In this document: in pieces, positions 1-64,000 of the stretch
Layout of the letters: each line of letters opens with the position of its first letter
Numbering within the stretch: the stretch's first letter is position 1
Source of the DNA: an uncultured Planctomycetaceae bacterium
GTDB taxonomy: Bacteria; Planctomycetota; Planctomycetia; Planctomycetales; Planctomycetaceae
Assembly (NCBI GenBank): GCA_963815195.1
Contig: CAWFGE010000012.1
Coordinates: 512,001-576,000 of the forward strand
Length of the DNA: 64,000 bases
Reading direction: 5' to 3'
Translations under genes and position numbers: made by a program
Notes under the pieces: model-generated
Seen by the model: the letters and a program-made list of their open reading frames with translations, nothing else
Told to the model about the DNA's origin: nothing
Database searches by the model: none

Positions 1-381
1 CCTCCACTCGCCGGGGCGTAAACGCCAATTGGACCAAAGACCGCAGCCGGGTATGATCCGGGGGATCCAAATCGAGCATGTTTCTGAGCAGCGGCTTGAA
101 CACGGCGGGCATCCACGGCTGTTTTCGCATCTGCTCATCGGAGAGCGCCTGGAAGCGATCCTTTGCGAACCGCTCATCTTTGAGGACGGTCACGACGTCG
201 TCATAACGCGTCACCAGCCAAGCCGTCTGCTTTTTGGAGAGGGCGACCTCGCAAACGGGCGACTCGGCCGCAGCCGGTCATAAAACGGAAAAGGATCCGC
301 CTTGTGAAGGGGACTGGCAATGTCCACCGACAACGGTGCGGATCCGGTCTGCGGGCGTTGGGCCGGGATACGAAGCGCCAA
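1..381 (-). CDS. cytochrome P450, 5' part (continues beyond window; 1-nt frameshift near 268)
   Basis: Manual translation: DPFPFYDRLR/ESPV...WLVTRYDDVVTVLKDERF...NMLDLDPPDHTRLRSLVQLAFTPRRVE, a typical bacterial P450 N-terminus; TTG start with GGGAGG RBS. Confidence 0.85.
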
Positions 382-423
382 GCGGAAGCCTCCCTATTTC
401 TGCCGGTCGTTGTGGAAAACGCT

Positions 424-852
424 TCACTCCTCCGCCTTTTTGAAGCCGGCTTTGAGGAGTTGTTGGTAGCCGGATTTTAAGGGGCGGATGTCGAAGCCGT
501 CCTTCCTTAAGAGATCCGCGGCGACGCGGCAGCGGCCGCCGGACTTGCAGTGGAAGTACAGAATCTTGTCCTTGGGCAGCTTCTTCTTGACGGCGGGGGC
601 TTCCTTCTTGTCGGCGAGCTTGGTGAGCGGGGCAAACAGCGCGTCCTCGATGTGGCCGGCTTCCCATTCCTCGAGTTCGCGGACATCCACGAGCACGGCT
701 TTGTCGTCTTCGATCCGCTGCTTCACGGTCTCCAGTGAATCCTTCGTATGCTCCGCCGCGTCCACGCCGGCCCACCCGAACAAAAACACCCGCGCCGCGG
801 CCACGGTCAACACCAGCACGTGCTTCATTTTCAGTTTAATCATCATCGGCAT
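424..852 (-). CDS. secreted rhodanese-like protein
   Basis: LVDVRELEEWEAGHI and YFHCKSGGR motifs; signal-peptide-like N-terminus. Confidence 0.85.
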   Translation of the reverse strand: MPMMIKLKMKHVLVLTVAAARVFLFGWAGVDAAEHTKDSLETVKQRIEDDKAVLVDVRELEEWEAGHIEDALFAPLTKLADKKEAPAVKKKLPKDKILYFHCKSGGRCRVAADLLRKDGFDIRPLKSGYQQLLKAGFKKAEE

Positions 853-932
853 CGCCCCTTTAAAAAATGGAGTTTTCAATCACTTCGACCACAAATGGGG
901 CCGAACACGAGTTGGTCAGACTTTGTCAATCG

Positions 933-2329
933 TTATTTCGACGTGGCCTCGGTGATGATCCTTTTCATCTCCGCGGCGATCTCCGGATGTTTGCCGGCGA
1001 TGTTGTGTTGCTCGCCGATGTCTGTGTCGAGATCATAAAGTTCCAGGGGTTTGTTTTTGCCGGGGACGACGGCTTTCCAGTGGTTTTTGCGGACGGCTTT
1101 CTTGTCGCCATAGCTCCAGAACAGATATTCGTGCCGCGGCTGCGGTTGCCCCAGGAGCGTGGGGACGAAGGAGAGGCCGTCGATGTCCGTTGGTGGTTTG
1201 ACGCCCGCGAGTTCGCAGGCGGTGGGCAGCCAATCGTAAGCGGCGAGCGGCTCGTCGCTGGTGCGGCCGGGCTGGATTTTTCCGGGCCACCATGCGATTG
1301 TCGGGTGCGGATGCCGCCTTCGTAGAGGTCCCGCTTGAAGCCGCGAAGGGGGCCGTTGGCGTCGAAGTATTCGTGCTTGTGGCCGCCTTCGTTGTGCGGG
1401 CCGTTGTCACTCGTGAAGAAGACCAGCGTGTTCTGATCGATCTTCAGTTCGCGGAGCAAGGCGATCAAGCGGCCGACGTCCTTGTCCATGCGGGTGATCA
1501 TCGCGGCCTGGCCTTTCTCGACGTCCGGCCAGTCGCGGTCCGCATAAATGCCGTAGTCGGGAACTTCCATCCCGTTCTTGACCGCCCGGCCGCCTTCGTT
1601 GTTGGCGTGCGGGATCGTCCAATGCACGTGCATCAAAAACGGCCCTGCCTGATGCTCGCGGATGAACTCGAGCATCTGGTCGGTCATCACATCGTGGGAA
1701 TACGTGACCCGCTTGGACGAGACGCGCCCGCGGCCATTAGGATCATCGCCGATGACGTTGCCTTTGAGCGGGAACTTTTCGCCGTTCCGCCAGAGATGGG
1801 TGGGGTAATAGTTGTGGGCTTCGCTCTGATCGAGGTAGCCCATCCAGAAATCGAAGCCATTCTTGGCGGGTTGGCCCGTGCTGCCGGGGCCGCCCATCGC
1901 CCACTTGCCGACGCCTCCGGTCGCGTAGCCGGCTTTCTTGAGAAGTTCCGCGACCGTGACATCCGCGGGCTTGAATACATAGTTCGCGTTGGAATCGATC
2001 GGCGTATGCCCGCTGTGCTTGCCGGTCCAAAGCACAAGCCGCGACGGCCGGCACACGGTGTCGCCCGCGTAATAGCTGGTGAGCTTCAGCCCCTCGGCGG
2101 CGAGCTTGTCGAGGCTCGGCGTCTGGATGACTTTCTGCCCGAAACAGCCCAAATCGCCATAGCCCAAGTCGTCCGCCATGATGTAAATCAGATTGGGCTT
2201 CCCATCGGATTCGGCGATCGCGGTTGGCGCATCCACGGCTTGGGAAACGCACGCGATCATCGCCGTCAAGCACAGTGTGGCGGTTCTGCATCGAAAACAA
2301 CGCGGGCAACCCGCAAGGAATGGAAACAT
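933..2329 (-). CDS. arylsulfatase (frameshift near 1300)
   Basis: PNLIYIMADDLGYGD, CRPSR formylglycine motif, SDNG, LYEGGIR; C-terminus (...ELYDLDTDIGEQHNIA...) continues in another frame to TAA at 933. Confidence 0.88.
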
Positions 2330-2519
2330 GTTGCTCCCCTCTCATTGGTGGAAAGGAACCGGCCGCGGTTCCGCTTCCATTGTGCTGGGCATTCGGCTCG
2401 TCGTCAATTGCCCGCCCCGCATGGTCAATCGTTTGGCTTTCTGGATGCGACCGCGTAAAGTATTGGGAATACCTGCCAACGAATACACCTGAGAACCTTC
2501 GAATCAGAAAGTCCGATTG

Positions 2520-3803
2520 ATGAGCAGTGAAGCCAAGTCGCGACCGGCCCTCCGCGCGGGAATGGTCGGGATGGGAATGATCTTCGACGAGACCTACCGC
2601 CCGTTTTTCGAGCGGGCTCACGCCGAGGGGCTTTACAGCCGGTCTATCGGCGATGTCGATGTGCCACTCGCGGCCGTCGCGTCTCGCACCGGCAAACGGG
2701 CCGAGGCGTATCGGAAATCGGCGGGCGATAAAATCGCGGCCTTTGAAAGTTTCGCAGGCGAGGATTCCGTCGATCAAATGTTCAAAGACGACCTGAGCTT
2801 CGCCTGCGTTGCGACGCCCGACGATCGGCACTTCGAAGCCTCGAAAAAAGTCCTCGCCGCCGGGGCGCATCTTCTCGTGGAAAAGCCTTCGGTGCTCTCC
2901 CTGTCCGAACTCGATGAACTGGTCGCGCTGGCGAAGTCCAAAAACGTGCTGGCGAAGGTCGTGTATCACAAGCTGCTCGATCCCGACCACAAGAAGCTCA
3001 GGACCTTCGTCGCGGACGGCGTTTTGAGACACGTCAACAACGGCTACTGCACGCTCTTGGAGCCCAAGCAAATCTCCGGCAGCCAGTTTTCCGAGTGGAT
3101 CACCGGTCGAAACCCCGGCACCTACGTCGCGGTGCATTACATCAAGCTGATCGACTTCACCTTCGGCGGGAAACTCAAAACCGTCACCGCCACCGGGCAA
3201 CGCGGTCTGGTCGGTCCCGCGGACGGCCCCACCTGGGACAGTTGCCAGATGCGGATGATCTACGAATACGACGGCGGCCGGGAGGCGGCGTTCGATATTC
3301 ACACGTCCTGGGTCACGCCGGACAATTTTCCGGGCTACGTCGAGCAGGAAGTGCAGTTCCGCTTCGACAACGGCCTCTGGAACGGCCACAGCCGGAAGCG
3401 GGGCGTGGAGTGCACCGTCGAAGGCAAAACGCCGTTCGAGATCAAAAACTCGATCAACAACCACTACAACGCCCCCGTCCTGGAACCGTGGGGCCAAAGG
3501 TCCCAGCGAGGCTACGGCGTGGAAGTCATCGAACGCTTTGCCCGAGAAGTGGCCGAGGTCGAATTCGGCGGCCCGCCATCCGAACGAACGCAGCGGCTGA
3601 AGCAAGCCCAGGAATTGACCTACAACGACCTCGCGGCGGACCGGCAAGTCGTCGCCGCGGTCCAGGCCCTTGAGGCGATTTTGGATCAGCACGCGAAAGG
3701 CAATCCCGATTGCGTGGTGCGGGTCAACGATCACAGCGGCGGGCTGGCGCTGTATCGGCCCGGCTCCGCGGAACCTGTGGTGCTTTACGAAGGCCGGGTC
3801 TGA
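2520..3803 (+). CDS. Gfo/Idh/MocA family oxidoreductase
   Basis: GMVGMGMI Rossmann motif, VATPDDRH, LLVEKP. Confidence 0.85.
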   Translation: MSSEAKSRPALRAGMVGMGMIFDETYRPFFERAHAEGLYSRSIGDVDVPLAAVASRTGKRAEAYRKSAGDKIAAFESFAGEDSVDQMFKDDLSFACVATPDDRHFEASKKVLAAGAHLLVEKPSVLSLSELDELVALAKSKNVLAKVVYHKLLDPDHKKLRTFVADGVLRHVNNGYCTLLEPKQISGSQFSEWITGRNPGTYVAVHYIKLIDFTFGGKLKTVTATGQRGLVGPADGPTWDSCQMRMIYEYDGGREAAFDIHTSWVTPDNFPGYVEQEVQFRFDNGLWNGHSRKRGVECTVEGKTPFEIKNSINNHYNAPVLEPWGQRSQRGYGVEVIERFAREVAEVEFGGPPSERTQRLKQAQELTYNDLAADRQVVAAVQALEAILDQHAKGNPDCVVRVNDHSGGLALYRPGSAEPVVLYEGRV

Positions 3804-3852
3804 TGGAAATGGCGAACAATCGAAGCTGTGCGGACCATTCCTTGTCTCATAT

Positions 3853-5181
3853 TTAGAGCCTATTCGTTCTCAGCAAATTCTGACAGGCAGGCGAAAAGCT
3901 TCGCGGAGCGTGGGCCATCAACAACCGGGCGGCGTCCGCCTGTTCGTGGAGAATCGCAATCTCCAAGGGGGTTCGCAAATCCGCGTCCCGGAGTTCTGCA
4001 TCCGCCCCGGCGTTCAATAGCAGTTCGATAATCTCCGCCTTTCCGAAGCGGGCCGCGACATGGAGCGGCGTTTGCCCGACGTCATGCGGATCGGACGAAT
4101 TGACATCCAAACCCCAGTGGAGAGCGGTCTGGATTTGCTCCCGGTCTCCCGCAGCCACGGCAGCTATCAGCACGCCGGCCCCGCCGTCGCAAAACAACGC
4201 GGACCGGTGGTCGTTTGTCGAACCTTCTCCGAGTTCGTCCTCATCCTCGAATAAGACGTGTTCTGCATCCTCATCCGACGTCGCTAGGGGTCTGGCCGCT
4301 TCCATCTGTTGATCGAGATGGACGGTGCGGTCATCGTTAATCGCTGGGACGTGGGGAAATGGAAAAGAGACGACCGTCTTTGACGGGGCGGGAAAAACAG
4401 CCTCGGCGGGCGTGTCCGAAATCGCGGTGTCTGGGGACGCCGCTTCCCAACGCTCTTCCCAGCGCTGCCGGAGTCGCTCAAATTCGGCCCGTTCGCGGCG
4501 GAAGCGGTTCCACTCCTGCTCCATAAGGTTCTCCCGCTCGGTGAGCCGGGCTCGCTGCGATGCCAACTCGGCCCGCAACGCATTTAACTCGGCCCGCTCC
4601 CGGGCAAGTTTGACGGGATGGAAACCATCCTCTTGCCGCCGTTCCGCGATCCGGTCGCGGGCATCGCTGCAGCGGTCGCTGATGAACTCCACCAACTGCT
4701 GCAGATCAAATTGGCGGGCGTGGATCACGCGCTTCTTCAAAGCCGACAACAGCGTCCGCGCGACGCGTTCGTAGGCGGACAATGGGGCTGGGTTTTGAAT
4801 CCGAATGGAAACGCTCTCGCAGATTGCCAATCCGCTCCAGCGGGTCGGTTGATGCCGGCCGCCAAACGGCTGGGGGCTTCGGGAATGGTGCTCCAGAAAT
4901 CGTCCTGCTTCGGAGAGGGAGAGACGGGCGAAGGCGGCATAACCCGGTTGCCCGCTCCGGGCAAAGGTGTCGGCCGCGGCTTGAAAGAACGGCAGCGCGA
5001 AGCGGGCAAAACTGGGTTCCAAAGGCTTCCATCGGCCGGCGAGGACGATTTCCGTCATCCGCAGCCAATCATCAAACAGCGACAGGGCCATCTCCGACGA
5101 TTCACCCGGCAACGGGCCGGCCAGAGTCTCCCGCAACTCCGCAAGTTGTTCCTTCAACACGTCCCAGAGCGATGCAGTCAT
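3853..5181 (-). CDS. coiled-coil protein with C-terminal ankyrin repeats
   Basis: GQTPLHVAARFGKAEIIELLLNAGAD..RTPLEIA; central Arg/Glu-rich coiled coil. Confidence 0.7.
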   Translation of the reverse strand: MTASLWDVLKEQLAELRETLAGPLPGESSEMALSLFDDWLRMTEIVLAGRWKPLEPSFARFALPFFQAAADTFARSGQPGYAAFARLSLSEAGRFLEHHSRSPQPFGGRHQPTRWSGLAICESVSIRIQNPAPLSAYERVARTLLSALKKRVIHARQFDLQQLVEFISDRCSDARDRIAERRQEDGFHPVKLARERAELNALRAELASQRARLTERENLMEQEWNRFRRERAEFERLRQRWEERWEAASPDTAISDTPAEAVFPAPSKTVVSFPFPHVPAINDDRTVHLDQQMEAARPLATSDEDAEHVLFEDEDELGEGSTNDHRSALFCDGGAGVLIAAVAAGDREQIQTALHWGLDVNSSDPHDVGQTPLHVAARFGKAEIIELLLNAGADAELRDADLRTPLEIAILHEQADAARLLMAHAPRSFSPACQNLLRTNRL

Positions 5182-5452
5182 CCTGACGATTCCTTGCGTG
5201 GCGGGAAGTCCGCGATCTCGTTGTCCGTTGGAAGGCAGCCCGCGGCGAGCTGGGATTTTAAAACCTCGCAACGTTCCCAAACCGCGATGGTGAGATTTTA
5301 GGGAGGTTCGCCGTTTTGGGCGAATCCAGTTTAGCAGGGCATGCCGGCGATGCAAGCCGTCCGCCGATTGGACGCGGCGCTATTTTGAACACCAAGGCGG
5401 AGCGAGAGCGGGCTCGTTCGGCCGCGTGGTCGGCGACATGGAGAGCGAGGTT

Positions 5453-6043
5453 TTAAGACTGCACTTTTTTAGCGCGGAGACGTTCGCGGGCCCGGCTGAG
5501 CGTGGGGCCGATCGAGTTTTCGGGAATGCCCAGCATCGCGCTGATCTCGTGGTACGACCGGCCTTCCAGGTGGAACAGGCGGACGACCTCGGCATCGGTG
5601 GGCGGCAAATCCTTGAGCATCTCGCGGATTTCCTCTTCGTCGTCGATGCGGTTTTGCGGGCCCCGCGCCTGGCGGCCCGTTGACTTCAAATGATCCATCG
5701 AAGCGCGGTGCACCGTAACGTGCCCCAAGGCTTCCGCTTTCCGGCGGCGGGTGATTTCGCGGACGGCAATCCGGCGGGTCACGACGGTCAAATACCACGC
5801 CAGCGAGCTCTTCTGGCGGAATTTCCGCAGAACCTGGGCTTTGTTCTCAAGGAGCCTCAAGAAAATCTCGGCGAGCAGGTCGTCCTCGTCTTCGGGCGTC
5901 AGCGGGACGCTCCGCGCGTGCGCCGTGTGCCGGATGACGTGCACAAACAAGCCGGAGAACCGGTCCACGAAATCCTTCCAGCTTCCCGGTTCATCCGCCA
6001 GGCAGCGTCTCAGGAGTTTGCGATCAACTTCGGTGAGAGCCAC
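5453..6043 (-). CDS. ECF RNA polymerase sigma factor
   Basis: Region 2 (DDLLAEIFLRLL..WYLTVVTRR) and region 4 (EGRSYHEISAMLGIPENSIGPTLSRAR). Confidence 0.9.
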   Translation of the reverse strand: MALTEVDRKLLRRCLADEPGSWKDFVDRFSGLFVHVIRHTAHARSVPLTPEDEDDLLAEIFLRLLENKAQVLRKFRQKSSLAWYLTVVTRRIAVREITRRRKAEALGHVTVHRASMDHLKSTGRQARGPQNRIDDEEEIREMLKDLPPTDAEVVRLFHLEGRSYHEISAMLGIPENSIGPTLSRARERLRAKKVQS

Positions 6044-6588
6044 GAATGAACCTTTCGGTGGGATGCCAAGACAAGCATGGCATCAGAGTTTCAAAACCGC
6101 ACCACGCTGGTGGGAAAAATCCGCTCCATGACTATCGAACCCGCACAAATGGGGATATGTCTCGAATTTTTGGTCCAGAGGGGAAATTCATCGAGTGCAT
6201 CCTGGATATTTCCCGGGAAAACCCGCATGGGCACCCTTTCCCCATAAAATCCTTCCAGTATTAAATGTACTGGGGTGAGATGTTTGAGGCAAGACGGCTC
6301 TTGGGGAAACCGGGCATCTTGGGCCGAAGAAAGTACAAAACCCCTCATTTTTCAGGGTTTTTCAGTTTGCCTTCCTCCGGGGAAATCTCAGAAACGGACA
6401 CTTGACACTCCCGAAACCCCCCACTAAGATTCGTCAAGATTTAATTCTCGCAAGACGATTGAATATCGGAAGTTAGTGAATTTCGCGTCTCGAGTTCGAT
6501 TTTCATTTCTCGGCCTCCCAGTCGAACCAGTCTCTTCGGCAGACGCAAAGCTCCGAGAGACGACAACACCATTGGAAAGGGACCCCTC

Positions 6589-6889
6589 ATGACCCACGTT
6601 GTCGCCGAACCCTGTTTCAACTGCAAGTACACCGATTGCGTTGTTGTCTGCCCCGTCGAGTGCTTCTACGAAGGCGAATCGATGTTGTACATCCATCCGG
6701 ATGAATGCATCGACTGCGAAGCCTGCGTGCCCGAGTGCCCCGTCGAGGCGATCTTCCACGAAGACAACCTCCCGGATGATTGGACGGATTACACGGCCCT
6801 GAATGCCGAGTCTGTCTCCCCAATGCCCCGTCATCACCGAAAAGAAAGCCTCTCTCGCCGAAACCGGAGGCGAATGCCCCAACGCCTGA
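6589..6889 (+). CDS. fdxA: FdxA-type 7Fe/8Fe ferredoxin (frameshift near 6810)
   Basis: [26 protein letters not shown]...[12 protein letters not shown]. Confidence 0.9.
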
Positions 6890-7361
6890 CCGCTTTGGGA
6901 TTTACAAAAAGATACCACGCAAGGGTCGTTCTCACGAAGAGAACGACCCTTTATGCGTTTGGAAGCATCAACTTTTGCAGATCGGGCGACTTTGCAGGTT
7001 TGGGATTATGAATCAGAGAACGATCACAACAGCCCATGTGGAATGAAATCGACCAAAAGCATCTCGAGCGGCATGCGGACTATTCCGAATTGGAACCGGA
7101 TCCTTGCCTACCATCACGCGGGGTACAAACAGAAGTTCTTCTGGCCGCGCATGACGCCGATTCTGAATCGTCGGTAATTGGCGCCGGAGATCCGCAATAG
7201 GCCGACCGCTCCAACAAGACCGATTCTCATCGTTTCGGCGGGACATGCGCAGCCTTTCCGGGGGTTTTCGGGTCGTGTTACCCTGAAACTCATCGGGTAT
7301 TAAGCCGCTCCGCCGACCATCGGCATGTCGTAAGTCATTACCTCGGCGGTACTTATTAACG

Positions 7362-7405
7362 AGTGCCCCCACTTGGACTCGAACCAAGAACCTACTGATT
7401 AAGAG
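7362..7405. repeat. att site: 44-bp direct repeat of the tRNA-Lys 3' half
   Basis: AGTGCCCCCACTTGGACTCGAACCAAGAACCTACTGATTAAGAG, identical to 16480-16523. Confidence 0.95.
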
Positions 7406-7867
7406 GCACAAATCGGCCAAAGCAATTCTTCCCGAAAACCGTTTTGGCAGAACCAACTTACAACGATTTGGGAGCGTTTGCAAACCCTCTCAAACCGTTT
7501 TAGCTCGATTTGAAGTAAGGCGGTACGGGGCCGAAGTTTGCGGCATCGGCCGCGCTTTTCCCGTTTCGCGTTTCCGGTAGTTTACCGGATTTCGGAAACA
7601 CGCATCAGGGGGCCGGAGGTTCGCGTGTGAAGCGAAGGGAATGGTTCTGGTGATGACCGGGCCGGGCTGCCGATGAAAGGCCCCACTGCGCGTGACGCAG
7701 ATGTTCTGCGTCGCCCCCGGCATTGCTGGTTGCGATGCCGGGGGTTCTTTCCCACGCGCAAAGAAAAACGCCCAACGGTGCGGTGTTCGTTGGGCGCGGG
7801 GGAGTGAGTTCGCCGGCCACGCGGCCGGCGCGATGAATCATAAGCCATCGGGCCGGCCTGGTCGCAA

Positions 7868-7903
7868 ACAAAAAACAGCCCGCGCAACATGCGCGGGCCG
7901 TTT
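7868..7903 (-). terminator. Rho-independent terminator ending the capsid operon
   Basis: Minus strand: CGGCCCGCGCA-TGT-TGCGCGGGCTG followed by TTTTTT. Confidence 0.7.
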
Positions 7904-7939
7904 GTTGGAAAGATGATTTCGCGCGAAATCGGGCGGTGC

Positions 7940-8304
7940 TCAAACCGCGTTGGCGGCTTCGCGGATTTTGGCAGCGGTCGCTTTGCCGATGCCGGGAATC
8001 TTCGTGAAGGTCGGGATGGTCGCGGACTTCGCCGACGGTCACGAGGCCGTAAGTCTCTGAGCACCTTCTTCGTGCTGTCATCGAGGTCCAGCTCATCGAT
8101 CGACCGATCGTCGCCGGCGGCCGGCGGCGGGGCGGGCCTGGCGTTCGGCCGGGCCGGGGCGGGCTTCGCCGGCTTGGGAGCGGTTTTGACGGCGGCCTTC
8201 TCGCTGACAAACTGCTCGCCCAGTTCGTCGGGAACTTCCCCTTCAAAGCCCAAGGGGTAGTGATAGCCGGGCCCGCGGCGGGAACATCGGAATCGGAGAT
8301 ACAT
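7940..8304 (-). CDS. small post-capsid protein with C-terminal HhH/alpha-CTD-like domain (frameshifted)
   Basis: Stitched across frames: SIDELDLDDSTKKVLRD/YGLVTVGEVRDHPDL/TKIPGIGKATAAKIREAANAV. Confidence 0.6.
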
Positions 8305-8395
8305 CGGCGGTGATCCTCAAAAGGGGAAAACCCGGCGGCCACAAAGCCGCCGGGCGCGCACGTCGGCCCGGACCATCCGGGCCGATCACCGGCTC

Positions 8396-9817
8396 TTAGG
8401 GCGTCACGCCCGTTAGCTTCGTCATCCACGTCGGCCGCAACACGCCGATGTCGGCCCGCATGTAGGCCACGATCAATTTCTTGAGTTCCGAGGCGGCGTT
8501 GTGCGTCACGCCGGCGGAGTCGGTGACCGTCCCGCTTTCGAGCACGCGAATCGTGATCCTCTTCCGAAGTGCCGAACACAATTTGTGAGAAGTCCCCCAC
8601 GATCATTGTGGATTCGTTTCCCCCCCCCCGTCGGTGCTCGGCAGGCTGCTCGTGTGGAATTGCTTCAGCTTCTGAACCCACGGCGTCATCTGCATCGGGT
8701 TGTTGTTGGCGTCGAGCAGTTGATCGTAGGATTTCCCCGTCGCGAGGATGTTTGATCCACGCCAGGTTCGACACGTCGCCGGGATAGTTGGCGTGCGAGA
8801 ATGTCGCCCACGGCTTGCCCGACATTTCGGCGTAGTTGGTGGGCGTGCCCACGCGCGGCGATCTCGTTCACGTCGGGCGTGTTGATGATGCCTCTCGGCT
8901 CCGCAGCGGCTCCAAGGCCGAACAGCGCGGCCTGGTCGAGCATCAACCCCATCGCGGCCATGCAAAGCGTTACGGATCACCGCTTGGGCGTTCCTCGCAT
9001 CCTCCAGCCATTCGATGTTGACCGGGATCACGGCCGCGAGCGTGCGGGCCGTCAGAACGCAGCATCCCGAATTCCATGCTGGTCGCGGTGACCGGGTTTC
9101 CTGGGATGACGCCAATGGGCCGTCGGGTCTTGAAGTCAACTTCAGCAAATTCAAGTCTTCGTTCTGCATGTTGACCGTCATCGGCCCCGGCCCGCATCAC
9201 GACGGAAGCGGACCGGGCCAGGTCGATGATGCGTTGACCGTATTGCGGGGTGAGCAGATAGCCGTCTCCGCTGCCGGCTCCCATCGCCAGGATCTCGCTG
9301 CGGTTCGAGCATGTCGAAGCGGCCCGTCAGTTGGGCGTAGAGCAGCTTCCCGACGTCCAGGGGCTCATATTCGCCCATCGGCTCGTTGTGGGCGTAGGCG
9401 CGAACGTCGCGGCCTTCCTGGTCGCGAAACATCACGCGGCCGGGCTGGGTGCGGTTCCCGCCGGGAAGATCGGGGGAAGCGGCGGACCCGGCGATGGTGT
9501 TGGGGTCGATGCCGTAATTGACGAGGGAGCTGCTCGGGATCGCGGCGAGTGCTGCGGAGCATTGCTCAGCGTCGGCCATCTGCTCTTCAAATTCCAGCGT
9601 CTCTTCGGCCGTGAAGTCTGCGCTTCTCCGCCTTCGCTTTGCTGATGAGTGCGCGGGCATTCGCGAGAAACTCCCCTCGCTTCTCCGTCAATTGTCTGGC
9701 ATTCATTCCGGCGGTGACCACCACGCCCAGCATCGGGGCGAGAAGGCCGGCGGCGTCGGGCATCGACCAAATCGCAAAAATCAACACAACCAGAACCAGG
9801 CCGATCATTTTTTTCAT
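8396..9817 (-). CDS. HK97-type major capsid protein (multiple frameshifts)
   Basis: Stitched frames: delta-domain-like QLTEKRGEFLANARAL..DFTAEE; GDGYLLTPQYGQRIIDLARSAS; LTARTLAAVIPVNIEWLEDA; LDQAALFGLGAAAEPRGIIN; IVGDFSQ; AYMRADIGVLRP. Confidence 0.85.
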
Positions 9818-9886
9818 GGCTTCTGTCTCTTTTGAATTTTTCGAGGGGAGCGGTAAACGGAACGCGGGGACGGGAGCGGTAAAGGC

Positions 9887-10333
9887 TCAGTTGCATTCGG
9901 GGTTTGAGGCGGGGCAACTCTCTTCGGCCGAATCGTCGGCCGGGCAACCCGCGTCGATCCAGTCCCGAATCTGGGACCATGCCCACCGGGTCAGGCGATG
10001 GCCGCGAAGCACGGGGCGGGGCAAGCGGCCGTCCCGCTCCATCCTGTGAATCGTCGATCGATTGCATCCCAGCAGCCGGGCGAGCTGCTCCGGCGTCAAA
10101 AAGGGCAACTGCCCTGCCTGCTGCAGCAACCGGTCGGGATCGACGATCGGCATGTCGGCCGCGAGCCAATCGGCGATTTCTTCGCAGGACCATTGGGGGT
10201 CGGTACCGTCCACGTTGACGAGAACCGGCCCGGGCATCAGCCCGCAGAAAACGAGGCAGCGAATTTTCAGGGGGTGGACATCAAAGCTGGCCGCGAGTTG
10301 CTCCAGCGTGACAACGTGAATTTCGTCGGGCAT
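9887..10333 (-). CDS. AlpA-family regulator with two tandem AlpA-like domains
   Basis: LTPEQLARLLGCNRSTIHRMERDGRLPRPV..RWAWSQIRDWIDAGCP, plus a degenerate N-terminal copy (MPGPV..QWSCEEIADWLAADMP). Confidence 0.8.
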   Translation of the reverse strand: MPDEIHVVTLEQLAASFDVHPLKIRCLVFCGLMPGPVLVNVDGTDPQWSCEEIADWLAADMPIVDPDRLLQQAGQLPFLTPEQLARLLGCNRSTIHRMERDGRLPRPVLRGHRLTRWAWSQIRDWIDAGCPADDSAEESCPASNPECN

Positions 10334-10403
10334 CGGGGGTTCCTCGTTGCTTTGGGTTGCGATGGCTCTCTATAAGGGCGCGCAATCCGGTAAGCCCCGC
10401 GGA

Positions 10404-10496
10404 CCCCCCCCCCCTCAAAAATATTGCCAAGAAAAAACGAAAACGTGGGCGGTGGTTTCGGAGATCCGGGCCGTCAGAATTTCGGCCCCCCTCCCC
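10404..10496 (-). other. putative cos-type packaging site
   Basis: Minus strand GGGGAGGGGGGCCGAAATTCT...ACCACCGCCCACG.TTTTCGTTTTTTC...TTTTTGAGGGGGGGG resembles the layout of HK97-like cos regions (pattern recognition only). Confidence 0.55.
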
Positions 10497-10507
10497 GTCG
10501 GCTCGTC

Positions 10508-10963
10508 CGCCTGGTCATCGAGGCCTGCCGATCGCGAGCACCGCGGCCGCCTGGTCATCGAGGTCCTGCCGATCGCGAGCACCGCGGCCGCCTGGTCATC
10601 GAGGTCCTGCGATCGCGAGCACCGCGGCCGCCTGGTCATCGAGGTCCTGCGATCGCGAGCACCGCGGCCGCCTGGTCATCGAGGTCCTGCGATCGCGAGC
10701 ACCGCGGCCGCCTGGTCATCGAGGTCCTGCGATCGCGAGCACCGCGGCCGCCTAGTCATCGAGGTCCTGCGATCGCGAGCACCGCGCGGCCGCCTGGTCA
10801 TCGAGGTCCTGCGATCGCGAGCACCGCGGCCGCCTGGTCATCGAGGTCCTGCGATCGCGAGCACCGCGGCCGCCTGGTCATCGAGGTCCTGCGATCGCGA
10901 GCACCGCGGCCGCCTGGTCATCGAGGTCCTGCGATCGCGAGCACCGCGCGGCCGCCTGGTCAT
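10508..10963. repeat. tandem array of 11 full copies plus one partial copy of a 40-bp unit
   Basis: Unit CGCCTGGTCATCGAGGTCCTGCGATCGCGAGCACCGCGGC (40-42 bp variants), head-to-tail with no spacers. Confidence 0.95.
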
Positions 10964-11066
10964 GCCAATCCGGGGGAGTGATTTCGCGCAAATAGCGTAG
11001 GATGGTTCCGCCAGCGTTGGGAAGGTTGCGGCTCGCCGTCAGGATGAACGGCGAGCCGCTATTCCT

Positions 11067-11399
11067 TCAAGGAACCAGGCAACCGCAGCCGGCCTCGCGA
11101 GCAACCCACACCTTCGCCCGCCGGCCTGCCGTGGTCCGGCGGGTTCGGCCGGAATCTTCGAGCAACCCATCCCGCACCAACTCCCGCCGGCATTGGACCA
11201 ACCGCCGCGGTCCTGCATCACCGAGGGCCGTTTGAATCTCGGCATCAGTCGCCCCCTCTCGGCTCTCCAGGATGAACCGATACACCATCGCCCGCGTGGT
11301 TTGGCTGGGGCAGAAGTTCGCGGATTGGCTGGGGCAGAAGTCCGCCGGTTGGCTGGGGCCGTCGGGCATTCGGTGCGGAAATAAGTTTGGCCGAGTCAT
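11067..11399 (-). CDS. small phage-type winged-helix protein
   Basis: GATDAEIQTALG..RRELVRDGLLEDSGRTRRTTAGRRAKVW. Confidence 0.65.
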   Translation of the reverse strand: MTRPNLFPHRMPDGPSQPADFCPSQSANFCPSQTTRAMVYRFILESREGATDAEIQTALGDAGPRRLVQCRRELVRDGLLEDSGRTRRTTAGRRAKVWVAREAGCGCLVP

Positions 11400-12878
11400 T
11401 GGGGTTTGCCTTCAGCTTCGCGGGGGCCGGACGCAGCGATTCGGGCAACGCCCGGTTTCTTGTGGCCCGATCCCTTTCGGTGGTGAAGGAATTGGCGGAA
11501 GTGCGATAGCAAAACCGAAAGCGTGTCGGCGTCCACGCTCGCGAGCGCGATGAACCCGCCCAAATTTTTCACGAATGCCATCAACCATTCGCCCACGTGC
11601 TCGCGTGCGGCGACGGCTCTTTCCCGGTCATACCGATCCCAAATCCGGGCGGCTTCCATGATCCGATGCCAGGCGTGTTGCCATTCGGGGAGTTCGCCTT
11701 CCGCCGCTTCCATCGCGAGTTTACGCAGCTTCCCCGGAGAGGGGAACCAGAGTTCGTCCGCTTCGCGGAGATAGCGTTTCACCGCCGTCTCGATGTCGGC
11801 CGGCGGGAGGTCAACCAGAAGCTCGGCAAAGATCCGCAGGGCCGCTGCGTCTTTCGGATCGCGGCACAATGCTTGAAGCGGCTTGAGGGCTTCAAGGATC
11901 GCTTTCAGCGGGACTCGGCTTCGTCTTCGGCTTCGGCCGAAGGCGCGTTGCAAGGCGTTTTCGGCACGTTGGGCTTTTCGTTCGATGCGATCATCGGGAT
12001 TTCCTTTGCTGGTGTCGAGGACCAAACCTTGCCAGTCCTTCTTGATGGCTTTGTGGATGGCTTCGACGGCGGCGGCGGGGCCGGCCCGTTCAAGGTCGGG
12101 CATCTGCAACCGGGCGGCGGGTTCGCTGATGGGTTTGCGTTTCGTGTGCCGGCGAAACTCGCACCACTCCCGCCAGGCCTCGCGAAACTCCGGCGTGTCG
12201 AGTCCGACAGGTATCGGAAACTCTTCCGCCCGAAAGCGGCGGGGCGGCTCGCCAACCCCTCCCCCCTCCGGGGGGTTTGGGGGGTGGGCGCTTTTCTTGG
12301 CGCTTTTTGGGCGCTTATAAGAAGTGCCAAGATTTGTGAGTTGGCAATTCGGATCTGTGAGTTGGGAATTCGGATTTGTGAGTTGGGAATTTCCAACTCC
12401 CTGCTCGAAATTCGGATCTGTGAGTTGGGAATTTCCAACTCCCTGCTCGAAATTCGATGCTTCGGGCTGGGCTTCTGACGCCAGGGGAAGCGGCTTTCGT
12501 CGGCGGCCCCTTCGTTTGGTTTTCGGTCGAACGCGGGCTTCGGGAATCCAATCCTGAAGGTTGGAAAAGACGATTTGGAATTCGTACTTCTGGGCCTCAA
12601 TATCGACGGCTTCGACGATCAACAATCGTCGCTCGCACAAGTCCTTCACCCGGCGTTCGACCGTCGCCTCGGAACACTCCATTTCGTCCGCAAGTTGCGG
12701 GATTGTCATCGTCCAGGTTTTGCTCTCGCCGATGTGGTCATCGAGGGTTCGCAAGAGCAGCTTCGCATAAGCATCTCCCAGACGGCAGTTGCGAAGAATC
12801 TTGAGTCGCTCCCCGCGCTTTCGTAGGAAACTCCAATTCCTTTTGCCTGAGTTGCTCGCGCAACGAATCATCGCTCAT
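11396..12878 (-). CDS. phage-type replication initiator (HTH plus iteron region), read through into a helicase loader/inhibitor-like domain; frameshift near 12820
   Basis: HTH TIPQLADEMECSEATVERRVKDL; FREAWREWCEFRR..AIHKAIKKDWQGL initiator-type C-terminus; LVDLPPADIETAVKRYLRE..WFPSPGKLR loader-like segment. Confidence 0.7.
12331..12455. promoter_or_regulatory. iterons / putative replication origin inside the rep gene
   Basis: TGTGAGTTGG(G/C)AATT at 12335, 12356, 12377 and 12419 (spacing 21, 21, 42). Confidence 0.7.
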
Positions 12879-13070
12879 TCGGTTTCCCTTCCGTTGTGGA
12901 TCGGCGGGCATTGAGAAAACGCGCGAGAGGGAGCAACGCCCATTGCCGATCGGCCGGAGGGACCGTAGGATGACGGTGCCCCCGCTGTGGCAGGTGGGGT
13001 GCAGCTCCGGGGCTGTCGGCGACTCGAACGCCGGCGGCCCTTTTTTCCCGCTCGTCAAACTCGGCCCCGC

Positions 13071-13353
13071 TTACGAACCGATGCCGAGTTTGTCGAGTTT
13101 CTCTTCCGCCGCTTTCGCCCGCCGCTCCGCCTGCCGTGACGGTTTGGCTTTCGCGTCCGGCGCGTTCTGTTGTTCAATCCAATCCTCCAGGTCGGTTCGC
13201 GAAAATGTACCGCCGGCCGCCAAGCCGAAAGCTCGGCAGCTTTCGTCCGCGAACCCCACGCAGACACCATCTAAAAACCGTGGAGAGATCCACGCCGAGC
13301 AACTCGGCTGCTTCCTTCAATGTCAGCTTGTCCGCTTCTAAGTCGATCGTCAT
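13071..13353 (-). CDS. DUF1580-like / excisionase-type HTH protein (frameshift near 13203)
   Basis: MTIDLEADKLTLKEAAELLGVDLSTVFRWCLRGVRGRKLPSFRLGGRRYI/SRTDLEDWIEQQN. Confidence 0.8.
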
Positions 13354-13541
13354 TCAAAAACCTTCTTTCAGTTGGTTGGTTCTCGCTGCCATCAACTGCA
13401 AGAGGTTTTAAGCGGGGTCAAAATTGTTGGGATTTTTGGCACTGACCCGCCGTCAGGCGCAAGAAAAAACCCTCGAAACACGAGGGTTTTTTCTTTCAAA
13501 AAAACGCAAAATAAACTTGACCGTGCCAAAATTCACGAATT

Positions 13542-14945
13542 TTAGCACCGCTTTTTCATTGTTCGGAGAACCTTCTTCACGGCATCCAAACTCACCGTCT
13601 CAAACTGCCCAACAAAGTCAGAGTCAGAGTTCAGTAGATTCTTCAACTCCGTTGGCTTGTCGGTCAGCTTCTTTTCCCTTGCCCGTTTTTTGATTGCCAA
13701 GTTTCGTTCTGTTTTCTTAGGCCGACCGCGGCGACGTTCGGCAGTACCCTCTTTTGGCGGATCCCGCTTCGGCTCTTCAATTCCGTGCTTCGCTCGATGC
13801 GCCTTTTCCAAATCTTCAACCGACGCTTCGGGCACTTGGAAGTAACCTTGCGCGGTCCGTGTGCGATTCCGTTTCATTCGCATTTTAGCCCCGCCCAACC
13901 AAACGCAGCCCCGATTGACCCAACGGGAAATGGTCCCTTTTGAAACACTGTACCTCGTTGCGGCCGCTTCAAACCGTAACCACTTCCCATCGCCTTCGCC
14001 CGTCTTGGGTTTTCTTGCCTGCTCGATTGCTTCCAAATCGTCTTTGTGAATATGCCACATGTCGGCTCGAATCTGCCGGCCATCCGCCTTCGCTGCGGTT
14101 CGTTTTGATGCGCGGAACGGACCAAAGCCGGGCCAGTTCGCTTTTCCGCATCGCTGTTGAAAAACGCCCCGCGAGATACAAAGGCGCTTGATCGCGGGGC
14201 CGATGGGAATCCAGACCGCATCATCGGCGGGGGGAACCATTCTCGCTTTGATGTCTTCCAACTGTGGGATGAAAAACACGGTCGTTTCGCGGGCATATAG
14301 CCCGTTGTGTCGCAACTCGATCCGCGATCGGAGTGGCTTTCCGTCGGGACTGCGTCCCTCGCGATGCCATCTGCGGATTGTCTGGGCATGGAAGCCAACT
14401 CGTTTTTCGGCTTCCGATGCCGTGCCCCAATCGCCTTCGATCGACTCCGCCGGGGCGTCACGATGTTTCGCGACCGCCAATTCCAAATCGCTCGCGAGAT
14501 AGACCCAAAGCCGATGGAAACCGCCGGCCGGAAGACGAACCCAAACCTGTTTTGCCTTGATGGCGCGTCCGAGGACTGGGCAGCGTTTTCGCCAGGCGGC
14601 GAGACGTTGCGCGTCGCCATACTGACGCTTCATTTCAGCCGCGCTGAGCCATTCCCCCATCGCATCCACAAGCACGCCGTTTTCGAGAAGAGGCAAGGCG
14701 GCGAGTTTTTCGAGGTCGGCCCTGGAATACTTGAAGAGTTTGCCCTTGGGCCCGTAGGCTCTCGTTTTAATCGGCCGGCCAAGCGGACCGCATCTTTGCT
14801 TCCATCGCGGGAGGTCACTGCGCGAGAACCCGAATTCGCGTTGCGCTTCGATCGACTGGAGCCAGGCTTGTTTCTTCATGGGCTTGTACCTGATGCAAGT
14901 CGGGCCGGCCGGGGGCGGCGTGGTCATCAGGTACGAAACCCACAA
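13542..14945 (-). CDS. hypothetical protein with ~5 tandem Xis/MerR-like HTH modules
   Basis: Repeated W-x-(S/T)..EA..(F/Y)G...RW...G..(I/L)(K/R) modules; 467-aa intact ORF. Confidence 0.65.
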   Translation of the reverse strand: MWVSYLMTTPPPAGPTCIRYKPMKKQAWLQSIEAQREFGFSRSDLPRWKQRCGPLGRPIKTRAYGPKGKLFKYSRADLEKLAALPLLENGVLVDAMGEWLSAAEMKRQYGDAQRLAAWRKRCPVLGRAIKAKQVWVRLPAGGFHRLWVYLASDLELAVAKHRDAPAESIEGDWGTASEAEKRVGFHAQTIRRWHREGRSPDGKPLRSRIELRHNGLYARETTVFFIPQLEDIKARMVPPADDAVWIPIGPAIKRLCISRGVFQQRCGKANWPGFGPFRASKRTAAKADGRQIRADMWHIHKDDLEAIEQARKPKTGEGDGKWLRFEAAATRYSVSKGTISRWVNRGCVWLGGAKMRMKRNRTRTAQGYFQVPEASVEDLEKAHRAKHGIEEPKRDPPKEGTAERRRGRPKKTERNLAIKKRAREKKLTDKPTELKNLLNSDSDFVGQFETVSLDAVKKVLRTMKKRC

Positions 14946-15054
14946 CCGCCCCCGGTCATTTCAGCCCCACGGTTTCGCGAAAACCGGGGAGCAACCCGAA
15001 GACTCAAAATTATCGGGGAGACCGCCCCCCCGGTTCAATGCTCAAACCGTCCTT

Positions 15055-16362
15055 TCAACCGTGTTGGGCCATGTACTGAATCGCCTTCTGCCGATCGGCT
15101 TCGGCGTAAACCTGGGTGACGTCCGCCTTGGAGTGTCCGCAAATCACTTGGGCCGTTTCCAGCCCCGCCGATCTGCGGGCCTTCGTCGCGGCGTTGTGCC
15201 GGAGCTGGTTGGGATGCCAGCAATTCTCCGCTCGCCACTCCGATGCCAACTCTTGCCGGCGTTCGCGTTCGGCTTCCCACTCCGCGGCCGAAAACCGGCC
15301 CCGCTCCGCCTTGGGCATTTGCTTGGGAATCCGCCGGAGTTCCTTGGGCATCCCGAATGCCTGTTCGCAACCCATGACGATCGCACGCCGGTAGGAGAGC
15401 ACCGTTGTACCGTTCGCCGGCTTTTTGCTTGGGGGCTTTCTTGCGGCGGTTTTGTTGGCTGGGCTGAACCGGAGTTTTCCGGCTTTCGCGTTGGGCGGCG
15501 CGGCGTTCGTTCTCGGCTTCCTGGGGCGAGAACACATAGGCCGTCAGATCGGTTTTGAGGAACGGGGCGAGAATCTCTGGGCCTGCGGTCCGAGATAGAT
15601 TTCCCGCTGCCGATCGTGATGTTCGGTCTTGTGGGATTCTGGGATGTAAACCCAAACCGCTCCGCCCATCGATGATGATCCGCGGTCCGCATCAGAACCA
15701 CTTCCCCCGGCCGCATCGCGGTCAGGCGCTGCAGTTCGATCATCGCCCAAACTTGACGGGAGACAAACGGCCGAACCGCTTCAACCAGGTGATCGGCCAC
15801 GGGGCTGACGGGCTCGGTTTCGGCCGCTTCGCTTCTGCCCTTCCGCAATCCGGCCACGGTCTCCAGGGCTTGGAAAACGTCGCACGGGAACCAACTCGTT
15901 TTCCGCTCCCCATTTGAACATCCGGCGGATGCGGCCGACGTGGGTGTTGATGCTCTCGCGCTCCCAGCCCGCATCAATCATTTGCTGCCGGCAGGCCTTG
16001 AGGGAGAGCGGCCCGAAGTCCGCCGGCTTGCGTGTGACCGTACAGCCGGCGAACCGGGCCGAGTGCCACCTTGATGCAGGAGACTTCGCTGGTCGGCTTC
16101 GCCGTTCTTTTGGTAGTGGCGTTCGCAATGTTCCCAGTAGGCAACGAGCAACTCGTTGACGGTGAAGCCGGATTCTTCGTCGCGGCGGGGCAGGCGGCGG
16201 CCCGATGGCCAGCCATTCGGCGACGAGGCGGTCGTATTCCGCGATGGAGGTTTGAGAACCGTGGGGGCCGAGATAGAAGTCAGTCCCGGAGAGGGTGACG
16301 ACGGCTTGACCGCTGGGCTTGTGTTTGCGGTACGTGGGCACGCGGCGGGCGGGTTTTGGCAT
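15055..16362 (-). CDS. tyrosine integrase (several frameshifts)
   Basis: PTYRKHKPSGQAVVTL arm domain; TAMRPGEV, HPNQLRH and GHSKADVTQVY catalytic motifs; adjacent to tRNA-Lys. Confidence 0.92.
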
Positions 16363-16481
16363 TGGCGCAGCTCCTCAAAAACCGAATCCGGTACAGTACC
16401 GGATTTTTCTTTGGTTTTCGGGCCACGCTGCCGACCGCCGGCAGGTACGCAAATCATTCGTCTGGCCATGTTTATGTTTAG

Positions 16482-16554
<73 letters not shown>

Positions 16555-16713
16555 TAAAGTGCTTGTGTCAAATGGTTTGAGGACTTTTGGTTTATTGATG
16601 CTTTTCAGACTCGACACGTGCGGGCTTTGCTATTCTGACTGAAAGATGACCCCAACCGATTGAGGCGGTTGGGGCCGATTCATCACCCAAGCCTTGAAAC
16701 CCGAGGTGACGAC

Positions 16714-17066
16714 ATGGGGAATCCTAGCAAAACTGCCGGCACTCAACCAGAGAAGCCGACCCCGGACTTTCCGCTTTTTCCGCACCGCTGCGGGCCGTGG
16801 ACGAAGAAAATTAAGGGGCGGATGTATTACTTCGGTTCATGGGGAACCGATCCCGTTGGCGTAGCGGCGATCAAAGACTACGCCCGCGAACTAACCAGTT
16901 CATGGGTGCGAAGGCGACGGCCGTGGAGGATGGCGACCTGTCGCCCCGCACCTTGGCGGACTATCACCAAACCGTGAAGCTGTTGGCGAGGCACTTCGGA
17001 AAGCAGCGGACCGTGAACGGGCTAACTCCCGCGGACTTCCGCGAGTTTAGAGGGCTATCCCCATAA
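16714..17066 (+). pseudogene. remnant of a second integrase (N-terminal part only)
   Basis: PEKPTPDFPLFPHRCGPWTKKIKGRMYYFG..GDLSPRTLADY..FGKQRTVNGLTPADF resembles planctomycete integrase N-termini; catalytic domain absent. Confidence 0.65.
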
Positions 17067-17306
17067 CGAATGGCGTCAACGAAAAGCTGTCGCAGTTCGG
17101 TCCCCCGAATCACCTTGCCCAACACATCGAACACCGCATCTTTGAGCGCTTCCAGCCGAGACAATGTTCACGTTTTTGCTGGCCGCTCCCCCGCCGCCCG
17201 TGCCGCTACCGCGTCCGACCTCCAAGGGGAGGTGAAAAAGCGCGGACAAGAAATCCTTTAATACCGCCGTCGTCCCCTCCCCCTGATTATCCCAAAGAAC
17301 CAAAAA

Positions 17307-18044
17307 TCACAACTCGGCGGCGAAGCGGTAGCCGACGCCTTGTTCGGTGAGGAGATAGCGGGGGCGGGTGGGGTCGTCCTCCAGCTTTCGCCGGAGGCTG
17401 GCGACGAAGACGCGGAGGTAGTGGGTTTCATCCGAGTGCAGCGGTCCCCAGACTTCGCGGAGCAGAAAGCGGTGGGTCAGAACTTTGCCGGAGTGTTGGA
17501 TTAGGGTTACGAGCAGCTTGTATTCCAAGGGCGTCAGATGCACTTCGGCATCCTTGCGGAAGACCAGCCGGGCCGCCAGATCGACGCGCAAGTCGCCGAT
17601 GGAAATGATGGAGGACGCGGGGCCGACGGGGTGGGCATGTCGCAGGGCTGTTCGCATCCGGGCCAAGAGTTCGCCCATGCTGAACGGCTTGGTCACATAG
17701 TCATCCGCCCCGTGGTCGAGGGCCTCGATCTTCTGCTGTTCCTGATCTCTCACGGAAAGAATGATAATCGGAGCGGTCAGCCATTCCCGCAGCCGGCGCA
17801 ACACCTCCTGGCCGTCGAGGTCCGGCAGTCCCAGATCGAGAATGACCAGATCGGGCGGCTGGCGCGTGGCGATTCGCAGTCCTTCTTCGCCCGCAGCTGC
17901 TTCGATGACCCGGTAGCCTTCGTTGTTCAGAGAAACCCGCAGGAACCGGCGGATCGGCTGCTCATCCTCGATGACCAGGATTAAATGGTCGCCTTGGGGA
18001 GTTTGATTGTTACTATTGGTATTGGTGACGGCTTTGTTTTGCAT
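17307..18044 (-). CDS. kdpE: response regulator KdpE
   Basis: ILDLGLPDLDG, GADDYVTKPF, YLRVFVASLRRKLEDDPTRPRYLLTEQGVGYRF; kdp context. Confidence 0.95.
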   Translation of the reverse strand: MQNKAVTNTNSNNQTPQGDHLILVIEDEQPIRRFLRVSLNNEGYRVIEAAAGEEGLRIATRQPPDLVILDLGLPDLDGQEVLRRLREWLTAPIIILSVRDQEQQKIEALDHGADDYVTKPFSMGELLARMRTALRHAHPVGPASSIISIGDLRVDLAARLVFRKDAEVHLTPLEYKLLVTLIQHSGKVLTHRFLLREVWGPLHSDETHYLRVFVASLRRKLEDDPTRPRYLLTEQGVGYRFAAEL

Positions 18045-18050
18045 GTTTCA

Positions 18051-20746
18051 TCATTCCACGACGACGTGGGGCGCGTTCTTTGCCAAGGGCAGCCGGACCT
18101 GAAACTCGGCTCCGCCGCCGAAACGGTTGGAAGCGGTGATGTTTCCCCCGTGCGACTGGGCGATGGCCCGGCAGATCGCCAGTCCCAAGCCGCTGCCCCG
18201 GCCCGCATCCGCCGTGGGCGAAGCGCGGTAGAACTTCTCGAAGATCTGTTCCTCCAAACCGGGCGGGAATCCGGGGCCGTTGTCGGCCACGGTCAATCGC
18301 AGCGCTTTCCCCTCCACGGCAGCGGAAATGGTAACTTGGGTCTGCGGAGGCGTGTAGCGGGCCGCGTTCTCCAACAGGTTGACCAGCAGCTGCTCCAACA
18401 GCAGGCCGTCCACGAAGACGAGGGGCAGATCATCCGGCAAATGCACATCCACCGAATACTCTCGCAGGTCCCCGCTGACGCGCCGCAGAGCCGATCCCAC
18501 GATCTCTTCCAGCACGTGCCACTCTTTGTTGGGAGCCTGCGCCCGGCATCGAGTTTTGACATCTGGAGAATGTTTTCCAGCAACCGATTGAGCCGGGCCG
18601 ATTCCTCCGCCACGGTTTCGAGCAGTTGACGGCGGGTTTTCTCATCCAGGGTCGGAACCTCCAGCAGGCTGCTGCTGGCCCCGGAAATCGCCGCCAGCGG
18701 GGTTTTCAGGTCGTGGGACACCGTGCTGAGGAGGTTGCTTCGCATTTGCTCCGTTTCGGCCTGGATGCGGGCCTCGGAGGCTTCGATGGCCAATTGATCG
18801 CGTTCCAACGCCAGGCCAAGCTGGTTGGCACAGGCTTCCAAGAGTCGGCGTTGATCCGGTTCCAAGAGCCGTTCGATGTCGTCCACGCGGACGGCGATCG
18901 CTCCGAGTTTCTTTTGCGAGCCGGTCAGCGGCAGGAAGATCGCAATTGCATTCGGCAGCGTGTTGGTGCCCGCCCCGGCGATTTCCTCGTGTTCGCTGAC
19001 CCATTGCGCAACCGGGAGGCTGATCGGATGCCGGGCAATTGCCGTGTCGTCGCCGAAGACCAGTTCAATCGAACCGGAGGGGCGCTTGAGGAAAGCAGCC
19101 ACTTCGCCGCCGATCATTTCGGCAATCTTCTTTCCCGCCGCCGACACCAGAAAGATGTCGCCGTAAATGGAACTCAACTGCTTGCCCAATTCGTAGAGGG
19201 CGGAAGTTCGGCGTTCGCGTAAGCGGGTGTTTTCGACCTGGGCTTTCAACTGCGACGTGAGCGTGCTGATCAACAAGCCAATGGCGAGCATCACGCCGAA
19301 GGTCACCGCATACTGGGCGTCCGCGACGGCCAAGGTGTAGAAGGGATGAACGAAGAAAACATCAAAAATCATCACCGCCAGGACGCTGGCCAGCGTCGCC
19401 GGACCTCGGCCCAGCCGGTAGGCGACATAGGCGACCGCCGCCAGGAACAGCATCACCGTGTTGGCCTCGGCATCCGCCAAGTCCAAGCGGCGCGAAACAG
19501 CGGCCAGGATGCCCGTGATGACGACGATCACGGTTGAAACGAAGTAGGACAACCAGTTGACGGCAGCGTGTCTGACGATGTGGGATACGGGCCGTCGTTC
19601 TTCCTCTTCGCCGTGGATCACATACACGTCGATGTCGCCGCTGTTTTCGAGCACATCATCCACGAACGTCCCGAACAGCAAACGCTTCCAGCGCGGGCGG
19701 GCCGTCTTGCCGATGAGGATTTTGGTGACGTTGCGGGAGCGGGCATAATCGAGAATCGTTCCCGCCAAGTCCTGCCCGGCGAGGGTGACCGTCTCGGCAC
19801 CGAGGCGTTCCGCCAGTCGGAAGTGCTGGGCGATTTGCTGTTTGGCCAAGCTGCTACCGACGTCGCCCGTCAGATCGATCGAGACGGCCAGCCAGGGAGC
19901 ATCCAGGGCCGTCGCCATCCGCTTGGCCGTGCGGATCACCCGCGCGGTCGTGGGACTCGGCCCAACGCAGACGAGCAATCGCTCGCCCGTGGCCCAAGGC
20001 TGACAGGCGGCTTTTTCCCGCCGGGCGAGTTCAACGTCGCTGTGAACCCGGCGGGCGGCTTGCCGGAAGGAAAGTTCCCTGAGAGCCGTGAGGTTCGGCT
20101 TTTGGAAGAACCGCTGGATGGCCCGCTGCGCCTGTTCCGGGATATAGACTTTCCCCGCTTGCAGCCGAACCAAGAGTTCTTCGGGAGTGATGTCCACCAG
20201 TTCGAGATCGTTCGCCCCCTCGAAGGTGCGATCGGGAACCGTCTCCCGCACAACAACTCCCGTGATCTGCCCGATCACGTCGTTCAGGCTGTCGATGTGC
20301 TGCACGTTGAGCGTCGTCCACACATTGATCCCGGCCTCCAAAAGTTCCTGCACGTCCTGCCAACGCTTGGCATGCCGACAGCCCTCGGCGTTCGTGTGGG
20401 CCAGTTCATCGACCAGGATCAAATCGGGATGCCGGGCCAAGGCCGCGTCCACATCGAATTCCCGCAGCGTCACGCCCCGGTACGGAATTGCTTGGACGGG
20501 TAGAATTTCCAAACCTTCAAGCAGGGCTTCCGTTTCCGGTCGGCCATGCGGTTCGACGTAGCCGACGACGACTTCCCGGTGGTCCTTCCGCGCTTGCCGG
20601 GCGTTTTCCAACATCGAGTAGGTCTTGCCGACGCCCGCCGCGTAACCGAAAAAGATTTTGAGCGAACCCCGCTTCGCCTGGGCCTCCTCGGCTTGCACTT
20701 GGGCTAAGAGTTCATCCGGGTTGGGACGATCCGGTTCCGTCGTCAT
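18051..20746 (-). CDS. kdpD: sensor kinase KdpD (frameshift near 18535)
   Basis: RGSLKIFFGYAAGVGKTY, DELAHTN, USP domain, 4 TM, SHDLKTPL, HATPase domain in second frame. Confidence 0.95.
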
Positions 20747-20755
20747 CGGTTTCTC

Positions 20756-21316
20756 TTACTTTGGGAGTTCGTCCAGGGCGAGATTCAGTTCCAACACGTT
20801 CACCAAGGGCTTTCCTCCGAGTGCCTCCAGCGTGGGAGAATCCATATGCTGCCGAACAATTTCCCGCACCTGCTCTTCCTGCATCTTACGAACCTTTGCC
20901 ACCCGCGGCACTTGAAATTCCGCCGCGTCCCGGGTGATGTGCGGATCCAATCCTGCGCCGGACGCCAGCAGGAGGTCGGCGGGAACCCGCTGGTCAGCCG
21001 CCGGCTGCAACGTGCCGAGGATTTCCTTTGCCCGCTCGGTGATTGCCGGGTTGGCGGGGGATAAATTGCTTCCGCCGGCGGCGCTGGCATTGTAGTCCAC
21101 CGCGGAAGGCCGAGGCCAGAAGTATTCGGGACGCGTAAACTTCTGCGCGATCAACTGCGAACCGATGAGGGTGCCGTCTTTCGCCTGAATCAAGCTGCCC
21201 TGCCGAGCCTCGGGAGCGACCACGGCGGCGAATGCAAGAATGACGGCCGGATAGGCCGCCGAGCAGACAATCACACTCAGGATGAACAACCGGAGTGAAG
21301 TGATGAAGTCCGACAT
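20756..21316 (-). CDS. kdpC: K+-transporting ATPase subunit C
   Basis: GSQLIAQKF..YFWPRPSA..GGSNL..GLDPHIT..VNVLELNLALD. Confidence 0.95.
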   Translation of the reverse strand: MSDFITSLRLFILSVIVCSAAYPAVILAFAAVVAPEARQGSLIQAKDGTLIGSQLIAQKFTRPEYFWPRPSAVDYNASAAGGSNLSPANPAITERAKEILGTLQPAADQRVPADLLLASGAGLDPHITRDAAEFQVPRVAKVRKMQEEQVREIVRQHMDSPTLEALGGKPLVNVLELNLALDELPK

Positions 21317-21352
21317 GGGGATTCCTTTTTTGTTGGAGGCTCTGAAGCAGGC

Positions 21353-23446
21353 TTAGGTCATTCCCAACGCGACCAGCACCAGGTCGATCAGCTTGATCCC
21401 GACGAAGGGGATGATGAGGCCGCCCAATCCGAAAATCAGCAGGTTTCGCTGGAGCAACGCATCCGCCCCGACAGGCCGATACTGCACGCCGCGAATGGCC
21501 AAAGGGATCAGGCAGGGAATGACGATCGCATTGAAGATGACCGCCGAGAGGATGGCGCTTTGCGGCGTCGCGAGACCCATGATATTGAGCGCGGCCAATT
21601 CGGGCATGGCGATCATGAAAATCGCCGGGATGATCGCGAAGTATTTTGCCACATCGTTGGCCACGCTGAACGTGGTGAGTGCTCCGCGGGTCATCAACAT
21701 CTGTTTGCCCACGGTCACGACATCGATCAGCTTGGTCGGGTTGGAATCGAGATCGACCATGTTGCCCGCTTCCTTGGCGGCCTGCGTTCCGGTATTCATG
21801 GCCACGGCCACATCGGCCTGGGCCAAAGCCGGGGCGTCGTTGGTGCCGTCGCCCGTCATCGCGACGAGTTGTCCTCCTTCTTGATTTTTGCGAATCAATT
21901 CGAGCTTGGCTTCCGGCGTCGCTTCGGCCAGAAAGTCATCGACGCCGGCCTCGGCGGCAATCGCCGTGGCGGTCTTGGGATTGTCCCCGGTGATCATCAC
22001 GGTTTTGATTCCCATCCGCCGCAGTTCCGCAAACCGCTCCCGAATGCCGCCCTTGACGATGTCTTTCAGAAAGATTGCGCCCAGCACCCGGTCGTTTTCC
22101 GCGACCACCAACGGCGTTCCGCCGGCTTTGGCAATCGCGTCCACATGCTTTTGCACCGTTTCCGGAAACTCGCCGCCCTGATCGGTGACGAACTTCTCGA
22201 TCGCATCGGCGGAGCCTTTGCGGATTTTCCGCCCGTCCATGTCCACGCCGCTCATCCGCGTGTGGGCGCTGAAGGGGACGAACGTGGCATGGGCTGGCTC
22301 CATCTCCCGTCCGCGAATATTGAACTGTTCCTTCGCCAAGACGACGATGCTTCGCCCTTCCGCCGTCTCGTCGGCAATGGAAGCGAGTTGCGCGGCATCG
22401 GCGAGTTCCTTAACTTCCACGCCGGGCACCGGACGAAACTCGCTCGCCTGCCGGTTCCCCAGCGTGATGGTGCCGGTCTTGTCCAACAGCAGCACGCTGA
22501 CGTCGCCCGCGGCCTCCACCGCCCGTCCCGACATGGCCATCACGTTTTTCTGGCTCAGCCGCGCCATTCCCGCAATCCCGATGGCGGCGAGCAACGCCCC
22601 GATCGTCGTCGGGATCAGACACACCAACAGCGCGACCAACGTGGGCACATCAATCGTGACATCGAAATACGTCGCAATGGGATACAGTCCCACGCAGACC
22701 ATCAAAAATACCAGCGTCAATCCGGCGAGGACGACCGTGAGCGCGATTTCATTGGGTGTCTTCTGGCGTTTCGCTGCTTCGACCATCGAGATCATCCGAT
22801 CGAGAAAACTCTCGCCGGGCCGGGCGGTGATGCGAATGATCAATTGGTCGGACAAGACGCGGGTTCCGCCGGTGACCGAAGAGCGGTCTCCGCCGCTCTC
22901 GCGGATGACCGGCGCGCTTTCGCCCGTGATGGCGCTTTCATCGACCGACGCCACGCCGCTCACCACTTCCCCGTCAGCTGGAATCACATGACCGGCCTGC
23001 ACAAGAACCAAATCACCCGCCCGCAACATGGAAGCGGGAACCCACTCGCCGCCGACTCCACGACTGTCAATGACTCGGCAGGCCTTCACGTCTTTCCGGG
23101 TTTTCCGTAATGAATCCGCCTGCGCCCGGCCCCGCGCTTCGGCCACGGCCTCGGCGAAATTGGCAAACCAAACGGTCAACCACAGCCAAATCGAGACGGC
23201 CAGAAAATATCCCACACCTTCGCGGCCGGAAACGGCCGCGGAGAGCGTGACGAGCGTCGTCAACCCGGCGCCCAACTCGGCGACAAACATGACCGGATTG
23301 CGAGCCATTGTCCGAGGGTTCAGCATCTTCACGGCCTGCCCCATCGAGGGCACCAGCATGTCCATCGTGAAAAGCGACTTCGATTTCTCTCTGCGAAAAC
23401 GCGAATGCTCGGCCGAGCCGGCGATGGAATTTGGTTCCGAGGACAT
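21353..23446 (-). CDS. kdpB: K+-transporting ATPase subunit B
   Basis: [28 protein letters not shown]. Confidence 0.98.
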
Positions 23447-23467
23447 TTCAAATTGATCCTTTACGGT

Positions 23468-24287
23468 TTATTTGGTAGGAATCGGGGGCATTCCCGGATT
23501 GGGTTCACTCGATTCCAGGTTGATTTCCTTGAGCACATTCTCAAAGCGACCCCAGGACACTGCTTTGGCGGGAACCGGAGTCGAACGCTTGTCGATCGCC
23601 AGATCGAGGAGATAACTGGTTTCTTCATGCGTCGTGTTCCGGCCCGCCTGTTGCAGCGCCGCGATCTTCTCTTGCTCGGCGAGAAACTGTTGTGCTAACT
23701 CCATCAACGTCAGGATCCGCGCCCCATCGGAACCGTGCTCGACTTTCACGTCGCGGCAGGCGGGCCACGTTTCAAAGAGGGCCAAATCACGTCGCGAAAT
23801 TAACAGGATCGTAATGGGCTGGTGCATCGCCAGACCCGCCGGTTCGCAGCAGGGGGCCATCACATATTGGTCCCGCTCGAATCCGCCGGCCTGGACGCGG
23901 TCGCAGACGAAGTTCATCAACGTTTCCAAAAGGTAAGATCCTTCGGCTCCCTCCATCGAGATCAGCGTGTGGCGCGGCGTCACATTCAGCGCGCGATTGA
24001 GCAACTCCTCGGCCAGGTAGCCGTTGGGGACGACGTGATTGATCTGAGCCTGTCCCAGCGAGCGAAGCCGCAACGTCGCCGGCCGTTCCTTTCCATCCGG
24101 ACCGACGGCCCTCTCCACGATGTGATGCTCGATGACGACCGTGTCGCGCATCCCCCGTCAGGATGTTCTTGTACTCGCGGTGACGCTTCCAGCGTCCCCA
24201 GAGCCAGGCCATCATCGCTCCAAAGACGATTCCCGAAAGGCCGCTCGCTGTGCGTCCCGCGAAATCGAACAGGATGTCGTTTGACAT
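23468..24287 (-). CDS. hypothetical membrane-anchored protein between kdpA and kdpB (frameshift near 24150)
   Basis: N-terminal TM segment of ORF 23787-24287 joins ORF 23468-24151 at ILTGDA/RDTVVIEHH. Confidence 0.65.
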
Positions 24288-24305
24288 GGTTTCCGACCTC
24301 GAAGC

Positions 24306-26045
24306 TTATTGGGCAATACTCAGATGCTCGGCAATGGGTCCCAGCATGGCCAGCGGAAGGAACAGCAAGGCCCCGACGATCAAAATCGTTCCGAGCAACA
24401 CCACGCCGAACAACAGCGTGTCCGTTCGGAAGGTTCCGGCGGATTCAGGCGTCGCCCGCTTGGCGGCCAAAGAACCCACGATCGCCAAGGGAGCGATGAT
24501 CGGAATAAACCGGCCCAATAGCATGATCACTCCAGTCGCGATGTTCCAGGGTACGGTGTTGTCTCCGAGTCCCTCGAATCCCGACCCGTTGTTGGCCGCC
24601 GCCGAACTGAACTCGTAGATGATTTCACTCAAGCCGTGGCTGCCGGGATTGTGCAAAGTTTCTCTGCCCCACGAAGTCGAGGCGAACACCGCCGTGCCCC
24701 CCACGATGAACAGCGGATGAGCCAGCAGGGCCACGAGGGCCAACTTCATTTCTCGCGTTTCCAGCTTGCGCGTGAGATACTCCGGGGTGCGGCCGACCAT
24801 CATTCCCGCGAGGAACACCGCCGTGACCACGAACAAAAACATATTGATCAGCCCGACGCCCACGCCGCCAAAAACGACGTTCAGCCACATCCCGGTCATC
24901 GGCAAGAGTCCCGTAAGCGGATTGAGGCTGTCGTGCATGGCATCCACGCTGCCGTTGCTGGTCGAAGTCGTCGAGGCGGCCCACGTCGCCCCCGCGGTCG
25001 CACCGAACCGAAGCTCCTTCCCTTCGAGGTTCATCGACTCCTCCACGGGCAAGTCCGCCAAAGCCGCGGCCGGTTGGCTTTCCAACACGCACGCCGACGC
25101 AACAAAGGCCAGATAGAGCGTGAGCATCACGCCAAAAACGACGCCGGCATGCCGGAGCCGGTTGGTCATCCGCCCGAACATCCACACCGTCGCCATCGGA
25201 ATGAGAATGATCGCCATGTTGCACAACACGTTCGACCAGAATGTGGGGTTCTCGAAGGGATGCGCGCAGTTCGGCCCGAAGAACCCGCCGCCGTTGGTGC
25301 CGAGTTGTTTGATCGCCACAAAAGCCGCCACCGGCCCGCGGGCGATCGTCTGCATCGTCCCTTCCAACGTCTTGGCGACCGCGGCCCCATTCAGCGTCAT
25401 GGGCATGCCGCACACCACGAAGAGCGAAGCCGTCACCAGCGCCAGCGGCAACAAAATCAATCCCGTGGCCCGCCAAACATCCTGGAAGAAATTCCCCAAT
25501 TCCGTGCGGCCGGCGAGTCCGCGGCTGAGCGCTGTGACAGCGGCGATGCCCGTCGCCGCGCTGACGAATTGCAGCCACATCAACGCAAAGAGCTGCGAGA
25601 AGTAGCTCAGGGAAACTTCCCCGGAATAATGCTGCAAGTTCGTGTTGCTCGTGAAACTGGCCGACGTGTTGAACGCCAGGCTCGGCTCCATGGCGTCTTT
25701 TCCATCCGGATTGAGCGGCAGCCACTGCTGGGTCGTCAACACGACATACACGAAGACGAACATCACCAGGTTAAAGCTGAGCATCGACAGGCAATACGGC
25801 TTCCAGTTCTGCGAACGGGCGGCGTGGCGGCCGAGCACCGCCTCACAAAACCGCTCATAGCGCAGACGCCATGGGAAACTATATCGTTGCTCTCTCGAGG
25901 TTCGCCCTTCCAGGAGGGGTTCAAATTTCCGCGGTTCTGGGGCAGAATTTTCCGGGTCCATCGCCCACCGCATGTACCGGCCCAACGGCCAAGCCAGTGC
26001 CATCGTCGCCCCGATGATGATCGCGGGGATGAGAAATCCGACCAT
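24306..26045 (-). CDS. kdpA: K+-transporting ATPase subunit A
   Basis: SFTSNTNLQHYSGE, IKQLGTNGGGFF, GRTPEYL, SAAANNGSGF. Confidence 0.98.
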   Translation of the reverse strand: MVGFLIPAIIIGATMALAWPLGRYMRWAMDPENSAPEPRKFEPLLEGRTSREQRYSFPWRLRYERFCEAVLGRHAARSQNWKPYCLSMLSFNLVMFVFVYVVLTTQQWLPLNPDGKDAMEPSLAFNTSASFTSNTNLQHYSGEVSLSYFSQLFALMWLQFVSAATGIAAVTALSRGLAGRTELGNFFQDVWRATGLILLPLALVTASLFVVCGMPMTLNGAAVAKTLEGTMQTIARGPVAAFVAIKQLGTNGGGFFGPNCAHPFENPTFWSNVLCNMAIILIPMATVWMFGRMTNRLRHAGVVFGVMLTLYLAFVASACVLESQPAAALADLPVEESMNLEGKELRFGATAGATWAASTTSTSNGSVDAMHDSLNPLTGLLPMTGMWLNVVFGGVGVGLINMFLFVVTAVFLAGMMVGRTPEYLTRKLETREMKLALVALLAHPLFIVGGTAVFASTSWGRETLHNPGSHGLSEIIYEFSSAAANNGSGFEGLGDNTVPWNIATGVIMLLGRFIPIIAPLAIVGSLAAKRATPESAGTFRTDTLLFGVVLLGTILIVGALLFLPLAMLGPIAEHLSIAQ

Positions 26046-26067
26046 CGTATTGATCCTTGTTGTCGAT

Positions 26068-26160
26068 TTAGAATTTGTCCGGTTTGAGCATGACGTAGCA
26101 CAGATAACCGAAGGCGAATACCGTCGTCACAATCACGCAGCTATTGACGAACGCGTCCAT
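26068..26160 (-). CDS. kdpF: K+-transporting ATPase subunit F (30 aa)
   Basis: MDAFVNSCVIVTTVFAFGYLCYVMLKPDKF with GGAGA RBS, directly upstream of kdpA; absent from the ORF track. Confidence 0.9.
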   Translation of the reverse strand: MDAFVNSCVIVTTVFAFGYLCYVMLKPDKF

Positions 26161-26344
26161 CCCATTCTCCTTACAGCCGCTCGCAGGCGAACACAAAACC
26201 ATACAGCAACACAAACGTCGCAATTCCAAGAAGCAACATCAGAATCCACATCACCTAAGTCCTCCGCTAAACTCTGAAAGTGGCGTTTAATGAATCGAAA
26301 TCTCTGCGTCATTTCCCCGAATTGTAAATCGACCCGTATCAAAT

Positions 26345-26560
26345 AGGTGTCAAAACTCGGCTCAAGGGGATCAAAAAGCTGTCAAGCTCTCGACTTTGCA
26401 AGTGCGCCCCATCCCCTAAACGACCGCCAAGGCCCCCGCGAAGAACGCGCCTCCCGCCGCCAGCCACAAAATGTTCCCCATGGTTCATCCCGGAATTGAA
26501 CCAGATTCCGCATCAAAAGGGTGTAAAAAGAACGGGCGGGGACATCAAAAATTCGTAAAG
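26345..26560 (-). promoter_or_regulatory. putative KdpE-binding direct repeats
   Basis: Minus strand TTTTTACACCCTTTTGATG (~26511-26529) and TTGACAGCTTTTTGATCCCCTTGAGCCGAGTTTTGACACC (~26346-26385). Confidence 0.45.
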
Positions 26561-26680
26561 GTGCCTGATCGCCGCCGGATTCTGCCCCGAGTGCGAGCGT
26601 CGGCTCCCGCACCAAGGCTTGCCGCACGGAATGCATTACCCGGAGCGCTGCCCCGATGCCCGCGTCGGTTTGGCGAGACG

Positions 26681-26821
26681 CTTGCGGTTGGCGAGACGAT
26701 TGAAGTGGAACTCTCCGTTACGGCGGACCAGGCATACGAATATCTCGCCTTTGAAGATCCGAAACCCGCCGGCGGCGAACCGCTCCAACTGCGAAGCGGT
26801 TACACGTGGGGCGACGGCTGA
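26681..26821 (+). pseudogene. fragment resembling the C-terminal region of a bacterial alpha-2-macroglobulin
   Basis: LAVGETIEVELSVTADQAYEYLAFEDPKPAGGEPLQLRSGY; no start and no rest of gene. Confidence 0.55.
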
Positions 26822-26980
26822 TGCGCGAGGAAATGCAACTCCGGGGATCCGCGATGGAAAGAGACAGCGACGGAGCTTCCCGCAGGACCATCAGATGATC
26901 CTTGGCTCCCCCAACGCTATGCCAGAATCGTTCTCCCAAGATCATCCGTTTCGATTGCTAATCACAAAACCCAACACGTC

Positions 26981-28145
26981 TCAAAAGTCTCGCCGGACGA
27001 ATAGCCAACAGGCGCATGCTAATAGGACACATTCGAAGCCGAGCGATGTGCCGATGATGTACCACGGCGACCGGTTTCTGTAGTCTTCCTGAAGTCGTTT
27101 TTGGGCTTCCATGCCGGGGTTGCCCTGCCCTTGGTTTTGGGATTCGAGACGCTGCTGCCGCCGGGGGCCGCCTTGCATGAGGCTGGTCAGGCTGTGTTTT
27201 TCGTCGTTTGTCATCCAGCGGTCCAACAGACCAATCGTTTGGCTCGTCTTGGGGACAACCGCCAGGATCCCATTGACGCCTTTATGCCATGCCGCGAGGG
27301 AATCCAAACGGCTCCGGGCCGCCTCGCGCCGGCGTTTGGCTTCTTTCAATTGAAGGTCGAATTCCTGCCGCTGCCGCTCGAGTTCCTGCTTTCGGATTTT
27401 CTCGTCGTCCTCGGCCGGTTGGCCCTCTTCGTCGATTGGCATTGGCAAAGGATCGCGGGTGAAATTTGGGAAGCGGGGCGTTGGCGGCGATTTCGCTCTG
27501 GAGCTTTAACACATTCAAAACGGACTCGGTTTGCTGGACGCTATAAATCATGAACCAGAACAAAATCGTCATCAAGATCGAGGCCAATGAGGAGCGGGTT
27601 ATCACGTTCATCAGCACGTTGAAGCCATAGAGATAACTAAAGAAAACCAAAACCAGCGGGATGGCCGAGAAGATCGACCAATTCCATTGACCGATTCGCC
27701 ACCCCACACACAGAAACACGCCAAGGGAAAACACGCCGACTTGCAGCAAAACGAATAGCAGTCCGCCCAGGTATTTCACGAAAAACAGTTTGACCCGGCT
27801 CAAAGGTTTGGCCAACACGAGGTCGATCGACCCGTCCGCCATGAAATCCACGAAGATGGGAGCCGTCGAAATCAACGCGAGGATCGTCGCCGCCCACGTC
27901 AGCCAAAAGCCGACAATAAACTGGGAGAAGATCCCCAAGTACAGACCCACGGCCCAGGGACTTCCGGCTCGGATATAGTCATCTTCGAAATGGGTCATGC
28001 CAAATAAGAAAAACCACCCGGTGTCATCGAATCCAATCGAGGCGTAAGCCAGCACGACGACCCCGGAGATAATGAGTGAGATCCAAAACAACTTGCGACT
28101 CAGCACCAAACGGTACGAGTCGACCAGAATAGCCCAGGTTTGCAT
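26981..28145 (-). CDS. ABC-2 type transporter permease (frameshift near 27450)
   Basis: GSIDLVLAKPLSRVKLFFVKYLGG; C-terminal SPWYIIGTSLGFECVLLACACWLFVRRDF in second frame. Confidence 0.85.
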
Positions 28146-29143
28146 CAGTTGTTTTCTCCCTTCGAAACGCGATTGACCGCCGCACCGGGCGTGGTGGACT
28201 TGCCCTCTGACTCCTCGACCGCCTGCATGAACAAATCTTCGAGCGACTGCCGCACCGGGCGAAGCGATTCGACGACCGCACCGGCGCGTCGCAAGGCGTC
28301 GATCACCGGTTGGATGGCGGCGGTGTCATCGTTGGGCACGATGATTTCCGCAGACGCCTCGCGCTCTTCCAACTTGCCCTCGACTTTGTTCAACAAGTCT
28401 CTTAGCGAGGCGTCCTCTGGAAGCTTTGAGGCGAGCTTGATCTCATACCGCTTACTGGCCTGGGTCAATTCATCAATCGTGCCCTGGGCGACGACTTCGC
28501 CTTTGGAGAGAATCGCCACCCGATCGCAGACCAACTCCAACTCGCTGAGCAGGTGGCTGTTGATAAAGACCGTTTTGCCTTGTTCCTTTAAGCCGATCAG
28601 AATTTTACGGATGTCACGTCGCCCCAGAGGATCGACGCCATCGGTGGGTTCATCGAGCAGCACCAAATCCGGGTCGTTCATCAAAGCCTGAGCGAGTCCC
28701 GTTCGTTGTTTCATCCCCTTGGAATACGTCTTGATGCGTTTGGAACGCCAATCGATCATTCCCACTTGTTGAAGCAGTTTTTCGGCCCGTTCGCGACGAT
28801 CCCTGCGCGGCACGTTGGACAACGCGGCATAAAAGTCAAGGGCCTGATCCCCCGTGAGATAATCGGGGAACTGCAAGTGTTCGGGGAGGAACCCCACCCT
28901 CCGTAGCGACTCGCGGTGCCCCACGGGATGGCCGAGCACTTTCCCGTCGCAATAAGTTGGGCGGACGATGGTCATCAAGATCTTGACGAGGGTACTCTTG
29001 CCCGCCCCGTTGGGCCCCAACAGTCCAAAGATCTCCCCACGGCGGACCCGCATGGAAATGCCCCGCAGTGCCCGGACTTTGCCGGGATACGTTTTCGACA
29101 CGTCCTGAATGTCGATAACCCAGTCGTCGTTCGTCGTGGCCAT
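28145..29143 (-). CDS. ABC transporter ATP-binding protein
   Basis: GPNGAGKS, YSKGMKQR, LLDEP. Confidence 0.95.
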   Translation of the reverse strand: MATTNDDWVIDIQDVSKTYPGKVRALRGISMRVRRGEIFGLLGPNGAGKSTLVKILMTIVRPTYCDGKVLGHPVGHRESLRRVGFLPEHLQFPDYLTGDQALDFYAALSNVPRRDRRERAEKLLQQVGMIDWRSKRIKTYSKGMKQRTGLAQALMNDPDLVLLDEPTDGVDPLGRRDIRKILIGLKEQGKTVFINSHLLSELELVCDRVAILSKGEVVAQGTIDELTQASKRYEIKLASKLPEDASLRDLLNKVEGKLEEREASAEIIVPNDDTAAIQPVIDALRRAGAVVESLRPVRQSLEDLFMQAVEESEGKSTTPGAAVNRVSKGENN

Positions 29144-29612
29144 GCGGGTTCCTTTCAGAACTTTGGAAGGACGGTTGTCGCGAATATCATCGGATAATCG
29201 TGCGTCGATCTCCATCATACGGTGGGCCATTACCAACCCCCAAACGATATTTGCCGGCCGGTGGATTAAACTTTTCAGAAAAAGTCCAACTCAAAAATCA
29301 ACACAGGGAACCCTTTCATTTCATGCGTGATTATTCGGCCATTTGCCATGACACCACCTGGCAAAACGGCTACAGAGGACAGGCCAAAAAACAGGAGCGC
29401 CGCACTGGCCGTACCAGGAGCCTGGGCGCCAGGAGGGACAGACGCCATCAGGGATTCCCGTGTTTCGGGCTTCGGATGCGATGGCCCTCCTCGCGAATCG
29501 CGTGCATCGTCTGAAAGAAAGGTGTATTCTGTATCGAAATTGACGCCCGACTCCTGACGGCAAACAATTCCGAAGACGAGCAGAATGTTATCGAGACGCA
29601 GGATCGTTCCGC

Positions 29613-29912
29613 ATGGATCAACCGGACTCCGATCGGATTTGTCCGATTTGCCGGCATGAGTATGCCCCTTCGGAATTGACGAAGCATCATTTGGTGCCCA
29701 GAAGCCGGAAGGGGAAGATCACCGTGCCCTTGTGCCGGCCCTGCCATTCTCAAATCCATGCGATCTATACGGAGAAGGAACTCGAAGAGCACTTCGGCAC
29801 GCTGGAATCGCTGCTCGCGGCCGAGGGTTTGCAGCCGTGGATTCGCTGGATCAGAAAACGCAAGCCGACCGCGCACGTCAAAACCAAAACCAGCCGCCGC
29901 AAACGCCGGTAG
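29613..29912 (+). CDS. small HNH endonuclease-like protein
   Basis: CPIC..LTKHHLVPRS..LCRPCHSQIH. Confidence 0.8.
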   Translation: MDQPDSDRICPICRHEYAPSELTKHHLVPRSRKGKITVPLCRPCHSQIHAIYTEKELEEHFGTLESLLAAEGLQPWIRWIRKRKPTAHVKTKTSRRKRR

Positions 29913-29917
29913 GCGAA

Positions 29918-30699
29918 TCATTTGCCGGGCGGAAAAACATCGTTTGACAGGTGGGTCTCGAGCATTTCCCGAAACAGGCGGACGGCGGTTTCGCAGATTT
30001 CGGCCGTTCGGTTCCCGTCCCGGCAGGCGGCGGAGCGGATGGCGACGATCTCCGGGGCGAGCGGCTTCAAGCGGGGAACATCGGTCTTTCGCAAACCCCC
30101 GGCCAACGCCAACGCCAAACCCGCCTGATGAACCGCGCTGGCGATCTGCTCGAGTTCCTGGGAAGGCAGCACCTCCACCAGCGATCGGCCGTCTTTGTGG
30201 AACGTATCCAACAGCACGGCCCCGCACTGGTGCTCCGCCGCGGCTGTGAGGATTTCCTCCGGCGGGGGCGATTGGGCCTTAATCCAGTCGGCATAAATCA
30301 CCGCCACCCACGCCGGCGGGTTCGGATGAACCTCGGCCAATCGTTCGCGAAAGCTCCGCCAGGCGCGGGGCCAGCTTTTATCCCGGCGCACCCCGAAAGT
30401 CCCAATTTCACGAAAGCCGTTTCCGCAGGCAGACGGGGAACGGTTTGTGGGTTGTTCCAATCCGAGAGTTCGCCGAGGGCGCAGCCTAGGGGAACCGAGG
30501 CATGAAGGGACCGAACGGCAGCGGCGATTTCGGCCATCGTTCGGTCGTCCGCTTTGCCCAAGGAACCCCGGCGGGGGTCTTTGATGTCGAGGATGTCCGC
30601 GCCGCCCGCGATTGCGGCCGGGACTTCCGCGGCACGAACCACGCTGACCAACAACAACGGTCCGGTCCCGATGGGTGGAGGGAGCATGTCACCGGCCAT
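29918..30699 (-). CDS. mfnB: (5-formylfuran-3-yl)methyl phosphate synthase, UPF0264 (frameshift near 30390)
   Basis: LLVSV..AIAGGADILDIKDPRRGSLG; VAVIYAD; LLDTFHKDG; ALAGGL; IVAIRSAAC. Confidence 0.85.
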
Positions 30700-31492
30700 C
30701 CATCTTGCGGGGCGTGATGCGGAGCGTCTCGGCGGAGAGCGTTTGGGGATCGATGTCTGGCCGGCTGCCCCGGAACACCGCCGCGTGCGGCACGACGAAC
30801 ATCATCGCGACCTTGATCTCGTCCCGCCGCTCGTTGACGCCGCTCTGAAACAAAAACAGCGTGAAGTCGGCTTTTGCATTTGTTTGGGGCAGGGTCGCTT
30901 CAAACGTCGCGGAGGCGTAGGGCAAGCCGTAACCGGACCAATTCTCGGAAGTCCATTTGCTTTCGACGGGGAGTTCGGAAAGTCCGGGGAGTTCCGCGAG
31001 CACATCCTCGACCAGGGTTTGATGAAACGCCCTCGCGGATTTCCGGGAAACAGACCACAGTTGCTGATTGCTCATCACGAACAAATACGCCGGCTGGGGC
31101 GGCGAATGGCCCTCGCCGGGCAGGCGGGCCTCCCACATCCCGAGCACGCCCGGCAGCGGAACGCCCAACGCGTCGCGGGACGGTTCGTGCCCCGCGGCGC
31201 GGCTCTTGGGAAAGGGGCTCTTCACCAGATGAAACGGGTTAGGCACCTGGAGCGAGACGCCTTGCGCCTCCCAGACCTCCGGGCTCAAGTTTTGTTGGAG
31301 GCGTTCGTAATAGGCGAACTCGGCCGCGGTGGCTTTCAGCCGCTCGATGTACGTTCCGTGATCGCCGCCTTCAACCGCCGACGCCTCGGAGGAATTCGAG
31401 GAACACCCCGCCGCAGCGCATGCCAGAAGCAAACACGCCGCGCCGAGGGTGCGATTTAGTCGTCGCCCGATTCTCCGAAGATTTCCAACCAT
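30689..31492 (-). CDS. hypothetical lipoprotein
   Basis: LLACAAAGC lipobox-like signal. Confidence 0.6.
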   Translation of the reverse strand: MVGNLRRIGRRLNRTLGAACLLLACAAAGCSSNSSEASAVEGGDHGTYIERLKATAAEFAYYERLQQNLSPEVWEAQGVSLQVPNPFHLVKSPFPKSRAAGHEPSRDALGVPLPGVLGMWEARLPGEGHSPPQPAYLFVMSNQQLWSVSRKSARAFHQTLVEDVLAELPGLSELPVESKWTSENWSGYGLPYASATFEATLPQTNAKADFTLFLFQSGVNERRDEIKVAMMFVVPHAAVFRGSRPDIDPQTLSAETLRITPRKMDGR

Positions 31493-31983
31493 TCGGCCGT
31501 CTCTGCGTCTGTGATTTCGCCGGAAAACTTGGCCTTCCAATCCCGCGAACTCGGAGGAGGAGCTTGTTTTGATTCCCGCTCTTCCAGTTCCTTCACGAAT
31601 TCCTCGCTGCGGACAAACCGGCCCCGCCGTCGGCGGGCGGCGATCTGCAACCGCCGATCGCTCGAGACCACGCGAATCTGCCGCGGCGCGGAATGGGCCG
31701 CGATCATATGTTCGATCCGCGTGTCGGCGTCGGCTTCCTTCTGGGCATAAACGACGTGCATGTGTTGGTGGTCATATTGGGACAGGGCGTCTGAGGGAGC
31801 CTCGTCGCCGGCGTCGAACACGATCGTCGTCCGCGGGCGTTCCTCAGCGGTCAATCGGCCCGCCAATTGATTGAGGAACCGCTCGCGGAGCCGTTCGAGG
31901 TCGCCCGGCCCATACCGCTGCCGAGCCAATCCCCAGGCATGCATCAAGTTGTATCCGTCGATGATGAGGAACGATTTTGGCAT
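31456..31983 (-). CDS. NYN domain (YacP-like) protein
   Basis: LIIDGYNL, IVFDA, ADADTRIE, VVSSDR. Confidence 0.9.
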   Translation of the reverse strand: MPKSFLIIDGYNLMHAWGLARQRYGPGDLERLRERFLNQLAGRLTAEERPRTTIVFDAGDEAPSDALSQYDHQHMHVVYAQKEADADTRIEHMIAAHSAPRQIRVVSSDRRLQIAARRRRGRFVRSEEFVKELEERESKQAPPPSSRDWKAKFSGEITDAETAEWLEIFGESGDD

Positions 31984-32131
31984 GACGCATCGTTCGCCCG
32001 TCTCATTCTCGGTTTTGCGCGACTTTTGGAATGCAGGGCGAGCGGGAGGTGTCAGCCTCCCGGTTTTGTCGAGTTTTGGGTTGATCCGCGTGACCGGAGG
32101 GCTTTCGCCCTCCGCGCGCCTTCTTGATCCT

Positions 32132-35479
<3,348 letters not shown>

Positions 35480-35596
35480 GTTAGGTTCCTTGGTTTCGCT
35501 GGCGATGCGCCCGCTTCCTCATGAGGCCGGCTCGCGTCCGACGGCAGCGCTCGGGTTTCTCGAAATTTGGATGGATTCGCGATGGGAAACGCCAAA

Positions 35597-36010
35597 TTAT
35601 CGGGTGAGGCTGGGGACCTCCACCTCGGCGGCTTCTTCCGGGGTTTCAATAATCTGGAGCTTGGGATTCTTCTCTTGGATGGCCTGGAGGCCCTGTTCCG
35701 ACAACTTCGACTTCTTTTGCTCGGCCTCCCACCCAGCCAGCTTCGCTTCGTAATGCTGCCGCTCGAGCGCGCCGTAGATGTATTCATAAAAGAACGGCAT
35801 CATAAAGAACGTGCCGGCAAACAGCACCAGCCCGATCTTGAAGGCGTATTCCTTCAGCCTGAGTCCCCGGGCAATCAGCACCCCCAAACCGTAGGGCACC
35901 AGAAACACTCCGATCGCGAGCAACAGCTTAATCCCGTTGGGAACGATCTCTTCGACGGCTTCGGCTTCCGTGGCCGCCCAGACCGCCCAATGGCCAAGAT
36001 GAGGAATCAT
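35597..36010 (-). CDS. 2-TM membrane protein, possibly the detached N-terminus of SecD
   Basis: VFLVPYGLGVLIARGLRLKEYAFKIGLVLF; lies between yajC and secDF. Confidence 0.6.
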   Translation of the reverse strand: MIPHLGHWAVWAATEAEAVEEIVPNGIKLLLAIGVFLVPYGLGVLIARGLRLKEYAFKIGLVLFAGTFFMMPFFYEYIYGALERQHYEAKLAGWEAEQKKSKLSEQGLQAIQEKNPKLQIIETPEEAAEVEVPSLTR

Positions 36011-36071
36011 CGAGTCCCTTCCTGCAAGGTATTCAAGTGAAATTCGAGAATCAATGGGATTATCCGGCGCG

Positions 36072-36482
36072 CTATTTCGATTCCGCCGGGGGCGGTTCGG
36101 GCTTGGCTTCTTGGGCGCCTTTGCCGTCTTTCGCGTCGGGTTTCGGAATCACCATCACGCTCCGCATTTGCACGCGGAGCTTGGTGTTGTCGTCGACCTT
36201 GATGGTCACTTCGTTTTTCTCAGGTGAGACATTGGCGACCGTGCCGATGATCCCGCCCGCCGTGACCACCGGATCGTTTTTCTTCAAGGTGGTTTTGAGG
36301 GCGTCAATGTGCTTTTGCTCCCGCTTTTGCGGGTTGGGAACAAACAGCCACTGAAACAGCAGCAGGATGATCAAAAATGGCAGCATGGTGAGAATCAAAT
36401 CGCCGATTCCCATCCCCCCCTGTCCGCCCTTGGGAGCTTCTTCCGCGAGTAACGCCAACCAATAAAAAGACATAGACATCAA
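36072..36482 (-). CDS. yajC: preprotein translocase subunit YajC
   Basis: LKKNDPVVTAGGIIGTV; tgt-yajC-secD synteny. Confidence 0.92.
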   Translation of the reverse strand: MMSMSFYWLALLAEEAPKGGQGGMGIGDLILTMLPFLIILLLFQWLFVPNPQKREQKHIDALKTTLKKNDPVVTAGGIIGTVANVSPEKNEVTIKVDDNTKLRVQMRSVMVIPKPDAKDGKGAQEAKPEPPPAESK

Positions 36483-36671
36483 CCGACTGGATTATTTGGG
36501 TGCCACTGACCGCTTGTTTGCCAGTGCTTATATCACGTGAGCCATCCAAATTCCGCCCAACACTGACAACACGTTGCCATTGGCAGCCGATCACTCATCC
36601 TGAACTGCCATTCGTTACGGGAGGCGGGAATCTTAGCCGAAACGCACCTTTTTCGCAGACCAGCGCGTATC

Positions 36672-37937
<1,266 letters not shown>

Positions 37938-37955
37938 TCCGAAAACAGACCGCTC

Positions 37956-38380
37956 CTACTCTCCCGCTTTCTTTTTCGGAACGACGAAGGACTTCTCGGT
38001 GTCTTCTTTAGGGAAATCGAAGGAGGTTTCATAAGGCGAGAACAGCGGCTGCCCGTCCGGAAGGACTTCGCCTTCCATTTTCGTTTCCACGCCGTCGAAG
38101 CCGGTGATCTTGACGCGATGAGGTCCTCCGACGATCCCTTTGCCGGGGGGCGTCTCGTATTCGCCTTCGACAATGGGAGCGCCCGAGCCTGGCCCCTGAT
38201 TGCCTTGGGAGTCGTCGGGTTCAAAGAGGATAAAGCCTTTGGGAATGGGCCGGCCATCGTACGTGGCATTGCCGCTGACATGGTAACGATCGGGGCCGTC
38301 GTTGGCCGCGCCGCAACCGTAAATCCACACGATCAACACAGCCCCGGCGAGCCAGGGAACGAGGCTGCGATTTTGGGACA

Positions 38381-38384
<4 letters not shown>
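37956..38384 (-). CDS. DUF1559-associated lipoprotein
   Basis: YGCG lipobox; VSGNATYDGRPIPKGFILFEP..GPHRVKI. Confidence 0.8.
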
Positions 38385-39289
<905 letters not shown>

Positions 39290-39591
39290 CGACGAGTCCT
39301 GTTGGAAAGCGACAACAATACAAACAAAAAAAAGGGCAACCCTATCGAGAAACCCCGTTCGGAACGAAAAGTTCCGCGCGGAGACGCATGTTCCAGAGAA
39401 ATCTCGCCAATTTCTCAACACATAAAGCGTTTGAGCCACGCGGGTTGGGCCGCACCAACGTCGCGGCGGCATCTTGCCGGGTCGATCCATCTCGGGAACG
39501 AGAAGCCGTTACGGAAGATGTGCGCCTCGGGATGAAGTCTCACACTCAATCGCGACGTTTGTGAGACAGGCCGCCTTTCGGATTTGAAACG

Positions 39592-39948
39592 CTATTCGGT
39601 CGTCTCTTCCGGGTTGGCGGCCGGTCCGCGGGGTTGGGGGTCCGGGACGTGGACTTGGATCTCGTCGCCGACGACTCGAACTTCGTACGCGTCGGTTTTC
39701 ACGCGGGGATTGTCCAGCCAGGTGCCGTCGCTCACGCAGAACCGCCAGGCGTGCCAGGGGCAATAGACCGCGTCGCCTTCCAGGCTTCCCGCCGAGAGCG
39801 ACGCCCCCATGTGCGGGCAGGTGTCGTTGATGGCCTTGTAACCGCCCGCCAAATGAAACACGCCGACCATCCGCCCGTTGACGGCATAGGACCGGCCTTC
39901 GCCCAAGGGAATCTCGCCCACCTTGGCCACGGTTTCAAAATCCGACAT
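39592..39948 (-). CDS. Rieske 2Fe-2S ferredoxin (NirD-like)
   Basis: CPHMGASL..CPWHAWRF. Confidence 0.9.
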   Translation of the reverse strand: MSDFETVAKVGEIPLGEGRSYAVNGRMVGVFHLAGGYKAINDTCPHMGASLSAGSLEGDAVYCPWHAWRFCVSDGTWLDNPRVKTDAYEVRVVGDEIQVHVPDPQPRGPAANPEETTE

Positions 39949-39998
39949 CGACAATCCTTCTGGATCAGTTTTTTGTTTCGACAGAGCCTCCGAAACTT

Positions 39999-41138
39999 TT
40001 ACCTTAGTTCTTCGGCAATCGTGGGACAACTCCTGCCGATCCGCCTTGGCGGTTCGTGGTGTCGACCCACCGGATTGGGCGTGGCGATCGCGGCGACAAT
40101 GCCCTTCGTTCCACAGTGTTGACGGTTCGTGACCTCGACCAGACGGGCCAAGAGTTCGGTCGTTTTGCCTTGGTCGATCGCTTCCACGGCCGCTTTAACG
40201 CCTTGCTCCAACGTTTCCAGGTGTTCCGAGACCACGAGGGCGGCGGCGGCGTTGGCGAGCACGATGTCCCGCGGCGGTCCGGTTTCTCCTGCCAGGACGC
40301 TTCGAATCAGCGCGGCACTTTCCGACGCGGAGCTCACTTGCAGATCCTCCACCCGGCAAGGGGCGAGGCCGAGGTCGGCGGGCGTCCAAGTTTCCTCGGT
40401 GACGATGTTGTACTCGACGCGAAACGCGGAGGTCTCACCCCAGAGGCTGACTTCGTCGAGCTGATCCGCCCCGCAGACGACGAAGGCCCGCTTGCGGCCG
40501 AGTTCCGCGAGAGCCCAGGCCAATTTCTCGGCGGTGTGCCTGGTGGCGGATCCCAAAAGCTGATACTCCGCCCCCGCGGGATTCGTGAGCGGGCCGAGCA
40601 GATTGAACAGCGTGCGAAATCCCAAAACCTTCCGGACAGGCATCGCGTGTTTCATTGAAGCATGGCACAGCGGGGCGAAGCAAAACCCGATGCCCAACTC
40701 ATCGACAGAGCGGCCGACTTGTTCCGGCGTGAGTTGCACGTTCACGCCCAGCGCTTCCAGCACGTCGGCCGAGCCGCTGGAACTGGACACGCTGCGGTTG
40801 CCGTGCTTGGCGACCGGGACGCCCGCCGAGGCGGCGACCAACGCGGCGGCGGTGCTGATGTTGAACGTGTGGAGTTCGTCGCCGCCGGTGCCGCAGGTGT
40901 CGAGCAAACCCCGGCGTGTCGTGGGGATGCGCGCAGCGCAGGCGATCATCGCCCGGGCCGCCCCGACGATTTCCGAAACCGCTTCGCCCTTCACCCGGAG
41001 CGCTGCAAGCAACGCCGCGAGCAGCCGGTCGTCCGCTTCGCCGCGCATGACTTCGCTCACCGCGGCTTCCATCAATTCCGCGGGAACGTCCCGGCCCTTC
41101 ACGGCGAACGAAACCGCTTGCCCTATCGAGCTCGTCAT
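39999..41138 (-). CDS. trpD: anthranilate phosphoribosyltransferase
   Basis: DTCGTGGD..FNIST..KHGNRSVSSSSGSAD..RTLFNLLGPLTNP. Confidence 0.95.
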   Translation of the reverse strand: MTSSIGQAVSFAVKGRDVPAELMEAAVSEVMRGEADDRLLAALLAALRVKGEAVSEIVGAARAMIACAARIPTTRRGLLDTCGTGGDELHTFNISTAAALVAASAGVPVAKHGNRSVSSSSGSADVLEALGVNVQLTPEQVGRSVDELGIGFCFAPLCHASMKHAMPVRKVLGFRTLFNLLGPLTNPAGAEYQLLGSATRHTAEKLAWALAELGRKRAFVVCGADQLDEVSLWGETSAFRVEYNIVTEETWTPADLGLAPCRVEDLQVSSASESAALIRSVLAGETGPPRDIVLANAAAALVVSEHLETLEQGVKAAVEAIDQGKTTELLARLVEVTNRQHCGTKGIVAAIATPNPVGRHHEPPRRIGRSCPTIAEELR

Positions 41139-41160
41139 AGACACCTGCCTCGATTTGACA

Positions 41161-41302
41161 AAAGGCGAGCGGGAGGCGTAAGCCTCCTGGTCACCCACAT
41201 CAACCAAAAAACGTCACGAAACCGGTGATCACGCCTCCGGTTCAATCCACGTCGGTCCAAAACTCCACGAAACCGGGAGGCTTACGCCTCCCGCTCGCCT
41301 TG
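41161..41302. repeat. inverted pair of REP-like palindromes
   Basis: AAGGCGAGCGGGAGGCGTAAGCCTCC(T)GGT and its reverse complement at 41272-41302; a related pair lies at ~32036-32120. Confidence 0.75.
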
Positions 41303-41403
41303 ATCTCTCGAACTTCAAACGATGCCCTGCCGCCCTTCGCATGTTAGAATGCCCGGTTCACAATGAAAACCGAACGGGGCCATTGGCCGAAGTGGGAGCC
41401 GTT

Positions 41404-42060
41404 ATGGACTTCTCTCATATCAACATCATGTTAGGTTCGCGGTCGCCGCGGCGGTTGGGGCTGTTGGGGGAGATTGTACCCGCCGAGCGGATCAGCGTTT
41501 GCCCGCCGAGGACCGCGGAGGAAGCGGGATTCGAGGGGCTTTCGACTTGGGCGGAGATTGAAGCACGCCTCTTGCACATTGCCCGCGAGAAATGTGAGGA
41601 CGTGCTCGCACAACTTGCGGGGCAGCCGACGAAAGAATCCGCGGAAAGGATCTTAGTGCTCACCGCGGACACGGTGATTGTCGCGGGCGAGAAAGATCGG
41701 CCTTTGGTGCTCGGGCAGCCGCCGGAACCTGATTGGCGGGACACGGTGCGGATGTGGTTCGAGGAATACCTTCTGGGCAAAACGCACCGGGCGGCGTCGG
41801 CGGTGTGCCTCGCGGATTTGCCCGGGAATCGGCGGGAACGCGTGGCGGTCTCCGAGGTCACGTTTTCCGCGGATGCCTCCGGGATTTTGGAATGGTATCT
41901 CGACACGGGGGAACCGCAAGGCAAAGCCGGGGGTTACGGAATCCAAGGGGCCGGCAGCGTGTTTGTTTCCGAACTCAAAGGCAGTTTGAGCAACGTGATC
42001 GGCCTGCCTCTGCGGGATGTGCTGGAAATGTTGGAGGAACTCGCCGGGCTCTCGCGTTAA
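41404..42060 (+). CDS. maf: Maf-family nucleotide pyrophosphatase
   Basis: LGSRSPRR, LTADTVI, GKAGGYGIQG, SNVIGLPL. Confidence 0.92.
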   Translation: MDFSHINIMLGSRSPRRLGLLGEIVPAERISVCPPRTAEEAGFEGLSTWAEIEARLLHIAREKCEDVLAQLAGQPTKESAERILVLTADTVIVAGEKDRPLVLGQPPEPDWRDTVRMWFEEYLLGKTHRAASAVCLADLPGNRRERVAVSEVTFSADASGILEWYLDTGEPQGKAGGYGIQGAGSVFVSELKGSLSNVIGLPLRDVLEMLEELAGLSR

Positions 42061-42250
42061 GACCGAGTTTGCAAATCGACCGGCGGCTAGTGCCGTTCCG
42101 CTCACGCGCGGATCGGCCGATGTTTTCCATTGAACGGACCCCGCTCCCGGTTTAGGATGACGAAGTCCTTTCGGTGCTTTTCATTTCCCTTGGCACCCGG
42201 CATTCAAACTCAGGCGACTCTCTTTTTTTCATTTTTGCGGAGAGAGAAAT

Positions 42251-43150
42251 ATGGAATCCAATCCGGCTCGCTACTATCGGCCCTCCGGGGCGGTGCCCGT
42301 TGTGGGTACGATTATGATGCAGTTGTTCGGCGCGGCCGCCGCCTTTATGCTGGGCGGCCTGTACGCGGCGGCGGATCTCTACAGTCCGTCTGTGTGGTTG
42401 ACGGGATTCGCCGTGTTCTTTTTTGGAGCGGGCGTGGGTTTCGCCGTCCGCGTCGGCGCCAAAATCGGCAAAGTCCGCAATCACGGATTTGTGCTCCTCC
42501 TCGGCCTCGTGATCGGCTTGCTTGCCGTCTATGTTGCCTGGGTGATCTACATTCACCTGTTCTTTCGCCGGCTGAACGTGCCGGGAATTTGGGCATGGTC
42601 TCCCGGGCAGATTCTCGTCATCATGAAGACGTTTGCGGCCAACGGAATTTGGTCCATGAAATCCTGGACGCCCACCGGCTGGGCGCTTTATGCGTTTTGG
42701 ATTGCCGAGGCGCTGTGTGTGGTGTTGCTTTCCGTCGCGGTCGCGGCGTCGGATGAAACGCCTTACTGCGATTACTGCGGCGTGTGGACGAAAAAGCAAA
42801 AGGACGTGGCGAGTTTCGCCCTCGCGGATCCCGAACACTTGAAAACGGAATTGGAAGAGGAACGCTACGAACTCCTCGACAAACTCCACAGTCAGCCGGC
42901 GCATCCGAAAAACTGCCTGAAAGCGAGCATCCACTGCTGCCCGCGCTGCGAAGATTCGGACTTCTTGACGGTCTCGCATTCCGTGGTGACGGTGGACGGC
43001 GACGGCAAGGAATCCACCAACGAAACCGCCCTGGTCAAGCAGTTGCGGGTGCCGCGCGACGTTGCGGAACATCTCGTCGAATTAGGCCAGTTACCGAACG
43101 TTCCCTTGGAGGACTCGGCCTCCGCTCCGGAAGACGAGATGACGATTTGA
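42251..43150 (+). CDS. hypothetical membrane protein with Cys pairs
   Basis: 4 TM segments; CDYC and CPRC. Confidence 0.75.
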   Translation: MESNPARYYRPSGAVPVVGTIMMQLFGAAAAFMLGGLYAAADLYSPSVWLTGFAVFFFGAGVGFAVRVGAKIGKVRNHGFVLLLGLVIGLLAVYVAWVIYIHLFFRRLNVPGIWAWSPGQILVIMKTFAANGIWSMKSWTPTGWALYAFWIAEALCVVLLSVAVAASDETPYCDYCGVWTKKQKDVASFALADPEHLKTELEEERYELLDKLHSQPAHPKNCLKASIHCCPRCEDSDFLTVSHSVVTVDGDGKESTNETALVKQLRVPRDVAEHLVELGQLPNVPLEDSASAPEDEMTI

Positions 43151-43178
43151 AGGTGCCGAGCCGAGCGGAGGAAATCCG

Positions 43179-43718
43179 ATGATCGCGCAATTTGGCGTGT
43201 GCCGGTTGGAGTTGGTGCAGGGCGACATCACCGAGCAAGAGGTGGATGCCGTCGTCAACGCGGCCAATCAAAAGCTCGCGGGCGGCGGCGGCGTGGACGG
43301 GGCGGTTCACCGCGCGGGCGGGCCGACGCTCATGCAGGAAACCGACGAGCACTATCCCGACGGTTGCCCCACCGGGAGCGCGGTGGCGACCTCGGCGGGG
43401 AAACTTCCCGCGAAATATGTGTTCCATGCCGTGGGCCCCTGGTGGAACGGCGGGCACAAAGGCGAGCGGGATCTGCTCAAGTCCGCGTACCTGACGTGCC
43501 TGGATTTGGCCGTCCAGCACCAATGCAAATCGATCGCCTTCCCCGCCATCAGCACGGGGGTGTACCGTTATCCTTTGGACTTGGCCGCCGAGGATTCCTT
43601 GTCCGTGACGCGCGATTTTCTGCTCGAACATCAACAGCCGGCGCTCGTGCGGTTTGTGCTCTTCGGCGAAGGGGCCTACGGAGCCTTTGCCCGCGTCTTG
43701 GAAACCATGACGGAATAA
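43179..43718 (+). CDS. macro domain O-acetyl-ADP-ribose deacetylase (YmdB-like)
   Basis: GDIT..VNAAN..GGGGVDGAVH..FPAISTGVY. Confidence 0.93.
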   Translation: MIAQFGVCRLELVQGDITEQEVDAVVNAANQKLAGGGGVDGAVHRAGGPTLMQETDEHYPDGCPTGSAVATSAGKLPAKYVFHAVGPWWNGGHKGERDLLKSAYLTCLDLAVQHQCKSIAFPAISTGVYRYPLDLAAEDSLSVTRDFLLEHQQPALVRFVLFGEGAYGAFARVLETMTE

Positions 43719-44623
43719 TGGCGGAACCCCTGGCTCAAACCCTCCTCGATAAAATCGGCATCAGGCCGCCCGGGCATTCTTTTTATACCGCTTCGGACGG
43801 CTACCGCTTGCACTATCGGCACTGGCAGCCGAACGGAACGCCCCGCGGGTATGTCGTCGCAGTGCATGGTATTCAGAGCCACTCGGGATGGTACGAGTAT
43901 TCGAGTGGCCGGATGCGTTCCGCGGGGTATGAGGTGCGGTTTCTGGATCGGCGGGGTTCGGGAGAGAATTCCCCAGACCGCGGCCACGCAGCGCACCCGG
44001 AGCGTTTGATCCACGATGTCACGCAGGTGCTGGCGGACGTGTGTTGGGAGCGAGATCACAAAACGCCCAAGGCTCCGGTCATCTTGCTGGGCGTGAGCTG
44101 GGGCGGAAAGCTGGCAGCCGCCACCGCCGCCCGCCGGCCGGACCTTGTGGACGGATTGGCGTTATTGTATCCGGGTTTGCGCAGCCGGGTCGGGCCGCGG
44201 TTTTATCAGCGCTGGCTGTTGGATTTGGGAATCCACTTGGGACAAGACCGCAAGCTCGTGCGGATTCCGCTCGATGATCCCGCGCTGTTTACGGGCGTCT
44301 CCGCGTGGCAGGATTTCATTCGGCAGGACCCTTTGGCCCTCCACGAGGCCACGCTGTCATTTCTGAAGGCGAGTCTTTTATTAGATCAAGAACTCGATCG
44401 ATTGGCCGAGGGGGTTTCGCAGGCGACGTTGGTGATGCTCGCGGGCCGGGATCAGATCATCGACAACCGGGCCACGCGCCGGTTGTTGGATCGCTGGGGA
44501 TCGCCGCATTTGGCGGTCAAGGAGTATCCCGAGGCCCGGCACACACTGGAATTCGAACCCGGCCGCGAGGCGATTTTTTCGGACCTGATCGCCTGGCTTC
44601 AAACGGTTCCGCGGCATGGATGA
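43718..44623 (+). CDS. alpha/beta hydrolase (lysophospholipase-like)
   Basis: HGIQSHSGWY, DRRGSG, GVSWGG. Confidence 0.9.
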   Translation: MAEPLAQTLLDKIGIRPPGHSFYTASDGYRLHYRHWQPNGTPRGYVVAVHGIQSHSGWYEYSSGRMRSAGYEVRFLDRRGSGENSPDRGHAAHPERLIHDVTQVLADVCWERDHKTPKAPVILLGVSWGGKLAAATAARRPDLVDGLALLYPGLRSRVGPRFYQRWLLDLGIHLGQDRKLVRIPLDDPALFTGVSAWQDFIRQDPLALHEATLSFLKASLLLDQELDRLAEGVSQATLVMLAGRDQIIDNRATRRLLDRWGSPHLAVKEYPEARHTLEFEPGREAIFSDLIAWLQTVPRHG

Positions 44624-44787
44624 ACATTTTTTGTCCAGGCCGGTTGGGATTTTCGCCACGGCCTTTGACCTGATAAACTTTAGTGAGCCGCACGTTGCGA
44701 AATTTCGCCCCGTCGAGCCGTGGGAATGCGGGTTGCATGAGGCGTCGGGCGGATCCATTCTCTTCCCCCAAACAGGAGCCCATCCCC

Positions 44788-45705
44788 ATGTTTCGTTTTG
44801 CCCTGCCGATACTGGCCGTCCTCATGTCGTGGACCGTCAGCCCGGCCCAGGATCAGACCGCGAAGTCCGAAACCAAAAAACCCGCAAAGCCGGTGCCCCT
44901 CAACAAACAGGGAACGATCCTGCTGGACGCGGCGAACAAGAAGGTGATCCTCAAAACCCAAGTGGTTCTGCGGGACGGGTTTTTGGAGATGTTTTTGTGC
45001 CGGAAGCACACCAAGGAGCACGAGTCCGTTCTCGCAATCGACGGGCGGGCGTTGGATATTCATACGGGCCTGTTGGCGATCGGGGCGGAACCGGGGCACC
45101 CCATGATCTACAAAGATGAAAAATACACCCCGCCCACGGGTCAGAAGCTCAAGATCATCGTCAAATGGGAAGACAAGGAAGGCAAGCCGCACGAAGCGAA
45201 CGCCAAGACGTGGATCCGCTCCGCGACCCGGCGGTATTTCGTGGAGAACCTGGACAGCCTGCCGGCCGGGGTGAAGATTCCCGAAAACAGCGATATGCGC
45301 TACGACAAGAAGTTCAAGGAGCTCGCGTGGTTCGGTCCCATGACGGAGAATCAGCGGGATTTTTGGCTGAAGAAATCGGATGACAAGGCGTTTCAGAAAG
45401 TCGTCAAGTCGATCTACAAACGCACGCAGCCGCACGAGATGACCGCCGATTGGGTGTTCGCCGGCAGCGGGTTTTACGTGGAGACCGAAGGCCCGGACAA
45501 GGGAAAGAAGTATTACAAAGCCGAGGGCGGCGATGTGATCTGCGTGGCGAACTTTCCGACGGCGATGATCGATGTGAACGAGGAAAGCACGTCCAGCGGC
45601 GAAGCCAATCTGGTCTACGAAACCTGGACGGAGCGGATCCCGCCGTTGGAAACGCCGGTGACCGTGGAAATCTCCCCTATCGCCGAAAAGAAAAAGACCC
45701 CCTAG
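44788..45705 (+). CDS. secreted YdjY-like domain protein
   Basis: LEMFLC..TKEHESVL..WVFAGSGF..ICVANF. Confidence 0.7.
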   Translation: MFRFALPILAVLMSWTVSPAQDQTAKSETKKPAKPVPLNKQGTILLDAANKKVILKTQVVLRDGFLEMFLCRKHTKEHESVLAIDGRALDIHTGLLAIGAEPGHPMIYKDEKYTPPTGQKLKIIVKWEDKEGKPHEANAKTWIRSATRRYFVENLDSLPAGVKIPENSDMRYDKKFKELAWFGPMTENQRDFWLKKSDDKAFQKVVKSIYKRTQPHEMTADWVFAGSGFYVETEGPDKGKKYYKAEGGDVICVANFPTAMIDVNEESTSSGEANLVYETWTERIPPLETPVTVEISPIAEKKKTP

Positions 45706-45788
45706 GCCGCCGAGATGGTGCCCGCCTAGAATTAGAGAAACGATGAATTAGAATTCGATGGCGGTTTTCGCCGTTTCTCCTCGAACGT

Positions 45789-46382
45789 GTGGCCCTGACG
45801 ATGATGGATGCGCTGACAAATCGGGCTCCAAACACCGCGGGCGGTTTCGCCTTGCGGTACTTTCACGTCCTGGTTCTGGTGTTTGTGGCGGCCGGGGGCT
45901 TGGGAGCCGGGCTGATTTATTTGCTGCCGGCGTTCGCGGCCCCGGCGACGTTTTCGCTGCCCGGGGCGTTTTGGATCAGCAGCGGATTTCTCGGCGTGAG
46001 CAGCTTGATGCAGCACCGCTCGATCCTCGCCGTCCGCCTGGAGCGGCAGCGGATCTTCCGCCGGCGGTTGCTGCTCGCCCTCGTCGCGGGCATCGGCTTT
46101 GTCGCCGTCCAAAGCTACGGGTTGTGGTGCCTGCTCCAATTCCAACCCCGCACCGCCCAGGCGGTCTCCACGGGGCCGGAGGCCTTTGTGTTCGTGCTGA
46201 CGATGCTCCACGGCATGCATGTGACCATCGCCCTCATGTTCTTGACCTACGTGTTTCTGAAAAGCCTCACCTATCGCTACGACCACGAGTATTATTGGGG
46301 CGTGACGTTCTGCTCGTGGTTCTGGCACGGGTTGGGAATGGTGTGGCTGGCGATTCTCGCCGTGTTTTTGATCGCGATTTGA
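45789..46382 (+). CDS. cytochrome c oxidase subunit III-like protein
   Basis: LTMLHGMHV..WFWHGLGMVW. Confidence 0.8.
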   Translation: MALTMMDALTNRAPNTAGGFALRYFHVLVLVFVAAGGLGAGLIYLLPAFAAPATFSLPGAFWISSGFLGVSSLMQHRSILAVRLERQRIFRRRLLLALVAGIGFVAVQSYGLWCLLQFQPRTAQAVSTGPEAFVFVLTMLHGMHVTIALMFLTYVFLKSLTYRYDHEYYWGVTFCSWFWHGLGMVWLAILAVFLIAI

Positions 46383-46425
46383 GCGGGCCCAGGCTCGCGA
46401 TTCCCAAACGACAGGCGGGCCAACG

Positions 46426-47175
46426 ATGTGGGTTTATGCGGCGATCGTGTTCTCCGCCTTCGCTTTGGCGGCGTTAGTCTATCGATACGATCTTTATGAC
46501 AAAGAACCCTGGCCTTTGCTGCTGTTGGTGTTTTTCGCCGGGATGCTGAGCGGTTGGGCGGCCGGGCGGCTGGAAGACGCCGCCCTCCTCTATTTGGGCC
46601 AGCGCGGCGAATCCGTGGCGGTGCAGGCGGCCTTGGCTTCGCTCACAGAAGAATCGTTAAAACTCCTGGTGGTGCTGGCGGTGGCGTTTTTGTTCCGCCG
46701 GGAGTTCAACGATCCCTTGGACGGCTTGATCTACGGAGCGTTCGCCGGGCTGGGGGCGGCCGTCGAGGAATCCTGGTTCTACGTTGCGCTTTCCGACGAC
46801 TTGCCATTCGCCCTCGTGGGAACGGAAATCATCCGCTTGATTTTGCACGTGTTCTTGGGGGGCCTGGCCGGATTGGGCGTCGGCCTGGTGCGGTTTCGCA
46901 TTCCCTATTGGCCGGCGATTTTTCTCGGGGCGCTCGCGGCCGATCTGCTGATTCACTTTGCTTGGGATTCGCTGTGCGGCATCCCGGCGATGTCCGGGGA
47001 AGCGATGCTCGTTCAGCGAATCATCGCCATCGGCTTGATGCTCGCCGGCTTGGGCGTGTTTGGGCTGTCGGTGTTTTGGGGCAGCCGCTGGTCCCGCGCC
47101 GTTTTTGCCCCCCGCAGTTCGAAACGGCTTTGGGGTTGGCCGTTCTCCCTGATCTTCGGATCCAAACCGGACTGA
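46426..47175 (+). CDS. PrsW-family intramembrane protease
   Basis: DLYDKEP, EESLK, PLDGLIYG..GLGAAVEE, H motifs. Confidence 0.85.
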   Translation: MWVYAAIVFSAFALAALVYRYDLYDKEPWPLLLLVFFAGMLSGWAAGRLEDAALLYLGQRGESVAVQAALASLTEESLKLLVVLAVAFLFRREFNDPLDGLIYGAFAGLGAAVEESWFYVALSDDLPFALVGTEIIRLILHVFLGGLAGLGVGLVRFRIPYWPAIFLGALAADLLIHFAWDSLCGIPAMSGEAMLVQRIIAIGLMLAGLGVFGLSVFWGSRWSRAVFAPRSSKRLWGWPFSLIFGSKPD

Positions 47176-47184
47176 AGCATTCCG

Positions 47185-47817
47185 TCACTGGAGAACGTAC
47201 GTGTCCAAAAGGTCGTCGAGCACCTCCTCGGTCAACTCGTGGCCGTCCTGGAGCGGAAACCCTTCCCAGCGGACGATTCCCCAGGGATCGACCAAAATCA
47301 CGTGCGGGATATTTCGGATCTCCAGGGCGTTTGCCATCCGCCGCTTGGGATCGACGGCGACGAAATAATGCATCTTCGCCCCCCGGTGTTCGCGGACCGT
47401 ATCGGCCGGTTCGTCGCTCACGCCGACGACCACCAACCGATCCTTGTGCTTGCGGTGGAACTGGTTGAGCTTGGGAATCGCCTCGAGGCACGGCCCGCAC
47501 CAGGTGGCCCAGAAATCGATCAACACCATTTTCCCTTCGCGGTCCGGCTGTTTGGTGAGCCATTCTTCCACCACAAATTCCGGGGCGGGCTTGTTGATGA
47601 AGGATTTCGCAAACAGCCGCTTCACCGGCACCTCGGCATCCGGCAGCGACGGCGGCGGCGTTTTGAACCGCGGCACGATCTCCACCCCTGCCTCGGCCGC
47701 TGCATGCTCCTCCTGCGAAGCCGAAGATTTATTCGCGGACGGTTCGACGGAATCGGAACCGCACCCGACGAACGCCGTCATGAAAATCAATCCCATCACG
47801 TAGATGACTCGTCGCAT
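47185..47817 (-). CDS. TlpA-family thiol:disulfide lipoprotein
   Basis: DFWATWCGPC; VGCG lipobox. Confidence 0.88.
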   Translation of the reverse strand: MRRVIYVMGLIFMTAFVGCGSDSVEPSANKSSASQEEHAAAEAGVEIVPRFKTPPPSLPDAEVPVKRLFAKSFINKPAPEFVVEEWLTKQPDREGKMVLIDFWATWCGPCLEAIPKLNQFHRKHKDRLVVVGVSDEPADTVREHRGAKMHYFVAVDPKRRMANALEIRNIPHVILVDPWGIVRWEGFPLQDGHELTEEVLDDLLDTYVLQ

Positions 47818-47855
47818 CGTCGCCGGCTCCGGTTCACAAAACTTGCCCATCCCCA

Positions 47856-49298
<1,443 letters not shown>

Positions 49299-49492
49299 TG
49301 GAAAGCCCTCTGAGAAAAACCGACGTTCAATCCCCCAATCAGCATACCAGCAGGCCGGCGCGGGGAACAGACAACGCGATCAGTCGGAACGCGTTAGCGT
49401 TGCATCAAACCAAAAACTTGGGGTTGAAAAAATCAGCCGCAGGGCGCTAGCCCCGGTTTTCGGTGCGCGAACCGGAGGCTTGCGCGTTCCGC

Positions 49493-50026
49493 CTATTTCG
49501 CTTCGTCATCGGAAGGCGGGATCAAGAGATCCTCGATGCGGATCCGGATTGGCAAAACCGGGCGGCCGGGGACGGTGACGGTGGGATCGCTGGGCGGGTT
49601 GGAAATCAAGTCGCCCGCGAGATTCGCGAGTTTTTCGTTGTTCGCTTTCAAAAACAATTCCCGGACGCGGCGGGCATGGCGGACGACGCCCGCGGGATTG
49701 CCTTCGCGGGCTTTGACGCCAGCCGCCGACAGGCGGATTAAACCTTTCAGAAAATCGGCGAGGCAGCCCACGCGGCCGCACGCATGCCAGAGGCCTTCCC
49801 AGACTTCGTGGGCTTCCCAATAGTAGCCGCGATTGAACAAATCCACGCCGAAGCGAAAATCGGCATGCCCGGCGAGCGGCTCGGCCCCGGGCACAAAATC
49901 CGCGTGCTCGCGCCGGCCGACGCTGTGGCCCGCCGGATCGCTTACGGGGTGCGGGTGTTGTCCCGGCACGTAAGCATAGGGCGGAAACGGGATTTCGGGA
50001 GCGTAGCGCGGCACGGTTTCGGTCAT
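49493..50026 (-). CDS. DUF309 domain protein
   Basis: LFNRGYYWEAHEVWEGLW..LKGLI. Confidence 0.85.
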   Translation of the reverse strand: MTETVPRYAPEIPFPPYAYVPGQHPHPVSDPAGHSVGRREHADFVPGAEPLAGHADFRFGVDLFNRGYYWEAHEVWEGLWHACGRVGCLADFLKGLIRLSAAGVKAREGNPAGVVRHARRVRELFLKANNEKLANLAGDLISNPPSDPTVTVPGRPVLPIRIRIEDLLIPPSDDEAK

Positions 50027-50204
50027 GGCGATGTTGTTCCGTTCTTCCCGATAATCAGTGCAACGACGATGGTGTTAAAATATCTTGTCCGCACTCGTTC
50101 ACCTCCCCCAAGGGCCCAAAGGGGAGGTGAAATCCATCATTCATTGATCATCACACAAAAAGATCATCCGCGTCCACCGCCTCCCAATTCGCCTGAAGGG
50201 CCTT

Positions 50205-51257
50205 TTATTCCGGCCCGGCGACTTTATCCGTCACGCGAAACTCGTTTTTATTGGCGATCAGCTTTTGGCCGGCGGTCACTTTCACGGACGGTTGCTCGGA
50301 GAGTTCCGGCTGCACATTGACCACGCCTTCGATGACTTCCAGCCGGCATTCTTCGCCGTCGACCGCGAGCACCAGGCGGGTTCCCAAAACCTTGGCCGAG
50401 AGGGCCAGGGTTTTGAAAATCATCGGGCGTCCGGGCGGCTGCTTTTGGACCTCGGCTTTCAGTTTCCCATCTTGAAGAACAACCTCCTTGGCCTGAAGCG
50501 CCGAAATCATCCCCGGCAAACGGGCGGCGTCCGGTTGGAGTTCGGCCCTTGTGTTTGGGTAAAATTCAATCTGTGTTTGATCTTTGTAGACGATGGTCAC
50601 GCGGGCGTTTTCGGGGACGCGAACTTCATCGCCCGGGAGAACCCGCATTCCGGGCGCCGCGACATAGCCTACGCCGTTGCGGTAGAGAAAGGCCGTGCCG
50701 GTGTTTTTTCCCACCGTGGCCACCTGGCGGGCAGCGGGCGTGAATTCCAGCCAGGCCAATCCGCCCGCGATCAAGAACAGCACCGCCATCACGCCAAAAA
50801 ACGTCCGCCAGGGATGCCCCGCCTCTTCGGTCGGCGGGGGAGCAGCCGGCGGCGGCGTGGCTTGCAGCTTCGTGCCGGCCGCGTGTGTTTCCGCCGCACT
50901 CTGGTGCGAACCGTTGGCGGGAACCCGCGAGGATTCTCCATTCGTGTGCGGCTCGGTCCCGGAAAGCCGGTAGGTTTCGATGGGGTTCTCGTTGGAAGCC
51001 GACGGATCGCCGGCGGCGTTCGGCATCTCTTTCTGCAATCGCGCTTGGAACCGGGCGATGAACTCCTGCCGACCCGCGGCAAACTGCTGAGCGAGCAGAT
51101 CATCCATGATGAGGTGGTCCTTCAATCGCTCGGCCAGTTGCGGCTGGGTGCGCAGGGCGTTCAATAGCTCCTGAAACTCGGCGTCGGAAAGCCCTTCGCG
51201 GTCTTCCAAGAACCGATGCAAAAGAGCATCGAAATCCAAATTCGGCGGATCGCTCAT
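50205..51257 (-). CDS. FecR-domain anti-sigma factor
   Basis: TM plus VQKQPPGRPMIF..AKVLGTRL..LEVIEGVV; downstream of an ECF sigma. Confidence 0.85.
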   Translation of the reverse strand: MSDPPNLDFDALLHRFLEDREGLSDAEFQELLNALRTQPQLAERLKDHLIMDDLLAQQFAAGRQEFIARFQARLQKEMPNAAGDPSASNENPIETYRLSGTEPHTNGESSRVPANGSHQSAAETHAAGTKLQATPPPAAPPPTEEAGHPWRTFFGVMAVLFLIAGGLAWLEFTPAARQVATVGKNTGTAFLYRNGVGYVAAPGMRVLPGDEVRVPENARVTIVYKDQTQIEFYPNTRAELQPDAARLPGMISALQAKEVVLQDGKLKAEVQKQPPGRPMIFKTLALSAKVLGTRLVLAVDGEECRLEVIEGVVNVQPELSEQPSVKVTAGQKLIANKNEFRVTDKVAGPE

Positions 51258-51356
51258 GGTGGTCCGTTGTTAGCCCCGAGTATTGATTAGCCCGAGGGCG
51301 CCAGCCCCGGTTTCGTCTTTCGCCGACACGGCATGCGCAGGCTCGCTTCGTCCAAG

Positions 51357-51884
51357 TTACATCGCTTTGCCCAGTTTTTGGAGAACGCAATCCCTGAGAC
51401 CCGCGCGGATGCGGTGCAGAGCCACACGCACGGCTTCGGCGGTGGATTGGGTTTTCTCCGCAATGGCGTCGGAGGCCATGTCCTGGACGTACCGCAGCTC
51501 CAGCATGTCCCGGCGTTGGGCGGGGAGTTTGGTCAAGCAATCCGCAACCGCGGTTTCCAGGGCGTCGGGACTTGCCGCGCGATCGAAATTCGTCGAGGTG
51601 TTGGCGAGAATCTCCGCGAGGGTGTGGCGATGCAGCCGGCCGCGGCGGGCCGCCTTTCGCAAATGATTGAGACACACTTTTTTCGCCATCCCGATCACCC
51701 AAACGTCGGCCGAAACCTCTGCGGGGATGTTCTCGATGTCGCGATACAACTGCAGGAAGGTTTCTTGAGCCAAATCGTCCACCTCGGCCGGGGCGATTCC
51801 CAAGCCGGCGATCAAGGCTCGCACCCGGGCCTGTGTTTGCCCCAGAATCTCATCGAAGTTCCGGGTGCCTGGCGATCGCGTCAT
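51357..51884 (-). CDS. ECF sigma factor
   Basis: VDDLAQETFL..CLTKLP..AVRVALHRIR. Confidence 0.9.
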   Translation of the reverse strand: MTRSPGTRNFDEILGQTQARVRALIAGLGIAPAEVDDLAQETFLQLYRDIENIPAEVSADVWVIGMAKKVCLNHLRKAARRGRLHRHTLAEILANTSTNFDRAASPDALETAVADCLTKLPAQRRDMLELRYVQDMASDAIAEKTQSTAEAVRVALHRIRAGLRDCVLQKLGKAM

Positions 51885-52152
51885 GGTGCAAGCATCCTCA
51901 AGAGGTAATGGTCGCCGAGGGCCGATCATGTTACTACGAATGCTGGGGCTGTGGCCGGGCGAGAAAAATCTCACACGGCCCCAGGCCTCACATCTGCTTT
52001 TTCCTTGGAACATTCCTTTGCGCCCCAGCCACCGTGCACTTTCGACTTACAGTTTACAGTTTGAGATTTTAGTCGCTGGAACGGCGCGGGGCGATCCACT
52101 ACGCTGAAATGTGGGGAACCTTCGCGGCATTTTTTGGATGTTCTGGGATCGC

Positions 52153-54198
52153 ATGAAACATTGGGGTGCGGGGATCGCCTGGTTGACGTTCGGGCTGGCG
52201 CTGTCGGGCCTGTTTTACAGCGGCTTTTGGCGCGGCGAGGGATTGATCGGCGGCGATCTTTATCCCTATTTCCTCCCGCAGAAAGTCTACTACGCCGAGC
52301 GGCTGGCGGCGGGCGAGTTTCCGCTGTGGAACAACGAGGCCGGCCACGGCTACCCCTTGGTCGCGGAAAGCCAGACCGGGGCGTTTTATCCGCCCAACGT
52401 TGTGGCCTACCAGCTTTGGGACGTGACCACCGCTTACAACATCGTCCAGATCCTCCACTTTGCCCTCGCCTTCGCCTTCACCGTCGCCCTCGCGCGGGCG
52501 CTGGGTTTCTCCGCAGCGGCGTCCACCTTGGCGGGGCTGGTGTATGTTTACGGTTGGTTTCCCGCGCGGATCACCCTCGAATGGGCCATCCTCACGGGAG
52601 CCTGGCTGCCGGCCGCAATCTGGTGCGTGGAAAAACTCATCACGAAGGGGCGCTGGCGGTACGCGGGCGGATTGGCGATCGTGCTCGCGATGCAAATGCT
52701 CGCCGGGCATTTTCATTTGGCCTTCATCACGCAAGTCCTCGTCGCGTGCTACGCCTTGGGACGGGTTTTGATCATGTCGTCCCCACCCAAGCCGACGGCT
52801 CCGCCGTCGGAACCGACACCCAAGCCGACGGCTTGGATTCGTTGGAAACGATTCGGTTTGGTTTTGATCGCCGCGGGATTGGGCTTCGGACTCGCGGCGG
52901 TGCAGCTCGCTCCCACCTGGGAACTCAAGACCTTGAGCCAGCGAAGCGCGGTGGGGACCTATTACGATCCCGCTTACGGACGCATCCCGGTTTGGTACTT
53001 GACCCAGATCGTCGCTCCGTTTGTGTGGTACGGAACCGGAGCCGACTTGAACGCCGGCCGATCGCCCGGCACCCCCGGCACCAACGCGGTCGAAGCCCAT
53101 CTGTATTTCGGATTGGTGCCCGTGCTGTTGCTGTTGTATGGTCTCGGCGCGGGCGTCTTTTGGCGGGACCGCAGGTGGTGGTTGTGGGGGCTGTTGGGAG
53201 TTTTGGCGCTGATCTATGCCACCGGCGTGTTGGCCCCGCTGACGAAATCCCTGCCGGGCTTTCACTATTTCCGAGGCGTGGGGCGATGGGGGATTGTCAC
53301 GACCTTGGCCGCGGCGATCTTGAGTGGGGCGGCTTTCGACGGCCTGCTCTCTCATCGACGGTCCCGCATCATCGCCTGGGGATTGGCCGCGGTCGTTTTA
53401 AGTTTGACGCTGACCGATTTGCGGATCGTGAGCGGCTTCGTGGGCGATGGGTTCTTCGTGGAAAACCCGCCGGTGGGCCGCCTTGACGAAAGCCCCGTCG
53501 GCAAACGGCTCAAGGAATATCGAGAGCCCGTGCGGTTGTTCTGCCGGGGTCCGAACTTGGCGACGTTGTTGGGGGTTTCGTCCACGCCGGAATACTTGGG
53601 CATCGGTCCGGATCAGTATTTCGATCCGAAAACCAAAATTCCGGAACCGAAGCCTTTCGACCAACCGCCCACGCCCGCGCAATGGGATTGGCTCCGACGG
53701 GCGGGCGTGACGCACGTCTTGAGCTTCAAGCCGCTCGATTGGCCTGCGCAGACGGTGGAGCCGGTGTGGTCCGGCGACGACCCGGTTCTCCGCCAGGCTT
53801 GGGGGCGTCTTCCGAACGAATGGTTTTATCTCTATCGACTCAAAAAAAGCCGCGGCCGCGCCGCCTGGCAGGATCCCCGGCAACACCAAGCCGGTCCCGA
53901 AGTCCGCGAACTCGCCGCGAACCGCGTGGTGATTCACGCCGCGTCCGATCGGGCGGGCACGCTGATCCTCACGTCGCTGATGTACCCTGGCTGGCAGGTC
54001 GCGGTCGATGACCGGCCCGCCGAGCCGGTCACGATCGAAGGCATGTACCGCGGCGTGAAACTCCCGCCGGGCGATCACACCGTCACCTGGACCTACCGTC
54101 CGGAGTCTCTCCGCTGGGGGATGTGGATCAGCGGAGCCTCCACCCTGCTGCTCGCCGGCTTTGCGGTTTTCGGTCGGCGAGAGCCGCGCACGAAGTAA
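52153..54198 (+). CDS. YfhO-family membrane protein (GT-C-like)
   Basis: GEFPLWN..GYP..FYPPN; YPGWQVAVD..PGDHTVTWTYRP. Confidence 0.8.
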   Translation: MKHWGAGIAWLTFGLALSGLFYSGFWRGEGLIGGDLYPYFLPQKVYYAERLAAGEFPLWNNEAGHGYPLVAESQTGAFYPPNVVAYQLWDVTTAYNIVQILHFALAFAFTVALARALGFSAAASTLAGLVYVYGWFPARITLEWAILTGAWLPAAIWCVEKLITKGRWRYAGGLAIVLAMQMLAGHFHLAFITQVLVACYALGRVLIMSSPPKPTAPPSEPTPKPTAWIRWKRFGLVLIAAGLGFGLAAVQLAPTWELKTLSQRSAVGTYYDPAYGRIPVWYLTQIVAPFVWYGTGADLNAGRSPGTPGTNAVEAHLYFGLVPVLLLLYGLGAGVFWRDRRWWLWGLLGVLALIYATGVLAPLTKSLPGFHYFRGVGRWGIVTTLAAAILSGAAFDGLLSHRRSRIIAWGLAAVVLSLTLTDLRIVSGFVGDGFFVENPPVGRLDESPVGKRLKEYREPVRLFCRGPNLATLLGVSSTPEYLGIGPDQYFDPKTKIPEPKPFDQPPTPAQWDWLRRAGVTHVLSFKPLDWPAQTVEPVWSGDDPVLRQAWGRLPNEWFYLYRLKKSRGRAAWQDPRQHQAGPEVRELAANRVVIHAASDRAGTLILTSLMYPGWQVAVDDRPAEPVTIEGMYRGVKLPPGDHTVTWTYRPESLRWGMWISGASTLLLAGFAVFGRREPRTK

Positions 54199-54372
54199 GC
54201 GGTCTTGCAAAAAAGGCGATTGCAAAAAAGGCGAGAGCCGCGCACGAAGTAAGCGGTCTTGCGATCTCCTTTTTCAAAAAACCGCTTACTTCGTGCGCGG
54301 CTCTAACGAAACGATCGGCAGCTCTCTTTTTTCAAAAAACCGCTTACTTCGTGCGCGGCTCTAACGAAACGA
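54176..54372. repeat. REP-like cluster: two direct and two inverted copies
   Basis: GAGCCGCGCACGAAGTAAGCGGT at 54181 and 54235; reverse complements at 54281 and 54339. Confidence 0.85.
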
Positions 54373-54382
54373 CCATCAGCGG

Positions 54383-55036
54383 TTATCTTTCGAGGCGTTC
54401 GCGGACGATGCGTTCCAGGCGGTCGACGACGTCCTCGAGTTCCAGCGAAGTGGTGTCGATGACCTGGGCGTCCGGGGCGGGCTTCAGCGGGCCGACTTTC
54501 CGCGAGGCGTCGCGCTCGTCGCGTTCGCGGATCTGCTCGAGCACTTCGTTGAAATCCGCGGGGTGGCCGTCGTCTTGCAGATCGCGCACTCGCCGGCGGG
54601 CGCGCTCTTTGGGGTCGGCGGTGACGAAGAATTTGCACTCGGCCGCGGGAAACACCACGCTGCCCTGGTCGCGGCCTTCCGTGACCATGTCCTTGCCGCG
54701 GGCCAGTTGCCGTTGGAGGTCGGCGAGCGCCTCCCGCACCGAGGCCAGAACCGCCACCCGCGAGGCGGCGGCTGTGACTTCCGGCGTCCGTAAGCGGCCC
54801 GTGACATCCTCTCCGTTCATGAGCAATCGGCCGTGGGCAAACGCCATGCGCAGCGAATGAGCCAACGCACCGATCGCGGCTTCATCATTCCAGGATACGT
54901 TCGCGTCCAAACAGGCGAGCGCCACCGCGCGATACATCGCCCCGGTGTCGAGGAAGGCAAATCCGAGCCGCTCGGCCAACCGCCGGGCCACGCTGCTTTT
55001 TCCCGAACCGGCCGGCCCATCGATAGTGACTATCAT
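54383..55036 (-). CDS. cmk: cytidylate kinase
   Basis: TIDGPAGSGKS, LDTGAMYR, EGRDQGSVVFP. Confidence 0.96.
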   Translation of the reverse strand: MIVTIDGPAGSGKSSVARRLAERLGFAFLDTGAMYRAVALACLDANVSWNDEAAIGALAHSLRMAFAHGRLLMNGEDVTGRLRTPEVTAAASRVAVLASVREALADLQRQLARGKDMVTEGRDQGSVVFPAAECKFFVTADPKERARRRVRDLQDDGHPADFNEVLEQIRERDERDASRKVGPLKPAPDAQVIDTTSLELEDVVDRLERIVRERLER

Positions 55037-55139
55037 CAGATCCCGCGTCGTGACAAGCAAACAAAACCCCGCAAGACTCTACGGAGGATTGTAACGGCCG
55101 GAAGCCCGATTGACAGCCAAGCGGAGTGTGTGTTTCCAA

Positions 55140-55430
55140 CCGGATTCACATCGAAGCGGATTGGGTGGCACGAGGTGGAAGGGCACGTCCCTGAGCCGAG
55201 CGAAGGGCGTGGCAAAGCGCAACGACCACGCCCTTCGTTCCTCAGGGACGTGCCACCCAAATCGTGCCTGTTTTCTGAAACACACATACCTTTCAGCCGG
55301 ATTCACATCGACGCGTTGCGAAGCGGAGCTTCGCGAGAGTGTGTTCCCAAGCAGAGTTTGGGAACGCGGGGAGGAATTCATCACAGAATCATGGTTCACA
55401 AAATCATATTCTGTGAACCATGATTCTGTT
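55140..55430. repeat. intergenic REP-like inverted repeats and palindrome
   Basis: GGCACGTCCCTGAG..CGAAGGGCGTGG / CCACGCCCTTCG..CTCAGGGACGTGCC; ACAGAATCATGGTTCACA / TGTGAACCATGATTCTGT. Confidence 0.7.
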
Positions 55431-55570
55431 GGATCGCCTCCGCCCGAATCGCGGAGAGAGGGGTTGACAGGCAAGGCGAATTCGGGGGATAACAAATGGC
55501 GGCTTGTGCCGACTCTTCTTGACCTATTTCTTCGATTGCTTCTTTAGTTTTTCATCGAGCGAGTGGGACG

Positions 55571-58500
55571 ATGCCGATTCGGGTGGAATGCGATGTTTGT
55601 GGGGCGAAATACCGCGTGGATGACCGCCGGGCGGGGACGGAGATTCCCTGCAAGAACTGCGATGCCGACATCTGGGTGCCCGAACCCCGGCGGCGCGGTC
55701 CGGAGCGGGGCGGCCGGCGCGGACGGCCGGCGGCCTATGAGTTGGATGATGACGATTTCGATGACGACGATTTCGACGACGAGGAAAGCGGCGGTCTCAC
55801 CCCGCTCCTGTTCATCGGCGGTTTGATCGGCTGCGGGTTATTGCTGGCGGGGCTGATCTTCTTCGTGATGCGCGCCGTGAAAGACGATGGGCCTCCTCCG
55901 CCCGATCAGGTCGCGGACAATAACGCAGATAACAAACCCGCTGCCCCGGCGCGTCCCCCGGCCAACCGCCCGCGGCCGAATCAGTTTGCCCCCCGGCCGA
56001 ATATTCGCAATCAGAATATCCGGCCAGCGAATCCCGCCCAGCCGGTTGTCGATCCCAACCCGGATCCCAACCCGAACCCCGTTCCGCAGCCTCGGCCCCG
56101 GCCGCAGAATCCGGTCGTCAATAATCGGCCGAACGAAAACCCTCCGCCGCCGAGGGGATTTCTGCCGCCGGACGAAAACCAGGCCGGTCTGCCGCCGGAT
56201 TTGGGAGGCGAATGGAAGGTGGCGTTCGATGCGGTTCCGGAGGCGATCGCGTTCGAAGACGGCCGCAAGCTGCGGATGTCGCTGCCCGCGGGGGCCGACG
56301 TGGAGGATGTGCTTTGGCCCACGTCGCCTAGTTTTTTCGTGGCCTTGGGGCGGAACGCGCGGGAGAACGAAGTCCGCGAGGTGTACGACATTCGGACCCG
56401 GCAGAAAATCGGCCGCATCGGCGGCTTCAAAGGCTTGGGGGGCACGTCGGTGCTCAGCCCCGACGGCAAGTTCTTTGCCCTCTCCAACAACGATTCCAAC
56501 GGCATTTATGTTTGGGACGTGGCGGAAAGCAAGCCCAAGGGCACGCTGCCGCTCGCGAGCAACAGCCCCGCGAGCGTGCTCAACTTTGCCGGTCCGAACC
56601 GCCTCGCCGCGGCCGCGGGATCGAAGTCGCCTTTACAGATCTGGAGCCTGCCCGACGGCACGCCGCAGCGCACGATCCCGCTGCCGGACAATTACGTCGC
56701 GGAGTCCGTTGCCTTCAGCCACGGCGGAAAATACGCGGCCGTTTACAGCAAGGATTCCGACAATCCCGCGATTCATATCATGGATCTCGACAGCGGGGAG
56801 ACCGCGGGCGTCATGAGCGTGCCGAAGAAGGGCCGGTTTTGGGCGGCCGACTGCCGCGCGCTGATGTTCTCGCCCGACGGCGAAGAAATCGCGGGCCTCT
56901 TCGAGGAATCGTCCGAAGGCGAGCTTTTGTATGTCTTCAGCCTGCGGGACGGGCAGTTAAATTTTGAATATAAGTTCGAGGACCGGCTGCGGTTCACGTG
57001 GGGCCGGGCCTCCAACACACCCATCCAATGGTTCCCGCACAGACAGCGGTTGCTGATCTATGGGAATCTCATCATCGACCGCGGCGTGGGCAAAGTCGTT
57101 TGGCAGTTCGCCAAAGATCGGCAGGGCATCGATTTCGCGGCGGGCCGGCGGGTTTTAAACAACGACCAGATGATGGCCGTGCTCAATCGCAACAACAAGC
57201 TCTCGCTCGAAAGCTTTTCCGTCGAGGAAGACAAGATCGCGAAGGTCGCGGACGCCGTGGGATCCGGCGGGCAACTCGTGGATGCCAAGCTCCCGCCGCT
57301 CACCGCGATCGATCGTTCGGGGGTGCGGGAACTCGCGCTCGATGCGGGCGTCGGCAACTGGAACGCCAAACCGGACCCCGCCCCTGCCGGCGAATCGGCG
57401 CTCAAAGACAGCGTTTCCGTCACGGCGACCGGCGGGCGGATGACGGGCCTGCTGTTGTCCAATCCCGAGGCCGGCCTCGCGGCCGTGTATTCGCAGCTGC
57501 AAGGTCCCGGCATTCCCCGGCCGCGCGGTTCCACGTCCAAAAACGTCTTCGCCCATATCGACGTTTACAACCTCCGCACAAGCCGGCGGACCGACCAGAT
57601 GGATTTTGAGTTCCCCACCCAAATGGCCGCGTTCAGTCCCAAAGGAACCCGTCTGGCGAGCGTTCTTCATCCCGACCAGGAACGCGTCGATCTCTGGTCC
57701 GCCGCGGACGGGAAGCACGTCCTGGCACTCCGGCCGTATAACGAGGAGGACAAAGGCAAGCGGAAAATCACCGCCGCCACCTTCGTCGATGATGAGCATC
57801 TTTTAACATTGAACAACGAGAAGAAACTCGTGCTCTGGAAACTGCCCGAATGCAAGGCGATCTATGAAATCCCCGAAGCGACCCAGCCGGGCTTAAGTCC
57901 CAACCAGCAGTACCTGGCCGTCAGCACGGGCCGCGGCTATTTGCTGTTGGACTCCCGCACCGGAGACCAGGTGGGCAGCTTCAATATCGAAGGCGTAATG
58001 CACGCGGCGGCGTTTCATCCCGACGGCACCCGCTTCGCCGCGTCCTGCCAGGGTCTGCGCGGGCCGAGCCTTGTCGTGTGGAGCATGGAAGATGGCTCGG
58101 TGCTGACGGAGTTTCCCATTCAAAGCGTCGCCAACCAACTGCACTTCTGCGACAAGAACCATCTCCTCATGAACGACGACACGCTCGTCGATGCCGAGCA
58201 CCGGATGATCGTGTGGAAATATCGGCTCGCCACCGGAGCCCATTCGCCGCAAAGCCCCGACGGCCGGCATTGGTACGTTACGCCGCGGGGCGTCAGCGGG
58301 GCGGAACTGGTCGCGGCGACGCTTCCGGAACCGCAAGTCGCCCAATCACTCGCGAGCCGGAGTTTGAAGCCGGAATACCTCTTGGAGCCCGGCGGCAACC
58401 TGTCGGTGCAGATCAACATTCCCGAATCCGGACCCGGCCAGGAAAACCTCCGCCAGCGGGCTTTGAAGAACCTCATCGACAAGTACCAGATCCACGGCAC

Positions 58501-58915
58501 GTCGGTGGGCGGCGGATCGGCGCTGGTGCTGCAAATGGATTGGCAGGAACGCGACACCGGCAAGACGGAAGAATTGACCGTCCGCCGCCGAGGCCGACTA
58601 CCAACCTTCGGCGGAGGCGAGTCGTTCACGTCGAACATCAAGGAAATCGATTGCAAAATCACGTTTCTGTATAAGAAAGAAGTCGTCCATGTCCAATCGA
58701 CCAAGGCCTCGAGCGCCCTGGGATTTTTTTCGCAAGCGCTTCCCGACGGCAAATCGCCCGAGGAGGTGCTGAACGAAAAAATGTGGGGCGGGGCCGCGGC
58801 GTTCTTCACGCTCTATTCACCGCCCGTTTACGTGTTCCGCGATTTTGAAGGCAAAGGCTTCGGCGGTTCCATCCTCACCGACCGCGGCCCGCAACCGCTG
58901 GGCATCGGCAGGTAA
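55571..58915 (+). CDS. large membrane-anchored protein: Zn-ribbon, TM, Pro-rich linker, WD40-like propellers
   Basis: CDVC..CKNC; repeated (F/L)SPDG..W motifs. Confidence 0.8.
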   Translation: MPIRVECDVCGAKYRVDDRRAGTEIPCKNCDADIWVPEPRRRGPERGGRRGRPAAYELDDDDFDDDDFDDEESGGLTPLLFIGGLIGCGLLLAGLIFFVMRAVKDDGPPPPDQVADNNADNKPAAPARPPANRPRPNQFAPRPNIRNQNIRPANPAQPVVDPNPDPNPNPVPQPRPRPQNPVVNNRPNENPPPPRGFLPPDENQAGLPPDLGGEWKVAFDAVPEAIAFEDGRKLRMSLPAGADVEDVLWPTSPSFFVALGRNARENEVREVYDIRTRQKIGRIGGFKGLGGTSVLSPDGKFFALSNNDSNGIYVWDVAESKPKGTLPLASNSPASVLNFAGPNRLAAAAGSKSPLQIWSLPDGTPQRTIPLPDNYVAESVAFSHGGKYAAVYSKDSDNPAIHIMDLDSGETAGVMSVPKKGRFWAADCRALMFSPDGEEIAGLFEESSEGELLYVFSLRDGQLNFEYKFEDRLRFTWGRASNTPIQWFPHRQRLLIYGNLIIDRGVGKVVWQFAKDRQGIDFAAGRRVLNNDQMMAVLNRNNKLSLESFSVEEDKIAKVADAVGSGGQLVDAKLPPLTAIDRSGVRELALDAGVGNWNAKPDPAPAGESALKDSVSVTATGGRMTGLLLSNPEAGLAAVYSQLQGPGIPRPRGSTSKNVFAHIDVYNLRTSRRTDQMDFEFPTQMAAFSPKGTRLASVLHPDQERVDLWSAADGKHVLALRPYNEEDKGKRKITAATFVDDEHLLTLNNEKKLVLWKLPECKAIYEIPEATQPGLSPNQQYLAVSTGRGYLLLDSRTGDQVGSFNIEGVMHAAAFHPDGTRFAASCQGLRGPSLVVWSMEDGSVLTEFPIQSVANQLHFCDKNHLLMNDDTLVDAEHRMIVWKYRLATGAHSPQSPDGRHWYVTPRGVSGAELVAATLPEPQVAQSLASRSLKPEYLLEPGGNLSVQINIPESGPGQENLRQRALKNLIDKYQIHGTSVGGGSALVLQMDWQERDTGKTEELTVRRRGRLPTFGGGESFTSNIKEIDCKITFLYKKEVVHVQSTKASSALGFFSQALPDGKSPEEVLNEKMWGGAAAFFTLYSPPVYVFRDFEGKGFGGSILTDRGPQPLGIGR

Positions 58916-58935
58916 TCGACCGAAAAGGATCTCCC

Positions 58936-59892
58936 ATGTTCTTCCCCCGCTGGTGTTGTCTTTCAGTTCTTCTTCTGTGTTTCTTCGGATCGATCACGAG
59001 CCGCAGTTCGGCCGACGCAAGCGAAAACGCCGCCGTGGCGGAACCCGCCCCGCAGCGCGCCCGCTACAGCGTCACGAAGCCGCCCGCTGCCCTCGGCTTG
59101 CCGGACTATTATGAGAAGTACGTGGATGCGAGCGGGTATCCCGTGATTTCGTCCGGCAAGGTGAATGACTTTGCCCTCAAGGAGGCGGCCTATCTCGTCG
59201 ATTTGATGCTCGCGAAGCGGCCCGATGTCCGCCAGGCGATGGTCGAGAGCGGGTCCCGGCTGATCGTGATCGCCCACACCGAGTACACGACGGACATTCC
59301 CGAGTACGCCCGCCTCAAACCCAAAGATTACTGGGACGCGCGGGCGCGGGGCTTGGGAGGGTCTCGCACCGATCCCGTCTGCTCGTGCGCCGAAGAAAAC
59401 ATGCTCGCCTACCCGGGCGATCCGTACCGTGCGGAAAACATTCTGATTCACGAGTTCGCCCACAACATCCATCTCCGCGGCATGGTCCGCGTGGACCAGA
59501 CCTTCGACCGCCGGCTGAAGAAAGCCTACGACTCGGCGATGGCCCAGGGATTGTGGGCGGGCGTGTATGCTTCGACCAATCATCACGAATACTTCGCCGA
59601 GGGCGTGCAGTCGTGGTTCAACAACAATCGGCCGCCGGACCACGATCACAACCATGTCGACACCCGCAAGGAACTCCGCGAATACGATCCGGGACTGGCC
59701 GATCTTTGCGAAGAGGTCTTCGGAGACACCAAGTTGGTTTATACGAAACCCGCGACCCGGCTGACGGGCCATCTGGCCGGTTACGATCCGAAAACCGCCC
59801 CGAAATTCAACTGGCCGGAACGGTTGCAGAAACAACGCGACGAAATCCGCAAAAAAGCCCAGGCCCGCCGCGCCAAGGCGACCGGCCAATGA
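58936..59892 (+). CDS. secreted zincin-like metalloprotein
   Basis: ILIHEFAH..HEYFAEGVQSWF. Confidence 0.75.
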   Translation: MFFPRWCCLSVLLLCFFGSITSRSSADASENAAVAEPAPQRARYSVTKPPAALGLPDYYEKYVDASGYPVISSGKVNDFALKEAAYLVDLMLAKRPDVRQAMVESGSRLIVIAHTEYTTDIPEYARLKPKDYWDARARGLGGSRTDPVCSCAEENMLAYPGDPYRAENILIHEFAHNIHLRGMVRVDQTFDRRLKKAYDSAMAQGLWAGVYASTNHHEYFAEGVQSWFNNNRPPDHDHNHVDTRKELREYDPGLADLCEEVFGDTKLVYTKPATRLTGHLAGYDPKTAPKFNWPERLQKQRDEIRKKAQARRAKATGQ

Positions 59893-61082
59893 TTCTCCAC
59901 GTCGATATGGATGCGTTTTATGCTTCGGTCGAAGAGCGGGAGAATCCCCGACTCGTCGGAAAGCCGTTGATCGTCGGCGGCACGCCCGCAGGACGCGGCG
60001 TCGTCGCGGCGGCCAACTATGTCGTGCGGACGTTTGGCGTCCACAGCGCCATGCCCACCCGGACGGCGCTCCGGCTTTGCCCGGAGGCGATCGTGCTCCC
60101 GCCGCGGATGGAGTATTACGCCGAGACTTCCCGGCAGATTCGCGACGTGCTCTTCCGGTATACGCCTTTCGTCGAACCGCTCTCCTTGGACGAGGCCTTC
60201 CTCGATGTGACGGCGAGCGCAAAGCTGTTCGGCTCGGGGGCCGAAATCGCCAGGCAAATCAAGCAGGATATTCTCCGGGAAACCCGCCTGGTGGCGTCCG
60301 TGGGCGTGGCTCCCAACAAGTTCCTGGCGAAGATCGCCAGCGACCTGCAAAAACCCGACGGCCTGGTTGTCGTGGAACCGGACCGGATCGCCGAGTTTCT
60401 CGACCCCTTGCCCGTGGGCCGATTGTGGGGCGTCGGCAAAGTGACCGGCAGCGTGTTCGACCGCTGGGGCATCACCACCATCGGCGAACTGCGGCGGCTC
60501 GATCCAAAGATCCTGCACCAACAGTTCGGCCAGCAGGGAGAGCATTTCGCCAAACTGGCGCGGGGACTCGATGACCGCTCGGTCGTTCCCGATCGCGAAG
60601 CCAAGTCGATTTCCCACGAGACGACATTTGCCGCGGACATCTCCAACCGCGAGGCCCTCCGAGCGTGGTTATTGGAGCTGACGGAACACGTAGCCCGGCG
60701 GATGCGGCAGCAACAGCGGCGCGGCCGGACCGTGAACCTCAAGCTCCGCTTCGCCAACTTTCGCACGATCACGCGGGCTAAGACCTTGCCCCGCAGCACA
60801 AACGTGACGCAGGAAATTTGGCAAGCGGCGAGCGAATTGTTAATGCGCCACCTGCCCGAGTCGCATGCGGGCATCCGATTGTTGGGCGTCGGCGTCAGCA
60901 ACTTTTCGGCGGGCGAGGCTGTGCAGAAATCCCTGTTTGCGGAGGAAACGCATCAAAAACAGCAGCAACTCGACGAAGTGGCCGATGCAGTGCGGGCCAA
61001 GTTCGGGAACACCGCGCTCAACCGCGGCAGCGGTTTGCTCCACAACGCCCGGCACCGCCCCGAGCCCAAACCGAACGAATAA
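59889..61082 (+). CDS. dinB: DNA polymerase IV
   Basis: ILHVDMDAFYASVE, SLDEAFLD, NKFLAKIASD. Confidence 0.96.
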   Translation: MILHVDMDAFYASVEERENPRLVGKPLIVGGTPAGRGVVAAANYVVRTFGVHSAMPTRTALRLCPEAIVLPPRMEYYAETSRQIRDVLFRYTPFVEPLSLDEAFLDVTASAKLFGSGAEIARQIKQDILRETRLVASVGVAPNKFLAKIASDLQKPDGLVVVEPDRIAEFLDPLPVGRLWGVGKVTGSVFDRWGITTIGELRRLDPKILHQQFGQQGEHFAKLARGLDDRSVVPDREAKSISHETTFAADISNREALRAWLLELTEHVARRMRQQQRRGRTVNLKLRFANFRTITRAKTLPRSTNVTQEIWQAASELLMRHLPESHAGIRLLGVGVSNFSAGEAVQKSLFAEETHQKQQQLDEVADAVRAKFGNTALNRGSGLLHNARHRPEPKPNE

Positions 61083-61208
61083 AAAACTCCTGGAAAAGGC
61101 CGAGGAAACTTAAGAATTCGCCGAATCCTGAATCACCCCAGCGCATATATTGTTCTGTCGCCCAAAACCTGGCGAACCATTTCGCGGGTTGTGCGTCTAA
61201 CCCTTCAC

Positions 61209-61279
61209 ACGCCTCTAGTGTAATGGCAGCATGACTGGCTCCAACCCAGTTGGTCAGGGTTCAAATCCTTGGGGGCGTG
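61209..61279 (+). tRNA. tRNA-Trp(CCA)
   Basis: ACTGG-CTCCAAC-CCAGT; full cloverleaf. Confidence 0.9.
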
Positions 61280-61307
61280 CTGGCGAACGAACCTTCGCTC
61301 GCCAAAT

Positions 61308-61378
61308 GGGCTCATCGTCCAACAGGAAGATGCCGGTGTCGCAAGCCGGAGATCCCGGTGCAATTCCGGGTGGGTCCA
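61308..61378 (+). tRNA. tRNA-Ala(CGC)
   Basis: CCGGT-GTCGCAA-GCCGG; G3.U70. Confidence 0.85.
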
Positions 61379-61389
61379 CTCCTCAATAC

Positions 61390-61462
61390 AGTCCTGTGGC
61401 CTAGCGGCGAAGGCAGCTCCCTTACAAGGAGACGAGCGGGGGTTCGAGTCCCTCCAGGACTA
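61390..61462 (+). tRNA. tRNA-Val(TAC)
   Basis: CTCC-CTTACAA-GGAG. Confidence 0.88.
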
Positions 61463-61470
61463 CTCACCAC

Positions 61471-61544
61471 GCCCAGATACCCCAACCGGCAGAGCGACTC
61501 GGCTTAAAACCGAGTGTTTGCAGGTTCGATTCCTGCTCTGGGTC
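61471..61544 (+). tRNA. tRNA-Leu(TAA), short variable loop
   Basis: CTCGG-CTTAAAA-CCGAG. Confidence 0.8.
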
Positions 61545-61558
61545 GTGAAGACAAACTC

Positions 61559-61632
61559 GGCTCGGTAGGCAAATGGCAGACCACCTTGGCTTAGAACTAG
61601 GGATGCTGTGGGTTCGAGTCCCACCTGAGCCA
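61559..61632 (+). tRNA. tRNA-Leu(TAG), short variable loop
   Basis: CTTGG-CTTAGAA-CTAGG. Confidence 0.85.
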
Positions 61633-61645
61633 CTCAAACAAATAC

Positions 61646-61718
61646 GCCCTCGTGGAGCAGCGGAGTGCTCGCCTGCCTGTCACGCAGGAGATCGTCGGTT
61701 CAAATCCGATCGGGGGTG
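61646..61718 (+). tRNA. tRNA-Asp(GTC)
   Basis: CCTGC-CTGTCAC-GCAGG; G73. Confidence 0.9.
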
Positions 61719-61725
61719 CTGAAAT

Positions 61726-61802
61726 GGCACGGTACGCAAATGGAAAAGCGGCGAAGCTCAAACCTTCGTGATTGTCTGTGGGTTCGACTCCCTCCCGTGC
61801 TA
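61726..61802 (+). tRNA. tRNA-Leu(CAA), reduced variable arm
   Basis: CGAAG-CTCAAAC-CTTCG. Confidence 0.85.
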
Positions 61803-61815
61803 CTCAAATGATGAT

Positions 61816-61896
61816 GCGTCGGCTGGGCATTGGCGAGCCCAAGTGGCTGTAACCCACCCGCCTATCGCTGTGGCGGTTCGACTCCGTCCCGACGCA
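61816..61896 (+). tRNA. tRNA-Tyr(GTA)
   Basis: GTGG-CTGTAAC-CCAC; variable arm present. Confidence 0.85.
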
Positions 61897-61904
61897 CTCA
61901 AAAA

Positions 61905-61977
61905 GGCCCGTTCGTCTATCGGTTAAGGACACCAGCCTCTCACGCTGGAAAGATGGGTTCGATTCCCGTACGGGTCA
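61905..61977 (+). tRNA. tRNA-Glu(CTC)
   Basis: CCAGC-CTCTCAC-GCTGG. Confidence 0.9.
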
Positions 61978-61984
61978 CTGACTT

Positions 61985-62054
61985 TGCAGGTGCGGCAGGT
62001 GCCCAATCGGCTTTCATAAGGCCGGTGTGCTCGGCTCGATACCGGGACCTGCAA
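61985..62054 (+). tRNA. atypical tRNA(CAT) with minimal D-arm and extended anticodon stem
   Basis: TGCAGGT/ACCTGCA acceptor; ATCGGCT-TTCATAA-GGCCGGT; T-loop CTCGATA. Confidence 0.65.
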
Positions 62055-62069
62055 CTTATCCAACATTGA

Positions 62070-62138
62070 CGCGGGTGAGCCAGTGCTCATTCAGGCCTCA
62101 TAAGCCAGAACAGCCGGGTGCGACTCCCGGACCCGCTA
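62070..62138 (+). tRNA. atypical tRNA(CAT) with 4-nt D-loop, extended anticodon stem and CAG variable loop
   Basis: GCGGGT/ACCCGC; GAGC-CAGT-GCTC; TTCAGGC-CTCATAA-GCCAGAA; CCGGG-TGCGACT-CCCGG. Confidence 0.65.
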
Positions 62139-62146
62139 CTTGTCCA

Positions 62147-62221
62147 GGCCGGGTACGCAAACCGGAAAAGCGGGCAGGTCGAGAACGTGCGATTCTGTGG
62201 GTTCGACTCCCACTCTGGTCA
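62147..62221 (+). tRNA. tRNA-Leu(GAG), degenerate (C33, G.G stem mismatch)
   Basis: GCAGG-TCGAGAA-CGTGC; D-arm similar to Leu(CAA). Confidence 0.7.
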
Positions 62222-62228
62222 CTCGAAT

Positions 62229-62301
62229 GATCCCGTGGTCCAGTGGCGAAGACGCCTGGATGACACCCAGGAGATCGGTAGTTCGATTCTACCCGGGATC
62301 A
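62229..62301 (+). tRNA. tRNA-Val(GAC)
   Basis: CCTGG-ATGACAC-CCAGG. Confidence 0.88.
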
Positions 62302-62313
62302 CTTGCGACAACT

Positions 62314-62384
62314 GGTCTGTAGGTGTTGTGGCCGCACGCCGCTGTGGTAAGGCGGAAGACCGGGTTCAATCCCCGGACGGACCT
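62314..62384 (+). tRNA. tRNA-Thr(GGT)
   Basis: CCGCT-GTGGTAA-GGCGG. Confidence 0.8.
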
Positions 62385-62394
62385 CTCGACAAAT

Positions 62395-62485
62395 GGGCCT
62401 GCATGCCGATGGAGGCGACTGATCCTTGCAAGATCGGTGGACCACCCCAAGGGGCGGTGCCCCGGTTCAACTCCGATCAGGTCCA
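62395..62485 (+). tRNA. tRNA-Ala(TGC) with hairpin insertion in the variable region
   Basis: TGATC-CTTGCAA-GATCG; G3.U70; extra GGACCACCCCAAGGGGCGGTGCC. Confidence 0.7.
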
Positions 62486-62496
62486 CTGAAGGAAAC

Positions 62497-62567
62497 GGGC
62501 TGATGGTCCAAGGGGAAGACACCGCCCTGGCGTGGCGGAAATCCGAGTTCGACTCTCGGTCAGTCCA
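62497..62567 (+). tRNA. tRNA-Ala(GGC)
   Basis: CCGCC-CTGGCGT-GGCGG; G3.U70. Confidence 0.85.
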
Positions 62568-62576
62568 CTCACATAC

Positions 62577-62664
62577 GGAAGGTAACCGAATTGGCTTAGG
62601 AAACTGGGTGCTAACCAGTCGCCCTGGAACTGGGGTTGGATGGGTTCGATTCCCCCACCTTCCG
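62577..62664 (+). tRNA. tRNA-Ser(GCT), degenerate
   Basis: GGAAGGT/ACCTTCC-G; ACTGG-GTGCTAA-CCAGT; long variable arm. Confidence 0.7.
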
Positions 62665-62669
62665 CTTAT

Positions 62670-62741
62670 GGCTCGATGGTGAAACGGACATCATGTCTCG
62701 CTTCTAACGAGATGTTCCAGGTTCAAATCCTGGTCGAGCTA
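62670..62741 (+). tRNA. tRNA-Arg(TCT)
   Basis: TCTCG-CTTCTAA-CGAGA. Confidence 0.9.
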
Positions 62742-62775
62742 TTCCACATCACTGTGGAGGAAAAACTATCAACAT

Positions 62776-62849
62776 GGTGTCCGTGGTGTATGCGGTAGGC
62801 ACGCCTGCCTGTGAAGCAGGAAGTGAGGGTTCAACTCCCTTCGGTCACC
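62776..62849 (+). tRNA. tRNA-His(GTG)
   Basis: CCTGC-CTGTGAA-GCAGG; G-1:C73. Confidence 0.88.
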
Positions 62850-62864
62850 CTTCGACAACGTCAT

Positions 62865-62938
62865 GCCGACGTGGCTCGACTAAGAAAGGCGCCGCTCTTG
62901 TAAAGCGGCTTATGCTGGTGCAAATCCAGTCGTCGGCT
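62865..62938 (+). tRNA. tRNA-Thr(TGT)
   Basis: CCGCT-CTTGTAA-AGCGG. Confidence 0.85.
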
Positions 62939-63023
62939 CTTTTTGGTTTTGGTGGCTGAAATGTCGATTCACCATTATTCGCTTACGCGGCGCTGAGCTA
63001 TGTTCTGTCATGTGATTGAAAAA

Positions 63024-63095
63024 GTCCCGATGGTGTAACGGACAACACGAGACTTTCCTAAAGTTTCGATCCTGGTTCGATTCCAGGTCGGGATA
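63024..63095 (+). tRNA. tRNA-Arg(CCT)
   Basis: AGACT-TTCCTAA-AGTTT. Confidence 0.88.
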
Positions 63096-63106
63096 CTCAA
63101 CAACTG

Positions 63107-63177
63107 GCCTTGCGAGTGTGAGGGACGCACGGCGGTCTTCGGAACCGCAAGACGGGGTTCGACTCCCTGGCGAGGTG
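63107..63177 (+). tRNA. tRNA-Arg(TCG)
   Basis: GCGGT-CTTCGGA-ACCGC. Confidence 0.85.
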
Positions 63178-63265
63178 CTTGCAGAAGCGGAGAGCCAAGG
63201 GCGGAGAGCACAGAGCCAAACCGATTATATACCAAGCGTTCCGGCTCTCAACTCTCCGCTGTTTT

Positions 63266-63338
63266 GTCCTTGGAGTGTGCCGGATTCGCACGCGAGCCCG
63301 CGAAGCTCGCAGACCAGGTTCAATTCCTGGCGAGGACA
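63266..63338 (+). tRNA. tRNA-Arg(GCG), C33
   Basis: CGAGC-CCGCGAA-GCTCG. Confidence 0.8.
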
Positions 63339-63349
63339 TTTTCGATATG

Positions 63350-63421
63350 GACGCTGGAGCCGGATGGTGAGGCGGCTGCCTGCAAAGCAGCCAGAAGTGG
63401 GTTCGATTCCCACCGGCGTCT
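63350..63421 (+). tRNA. tRNA-Cys(GCA)
   Basis: GCTGC-CTGCAAA-GCAGC; U73. Confidence 0.9.
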
Positions 63422-63423
63422 CT

Positions 63424-63496
63424 GACCGACCAACTGCCGGTTCGGACTACATCCTGTAAAGAGGCGTGTCTGAACTTATTCCTTCGTTGGAAGGTC
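63424..63496 (+). ncRNA. Y-RNA-like scaffold unit 1 (short; Tyr-anticodon-like loop)
   Basis: GACC..CCAAC/GTTGG..GGTC outer stem; TGCCG; GTTCGGAC/GTCTGAAC inner stem; TACAT; CTGTAAA loop. Confidence 0.6.
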
Positions 63497-63505
63497 GCGA
63501 TAAAA

Positions 63506-63679
63506 GCCCAACTGCCGGCTGGGAGTCCATGACGGTCCTAAGGTAGCGATGCCGGGCGACCGGCTAGTGAATGGCGCTCGAGTCTCTCCGAGATGAAGGG
63601 GCCAGTCAACAGTCAGCGATTGACTTCGCTGATACGGACGGCCGAAGCGAAAGCATCTCTTGGCCACCCTTCGTTGGGT
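63506..63679 (+). ncRNA. Y-RNA-like scaffold unit 2 carrying a 23S rRNA H69-H71-like insert
   Basis: GCCCAAC/GTTGGGT outer stem; GGCTGGGAG/CTCTTGGCC inner stem; ACGGTCCTAAGGTAGCGA...GAATGGCG insert. Confidence 0.65.
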
Positions 63680-63690
63680 CACAACAAAAC

Positions 63691-63800
63691 GGCGACTGCC
63701 AGTTCGGAATACATCGGCTGTCCAGTGAGTCTGGCGATCGCTTTGCGATTGGCGGGTTCGATTCCCGTACGGAATTGTTTCTGACCACAACTTCGTCGCC
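63691..63800 (+). ncRNA. Y-RNA-like scaffold unit 3 with a T-arm-containing insert
   Basis: GGCGAC/GTCGCC outer stem; GTTCGGAATA/TGTTTCTGAC; GCGGG-TTCGATT-CCCGT. Confidence 0.6.
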
Positions 63801-63810
63801 ACCAAAAAAC

Positions 63811-63946
63811 GACCGACTGCCGAATTGGAGTCCATGGCTCATAACCCGGGAGTGTGGGTTCGAATCCCACCGGCGCCACTTGAAACCGAGCGCCGTAGCT
63901 TAATGGCAGAGCACCGTAAGTCTCTGGTTCAACCACCTCGTCGGTC
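63811..63946 (+). ncRNA. YrlA-like Y RNA (unit 4) with circularly permuted tRNA(CAU) domain
   Basis: GACCGAC/GTCGGTC outer stem; GCCGAA; T-arm precedes a loop-closed acceptor stem and the D-arm. Confidence 0.75.
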
Positions 63947-64000
63947 ATCTTGCATTTGAGGATAAAGGATTGAGCAATGTGTGTCCGTGTGGCGAGTTAC

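What the first reader, a model, noticed from the sequence alone, without database searches (positions are those of the whole stretch)
63424..63946. Tandem array of four Y-RNA-like scaffolds carrying different translation-RNA mimics
Seen in the sequence: four consecutive units (63424-63496, 63506-63679, 63691-63800, 63811-63946), separated by short A-rich linkers. Each has the same frame: terminal stem ending (A/G)AC, then TGCC(G/A), an inner stem, T(A/C)CAT, an INSERT, the inner-stem partner, C(T/C)TC and the terminal-stem partner. The outer stems covary between units (CCAAC/GTTGG, GCCCAAC/GTTGGGT, GGCGAC/GTCGCC, GACCGAC/GTCGGTC), which argues for conserved structure. The inserts differ: an anticodon-like loop, a 23S rRNA fragment, a T-arm module and a permuted tRNA. 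Established knowledge: YrlA-class bacterial Y RNAs join a Ro60(Rsr)-binding stem to a permuted tRNA-like domain and occur near rsr/rtcB. Inference: this is a modular Ro60-tethered decoy or adaptor set that displays ribotoxin or repair targets and is co-transcribed with the tRNA array.
Basis: partly seen in the sequence, partly recalled or inferred. Interest (0 to 1): 0.92.

Follow-up and report, generated by a model that had tools for sequence, protein, structure and literature searches.

The report
Ro60 partner RNAs mimicking ribosomal RNA
Between a spare cluster of tRNA genes and the Ro60 gene of a planctomycete lies a row of small Ro60-partner (Y) RNA genes, and one of them carries a rearranged miniature copy of part of the large ribosomal RNA, a cargo I could not find described for these RNAs.

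Summary
The four units are real, and they are bacterial Y RNA genes. The 5' frame motif occurs 4 times in the window against 0.07 expected. An rsr (Ro60) gene starts 853 bases past the window end on the same strand. Two more units and a remnant lie between the window end and rsr. Unit 4 is a YrlA-type permuted tRNA mimic: Rfam YrlA E 5.9e-5, below the gathering score, with covariation in 24 orthologues. Unit 3 carries a T-arm. Unit 1 is a short hairpin Y RNA; its 'anticodon-like loop' is not conserved.

Tandem Y RNA arrays beside rsr are known, and this scan has met them before. Unit 2 is the unusual part. Its insert is a circularly permuted miniature of the 23S rRNA domain IV junction (H67-H71), opened in or beside H69. 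A 21-base stretch is identical to the genome's own 23S. I found the unit in 45 public genomes, nearly all Planctomycetota, and its helices covary strongly. My paper searches found no description of an rRNA-mimicking Y RNA.

Expression and Rsr binding are untested. The ribotoxin and repair-target idea has no support.

The parts
61209..63422 (+). Array of 22 tRNA genes just upstream of the Y RNAs. It is a second, redundant set.
   Evidence: ARAGORN finds 21 in this stretch. Rfam adds 61308-61378, and 15 of the 22 reach Rfam's tRNA gathering score. 20 of the 21 ARAGORN anticodons are also encoded elsewhere among the genome's 97 tRNAs.
63424..63496 (+). Unit 1: short hairpin Y RNA (YrlB/Yrn2-like). 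It starts 2 bases after tRNA-Cys.
   Evidence: Frame motif. Fold -25.5 kcal/mol, z -2.9. The scaffold is conserved and the insert varies in 19 orthologues.
63506..63679 (+). Unit 2: Y RNA whose module is a permuted miniature of the 23S rRNA H67-H71 junction.
   Evidence: Model R1 scores it 190 bits.
63529..63549 (+). Inside unit 2: the 3' strand of H69 plus the H70 segment (AUGACGGUCCUAAGGUAGCGA), identical to the genome's own 23S at 1877-1897.
   Evidence: 23S structure line.
63551..63564 (+). Inside unit 2: miniature H71 (GCCGG-GCGA-CCGGC, a GNRA-capped hairpin).
   Evidence: 98.5% of cells paired, and 4 of 5 pairs change on both sides across 39 sequences.
63568..63576 (+). Inside unit 2: UGAAUGGCG, equal to the junction plus the 3' strand of H67 in the own 23S (1928-1936).
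63612..63632 (+). Inside unit 2: covarying hairpin in the place of H68.
   Evidence: 8 of 8 pairs change on both sides; 90% of cells paired.
63634..63645 (+). Inside unit 2: ACGGAC-GGCCGA. Relatives read GGCCGUAA, which is the 5' flank, 5' strand and loop start of H69. It pairs with 63532-63537.
   Evidence: 94.4% of cells paired in A2. L100 has AGGGGC with GUCCCU, two double compensatory changes. The rotated order aligns collinearly with the 23S.
63691..63800 (+). Unit 3: Y RNA with two hairpins and a T-arm.
   Evidence: Orthologues share the GGCGAC/GUCGCC outer stem and fall into two insert subclasses.
63811..63946 (+). Unit 4: YrlA-type Y RNA with T-arm 63854-63870, a closed acceptor-like stem and a D-arm.
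   Evidence: Rfam YrlA 31.9 bits, E 5.9e-5. In 24 orthologues RNAalifold predicts 26 pairs, 14 with double changes.
63947..64000 (+). Last bases of the window. The system runs on beyond base 64000. Coordinates below are in L002 (L002 = window coordinate minus 60000).
- 4094-4462: a 122-aa ORF of unknown family.
- 4474-4621: unit 5, with a T-arm, a long closed hairpin and a small hairpin.
- 4637-4760: unit 6, with a T-arm and a closed stem, followed by a run of 7 T.
- 4774-4852: unit 7, a remnant in the rsr leader.
- 4853-6463: rsr (Ro60 orthologue), 536 aa.
   Evidence: Sequence. Units: (z -2.4, -4.5, -3.9). No YrlA hit at E<=1.

ORF: found in 6 other loci at 43-81% identity; no Pfam or NCBIfam match; AF2 pLDDT 77.5; best structural Z 6.6, a generic SH3-like barrel.

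rsr: Pfam TROVE 1.8e-11 and vWA_Ro60 1.7e-13; PDB 2nvo E 1.1e-19 over residues 15-523; NCBIfam Rsr 88 bits against a cut-off of 900.

Best explanation
The stretch is the first part of an array of six Y RNA genes plus a remnant. The array lies between a redundant tRNA array and rsr (bacterial Ro60).

Each RNA has the same Rsr-binding stem: a 5-8 bp outer helix, UGCC, an 8-9 bp inner helix, U(A/C)CAU on the 5' side and YUC on the 3' side. Each displays a different module. By analogy with characterised Y RNAs, the stem sits on the outer face of the Rsr ring. The module then tethers the RNP to whatever normally recognises the mimicked RNA, or gates the ring. This step is inferred.

Unit 4 mimics a tRNA opened at the anticodon end (YrlA type).

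Unit 2 applies the same design to ribosomal RNA. It is a circular permutation of the 23S domain IV junction, containing the H69 stem, H70, a shortened H71, an H67-like helix and a short hairpin in place of H68. The scaffold is attached in the H69 loop in type A. In type B it is attached inside the 5' strand of H69, and the H69 loop stays intact.

This junction forms the core of the 50S interface with the 30S subunit (recalled). My preferred mechanism is therefore that unit 2 brings Rsr, and an exonuclease partner such as PNPase, to a ligand of that surface. That ligand could be a protein that binds H69-H71 or the h44/h45 face of the 30S subunit. The purpose would be surveillance or turnover of ribosomal RNA.

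Shown here: the anatomy, the conservation, the covariation and the synteny with rsr. Inferred: Rsr binding, expression, and the ligand.
For: - Frame motif: 4 matches in the window against 0.07 expected.
- rsr lies 907 bases after unit 4 on the same strand.
- The scaffold resembles the Rfam YrlA consensus (CgaAUGCuuggGgaaCUA ... aAaAcUuGucG), as seen. More distant relatives have CGAAUGCC, which fits the published GNCGAAN0-1G motif (PMC4201824, passage).
- Unit 2 family: 45 of the 60 genome contigs matches to the junction pattern are Y-scaffold units, and 15 are true 23S genes. Of the 45, 38 have rsr within the fetched 4 kb: 37 downstream on the same strand and 1 upstream.
- Covariation on 39 sequences: 90.3% of cells paired against 25-44% for slid partners; 29 of 47 pairs change on both sides; 0 of 500 shuffles reach any of the five measures.
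- On the model-fitted alignment of 19 matches, 90.7% of cells are paired and 36 of 47 pairs change on both sides.
- H69-like closing stem: L100 carries AGGGGC with GUCCCU. In the 4 type-B sequences with a complete local hairpin (L024, L103, L104, L105) the H69 loop stays local and the 3' CGUAA is absent. L102 keeps only part of that hairpin.
- The rotated order aligns collinearly with the own 23S at about 1850-1937. Scores are 60.5-76 rotated, 52.5-61 in native order, and 21 on average (maximum 36) for shuffles, on 4 sequences.
- Only unit 2 resembles the rrn operon: z 6.8 against 2.0 or less for the other five inserts.
- The order short - 23S mimic - T-arm - YrlA - T-arm... - rsr recurs in many loci.
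- Unit 4 orthologues covary.
Against: - There are no expression data; no RNA run was listed. Rsr binding is untested.
- The 5' motif is NCGACUG or CCAACUG, one base off the published GNCGAAN0-1G.
- Unit 4 scores 31.9 bits, below Rfam's YrlA gathering score of 69. Units 1-3, 5 and 6 hit no Rfam Y RNA family.
- Unit 2 is 174 nt, longer than the 80-130 nt given for characterised Y RNAs (PMC4201824, introduction).
- 7 of the 45 unit-2 loci show no rsr in the fetched flank. Three of these are cut by contig ends. Four (L032, L040, L042, L078) have about 4 kb downstream without rsr. In G017 the mimic and rsr lie on different contigs.
- In alignment A2 the 5' strand of the H69-like stem was fixed by my search pattern, so that stem shows only one-sided changes there. 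The double changes come from the model-fitted alignment, above all one sequence (L100).
- The H67-like helix is only 71-73% paired, and its assignment to H67 rather than the 3' strand of H68 is ambiguous.
- The proposed ligand is pure inference.
Confidence: 0.8

Rival explanations
1. This is the first reader's reading: the modules are decoys that display the targets of ribotoxins or of RNA repair enzymes. They would soak up toxins or feed an RtcB-type repair pathway.
For: Salmonella Y RNAs lie in the rsr-yrlBA-rtcBA operon, which responds to damaged tRNA (PMC7790460; listing and start of abstract only). The modules here do copy translation RNAs.
Against: No rtcB or rtcA lies at the locus. The genes after rsr are MarR, an SDR, pirin, IspF and CysRS. 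The only RtcB match is on contig C1 and is split by a stop. The 23S mimic has lost the helix-70 loop AGUUCCUU, the one toxin site I recall in this region (MazF-mt6; recalled, not checked). No toxin gene was seen.
Confidence: 0.08
2. The shared frame is not an Rsr site. It would be a processing or stability cassette, or a cis-acting leader of rsr. The units would then be released or act without Ro60. Unit 2 in particular might titrate a ribosomal protein or an rRNA modification enzyme, as rRNA-mimicking leaders do.
For: 4 of the 45 unit-2 loci have no rsr within about 4 kb downstream. In G017 the mimic is on another contig than rsr. The units follow tRNA genes closely, so tRNA-processing enzymes could release them. 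Unit 7 lies in the rsr leader.
Against: 38 of 45 loci have rsr within 4 kb. The frame matches the stem of the Rfam YrlA consensus. The same frame carries a canonical YrlA-type module in unit 4. No ribosomal protein or modification gene follows the unit.
Confidence: 0.09
3. The units are decayed tRNA genes and a stray 23S fragment at the end of a tRNA array, without function.
For: They adjoin 22 tRNA genes. Several carry T-arms. One holds 21 bases of 23S.
Against: The ordered array is conserved across many species-level genomes, with compensatory changes in every helix. H71 and H68 are neatly shortened to capped hairpins. ARAGORN and Rfam's tRNA model call none of the units.
Confidence: 0.02

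Closest known systems
YrlA (Salmonella Typhimurium and more than 250 homologues; Rfam RF02553; Chen et al. 2014, PMC4201824, sections 5 and 9 and passages read; structure preprint 10.1101/312249, listing only)
   Same: Unit 4 matches YrlA in four respects. The stem is formed by the 5' and 3' ends with a conserved 5' motif. The module is a tRNA look-alike with T-arm, D-arm and a closed acceptor stem. It lies within 4 kb of rsr on the same strand. It is one of several Y RNAs at the locus.
   Different: Unit 4 scores 31.9 bits against the gathering score of 69. The 5' motif reads CGACUG, not CGAA(N)G. Unit 2 uses the same frame and the same permutation principle, but on 23S rRNA instead of tRNA.
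Deinococcus radiodurans Yrn1/Yrn2 and the small RNAs upstream of rsr (PMC4201824, section 9)
   Same: Several Y-type RNAs lie upstream of rsr. They are made as one precursor together with a tRNA. One is a short hairpin type like unit 1. In that organism Rsr is tied to 23S maturation and rRNA decay (introduction of the same paper).
   Different: That locus holds one tRNA, not 22. None of those RNAs is described as resembling rRNA.
Tandem Y RNA arrays noted earlier in this scan (e1-7023091, e1-2639367, e1-4228801 and others)
   Same: They hold three to six different Y RNAs in a row beside rsr, one of them in a planctomycete.
   Different: None of those notes mentions an rRNA-like module or a large tRNA array. 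A look-up with unit 2 itself found nothing.
rRNA-mimicking leaders of ribosomal protein operons (recalled class; PMC3895269 seen in listing only)
   Same: A small RNA copies a local rRNA structure so that an rRNA-binding partner recognises it.
   Different: Those leaders act in cis on mRNAs, copy a single protein site and are not permuted. Unit 2 is a free-standing unit in a Y RNA frame and copies a five-helix junction.
Bacterial tRNA gene arrays (recalled: surveys of tRNA arrays in Actinobacteria and Cyanobacteria; no paper read here)
   Same: A dense array of 20-odd tRNA genes duplicates the genome's regular set.
   Different: Here, and in 18 of the 45 related loci, the array runs straight into a Y RNA array and rsr. 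I do not recall that link being described.

Membership tests
Bacterial Y RNA (Rsr/Ro60-bound ncRNA) | Encoded within about 4 kb of rsr on the same strand | tested here: met
   Units 1-4 end 907-1357 bases before the rsr start; units 5-7 lie closer. 38 of 45 unit-2 loci have rsr within 4 kb.
Bacterial Y RNA (Rsr/Ro60-bound ncRNA) | Long stem formed by pairing of the 5' and 3' ends | tested here: met
   Outer and inner helices are 98% and 90% paired, with 5 of 7 and 7 of 9 pairs changed on both sides. The same holds in unit 4 orthologues.
Bacterial Y RNA (Rsr/Ro60-bound ncRNA) | GNCGAAN0-1G motif near the 5' end (PMC4201824) | tested here: inconclusive
   The window's units read GGCGACUG, CCGACUG or CCAACUG, one base off. 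Relatives with a more distant Rsr read CGAAUGCC.
Bacterial Y RNA (Rsr/Ro60-bound ncRNA) | Bound by Rsr and dependent on it for stability | not testable with these tools
   This needs immunoprecipitation and an rsr mutant.
YrlA (Rfam RF02553) | Reaches the curated gathering score of 69 bits | tested here: not met
   Unit 4 scores 31.9 bits, E 5.9e-5, over the full model 1-114. Units 5 and 6 give no hit at E<=1. I therefore call unit 4 YrlA-type by architecture, not a curated member.
YrlA (Rfam RF02553) | tRNA-like module: T-arm, D-arm, acceptor stem closed by a loop | tested here: met
   Unit 4 has GUGGG-UUCGAAU-CCCAC, CGGCGC...GCGCCG and UAGCUUAAUGGCAGAGC. The T and acceptor stems covary in 24 orthologues.
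23S rRNA gene or collinear fragment | Collinear match to the bacterial LSU model | tested here: not met
   No LSU hit on 63300-64000 at E<=10. The 23S-like segments stand in permuted order.
tRNA gene | Called by ARAGORN or by Rfam's tRNA model | tested here: not met
   No call inside 63424-63946 or L002 4440-4870.

The most novel reading that the evidence does not exclude
Y RNAs in these planctomycetes would be a library of circularly permuted mimics of the translation machinery's RNAs: tRNA in units 4 and 5, and the 23S H67-H71 interface core in unit 2. The 23S mimic would dock the Ro60 ring, with an exonuclease, on the 30S face that normally meets H69/H71, beside the 3' end of 16S rRNA. Alternatively it would dock on a factor that reads H69. 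Together with the adjoining spare tRNA array, the locus would form a stress-time island for maintaining the translation apparatus. This would be the first rRNA-mimicking Y RNA and a direct physical link between Ro60 RNPs and ribosomal subunits.
Probability: 0.25. Interest if true: 0.9.

Novelty: new variant of a known kind. Interest (0 to 1): 0.74.

Why it matters
How Ro60 RNPs choose their substrates is an open question, and so is why bacterial Y RNAs copy tRNA. A second, independent case of the same design now uses a piece of 23S rRNA: a permuted copy of a translation RNA grafted on the Ro60-binding stem. This suggests that mimicry of translation RNAs is the general principle of the effector module. 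It also points to the ribosome as a direct client, in line with the genetic links of Rsr to 23S maturation and rRNA decay in Deinococcus. The idea can be tested. The RNA is short, its helices are defined by covariation, and at least one cultured strain carries it. The recurring junction of large spare tRNA arrays with Y RNA arrays and rsr also deserves a look.

Tried and rejected
- RNA evidence: no RNA holder was listed for L002 3340-4900.
- Rfam at E<=10 gave nothing for units 1-3. At E<=1 it gave only T-arm fragments for units 5 and 6.
- The promoter and terminator consensus scan was uninformative: counts were near shuffle expectation and no + strand site lay between the array and rsr.
- The anticodon-like loop of unit 1 is not conserved.
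- I looked for rRNA likeness in the other inserts and found none: z 2.0 or less against the rrn operon.
- Viral contigs gave 0 matches to the junction pattern.
- In the phylum-wide sample of 150 other genomes, no match reached E<=1e-10. In the class sample, 13 of 150 others had a full-length match.
- For the small ORF, Foldseek's best E was 0.057 and VIA's best Z was 6.6 (NdhS, KOW). This is a common SH3-like barrel and gives no function.
- Paper searches: searches listed nothing on a Y RNA resembling rRNA or on Y RNAs in Planctomycetes. The library holds open-access papers only, and I did not open the supplementary tables of PMC4201824, which may list planctomycete YrlA hits.
- Earlier notes of this scan by place and by sequence returned nothing.
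- I considered that the scaffold's GACUGCCGGUG echoes the 23S stretch GACGCCUGCUCGGUG at the base of H67/H68. I set this aside as too short to judge.

Full report
**Observation.** The 5' frame, written ACTGCCR-N6-9-TMCAT, matches four times in the 64-kb window and only at the four units. The expectation from 100 shuffles is 0.07. Each unit ends with YTC followed by the complement of its first 5-7 bases, and the outer stems differ between units. A-rich linkers of 9-11 bases separate the units. Unit 1 begins two bases after the last gene of a 22-gene tRNA array.

**Surroundings.** The window is G000:C12:512001-576000. Reading on past base 64000 (L002 = window coordinate minus 60000) shows, in order:
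- a 122-codon ORF;
- two more complete units, L002 4474-4621 and 4637-4760;
- a remnant that repeats 18 bases of unit 6's 5' scaffold, L002 4774-4852;
- a 536-codon gene with Pfam TROVE (1.8e-11) and Ro60 vWA (1.7e-13) domains.

The last gene matches D. radiodurans Rsr (PDB 2nvo) at E 1.1e-19 along its length. No rtcB is nearby. The next genes are MarR, an SDR, pirin, IspF and CysRS. The genome's RtcB match is on contig C1 and is split by a stop.

**Identity of the frame.** Rfam's YrlA model covers unit 4 from end to end at 31.9 bits (E 5.9e-5), below the gathering score of 69. The printed consensus has the same stem layout as all the units here: stem, AUGC, stem, CUA on the 5' side, and A-rich loop, CUUG, stem on the 3' side. 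Chen et al. 2014 (PMC4201824; I read sections 5 and 9 and passages of 3, 6, 8 and 18) define a 5' motif GNCGAAN0-1G as the likely Rsr contact. The units here read NCGACUG or CCAACUG. Relatives whose Rsr is only 41-45% identical have CGAAUGCC units downstream of rsr. I take the frame to be a lineage variant of the Rsr-binding stem. Actual binding is inferred.

**Relatives.** An Rsr search in 60 relatives found the gene in 11. Their upstream regions hold the same kind of units. A rough classification of units in 52 loci shows a recurring order: short hairpin unit, 23S-like unit, T-arm unit, YrlA-type unit, further T-arm units, short unit, rsr. The window's genome follows this order.

Unit 4 orthologues (24 aligned; 2 of 26 dropped for large insertions) give an RNAalifold consensus of outer stem, inner stem, T-arm and closed acceptor stem. 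Of its 26 pairs, 14 have compensatory changes. Unit 1 orthologues keep the scaffold but not the insert, so the 'anticodon-like loop' is not a conserved feature. Unit 3 orthologues share the GGCGAC/GUCGCC stem and a T-arm and fall into two insert types.

**Unit 2, the 23S mimic.**
- Positions 24-44 of unit 2 are identical to the genome's own 23S rRNA at 1877-1897, blastn E 2.9e-4 genome-wide. Rfam's structure line for that 23S region shows these bases to be the end of the H69 loop, the 3' strand of H69 and the H70 segment CUAAG-GUAGCGA.
- In the mimic a 5-bp GNRA-capped hairpin follows. It replaces the internal loop and the H71 hairpin.
- Then comes UGAAUGGCG, equal to the junction plus the 3' strand of H67. 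After it lie a small GUCUC hairpin, GGGGCC, a covarying hairpin, and ACGGAC-GGCCGU-AA. That last piece is the 23S sequence just 5' of H69, the 5' strand of H69 and the first loop bases, with one extra A.
- The insert is therefore the H67-H71 junction read in circularly permuted order, starting and ending in the H69 loop, where the Y RNA stem is attached.
- For four sequences, rotating the insert raises its collinear alignment score to the own 23S from 52.5-61 to 60.5-76. Shuffles average 21 with a maximum of 36.
- None of the other five inserts resembles the rrn operon: z 2.0 or less against 6.8 for unit 2.

**Conservation of unit 2.** An exact-pattern scan of one genome per prokaryotic species gave 60 loci. 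Of these, 15 are true 23S genes whose H69 loop happens to read CAUGACGG. The other 45 are Y-scaffold units. The record titles are almost all Planctomycetota: Pirellulaceae, Planctomycetaceae, Pirellulales, Mariniblastus, Bythopirellula and the cultured Aeoliella straminimaris. Two units sit on short contigs of bins labelled Solibacteraceae and Candidatus Kuenenia, and one on a contig of a bin labelled only 'bacterium'.

I could delimit 41 of the 45 units; the window's own unit and that of G038 brought the set to 43. I aligned 39 after dropping one duplicate and three with 80-110-base insertions. With my structure:
- 90.3% of cells pair, against 25-44% when partners are slid;
- 29 of 47 pairs change on both sides;
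- no shuffle of 500 reaches any of the five measures.

The miniature H71 (4 of 5 pairs) and the H68-position hairpin (8 of 8 pairs) covary best. The H69-like closing stem is 94% paired but shows only one-sided changes in that set, because my pattern fixed its 5' strand.

A covariance model built from the alignment removed that bias. Among 150 other genomes of the class it found 13 full-length matches of 76 bits or more, plus weaker scaffold-only hits to other Y units. It found none at E<=1e-10 among 150 other genomes sampled across the phylum. One new sequence (L100) has AGGGGC paired with GUCCCU in place of ACGGUC with GGCCGU, two double compensatory changes.

Four sequences (L024, L103, L104, L105) keep a local H69 hairpin with the intact loop CGUAACUAUKACG. 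These four lack the 3' CGUAA. That is a second break point of the same permutation, type B. L102 keeps only part of that hairpin. On this model-fitted alignment 5 of 6 pairs of the stem change on both sides. The fit leans towards the model, and four rows are other unit types.

The assignment of the UGGCGCY/GGGGCCA helix (71-73% paired) is uncertain. It takes the place of H67, but its 3' strand also resembles the 3' strand of H68.

**Context of unit 2 elsewhere.** Of the 45 loci, 37 have rsr 0.4-2.1 kb downstream on the same strand and one has it upstream. Seven show none; three of these are cut by contig ends and four have about 4 kb of downstream sequence without rsr. Eighteen have six or more same-strand tRNA genes in the flank upstream of the unit (up to 4 kb), up to 36. 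In the window's genome 20 of the array's 21 ARAGORN anticodons are also encoded elsewhere. The array is therefore a second tRNA set.

**Mechanism.** What is established for Y RNAs, from PMC4201824 as read, is this. The stem binds Ro60/Rsr. The other end tethers a partner, which is PNPase in D. radiodurans. YrlA's module is a tRNA look-alike handled by tRNA enzymes. Rsr takes part in 23S maturation and rRNA decay. In D. radiodurans Y RNAs are made as one precursor with a tRNA.

On that basis I read the array as a set of adaptors. The new point is that unit 2 presents the H67-H71 junction. From recall, not from any call, this junction carries H69 and H71, which form the central bridges to h44 of the 30S subunit, and it is read by several factors.

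- My preferred step is that unit 2 tethers Rsr to a ligand of that surface. I give this about 0.6, conditional on the unit being a Y RNA.
- Between a protein ligand and the 30S subunit itself I cannot choose.
- A pure decoy role is less likely. The toxin-site loop of H70 is deleted and no repair or toxin gene is linked.

**Novelty.** Tandem Y RNA arrays beside rsr are known, and earlier notes of this scan describe several, including one in a planctomycete. That part is ordinary. I found no description of an rRNA-like Y RNA module in three full-text searches, in Rfam, or in this scan's notes by sequence. I did not open the supplementary tables of PMC4201824. I class the finding as a new variant of a known kind.

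**Limits.** There is no transcript evidence and no binding test. No R-scape was available, so I used pair counts with shuffles and slid controls. Kinship among the genomes inflates those counts.

Noticed in passing
window 61209-63422: A dense array of 22 tRNA genes duplicates the genome's regular set: 20 of 21 anticodons occur elsewhere. Seven of the ARAGORN calls miss Rfam's tRNA gathering score. One (tRNA-Ala tgc, 62395-62486) is 92 bases long.
   Followed up: partly
L034, L041, L052, L054, L065, L074, L090 and others: Large same-strand tRNA arrays, up to 36 genes in 4 kb, run straight into the Y RNA array and rsr in 18 of 45 related loci. This is a recurring tRNA array - Y RNA - Ro60 arrangement.
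   Followed up: partly
L002 4094-4462 (94-462 bases past the window end): A 122-aa ORF with no Pfam or NCBIfam family sits inside the Y RNA array. tblastn finds it next to Y RNAs or rsr in 6 other loci. The model is an SH3-like/KOW-type barrel (pLDDT 77.5), so it could be an RNA-binding partner.
   Followed up: partly
L002 4751-4767: Unit 6's 8-bp outer stem is followed by a run of seven T. This looks like an intrinsic terminator ahead of the rsr leader.
   Followed up: no
L002 4774-4852: The rsr leader holds a remnant Y unit: the 5' scaffold closes directly on itself, and a second hairpin is made of a unit's 3' end and another unit's 5' start. Relatives have a complete unit here. It may be an Rsr autoregulation site or just debris.
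   Followed up: no
G000:C10:430116-431348 (-), locus L016/L031: A second rsr copy in the same genome, 81% identical over residues 31-442, is interrupted by 3 TGA codons. My motif scan found no Y units beside it.
   Followed up: partly
G000:C1:69247-70553, loci L122/L123: The genome's only RtcB match is split into two overlapping frames with one TAA inside. It is either a frameshift or a broken gene.
   Followed up: no
L045, L047, L081: Three 23S-mimic units carry insertions of 80-110 bases: at the capped hairpin after the H67-like strand in L045 and L047, and just after the miniature H71 in L081. L072 has a triplicated GUCUC hairpin segment. These sites tolerate expansion.
   Followed up: no
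L032 and L042: These are orphan 23S-mimic units with no rsr within 4 kb downstream and at most one short hairpin unit nearby. In L042 a convergent 817-codon ORF follows.
   Followed up: partly
window 60024-61082 (L002 24-1082): A DinB/ImpB-family translesion polymerase gene (Pfam IMS, IMS_C) lies directly upstream of the tRNA array.
   Followed up: no

What the first reader, a model, noticed from the sequence alone, without database searches (positions are those of the whole stretch)
63529..63650. Circularly permuted mimic of 23S rRNA helices 69-71 inside a small ncRNA
Seen: ACGGTCCTAAGGTAGCGA (63532-63549) matches the highly conserved 23S segment spanning the 3' strand of H69 and H70 (also part of the I-CeuI site). 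It is followed by GCCGG-GCGA-CCGGC, an H71-like hairpin with a compensatory change relative to GTCGG/CCGAC, and then by GAATGGCG (63569-63576) as in 23S. The missing 5' strand of H69, GGCCG, appears at the END of the insert (63640-63644, context ACGGACGGCCGAA versus 23S ACGGCGGCCGTAA) and can pair with CGGTC (63533-63537). The domain is thus opened at the H69 loop, much as unit 4 is opened at the anticodon arm. Inference: an rRNA-mimic Y RNA acting as a decoy for H69/H70-cleaving toxins or H69-binding factors. I know of no described equivalent.
Basis: partly seen in the sequence, partly recalled or inferred. Interest (0 to 1): 0.93.

Follow-up and report, generated by a model that had tools for sequence, protein, structure and literature searches.

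The report
Y RNA copying ribosome's subunit-joining core
This small RNA gene next to a bacterial Ro60 (rsr) gene carries a rearranged miniature copy of the part of the large ribosomal RNA that joins the two ribosomal subunits, and it belongs to a widespread bacterial and phage RNA family that I could not find described anywhere.

Summary
Window 63507-63678 is one Y-RNA-like unit (unit 2 of at least seven) lying between a 22-gene tRNA array and rsr (Ro60), which starts 1.1 kb downstream. Its insert shares 21 and 9 identical bases with the host's own 23S rRNA. It also keeps the same cyclic order of four helices as the 23S domain IV junction (closing helix, H68 position, H69, H70/71), with the ends opened in the H69 loop.

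Twenty relatives support all eight helices by covariation (27 of 45 pairs have compensatory changes; 0 of 500 shuffles reach this). A covariance model finds the RNA in 17 of 151 genomes of the host's family. Sixteen of those 17 carry rsr, against 19 of the other 134. Members also occur in Myxococcota, Cyanobacteria, Verrucomicrobia and large phages, usually inside tRNA arrays.

No Rfam family and no paper I could search describes it. What the module binds is unknown. A factor or subunit surface that normally meets the H69/H71 face of the 50S subunit is the best guess. A decoy for MazF-mt6-type toxins is excluded because their UUCCU site is deleted.

The parts
61209..63422 (+). Long tRNA gene array: 21 tRNAs by ARAGORN plus one found only by Rfam (61308-61378). 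It lies directly upstream of the Y RNA units.
63430..63490 (+). Unit 1: short hairpin-type Y-RNA-like unit. P1 is CCAAC/GUUGG and P2 is GUUCGGAC/GUCUGAAC. It precedes the mimic in many relatives too.
   Evidence: sequence; upstream flanks; weak R1 hits next to the mimic in relatives
63507..63678 (+). Unit 2: the whole rRNA-mimic Y RNA, i.e. scaffold plus module.
   Evidence: R1 score 193 bits
63507..63512 (+). P1 5' strand CCCAAC, which pairs with 63673-63678 (GUUGGG). It is followed by the conserved UGCC.
   Evidence: helix 1: 5 of 7 pairs with compensatory change
63517..63525 (+). P2 5' strand GGCUGGGAG, which pairs with 63657-63665 (CUCUUGGCC).
   Evidence: helix 2: 6 of 9 pairs with compensatory change
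63529..63549 (+). 21 nt identical to the host 23S: the 3' part of the H69 loop, the H69 3' strand (CGGUC, 63533-63537) and the junction strand CCUAAGGUAGCGA.
63551..63564 (+). H71-like hairpin GCCGG-GCGA-CCGGC with a GNRA cap. The H70 internal loop with UUCCU is absent.
   Evidence: GNRA-capped perfect hairpin in 54 of 63 distinct members; 35 distinct stems among the 58 with a perfect hairpin
63568..63576 (+). UGAAUGGCG, identical to the host 23S. GGC (63573-63575) and CU (63577-63578) pair with GCC (63601-63603) and GG (63598-63599). This helix sits where 23S has the gGcg/cgCc helix that closes the junction.
   Evidence: helix 5
63582..63594 (+). Capping hairpin GUCU(C)-UCC-(G)AGAU that closes what are the natural ends of the junction in 23S. 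Several relatives carry 20-110 nt insertions in this loop.
63605..63639 (+). Stub at the H68 position: invariant GUC (63605-63607) pairs with GAC (63637-63639) around a variable, strongly covarying hairpin (63612-63619 with 63626-63633).
   Evidence: helix 7 never varies; helix 8 has 7 of 7 pairs with compensatory change
63640..63644 (+). H69 5' strand GGCCG, placed at the 3' end of the module. It pairs with 63533-63537 and is followed by AA and a small GAAA-capped linker hairpin (63645-63656).
   Evidence: helix 3: 100% of cells paired, 2 of 5 pairs with compensatory change
63691..63800 (+). Unit 3: Y-RNA-like unit whose module holds a T-arm-like hairpin (GCGGGUUCGAUUCCCGU). It follows the mimic in many relatives.
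63811..63946 (+). Unit 4: YrlA-type tRNA-mimic Y RNA.
   Evidence: Rfam YrlA 31.9 bits, E 2.7e-4, below the gathering score of 69

Best explanation
Window 63507-63678 encodes a Y RNA, a small RNA partner of the Ro60 orthologue Rsr. Its two ends form the Rsr-type stem (P1, internal loop, P2). Its variable module is a circularly permuted miniature of the central four-way junction of 23S rRNA domain IV.

Going round the module, the order of elements is the same as in 23S:
- closing helix (GGCG side);
- a cap, where 23S continues towards the rest of domain IV;
- closing helix (GCC side);
- a short stub at the H68 position;
- the H69 stem;
- the junction strand CCUAAGGUAGCGA;
- the H71 stem with a GNRA cap;
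- the strand UGAAU.

The RNA chain enters and leaves through the H69 loop instead of through the closing helix.

Shown: sequence identity to the host 23S, covariation of all helices, membership of a conserved family, and genomic coupling to rsr and to tRNA arrays.

Inferred: the unit is transcribed with the array and cut out. Rsr binds the stem. The module folds like the ribosomal junction and acts as a docking or titrating surface for something that normally meets the H69/H71 face of the 50S subunit. Candidates are HflX or RRF, which bind at H69/H71, or the 30S interface. This would tether Rsr and its nuclease partner to that ligand, or compete with ribosomes for it, under translational stress.

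My odds: about 0.85 that it is a functional rRNA-junction-mimic Y RNA; about 0.4 for the tether/competitor mechanism as stated.
For: Identity with the host 23S
- 21 nt plus 9 nt are identical to the host 23S, and the 18-mer is unique outside the rRNA gene.
- The 23S structure line shows a multiloop closed by cgCc/gGcg, with H68, H69 and H70/71 as branches. The consensus fold of 20 relatives has the same branches in the same cyclic order.

Structure
- 95.6% of cells are paired, against 86.7% in shuffles.
- 27 pairs have double changes, against 11.7 in shuffles; 0 of 500 shuffles reach this.
- Slid controls give 28-48% paired.

Family
- 40 of the 120 loci fetched by a junction pattern are hit by model R1 at the pattern site; the 79 that I read as chance matches and the one true 23S locus are not hit. 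One further locus (L142) was judged a member by eye only.
- R1 gives full-length hits of 56 bits or more in 17 of 151 genomes of the host's family.
- It hits 9 of 28 viral loci.

Y RNA nature
- rsr (TROVE plus vWA_Ro60) starts 1.1 kb downstream on the same strand.
- Unit 4, which shares the same scaffold, is a weak Rfam YrlA hit.
- In the same 151-genome sample, 16 of 17 mimic-positive genomes have TROVE, against 19 of 134 others. In 14 of the 17 it lies on the same contig and strand, about 1-3 kb downstream.
- Rsr lies within 2.5 kb in 15 of 27 other loci, and about 3-4 kb away in two more, if the numbered contig is the named one, which I inferred from the contig number and nearby coordinates.
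- Rsr-sized TROVE-like ORFs are in 3 of 5 phage records tested (only one scores above Pfam's cut-off).
- Chen et al. 2014 (PMC4201824, passages) describe several Y RNAs per rsr locus, processed from one precursor, with modular design.

Ligand candidates
[quoted passage not shown] RRF acts at H69/h44. Bridges B2b and B2c use the base of H68 and H67 (PMC11040002, passages).

Context
- Long tRNA arrays spread horizontally, and in Anabaena they are induced by translational stress (PMC8421152, abstract and passages).
Against: - No direct evidence of transcription of this copy. Only short contigs of relatives were found in 4 of 4 metatranscriptome libraries laid, and these may hold DNA.
- The thermodynamic fold of the single sequence does not give the comparative structure; z is -1.85.
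- The 5' motif of unit 2 (CCCAACUG) matches the published GNCGAAN0-1G Rsr motif at only 5 of 8 positions.
- No TROVE gene was found in G017, a complete genome that carries a mimic, nor in the genomes behind L082, L051, L069, L074 and L103, which are MAGs and may be incomplete. The RNA may therefore also work without Rsr.
- This copy and the other loop-opened forms lack an intact H69 loop. That argues against ligands needing the loop: bridge B2a to h44, RluD, RlmH.
- The invariance of the junction strand among the hits is by construction of the search pattern. Only the BLAST and CM searches test it without the pattern, and R1 itself was built from pattern-derived sequences that all carry this strand. 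There 15 of 18 keep it exactly.
- No binding partner was tested.
Confidence: 0.6

Rival explanations
1. Decoy or sponge. The module mimics the ribosomal junction in order to absorb an agent that attacks it, sparing ribosomes. The agent could be an RNase toxin of a competitor, phage or defence system that cuts at H69-H71, or an antibiotic that binds H69. The scaffold may hand damaged copies to Rsr for disposal.
For: - The RNA sits in horizontally spread tRNA arrays and in large phages, settings typical of conflict systems (PMC8421152).
- RNA ligase genes (PF09414) lie beside two arrays.
- An RNase that cuts H69 exists, though it was shown only on eukaryotic ribosomes (PMC13189344, abstract and passages).
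- A near-invariant 13-nt single strand would suit a sequence-specific nuclease.
Against: - The only documented bacterial toxins for this region, MazF-mt6 and MazF-mt3, cut UUCCU in helix/loop 70 (PMC5408214, passages). That sequence is deleted in every member I looked at.
- The H69 loop is opened in this copy.
- No toxin or immunity gene is conserved beside the arrays.
- The same strand is universally conserved in 23S for structural reasons, so its conservation does not need a nuclease.
Confidence: 0.17
2. Substrate or assembly-factor mimic that works without Rsr. The module titrates or reports on an rRNA modification or late 50S assembly factor that handles H68-H71, such as RluD (its role in H69 is recalled). 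The Y-type stem only provides stability and processing.
For: - Forms with the intact 23S H69 hairpin loop (CGUAACUAU[AG]ACGG) are common.
- Planctomycete mimics carry the same lineage-specific G (CUAUGACGG) as the Planctomycete 23S rRNAs examined (16 of 16), while mimics of other phyla have CUAUAACGG.
- Some genomes with a mimic have no detectable rsr.
- YrlA is known to be modified by tRNA enzymes (PMC4201824, abstract).
Against: - About half of the members, including this one, have lost the loop yet stay under purifying selection.
- Coupling to rsr is strong.
- G017's 23S has a swapped H69 base pair that its mimic does not follow.
Confidence: 0.12
3. DNA-level element. The 23S-identical stretch is a target site for an rRNA-intron homing endonuclease (the I-CeuI site overlaps it; recalled) that helps the tRNA array move.
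For: - Loop-bearing members keep about 28 nt identical to 23S across that site.
- A homing endonuclease gene neighbours the Anabaena array (PMC8421152, passage).
Against: - Compensatory changes between segments 100 nt apart, and in the H71-like stem, show selection on RNA structure.
- This copy keeps only part of the site.
- No endonuclease gene was seen in the flanks.
Confidence: 0.03
4. Dead 23S fragment or assembly chimera.
For: Short exact identity to rRNA.
Against: - The 23S parts are reordered, trimmed and capped in the same way in dozens of genomes from several phyla and phages, with covariation.
- The LSU model does not match.
Confidence: 0.01

Closest known systems
YrlA / bacterial Y RNAs (Rfam RF02553; Chen et al. 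2014, PMC4201824)
   Same: - Encoded just upstream of rsr, in a tandem set of small RNAs.
- The ends pair into a stem with an internal loop and a conserved 5' motif.
- The variable module is a permuted copy of a translation RNA whose natural ends are sealed.
- Also present in phages.
   Different: - The module is not tRNA-like. It has no T, D or acceptor arms and gives no YrlA or tRNA hit.
- Instead it copies the 23S domain IV junction.
- The 5' motif is CCCAACUG here (GNCGACUG in neighbouring units) rather than GNCGAAN0-1G.
23S rRNA domain IV junction (closing helix, H68, H69, H70/71) of the host ribosome
   Same: - 21 nt plus 9 nt are identical, and the H69 5' strand context is 12 of 13 identical.
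- Same helices in the same cyclic order.
- The H69 stem sequence matches the host's, and the H71 stem differs by one compensatory pair.
   Different: - About 110 nt instead of about 145 nt of junction plus a long H68.
- Circularly permuted.
- H68 is reduced to a stub, the H70 internal loop (UUCCU) is deleted, and the H71 loop is replaced by GNRA.
- The H69 loop is opened and joined to the Y stem.
- It is not part of an rRNA operon.
rRNA mimicry by ribosomal-protein operon leaders (recalled, not searched here) and the phage mimic of the 23S GTPase-associated centre noted earlier in this scan (e1-6074430)
   Same: A small RNA reproduces a ribosomal RNA site away from the ribosome. The phage case also lies in a tRNA array.
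   Different: - A different rRNA site is copied.
- There is no downstream r-protein gene to regulate.
- It is carried on a Y RNA scaffold next to rsr.
Long horizontally transferred tRNA arrays (L-arrays; PMC8421152)
   Same: The mimic lies at the end of such an array here, and inside tRNA arrays in Myxococcota, Verrucomicrobia and phages. Its distribution is patchy.
   Different: The passages I searched in that paper hold no match for 'Y RNA', 'Ro60', 'non-tRNA' or 'tRNA-like'; its 6 mentions of 'rRNA' were not all read.

Membership tests
Bacterial Y RNA (YrlA/YrlB class) | Encoded within about 2 kb of an rsr (Ro60, TROVE) gene | tested here: met
   - rsr (TROVE 1.8e-11, vWA_Ro60 1.7e-13) starts 1,112 nt after the unit's 3' end, on the same strand.
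- 16 of 17 mimic-positive family genomes have TROVE, and 14 have it adjacent.
Bacterial Y RNA (YrlA/YrlB class) | 5' and 3' ends pair into a stem interrupted by an internal loop | tested here: met
   P1 and P2 covary: 5 of 7 and 6 of 9 pairs show double changes. The same scaffold is found in units 1-7.
Bacterial Y RNA (YrlA/YrlB class) | GNCGAAN0-1G motif near the 5' end (Chen et al. 2014) | tested here: inconclusive
   - Unit 2 has CCCAACUG (5 of 8).
- Units 3-7 have GNCGACUG or NNCGACUG.
- Myxococcota and phage members have CGAAUGC.
Bacterial Y RNA (YrlA/YrlB class) | Bound and stabilised by Rsr | not testable with these tools
   Needs immunoprecipitation or an rsr mutant.
YrlA (Rfam RF02553) | tRNA-like module (T arm, sealed acceptor stem, D arm) | tested here: not met
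   No YrlA or tRNA hit on unit 2 at E<=10. Unit 4 does hit YrlA (31.9 bits). Unit 2 is therefore a Y RNA of a different module type, not a YrlA.
Bacterial LSU rRNA (RF02541) | Match to the LSU covariance model; lies in an rRNA operon | tested here: not met
   No hit at E<=10 on the unit, while the true 23S segment scores 504 bits.
Mimic of the 23S domain IV four-way junction (family defined here) | H69-like stem, strand CCUAAGGUAGCGA, GNRA-capped H71-like hairpin, closing helix and H68-position stub, in the 23S cyclic order | tested here: met
   R1 scores the unit at 193 bits.

The most novel reading that the evidence does not exclude
Bacteria and large phages use Ro60-bound RNAs that display a folded replica of the 50S subunit's central bridge surface (closing helix/H67, H68 base, H69, H71).

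The replica docks onto the 30S interface or onto ribosome-splitting or recycling factors such as HflX or RRF. Rsr and its exonuclease would thus be brought to free subunits, or subunit joining and recycling would be reprogrammed during stress or infection.

Together with the tRNA-like Y RNAs in the same array, this would make the rsr locus a kit of translation-machinery look-alikes.
Probability: 0.25. Interest if true: 0.95.

Novelty: new variant of a known kind. Interest (0 to 1): 0.85.

Why it matters
Bacterial Y RNAs are known only as tRNA mimics or plain hairpins, and what their modules bind is still open. A second, unrelated module type that copies a defined ribosomal site says that Y RNA modules are interchangeable look-alikes of translation RNAs. 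It also names a concrete surface, the H69/H71 face of the 50S subunit, whose ligands can be tested directly. Its presence in horizontally moving tRNA arrays and in phages of up to 512 kb links Ro60 biology to ribosome-directed conflict or stress responses. Finally, it gives structural biologists a natural, self-folding minimal version of the domain IV junction.

Tried and rejected
- **Rfam.** Searches of the window, the unit, 20 bacterial loci and 10 viral loci found only tRNAs, one tmRNA and weak YrlA hits on other units. Nothing covered the mimic.
- **Earlier findings of this scan.** Searches by place and by sequence gave nothing. Word searches gave only related themes.
- **Phylum-wide pattern count.** GGNCCTAAGGTAGCGAB matched in 4 of 401 genomes, no more than the reversed control pattern (6 matches). 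The count alone is worthless. All four matching loci were shown to be members from their sequence.
- **Sequencing runs.** One DNA run holds 0.61 of the words. The other 19 listed runs hold shares of 0.22 or less and are not used as evidence.
- **Laid RNA contigs.** Contigs of four metatranscriptomes cover relatives of units 1-2 only in part, and nothing covers 63636-63731. This shows neither ends nor expression of this copy.
- **Single-sequence folding.** It did not recover the comparative structure.
- **Other rRNA-like units.** A search of the rest of the Y array against the rRNA operon found nothing beyond unit 2 except one weak match (18 nt, 94%, E 0.06, opposite strand) that I set aside unexamined.
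- **Small ORF between units 4 and 5.** No Pfam family. The protein atlas gave only hypothetical Planctomycete proteins.
- **Loop-bearing forms.** I could not settle one pairing scheme for the base of H69 and the H68 position in those forms. The junction model is firm only for the loop-opened form.
- **Papers.** The paper on Rsr in starvation-induced rRNA decay (PMC2840137) is not held.
- **MazF-mt6-type decoy.** Rejected because the UUCCU site is absent.
Full report
**What is at the site**

The window ends in a long array of tRNA genes on the plus strand (61209-63422). ARAGORN finds 21 tRNAs there and Rfam adds one more at 61308-61378.

After the last tRNA come repeated units that share a 5' motif ([CG][AG]ACUGCC, a helix, then U[AC]CAU) and a 3' motif (CUUCGU[CU]G). 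Four units lie in the window: 63430-63490, 63507-63678, 63691-63800 and 63811-63946. Three more follow beyond its end.

A 557-aa gene with TROVE and Ro60-vWA domains, that is rsr, starts 1,112 nt after unit 2 on the same strand. Unit 4 gives a full-length but sub-threshold match to Rfam YrlA (31.9 bits against a gathering score of 69, E 2.7e-4). This is the known arrangement of bacterial Y RNA genes upstream of rsr. Chen et al. 2014 describe several Y RNAs per locus, processed from one precursor, each made of an Rsr-binding stem plus a module (PMC4201824, abstract and passages). The finding concerns the module of unit 2.

**Check of the observation**

- The 18-mer occurs twice in the 8.87 Mb genome, here and in the 23S gene. 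The reversed control pattern occurs zero times.
- Compared with the host 23S, the identity is 21 nt (63529-63549), plus 9 nt (63568-63576).
- The 3' segment ACGGACGGCCGAA matches the host's ACGGCGGCCGTAA with one inserted base and one change.
- A short-word BLAST of the whole Y array against the rRNA operon region gives the 21-mer as by far the strongest match (E 4e-6). The next match (18 nt, 94%, E 0.06) lies on the opposite strand of that region and was not examined, so I treat unit 2 as the only clearly rRNA-like unit.
- The Rfam LSU model does not detect the unit. It is not an rRNA fragment in the ordinary sense.

**Structure**

I aligned 20 relatives of the same form. RNAalifold returned eight helices:

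- P1 and P2 of the scaffold.
- The H69-like helix, formed by CGGUC (63533-63537) and GGCCG (63640-63644).
- The H71-like hairpin.
- A helix formed by GGC.CU (63573-63578) with GG.GCC (63598-63603), extended by a capped hairpin GUCU/AGAU.
- An invariant GUC/GAC helix (63605-63607 with 63637-63639).
- A variable hairpin inside that last helix.

Pair counts support this structure:

| Measure | Observed | Shuffled or slid control |
|---|---|---|
| Cells paired | 95.6% | 86.7% (shuffles); 28-48% (slid registers) |
| Pairs with changes on both sides | 27 of 45 | 11.7 |
| Shuffles reaching the observed values | 0 of 500 | - |

The tool's own caveat applies: related sequences can exceed every shuffle without any structure.

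The H69-like helix is 100% paired. One pair swaps C-G to G-C in three sequences. Another runs through U-G, U-A, G-U and C-G.

The single-sequence fold does not find the H69-like and P2 helices, and its z-score is weak at -1.85. The structure therefore rests on comparative evidence.

**Relation to 23S**

The Rfam structure line for the host 23S shows this region as a multiloop. It is closed by a four-pair helix (cgCc...gGcg) and has three branches: the long H68, H69, and H70/71 after the strand CUAAGGUAGCGA. The strand uGCACGAAu leads back to gGcg.

The module has the same parts in the same cyclic order: GGCG side, cap, GCC side, one A, a stub where H68 would be, the H69 5' strand, [scaffold], the H69 3' strand, CCUAAGGUAGCGA, H71, UAGUGAAU, and back to GGCG.

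It is therefore a circular permutation of the whole four-way junction and not only of H69-H71:

- The natural ends are sealed by a hairpin.
- H68 is cut to a stub.
- The H70 internal loop is removed.
- H71 is capped by GCGA.
- The chain is opened in the H69 loop.

Helix numbers and E. coli positions are recalled, not taken from a call. Calling the closing helix H67-like is my inference.

**A family, in two forms**

*BLAST in relatives.* A BLAST of unit 2 against 41 related genomes found real homologues in G003, G026 and G017, and weakly in G021 (E 0.024; later confirmed by R1). These are separate from the 21-nt hits on every 23S gene.

- By eye, 41 are members.
- One is a true 23S gene.
- 78 are chance matches, many of which looked like coding sequence (not checked).
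- Model R1, built only from Planctomycete loop-opened members, hits 40 of the 41 at the pattern site. It hits none of the others.

*Taxa.* Titled records include Planctomycetota, Myxococcota (Kofleriaceae, Labilithrix, Enhygromyxa, Polyangiaceae, Myxococcales), Cyanobacteria (Microseira wollei, Oscillatoriales), a Verrucomicrobiales MAG and a MAG labelled Bifidobacteriaceae. Titles were shown for only 80 of the 120 loci.

*Two forms.*
- One form, like this copy, has the H69 loop opened.
- The other keeps the hairpin CGUAACUAU[AG]ACGG with the 23S loop sequence. One cyanobacterial member swaps a stem pair (CCUAACUAUAGG).
- Both forms occur within the host's own family: 10 and 8 of the 18 strong hits.

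*H71-like hairpin.* Across 63 distinct members, a perfect hairpin with a GNRA loop follows the junction strand in 54. Among the 58 with any perfect hairpin there are 35 different stem sequences.

*Junction strand.* The invariance of CCUAAGGUAGCGA among the pattern hits is circular. In the CM search, which does not require the pattern but whose model was built from sequences that all carry this strand, 15 of 18 keep it exactly and three vary by one or two bases.

*Tracking of the host 23S.* Planctomycete mimics share the G of CUAUGACGG with the Planctomycete 23S rRNAs examined (16 of 16 have it). Mimics of other phyla have the usual A. G017's 23S has a swapped H69 pair that its mimic does not follow, so tracking of the host rRNA is only partial.

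**Coupling to rsr and to tRNA arrays**

In a sample of 151 genomes of the host's family, R1 gives strong full-length hits in 17. Weaker hits of 29-40 bits are neighbouring Y units that match only the scaffold. In the same sample TROVE is found in 35 genomes.

| | TROVE found | TROVE not found |
|---|---|---|
| Mimic-positive (17) | 16 | 1 (G017) |
| Other genomes (134) | 19 | 115 |

In 14 of the 17 the TROVE gene lies on the same contig and strand, about 1-3 kb downstream. Related genomes are not independent, so this is an association and not a statistical test.

- Outside the family, tblastn finds Rsr within the 2.5 kb flank in 15 of 27 loci.
- Two more (L036, L049) appear to have TROVE about 3-4 kb downstream on what I take, from the contig number and nearby coordinates, to be the same contig and strand.
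- No TROVE was found in the genomes behind L082, L051, L069, L074 and L103.
- The neighbours are tRNA genes nearly everywhere.

Such long arrays are reported to spread horizontally and, in Anabaena, to be induced by translational stress. In that paper a search for 'Y RNA', 'Ro60', 'non-tRNA' and 'tRNA-like' found no match; its 6 mentions of 'rRNA' were not all read (PMC8421152, abstract and passages).

The distribution is patchy: 4 of 401 genomes of the phylum by pattern and 17 of 151 of the family by model.

**Phages**

The pattern scan of viral contigs gave 28 loci.
- R1 hits 9 of them.
- By eye three more AT-rich ones are related.
- The members carry the CGAAUGC...UACA scaffold typical of YrlA-type stems and lie among tRNA genes.
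- Of five viral records tested, three encode an Rsr-sized TROVE-like ORF (545-569 aa). Only the 512-kb record scores above Pfam's cut-off (25.6 bits against 23); the other two score 17.9 and 16.0 bits. One of the three is a 512-kb record with terminal repeats.
- The two without such an ORF are estimated to be 20-31% complete.

**Expression**

No RNA run holds this copy. Contigs from four metatranscriptomes of four different studies hold close relatives of the stretch from tRNA-Cys through unit 1 to unit 2. One is a 544-nt contig spanning all three. Such libraries can contain DNA, so this is only a hint.

**How it may work**

*Shown:* a conserved, structured RNA that reproduces the domain IV junction on a Y-type stem beside rsr.

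*Inferred:* Rsr binds the stem, and the module is the working end.

All members keep the H69 stem, the junction strands, the H71 stem and the closing helix. Only some keep the H69 loop. A ligand common to both forms should therefore read the junction and the H69/H71 cleft rather than the loop.

Published structures (PMC11040002, passages) place several things at this surface:
- RRF at H69/h44;
- bridges B2b and B2c at the base of H68 and at H67.

My preferred reading is a tether or competitor for such a factor, or for the 30S interface. Chen et al. themselves raise ribosomes and translation factors as possible Y RNA partners.

A toxin decoy remains possible. However, the MazF-mt6 and MazF-mt3 site UUCCU (PMC5408214, passages) is deleted. 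The one H69-cutting RNase I found acts on eukaryotic ribosomes (PMC13189344).

A DNA-level role as a homing-endonuclease site does not explain the compensatory changes.

**Novelty**

- Five full-text searches combining Y RNA, Ro60 or Rsr with 23S, helix 69, rRNA mimic, domain IV or tRNA array returned nothing that describes such an RNA.
- A recent phage Ro60 paper treats only hairpin-type Y RNAs in the passages I saw (PMC12135203).
- Rfam 15 has no matching family.
- Papers in subscription journals and bioRxiv supplements were not searchable.

I file it as a new variant of a known kind: a Y RNA with a new, ribosomal module.

Noticed in passing
L002:4086-4463 (just beyond the window end; window-equivalent 64085-64462): A 125-aa ORF sits between Y units 4 and 5. 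It has no Pfam family. It is conserved inside the Y arrays of three relatives (L008 81%, L101 68%, L086 58% identity) and belongs to a Planctomycete-only hypothetical protein cluster. It could be a protein partner of the array.
   Followed up: partly
window 63691-63800 (unit 3): A Y-type unit whose module has a T-arm-like hairpin plus two other hairpins but no full tRNA shape. It is conserved directly after the mimic in many Planctomycete loci.
   Followed up: no
L126, L129, L131, L159, L161 (capping hairpin); L170 (after the H71-like hairpin): Five members carry insertions of about 20-110 nt in the loop of the capping hairpin GUCU...AGAC, the point where the rest of domain IV would emerge in 23S. 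L170 carries about 110 nt at a different point, after the H71-like hairpin.
   Followed up: no
window 63526-63530 and the same place in units 1, 3, 4: The scaffold motif UACAU/UCCAU follows P2 in every unit. UACAU is listed as the MazF-bs recognition sequence in a table of PMC5408214. This may be coincidence.
   Followed up: no
L148 (G017 23S rRNA): This Planctomycete's own 23S has a swapped H69 base pair (GGCCCUAACUAUGAGGGUCC) compared with the other 15 Planctomycete 23S sequences looked at.
   Followed up: no
L177 (G554:C498:21-200): A second copy of the mimic in one genome has changes in the junction strand (CCAAAGG) and a broken H71-like stem. It may be decaying.
   Followed up: no
L192, L193, L204, L206 (viral contigs): The 23S-like 20-mer UAUAACGGUCCUAAGGUAGCGA appears in an AT-rich phage context without scaffold or H71-like hairpin. 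These are not family members. It may be a homing-endonuclease target.
   Followed up: no
window 62072-62134, 62939-63023 and 63179-63264: Gaps in the tRNA array that no tRNA finder fills. The first gives a sub-threshold hit to a viral tRNA-like element (33.3 bits against 40). They may hold further odd tRNA-like RNAs.
   Followed up: no
L009:1797-2576 and L070:1011-2090: RNA ligase genes (PF09414) lie beside the tRNA/Y RNA arrays of two relatives.
   Followed up: no
L002:9446-11176: A cysteinyl-tRNA synthetase gene lies about 3 kb downstream of rsr. The last tRNA of the array is tRNA-Cys.
   Followed up: no
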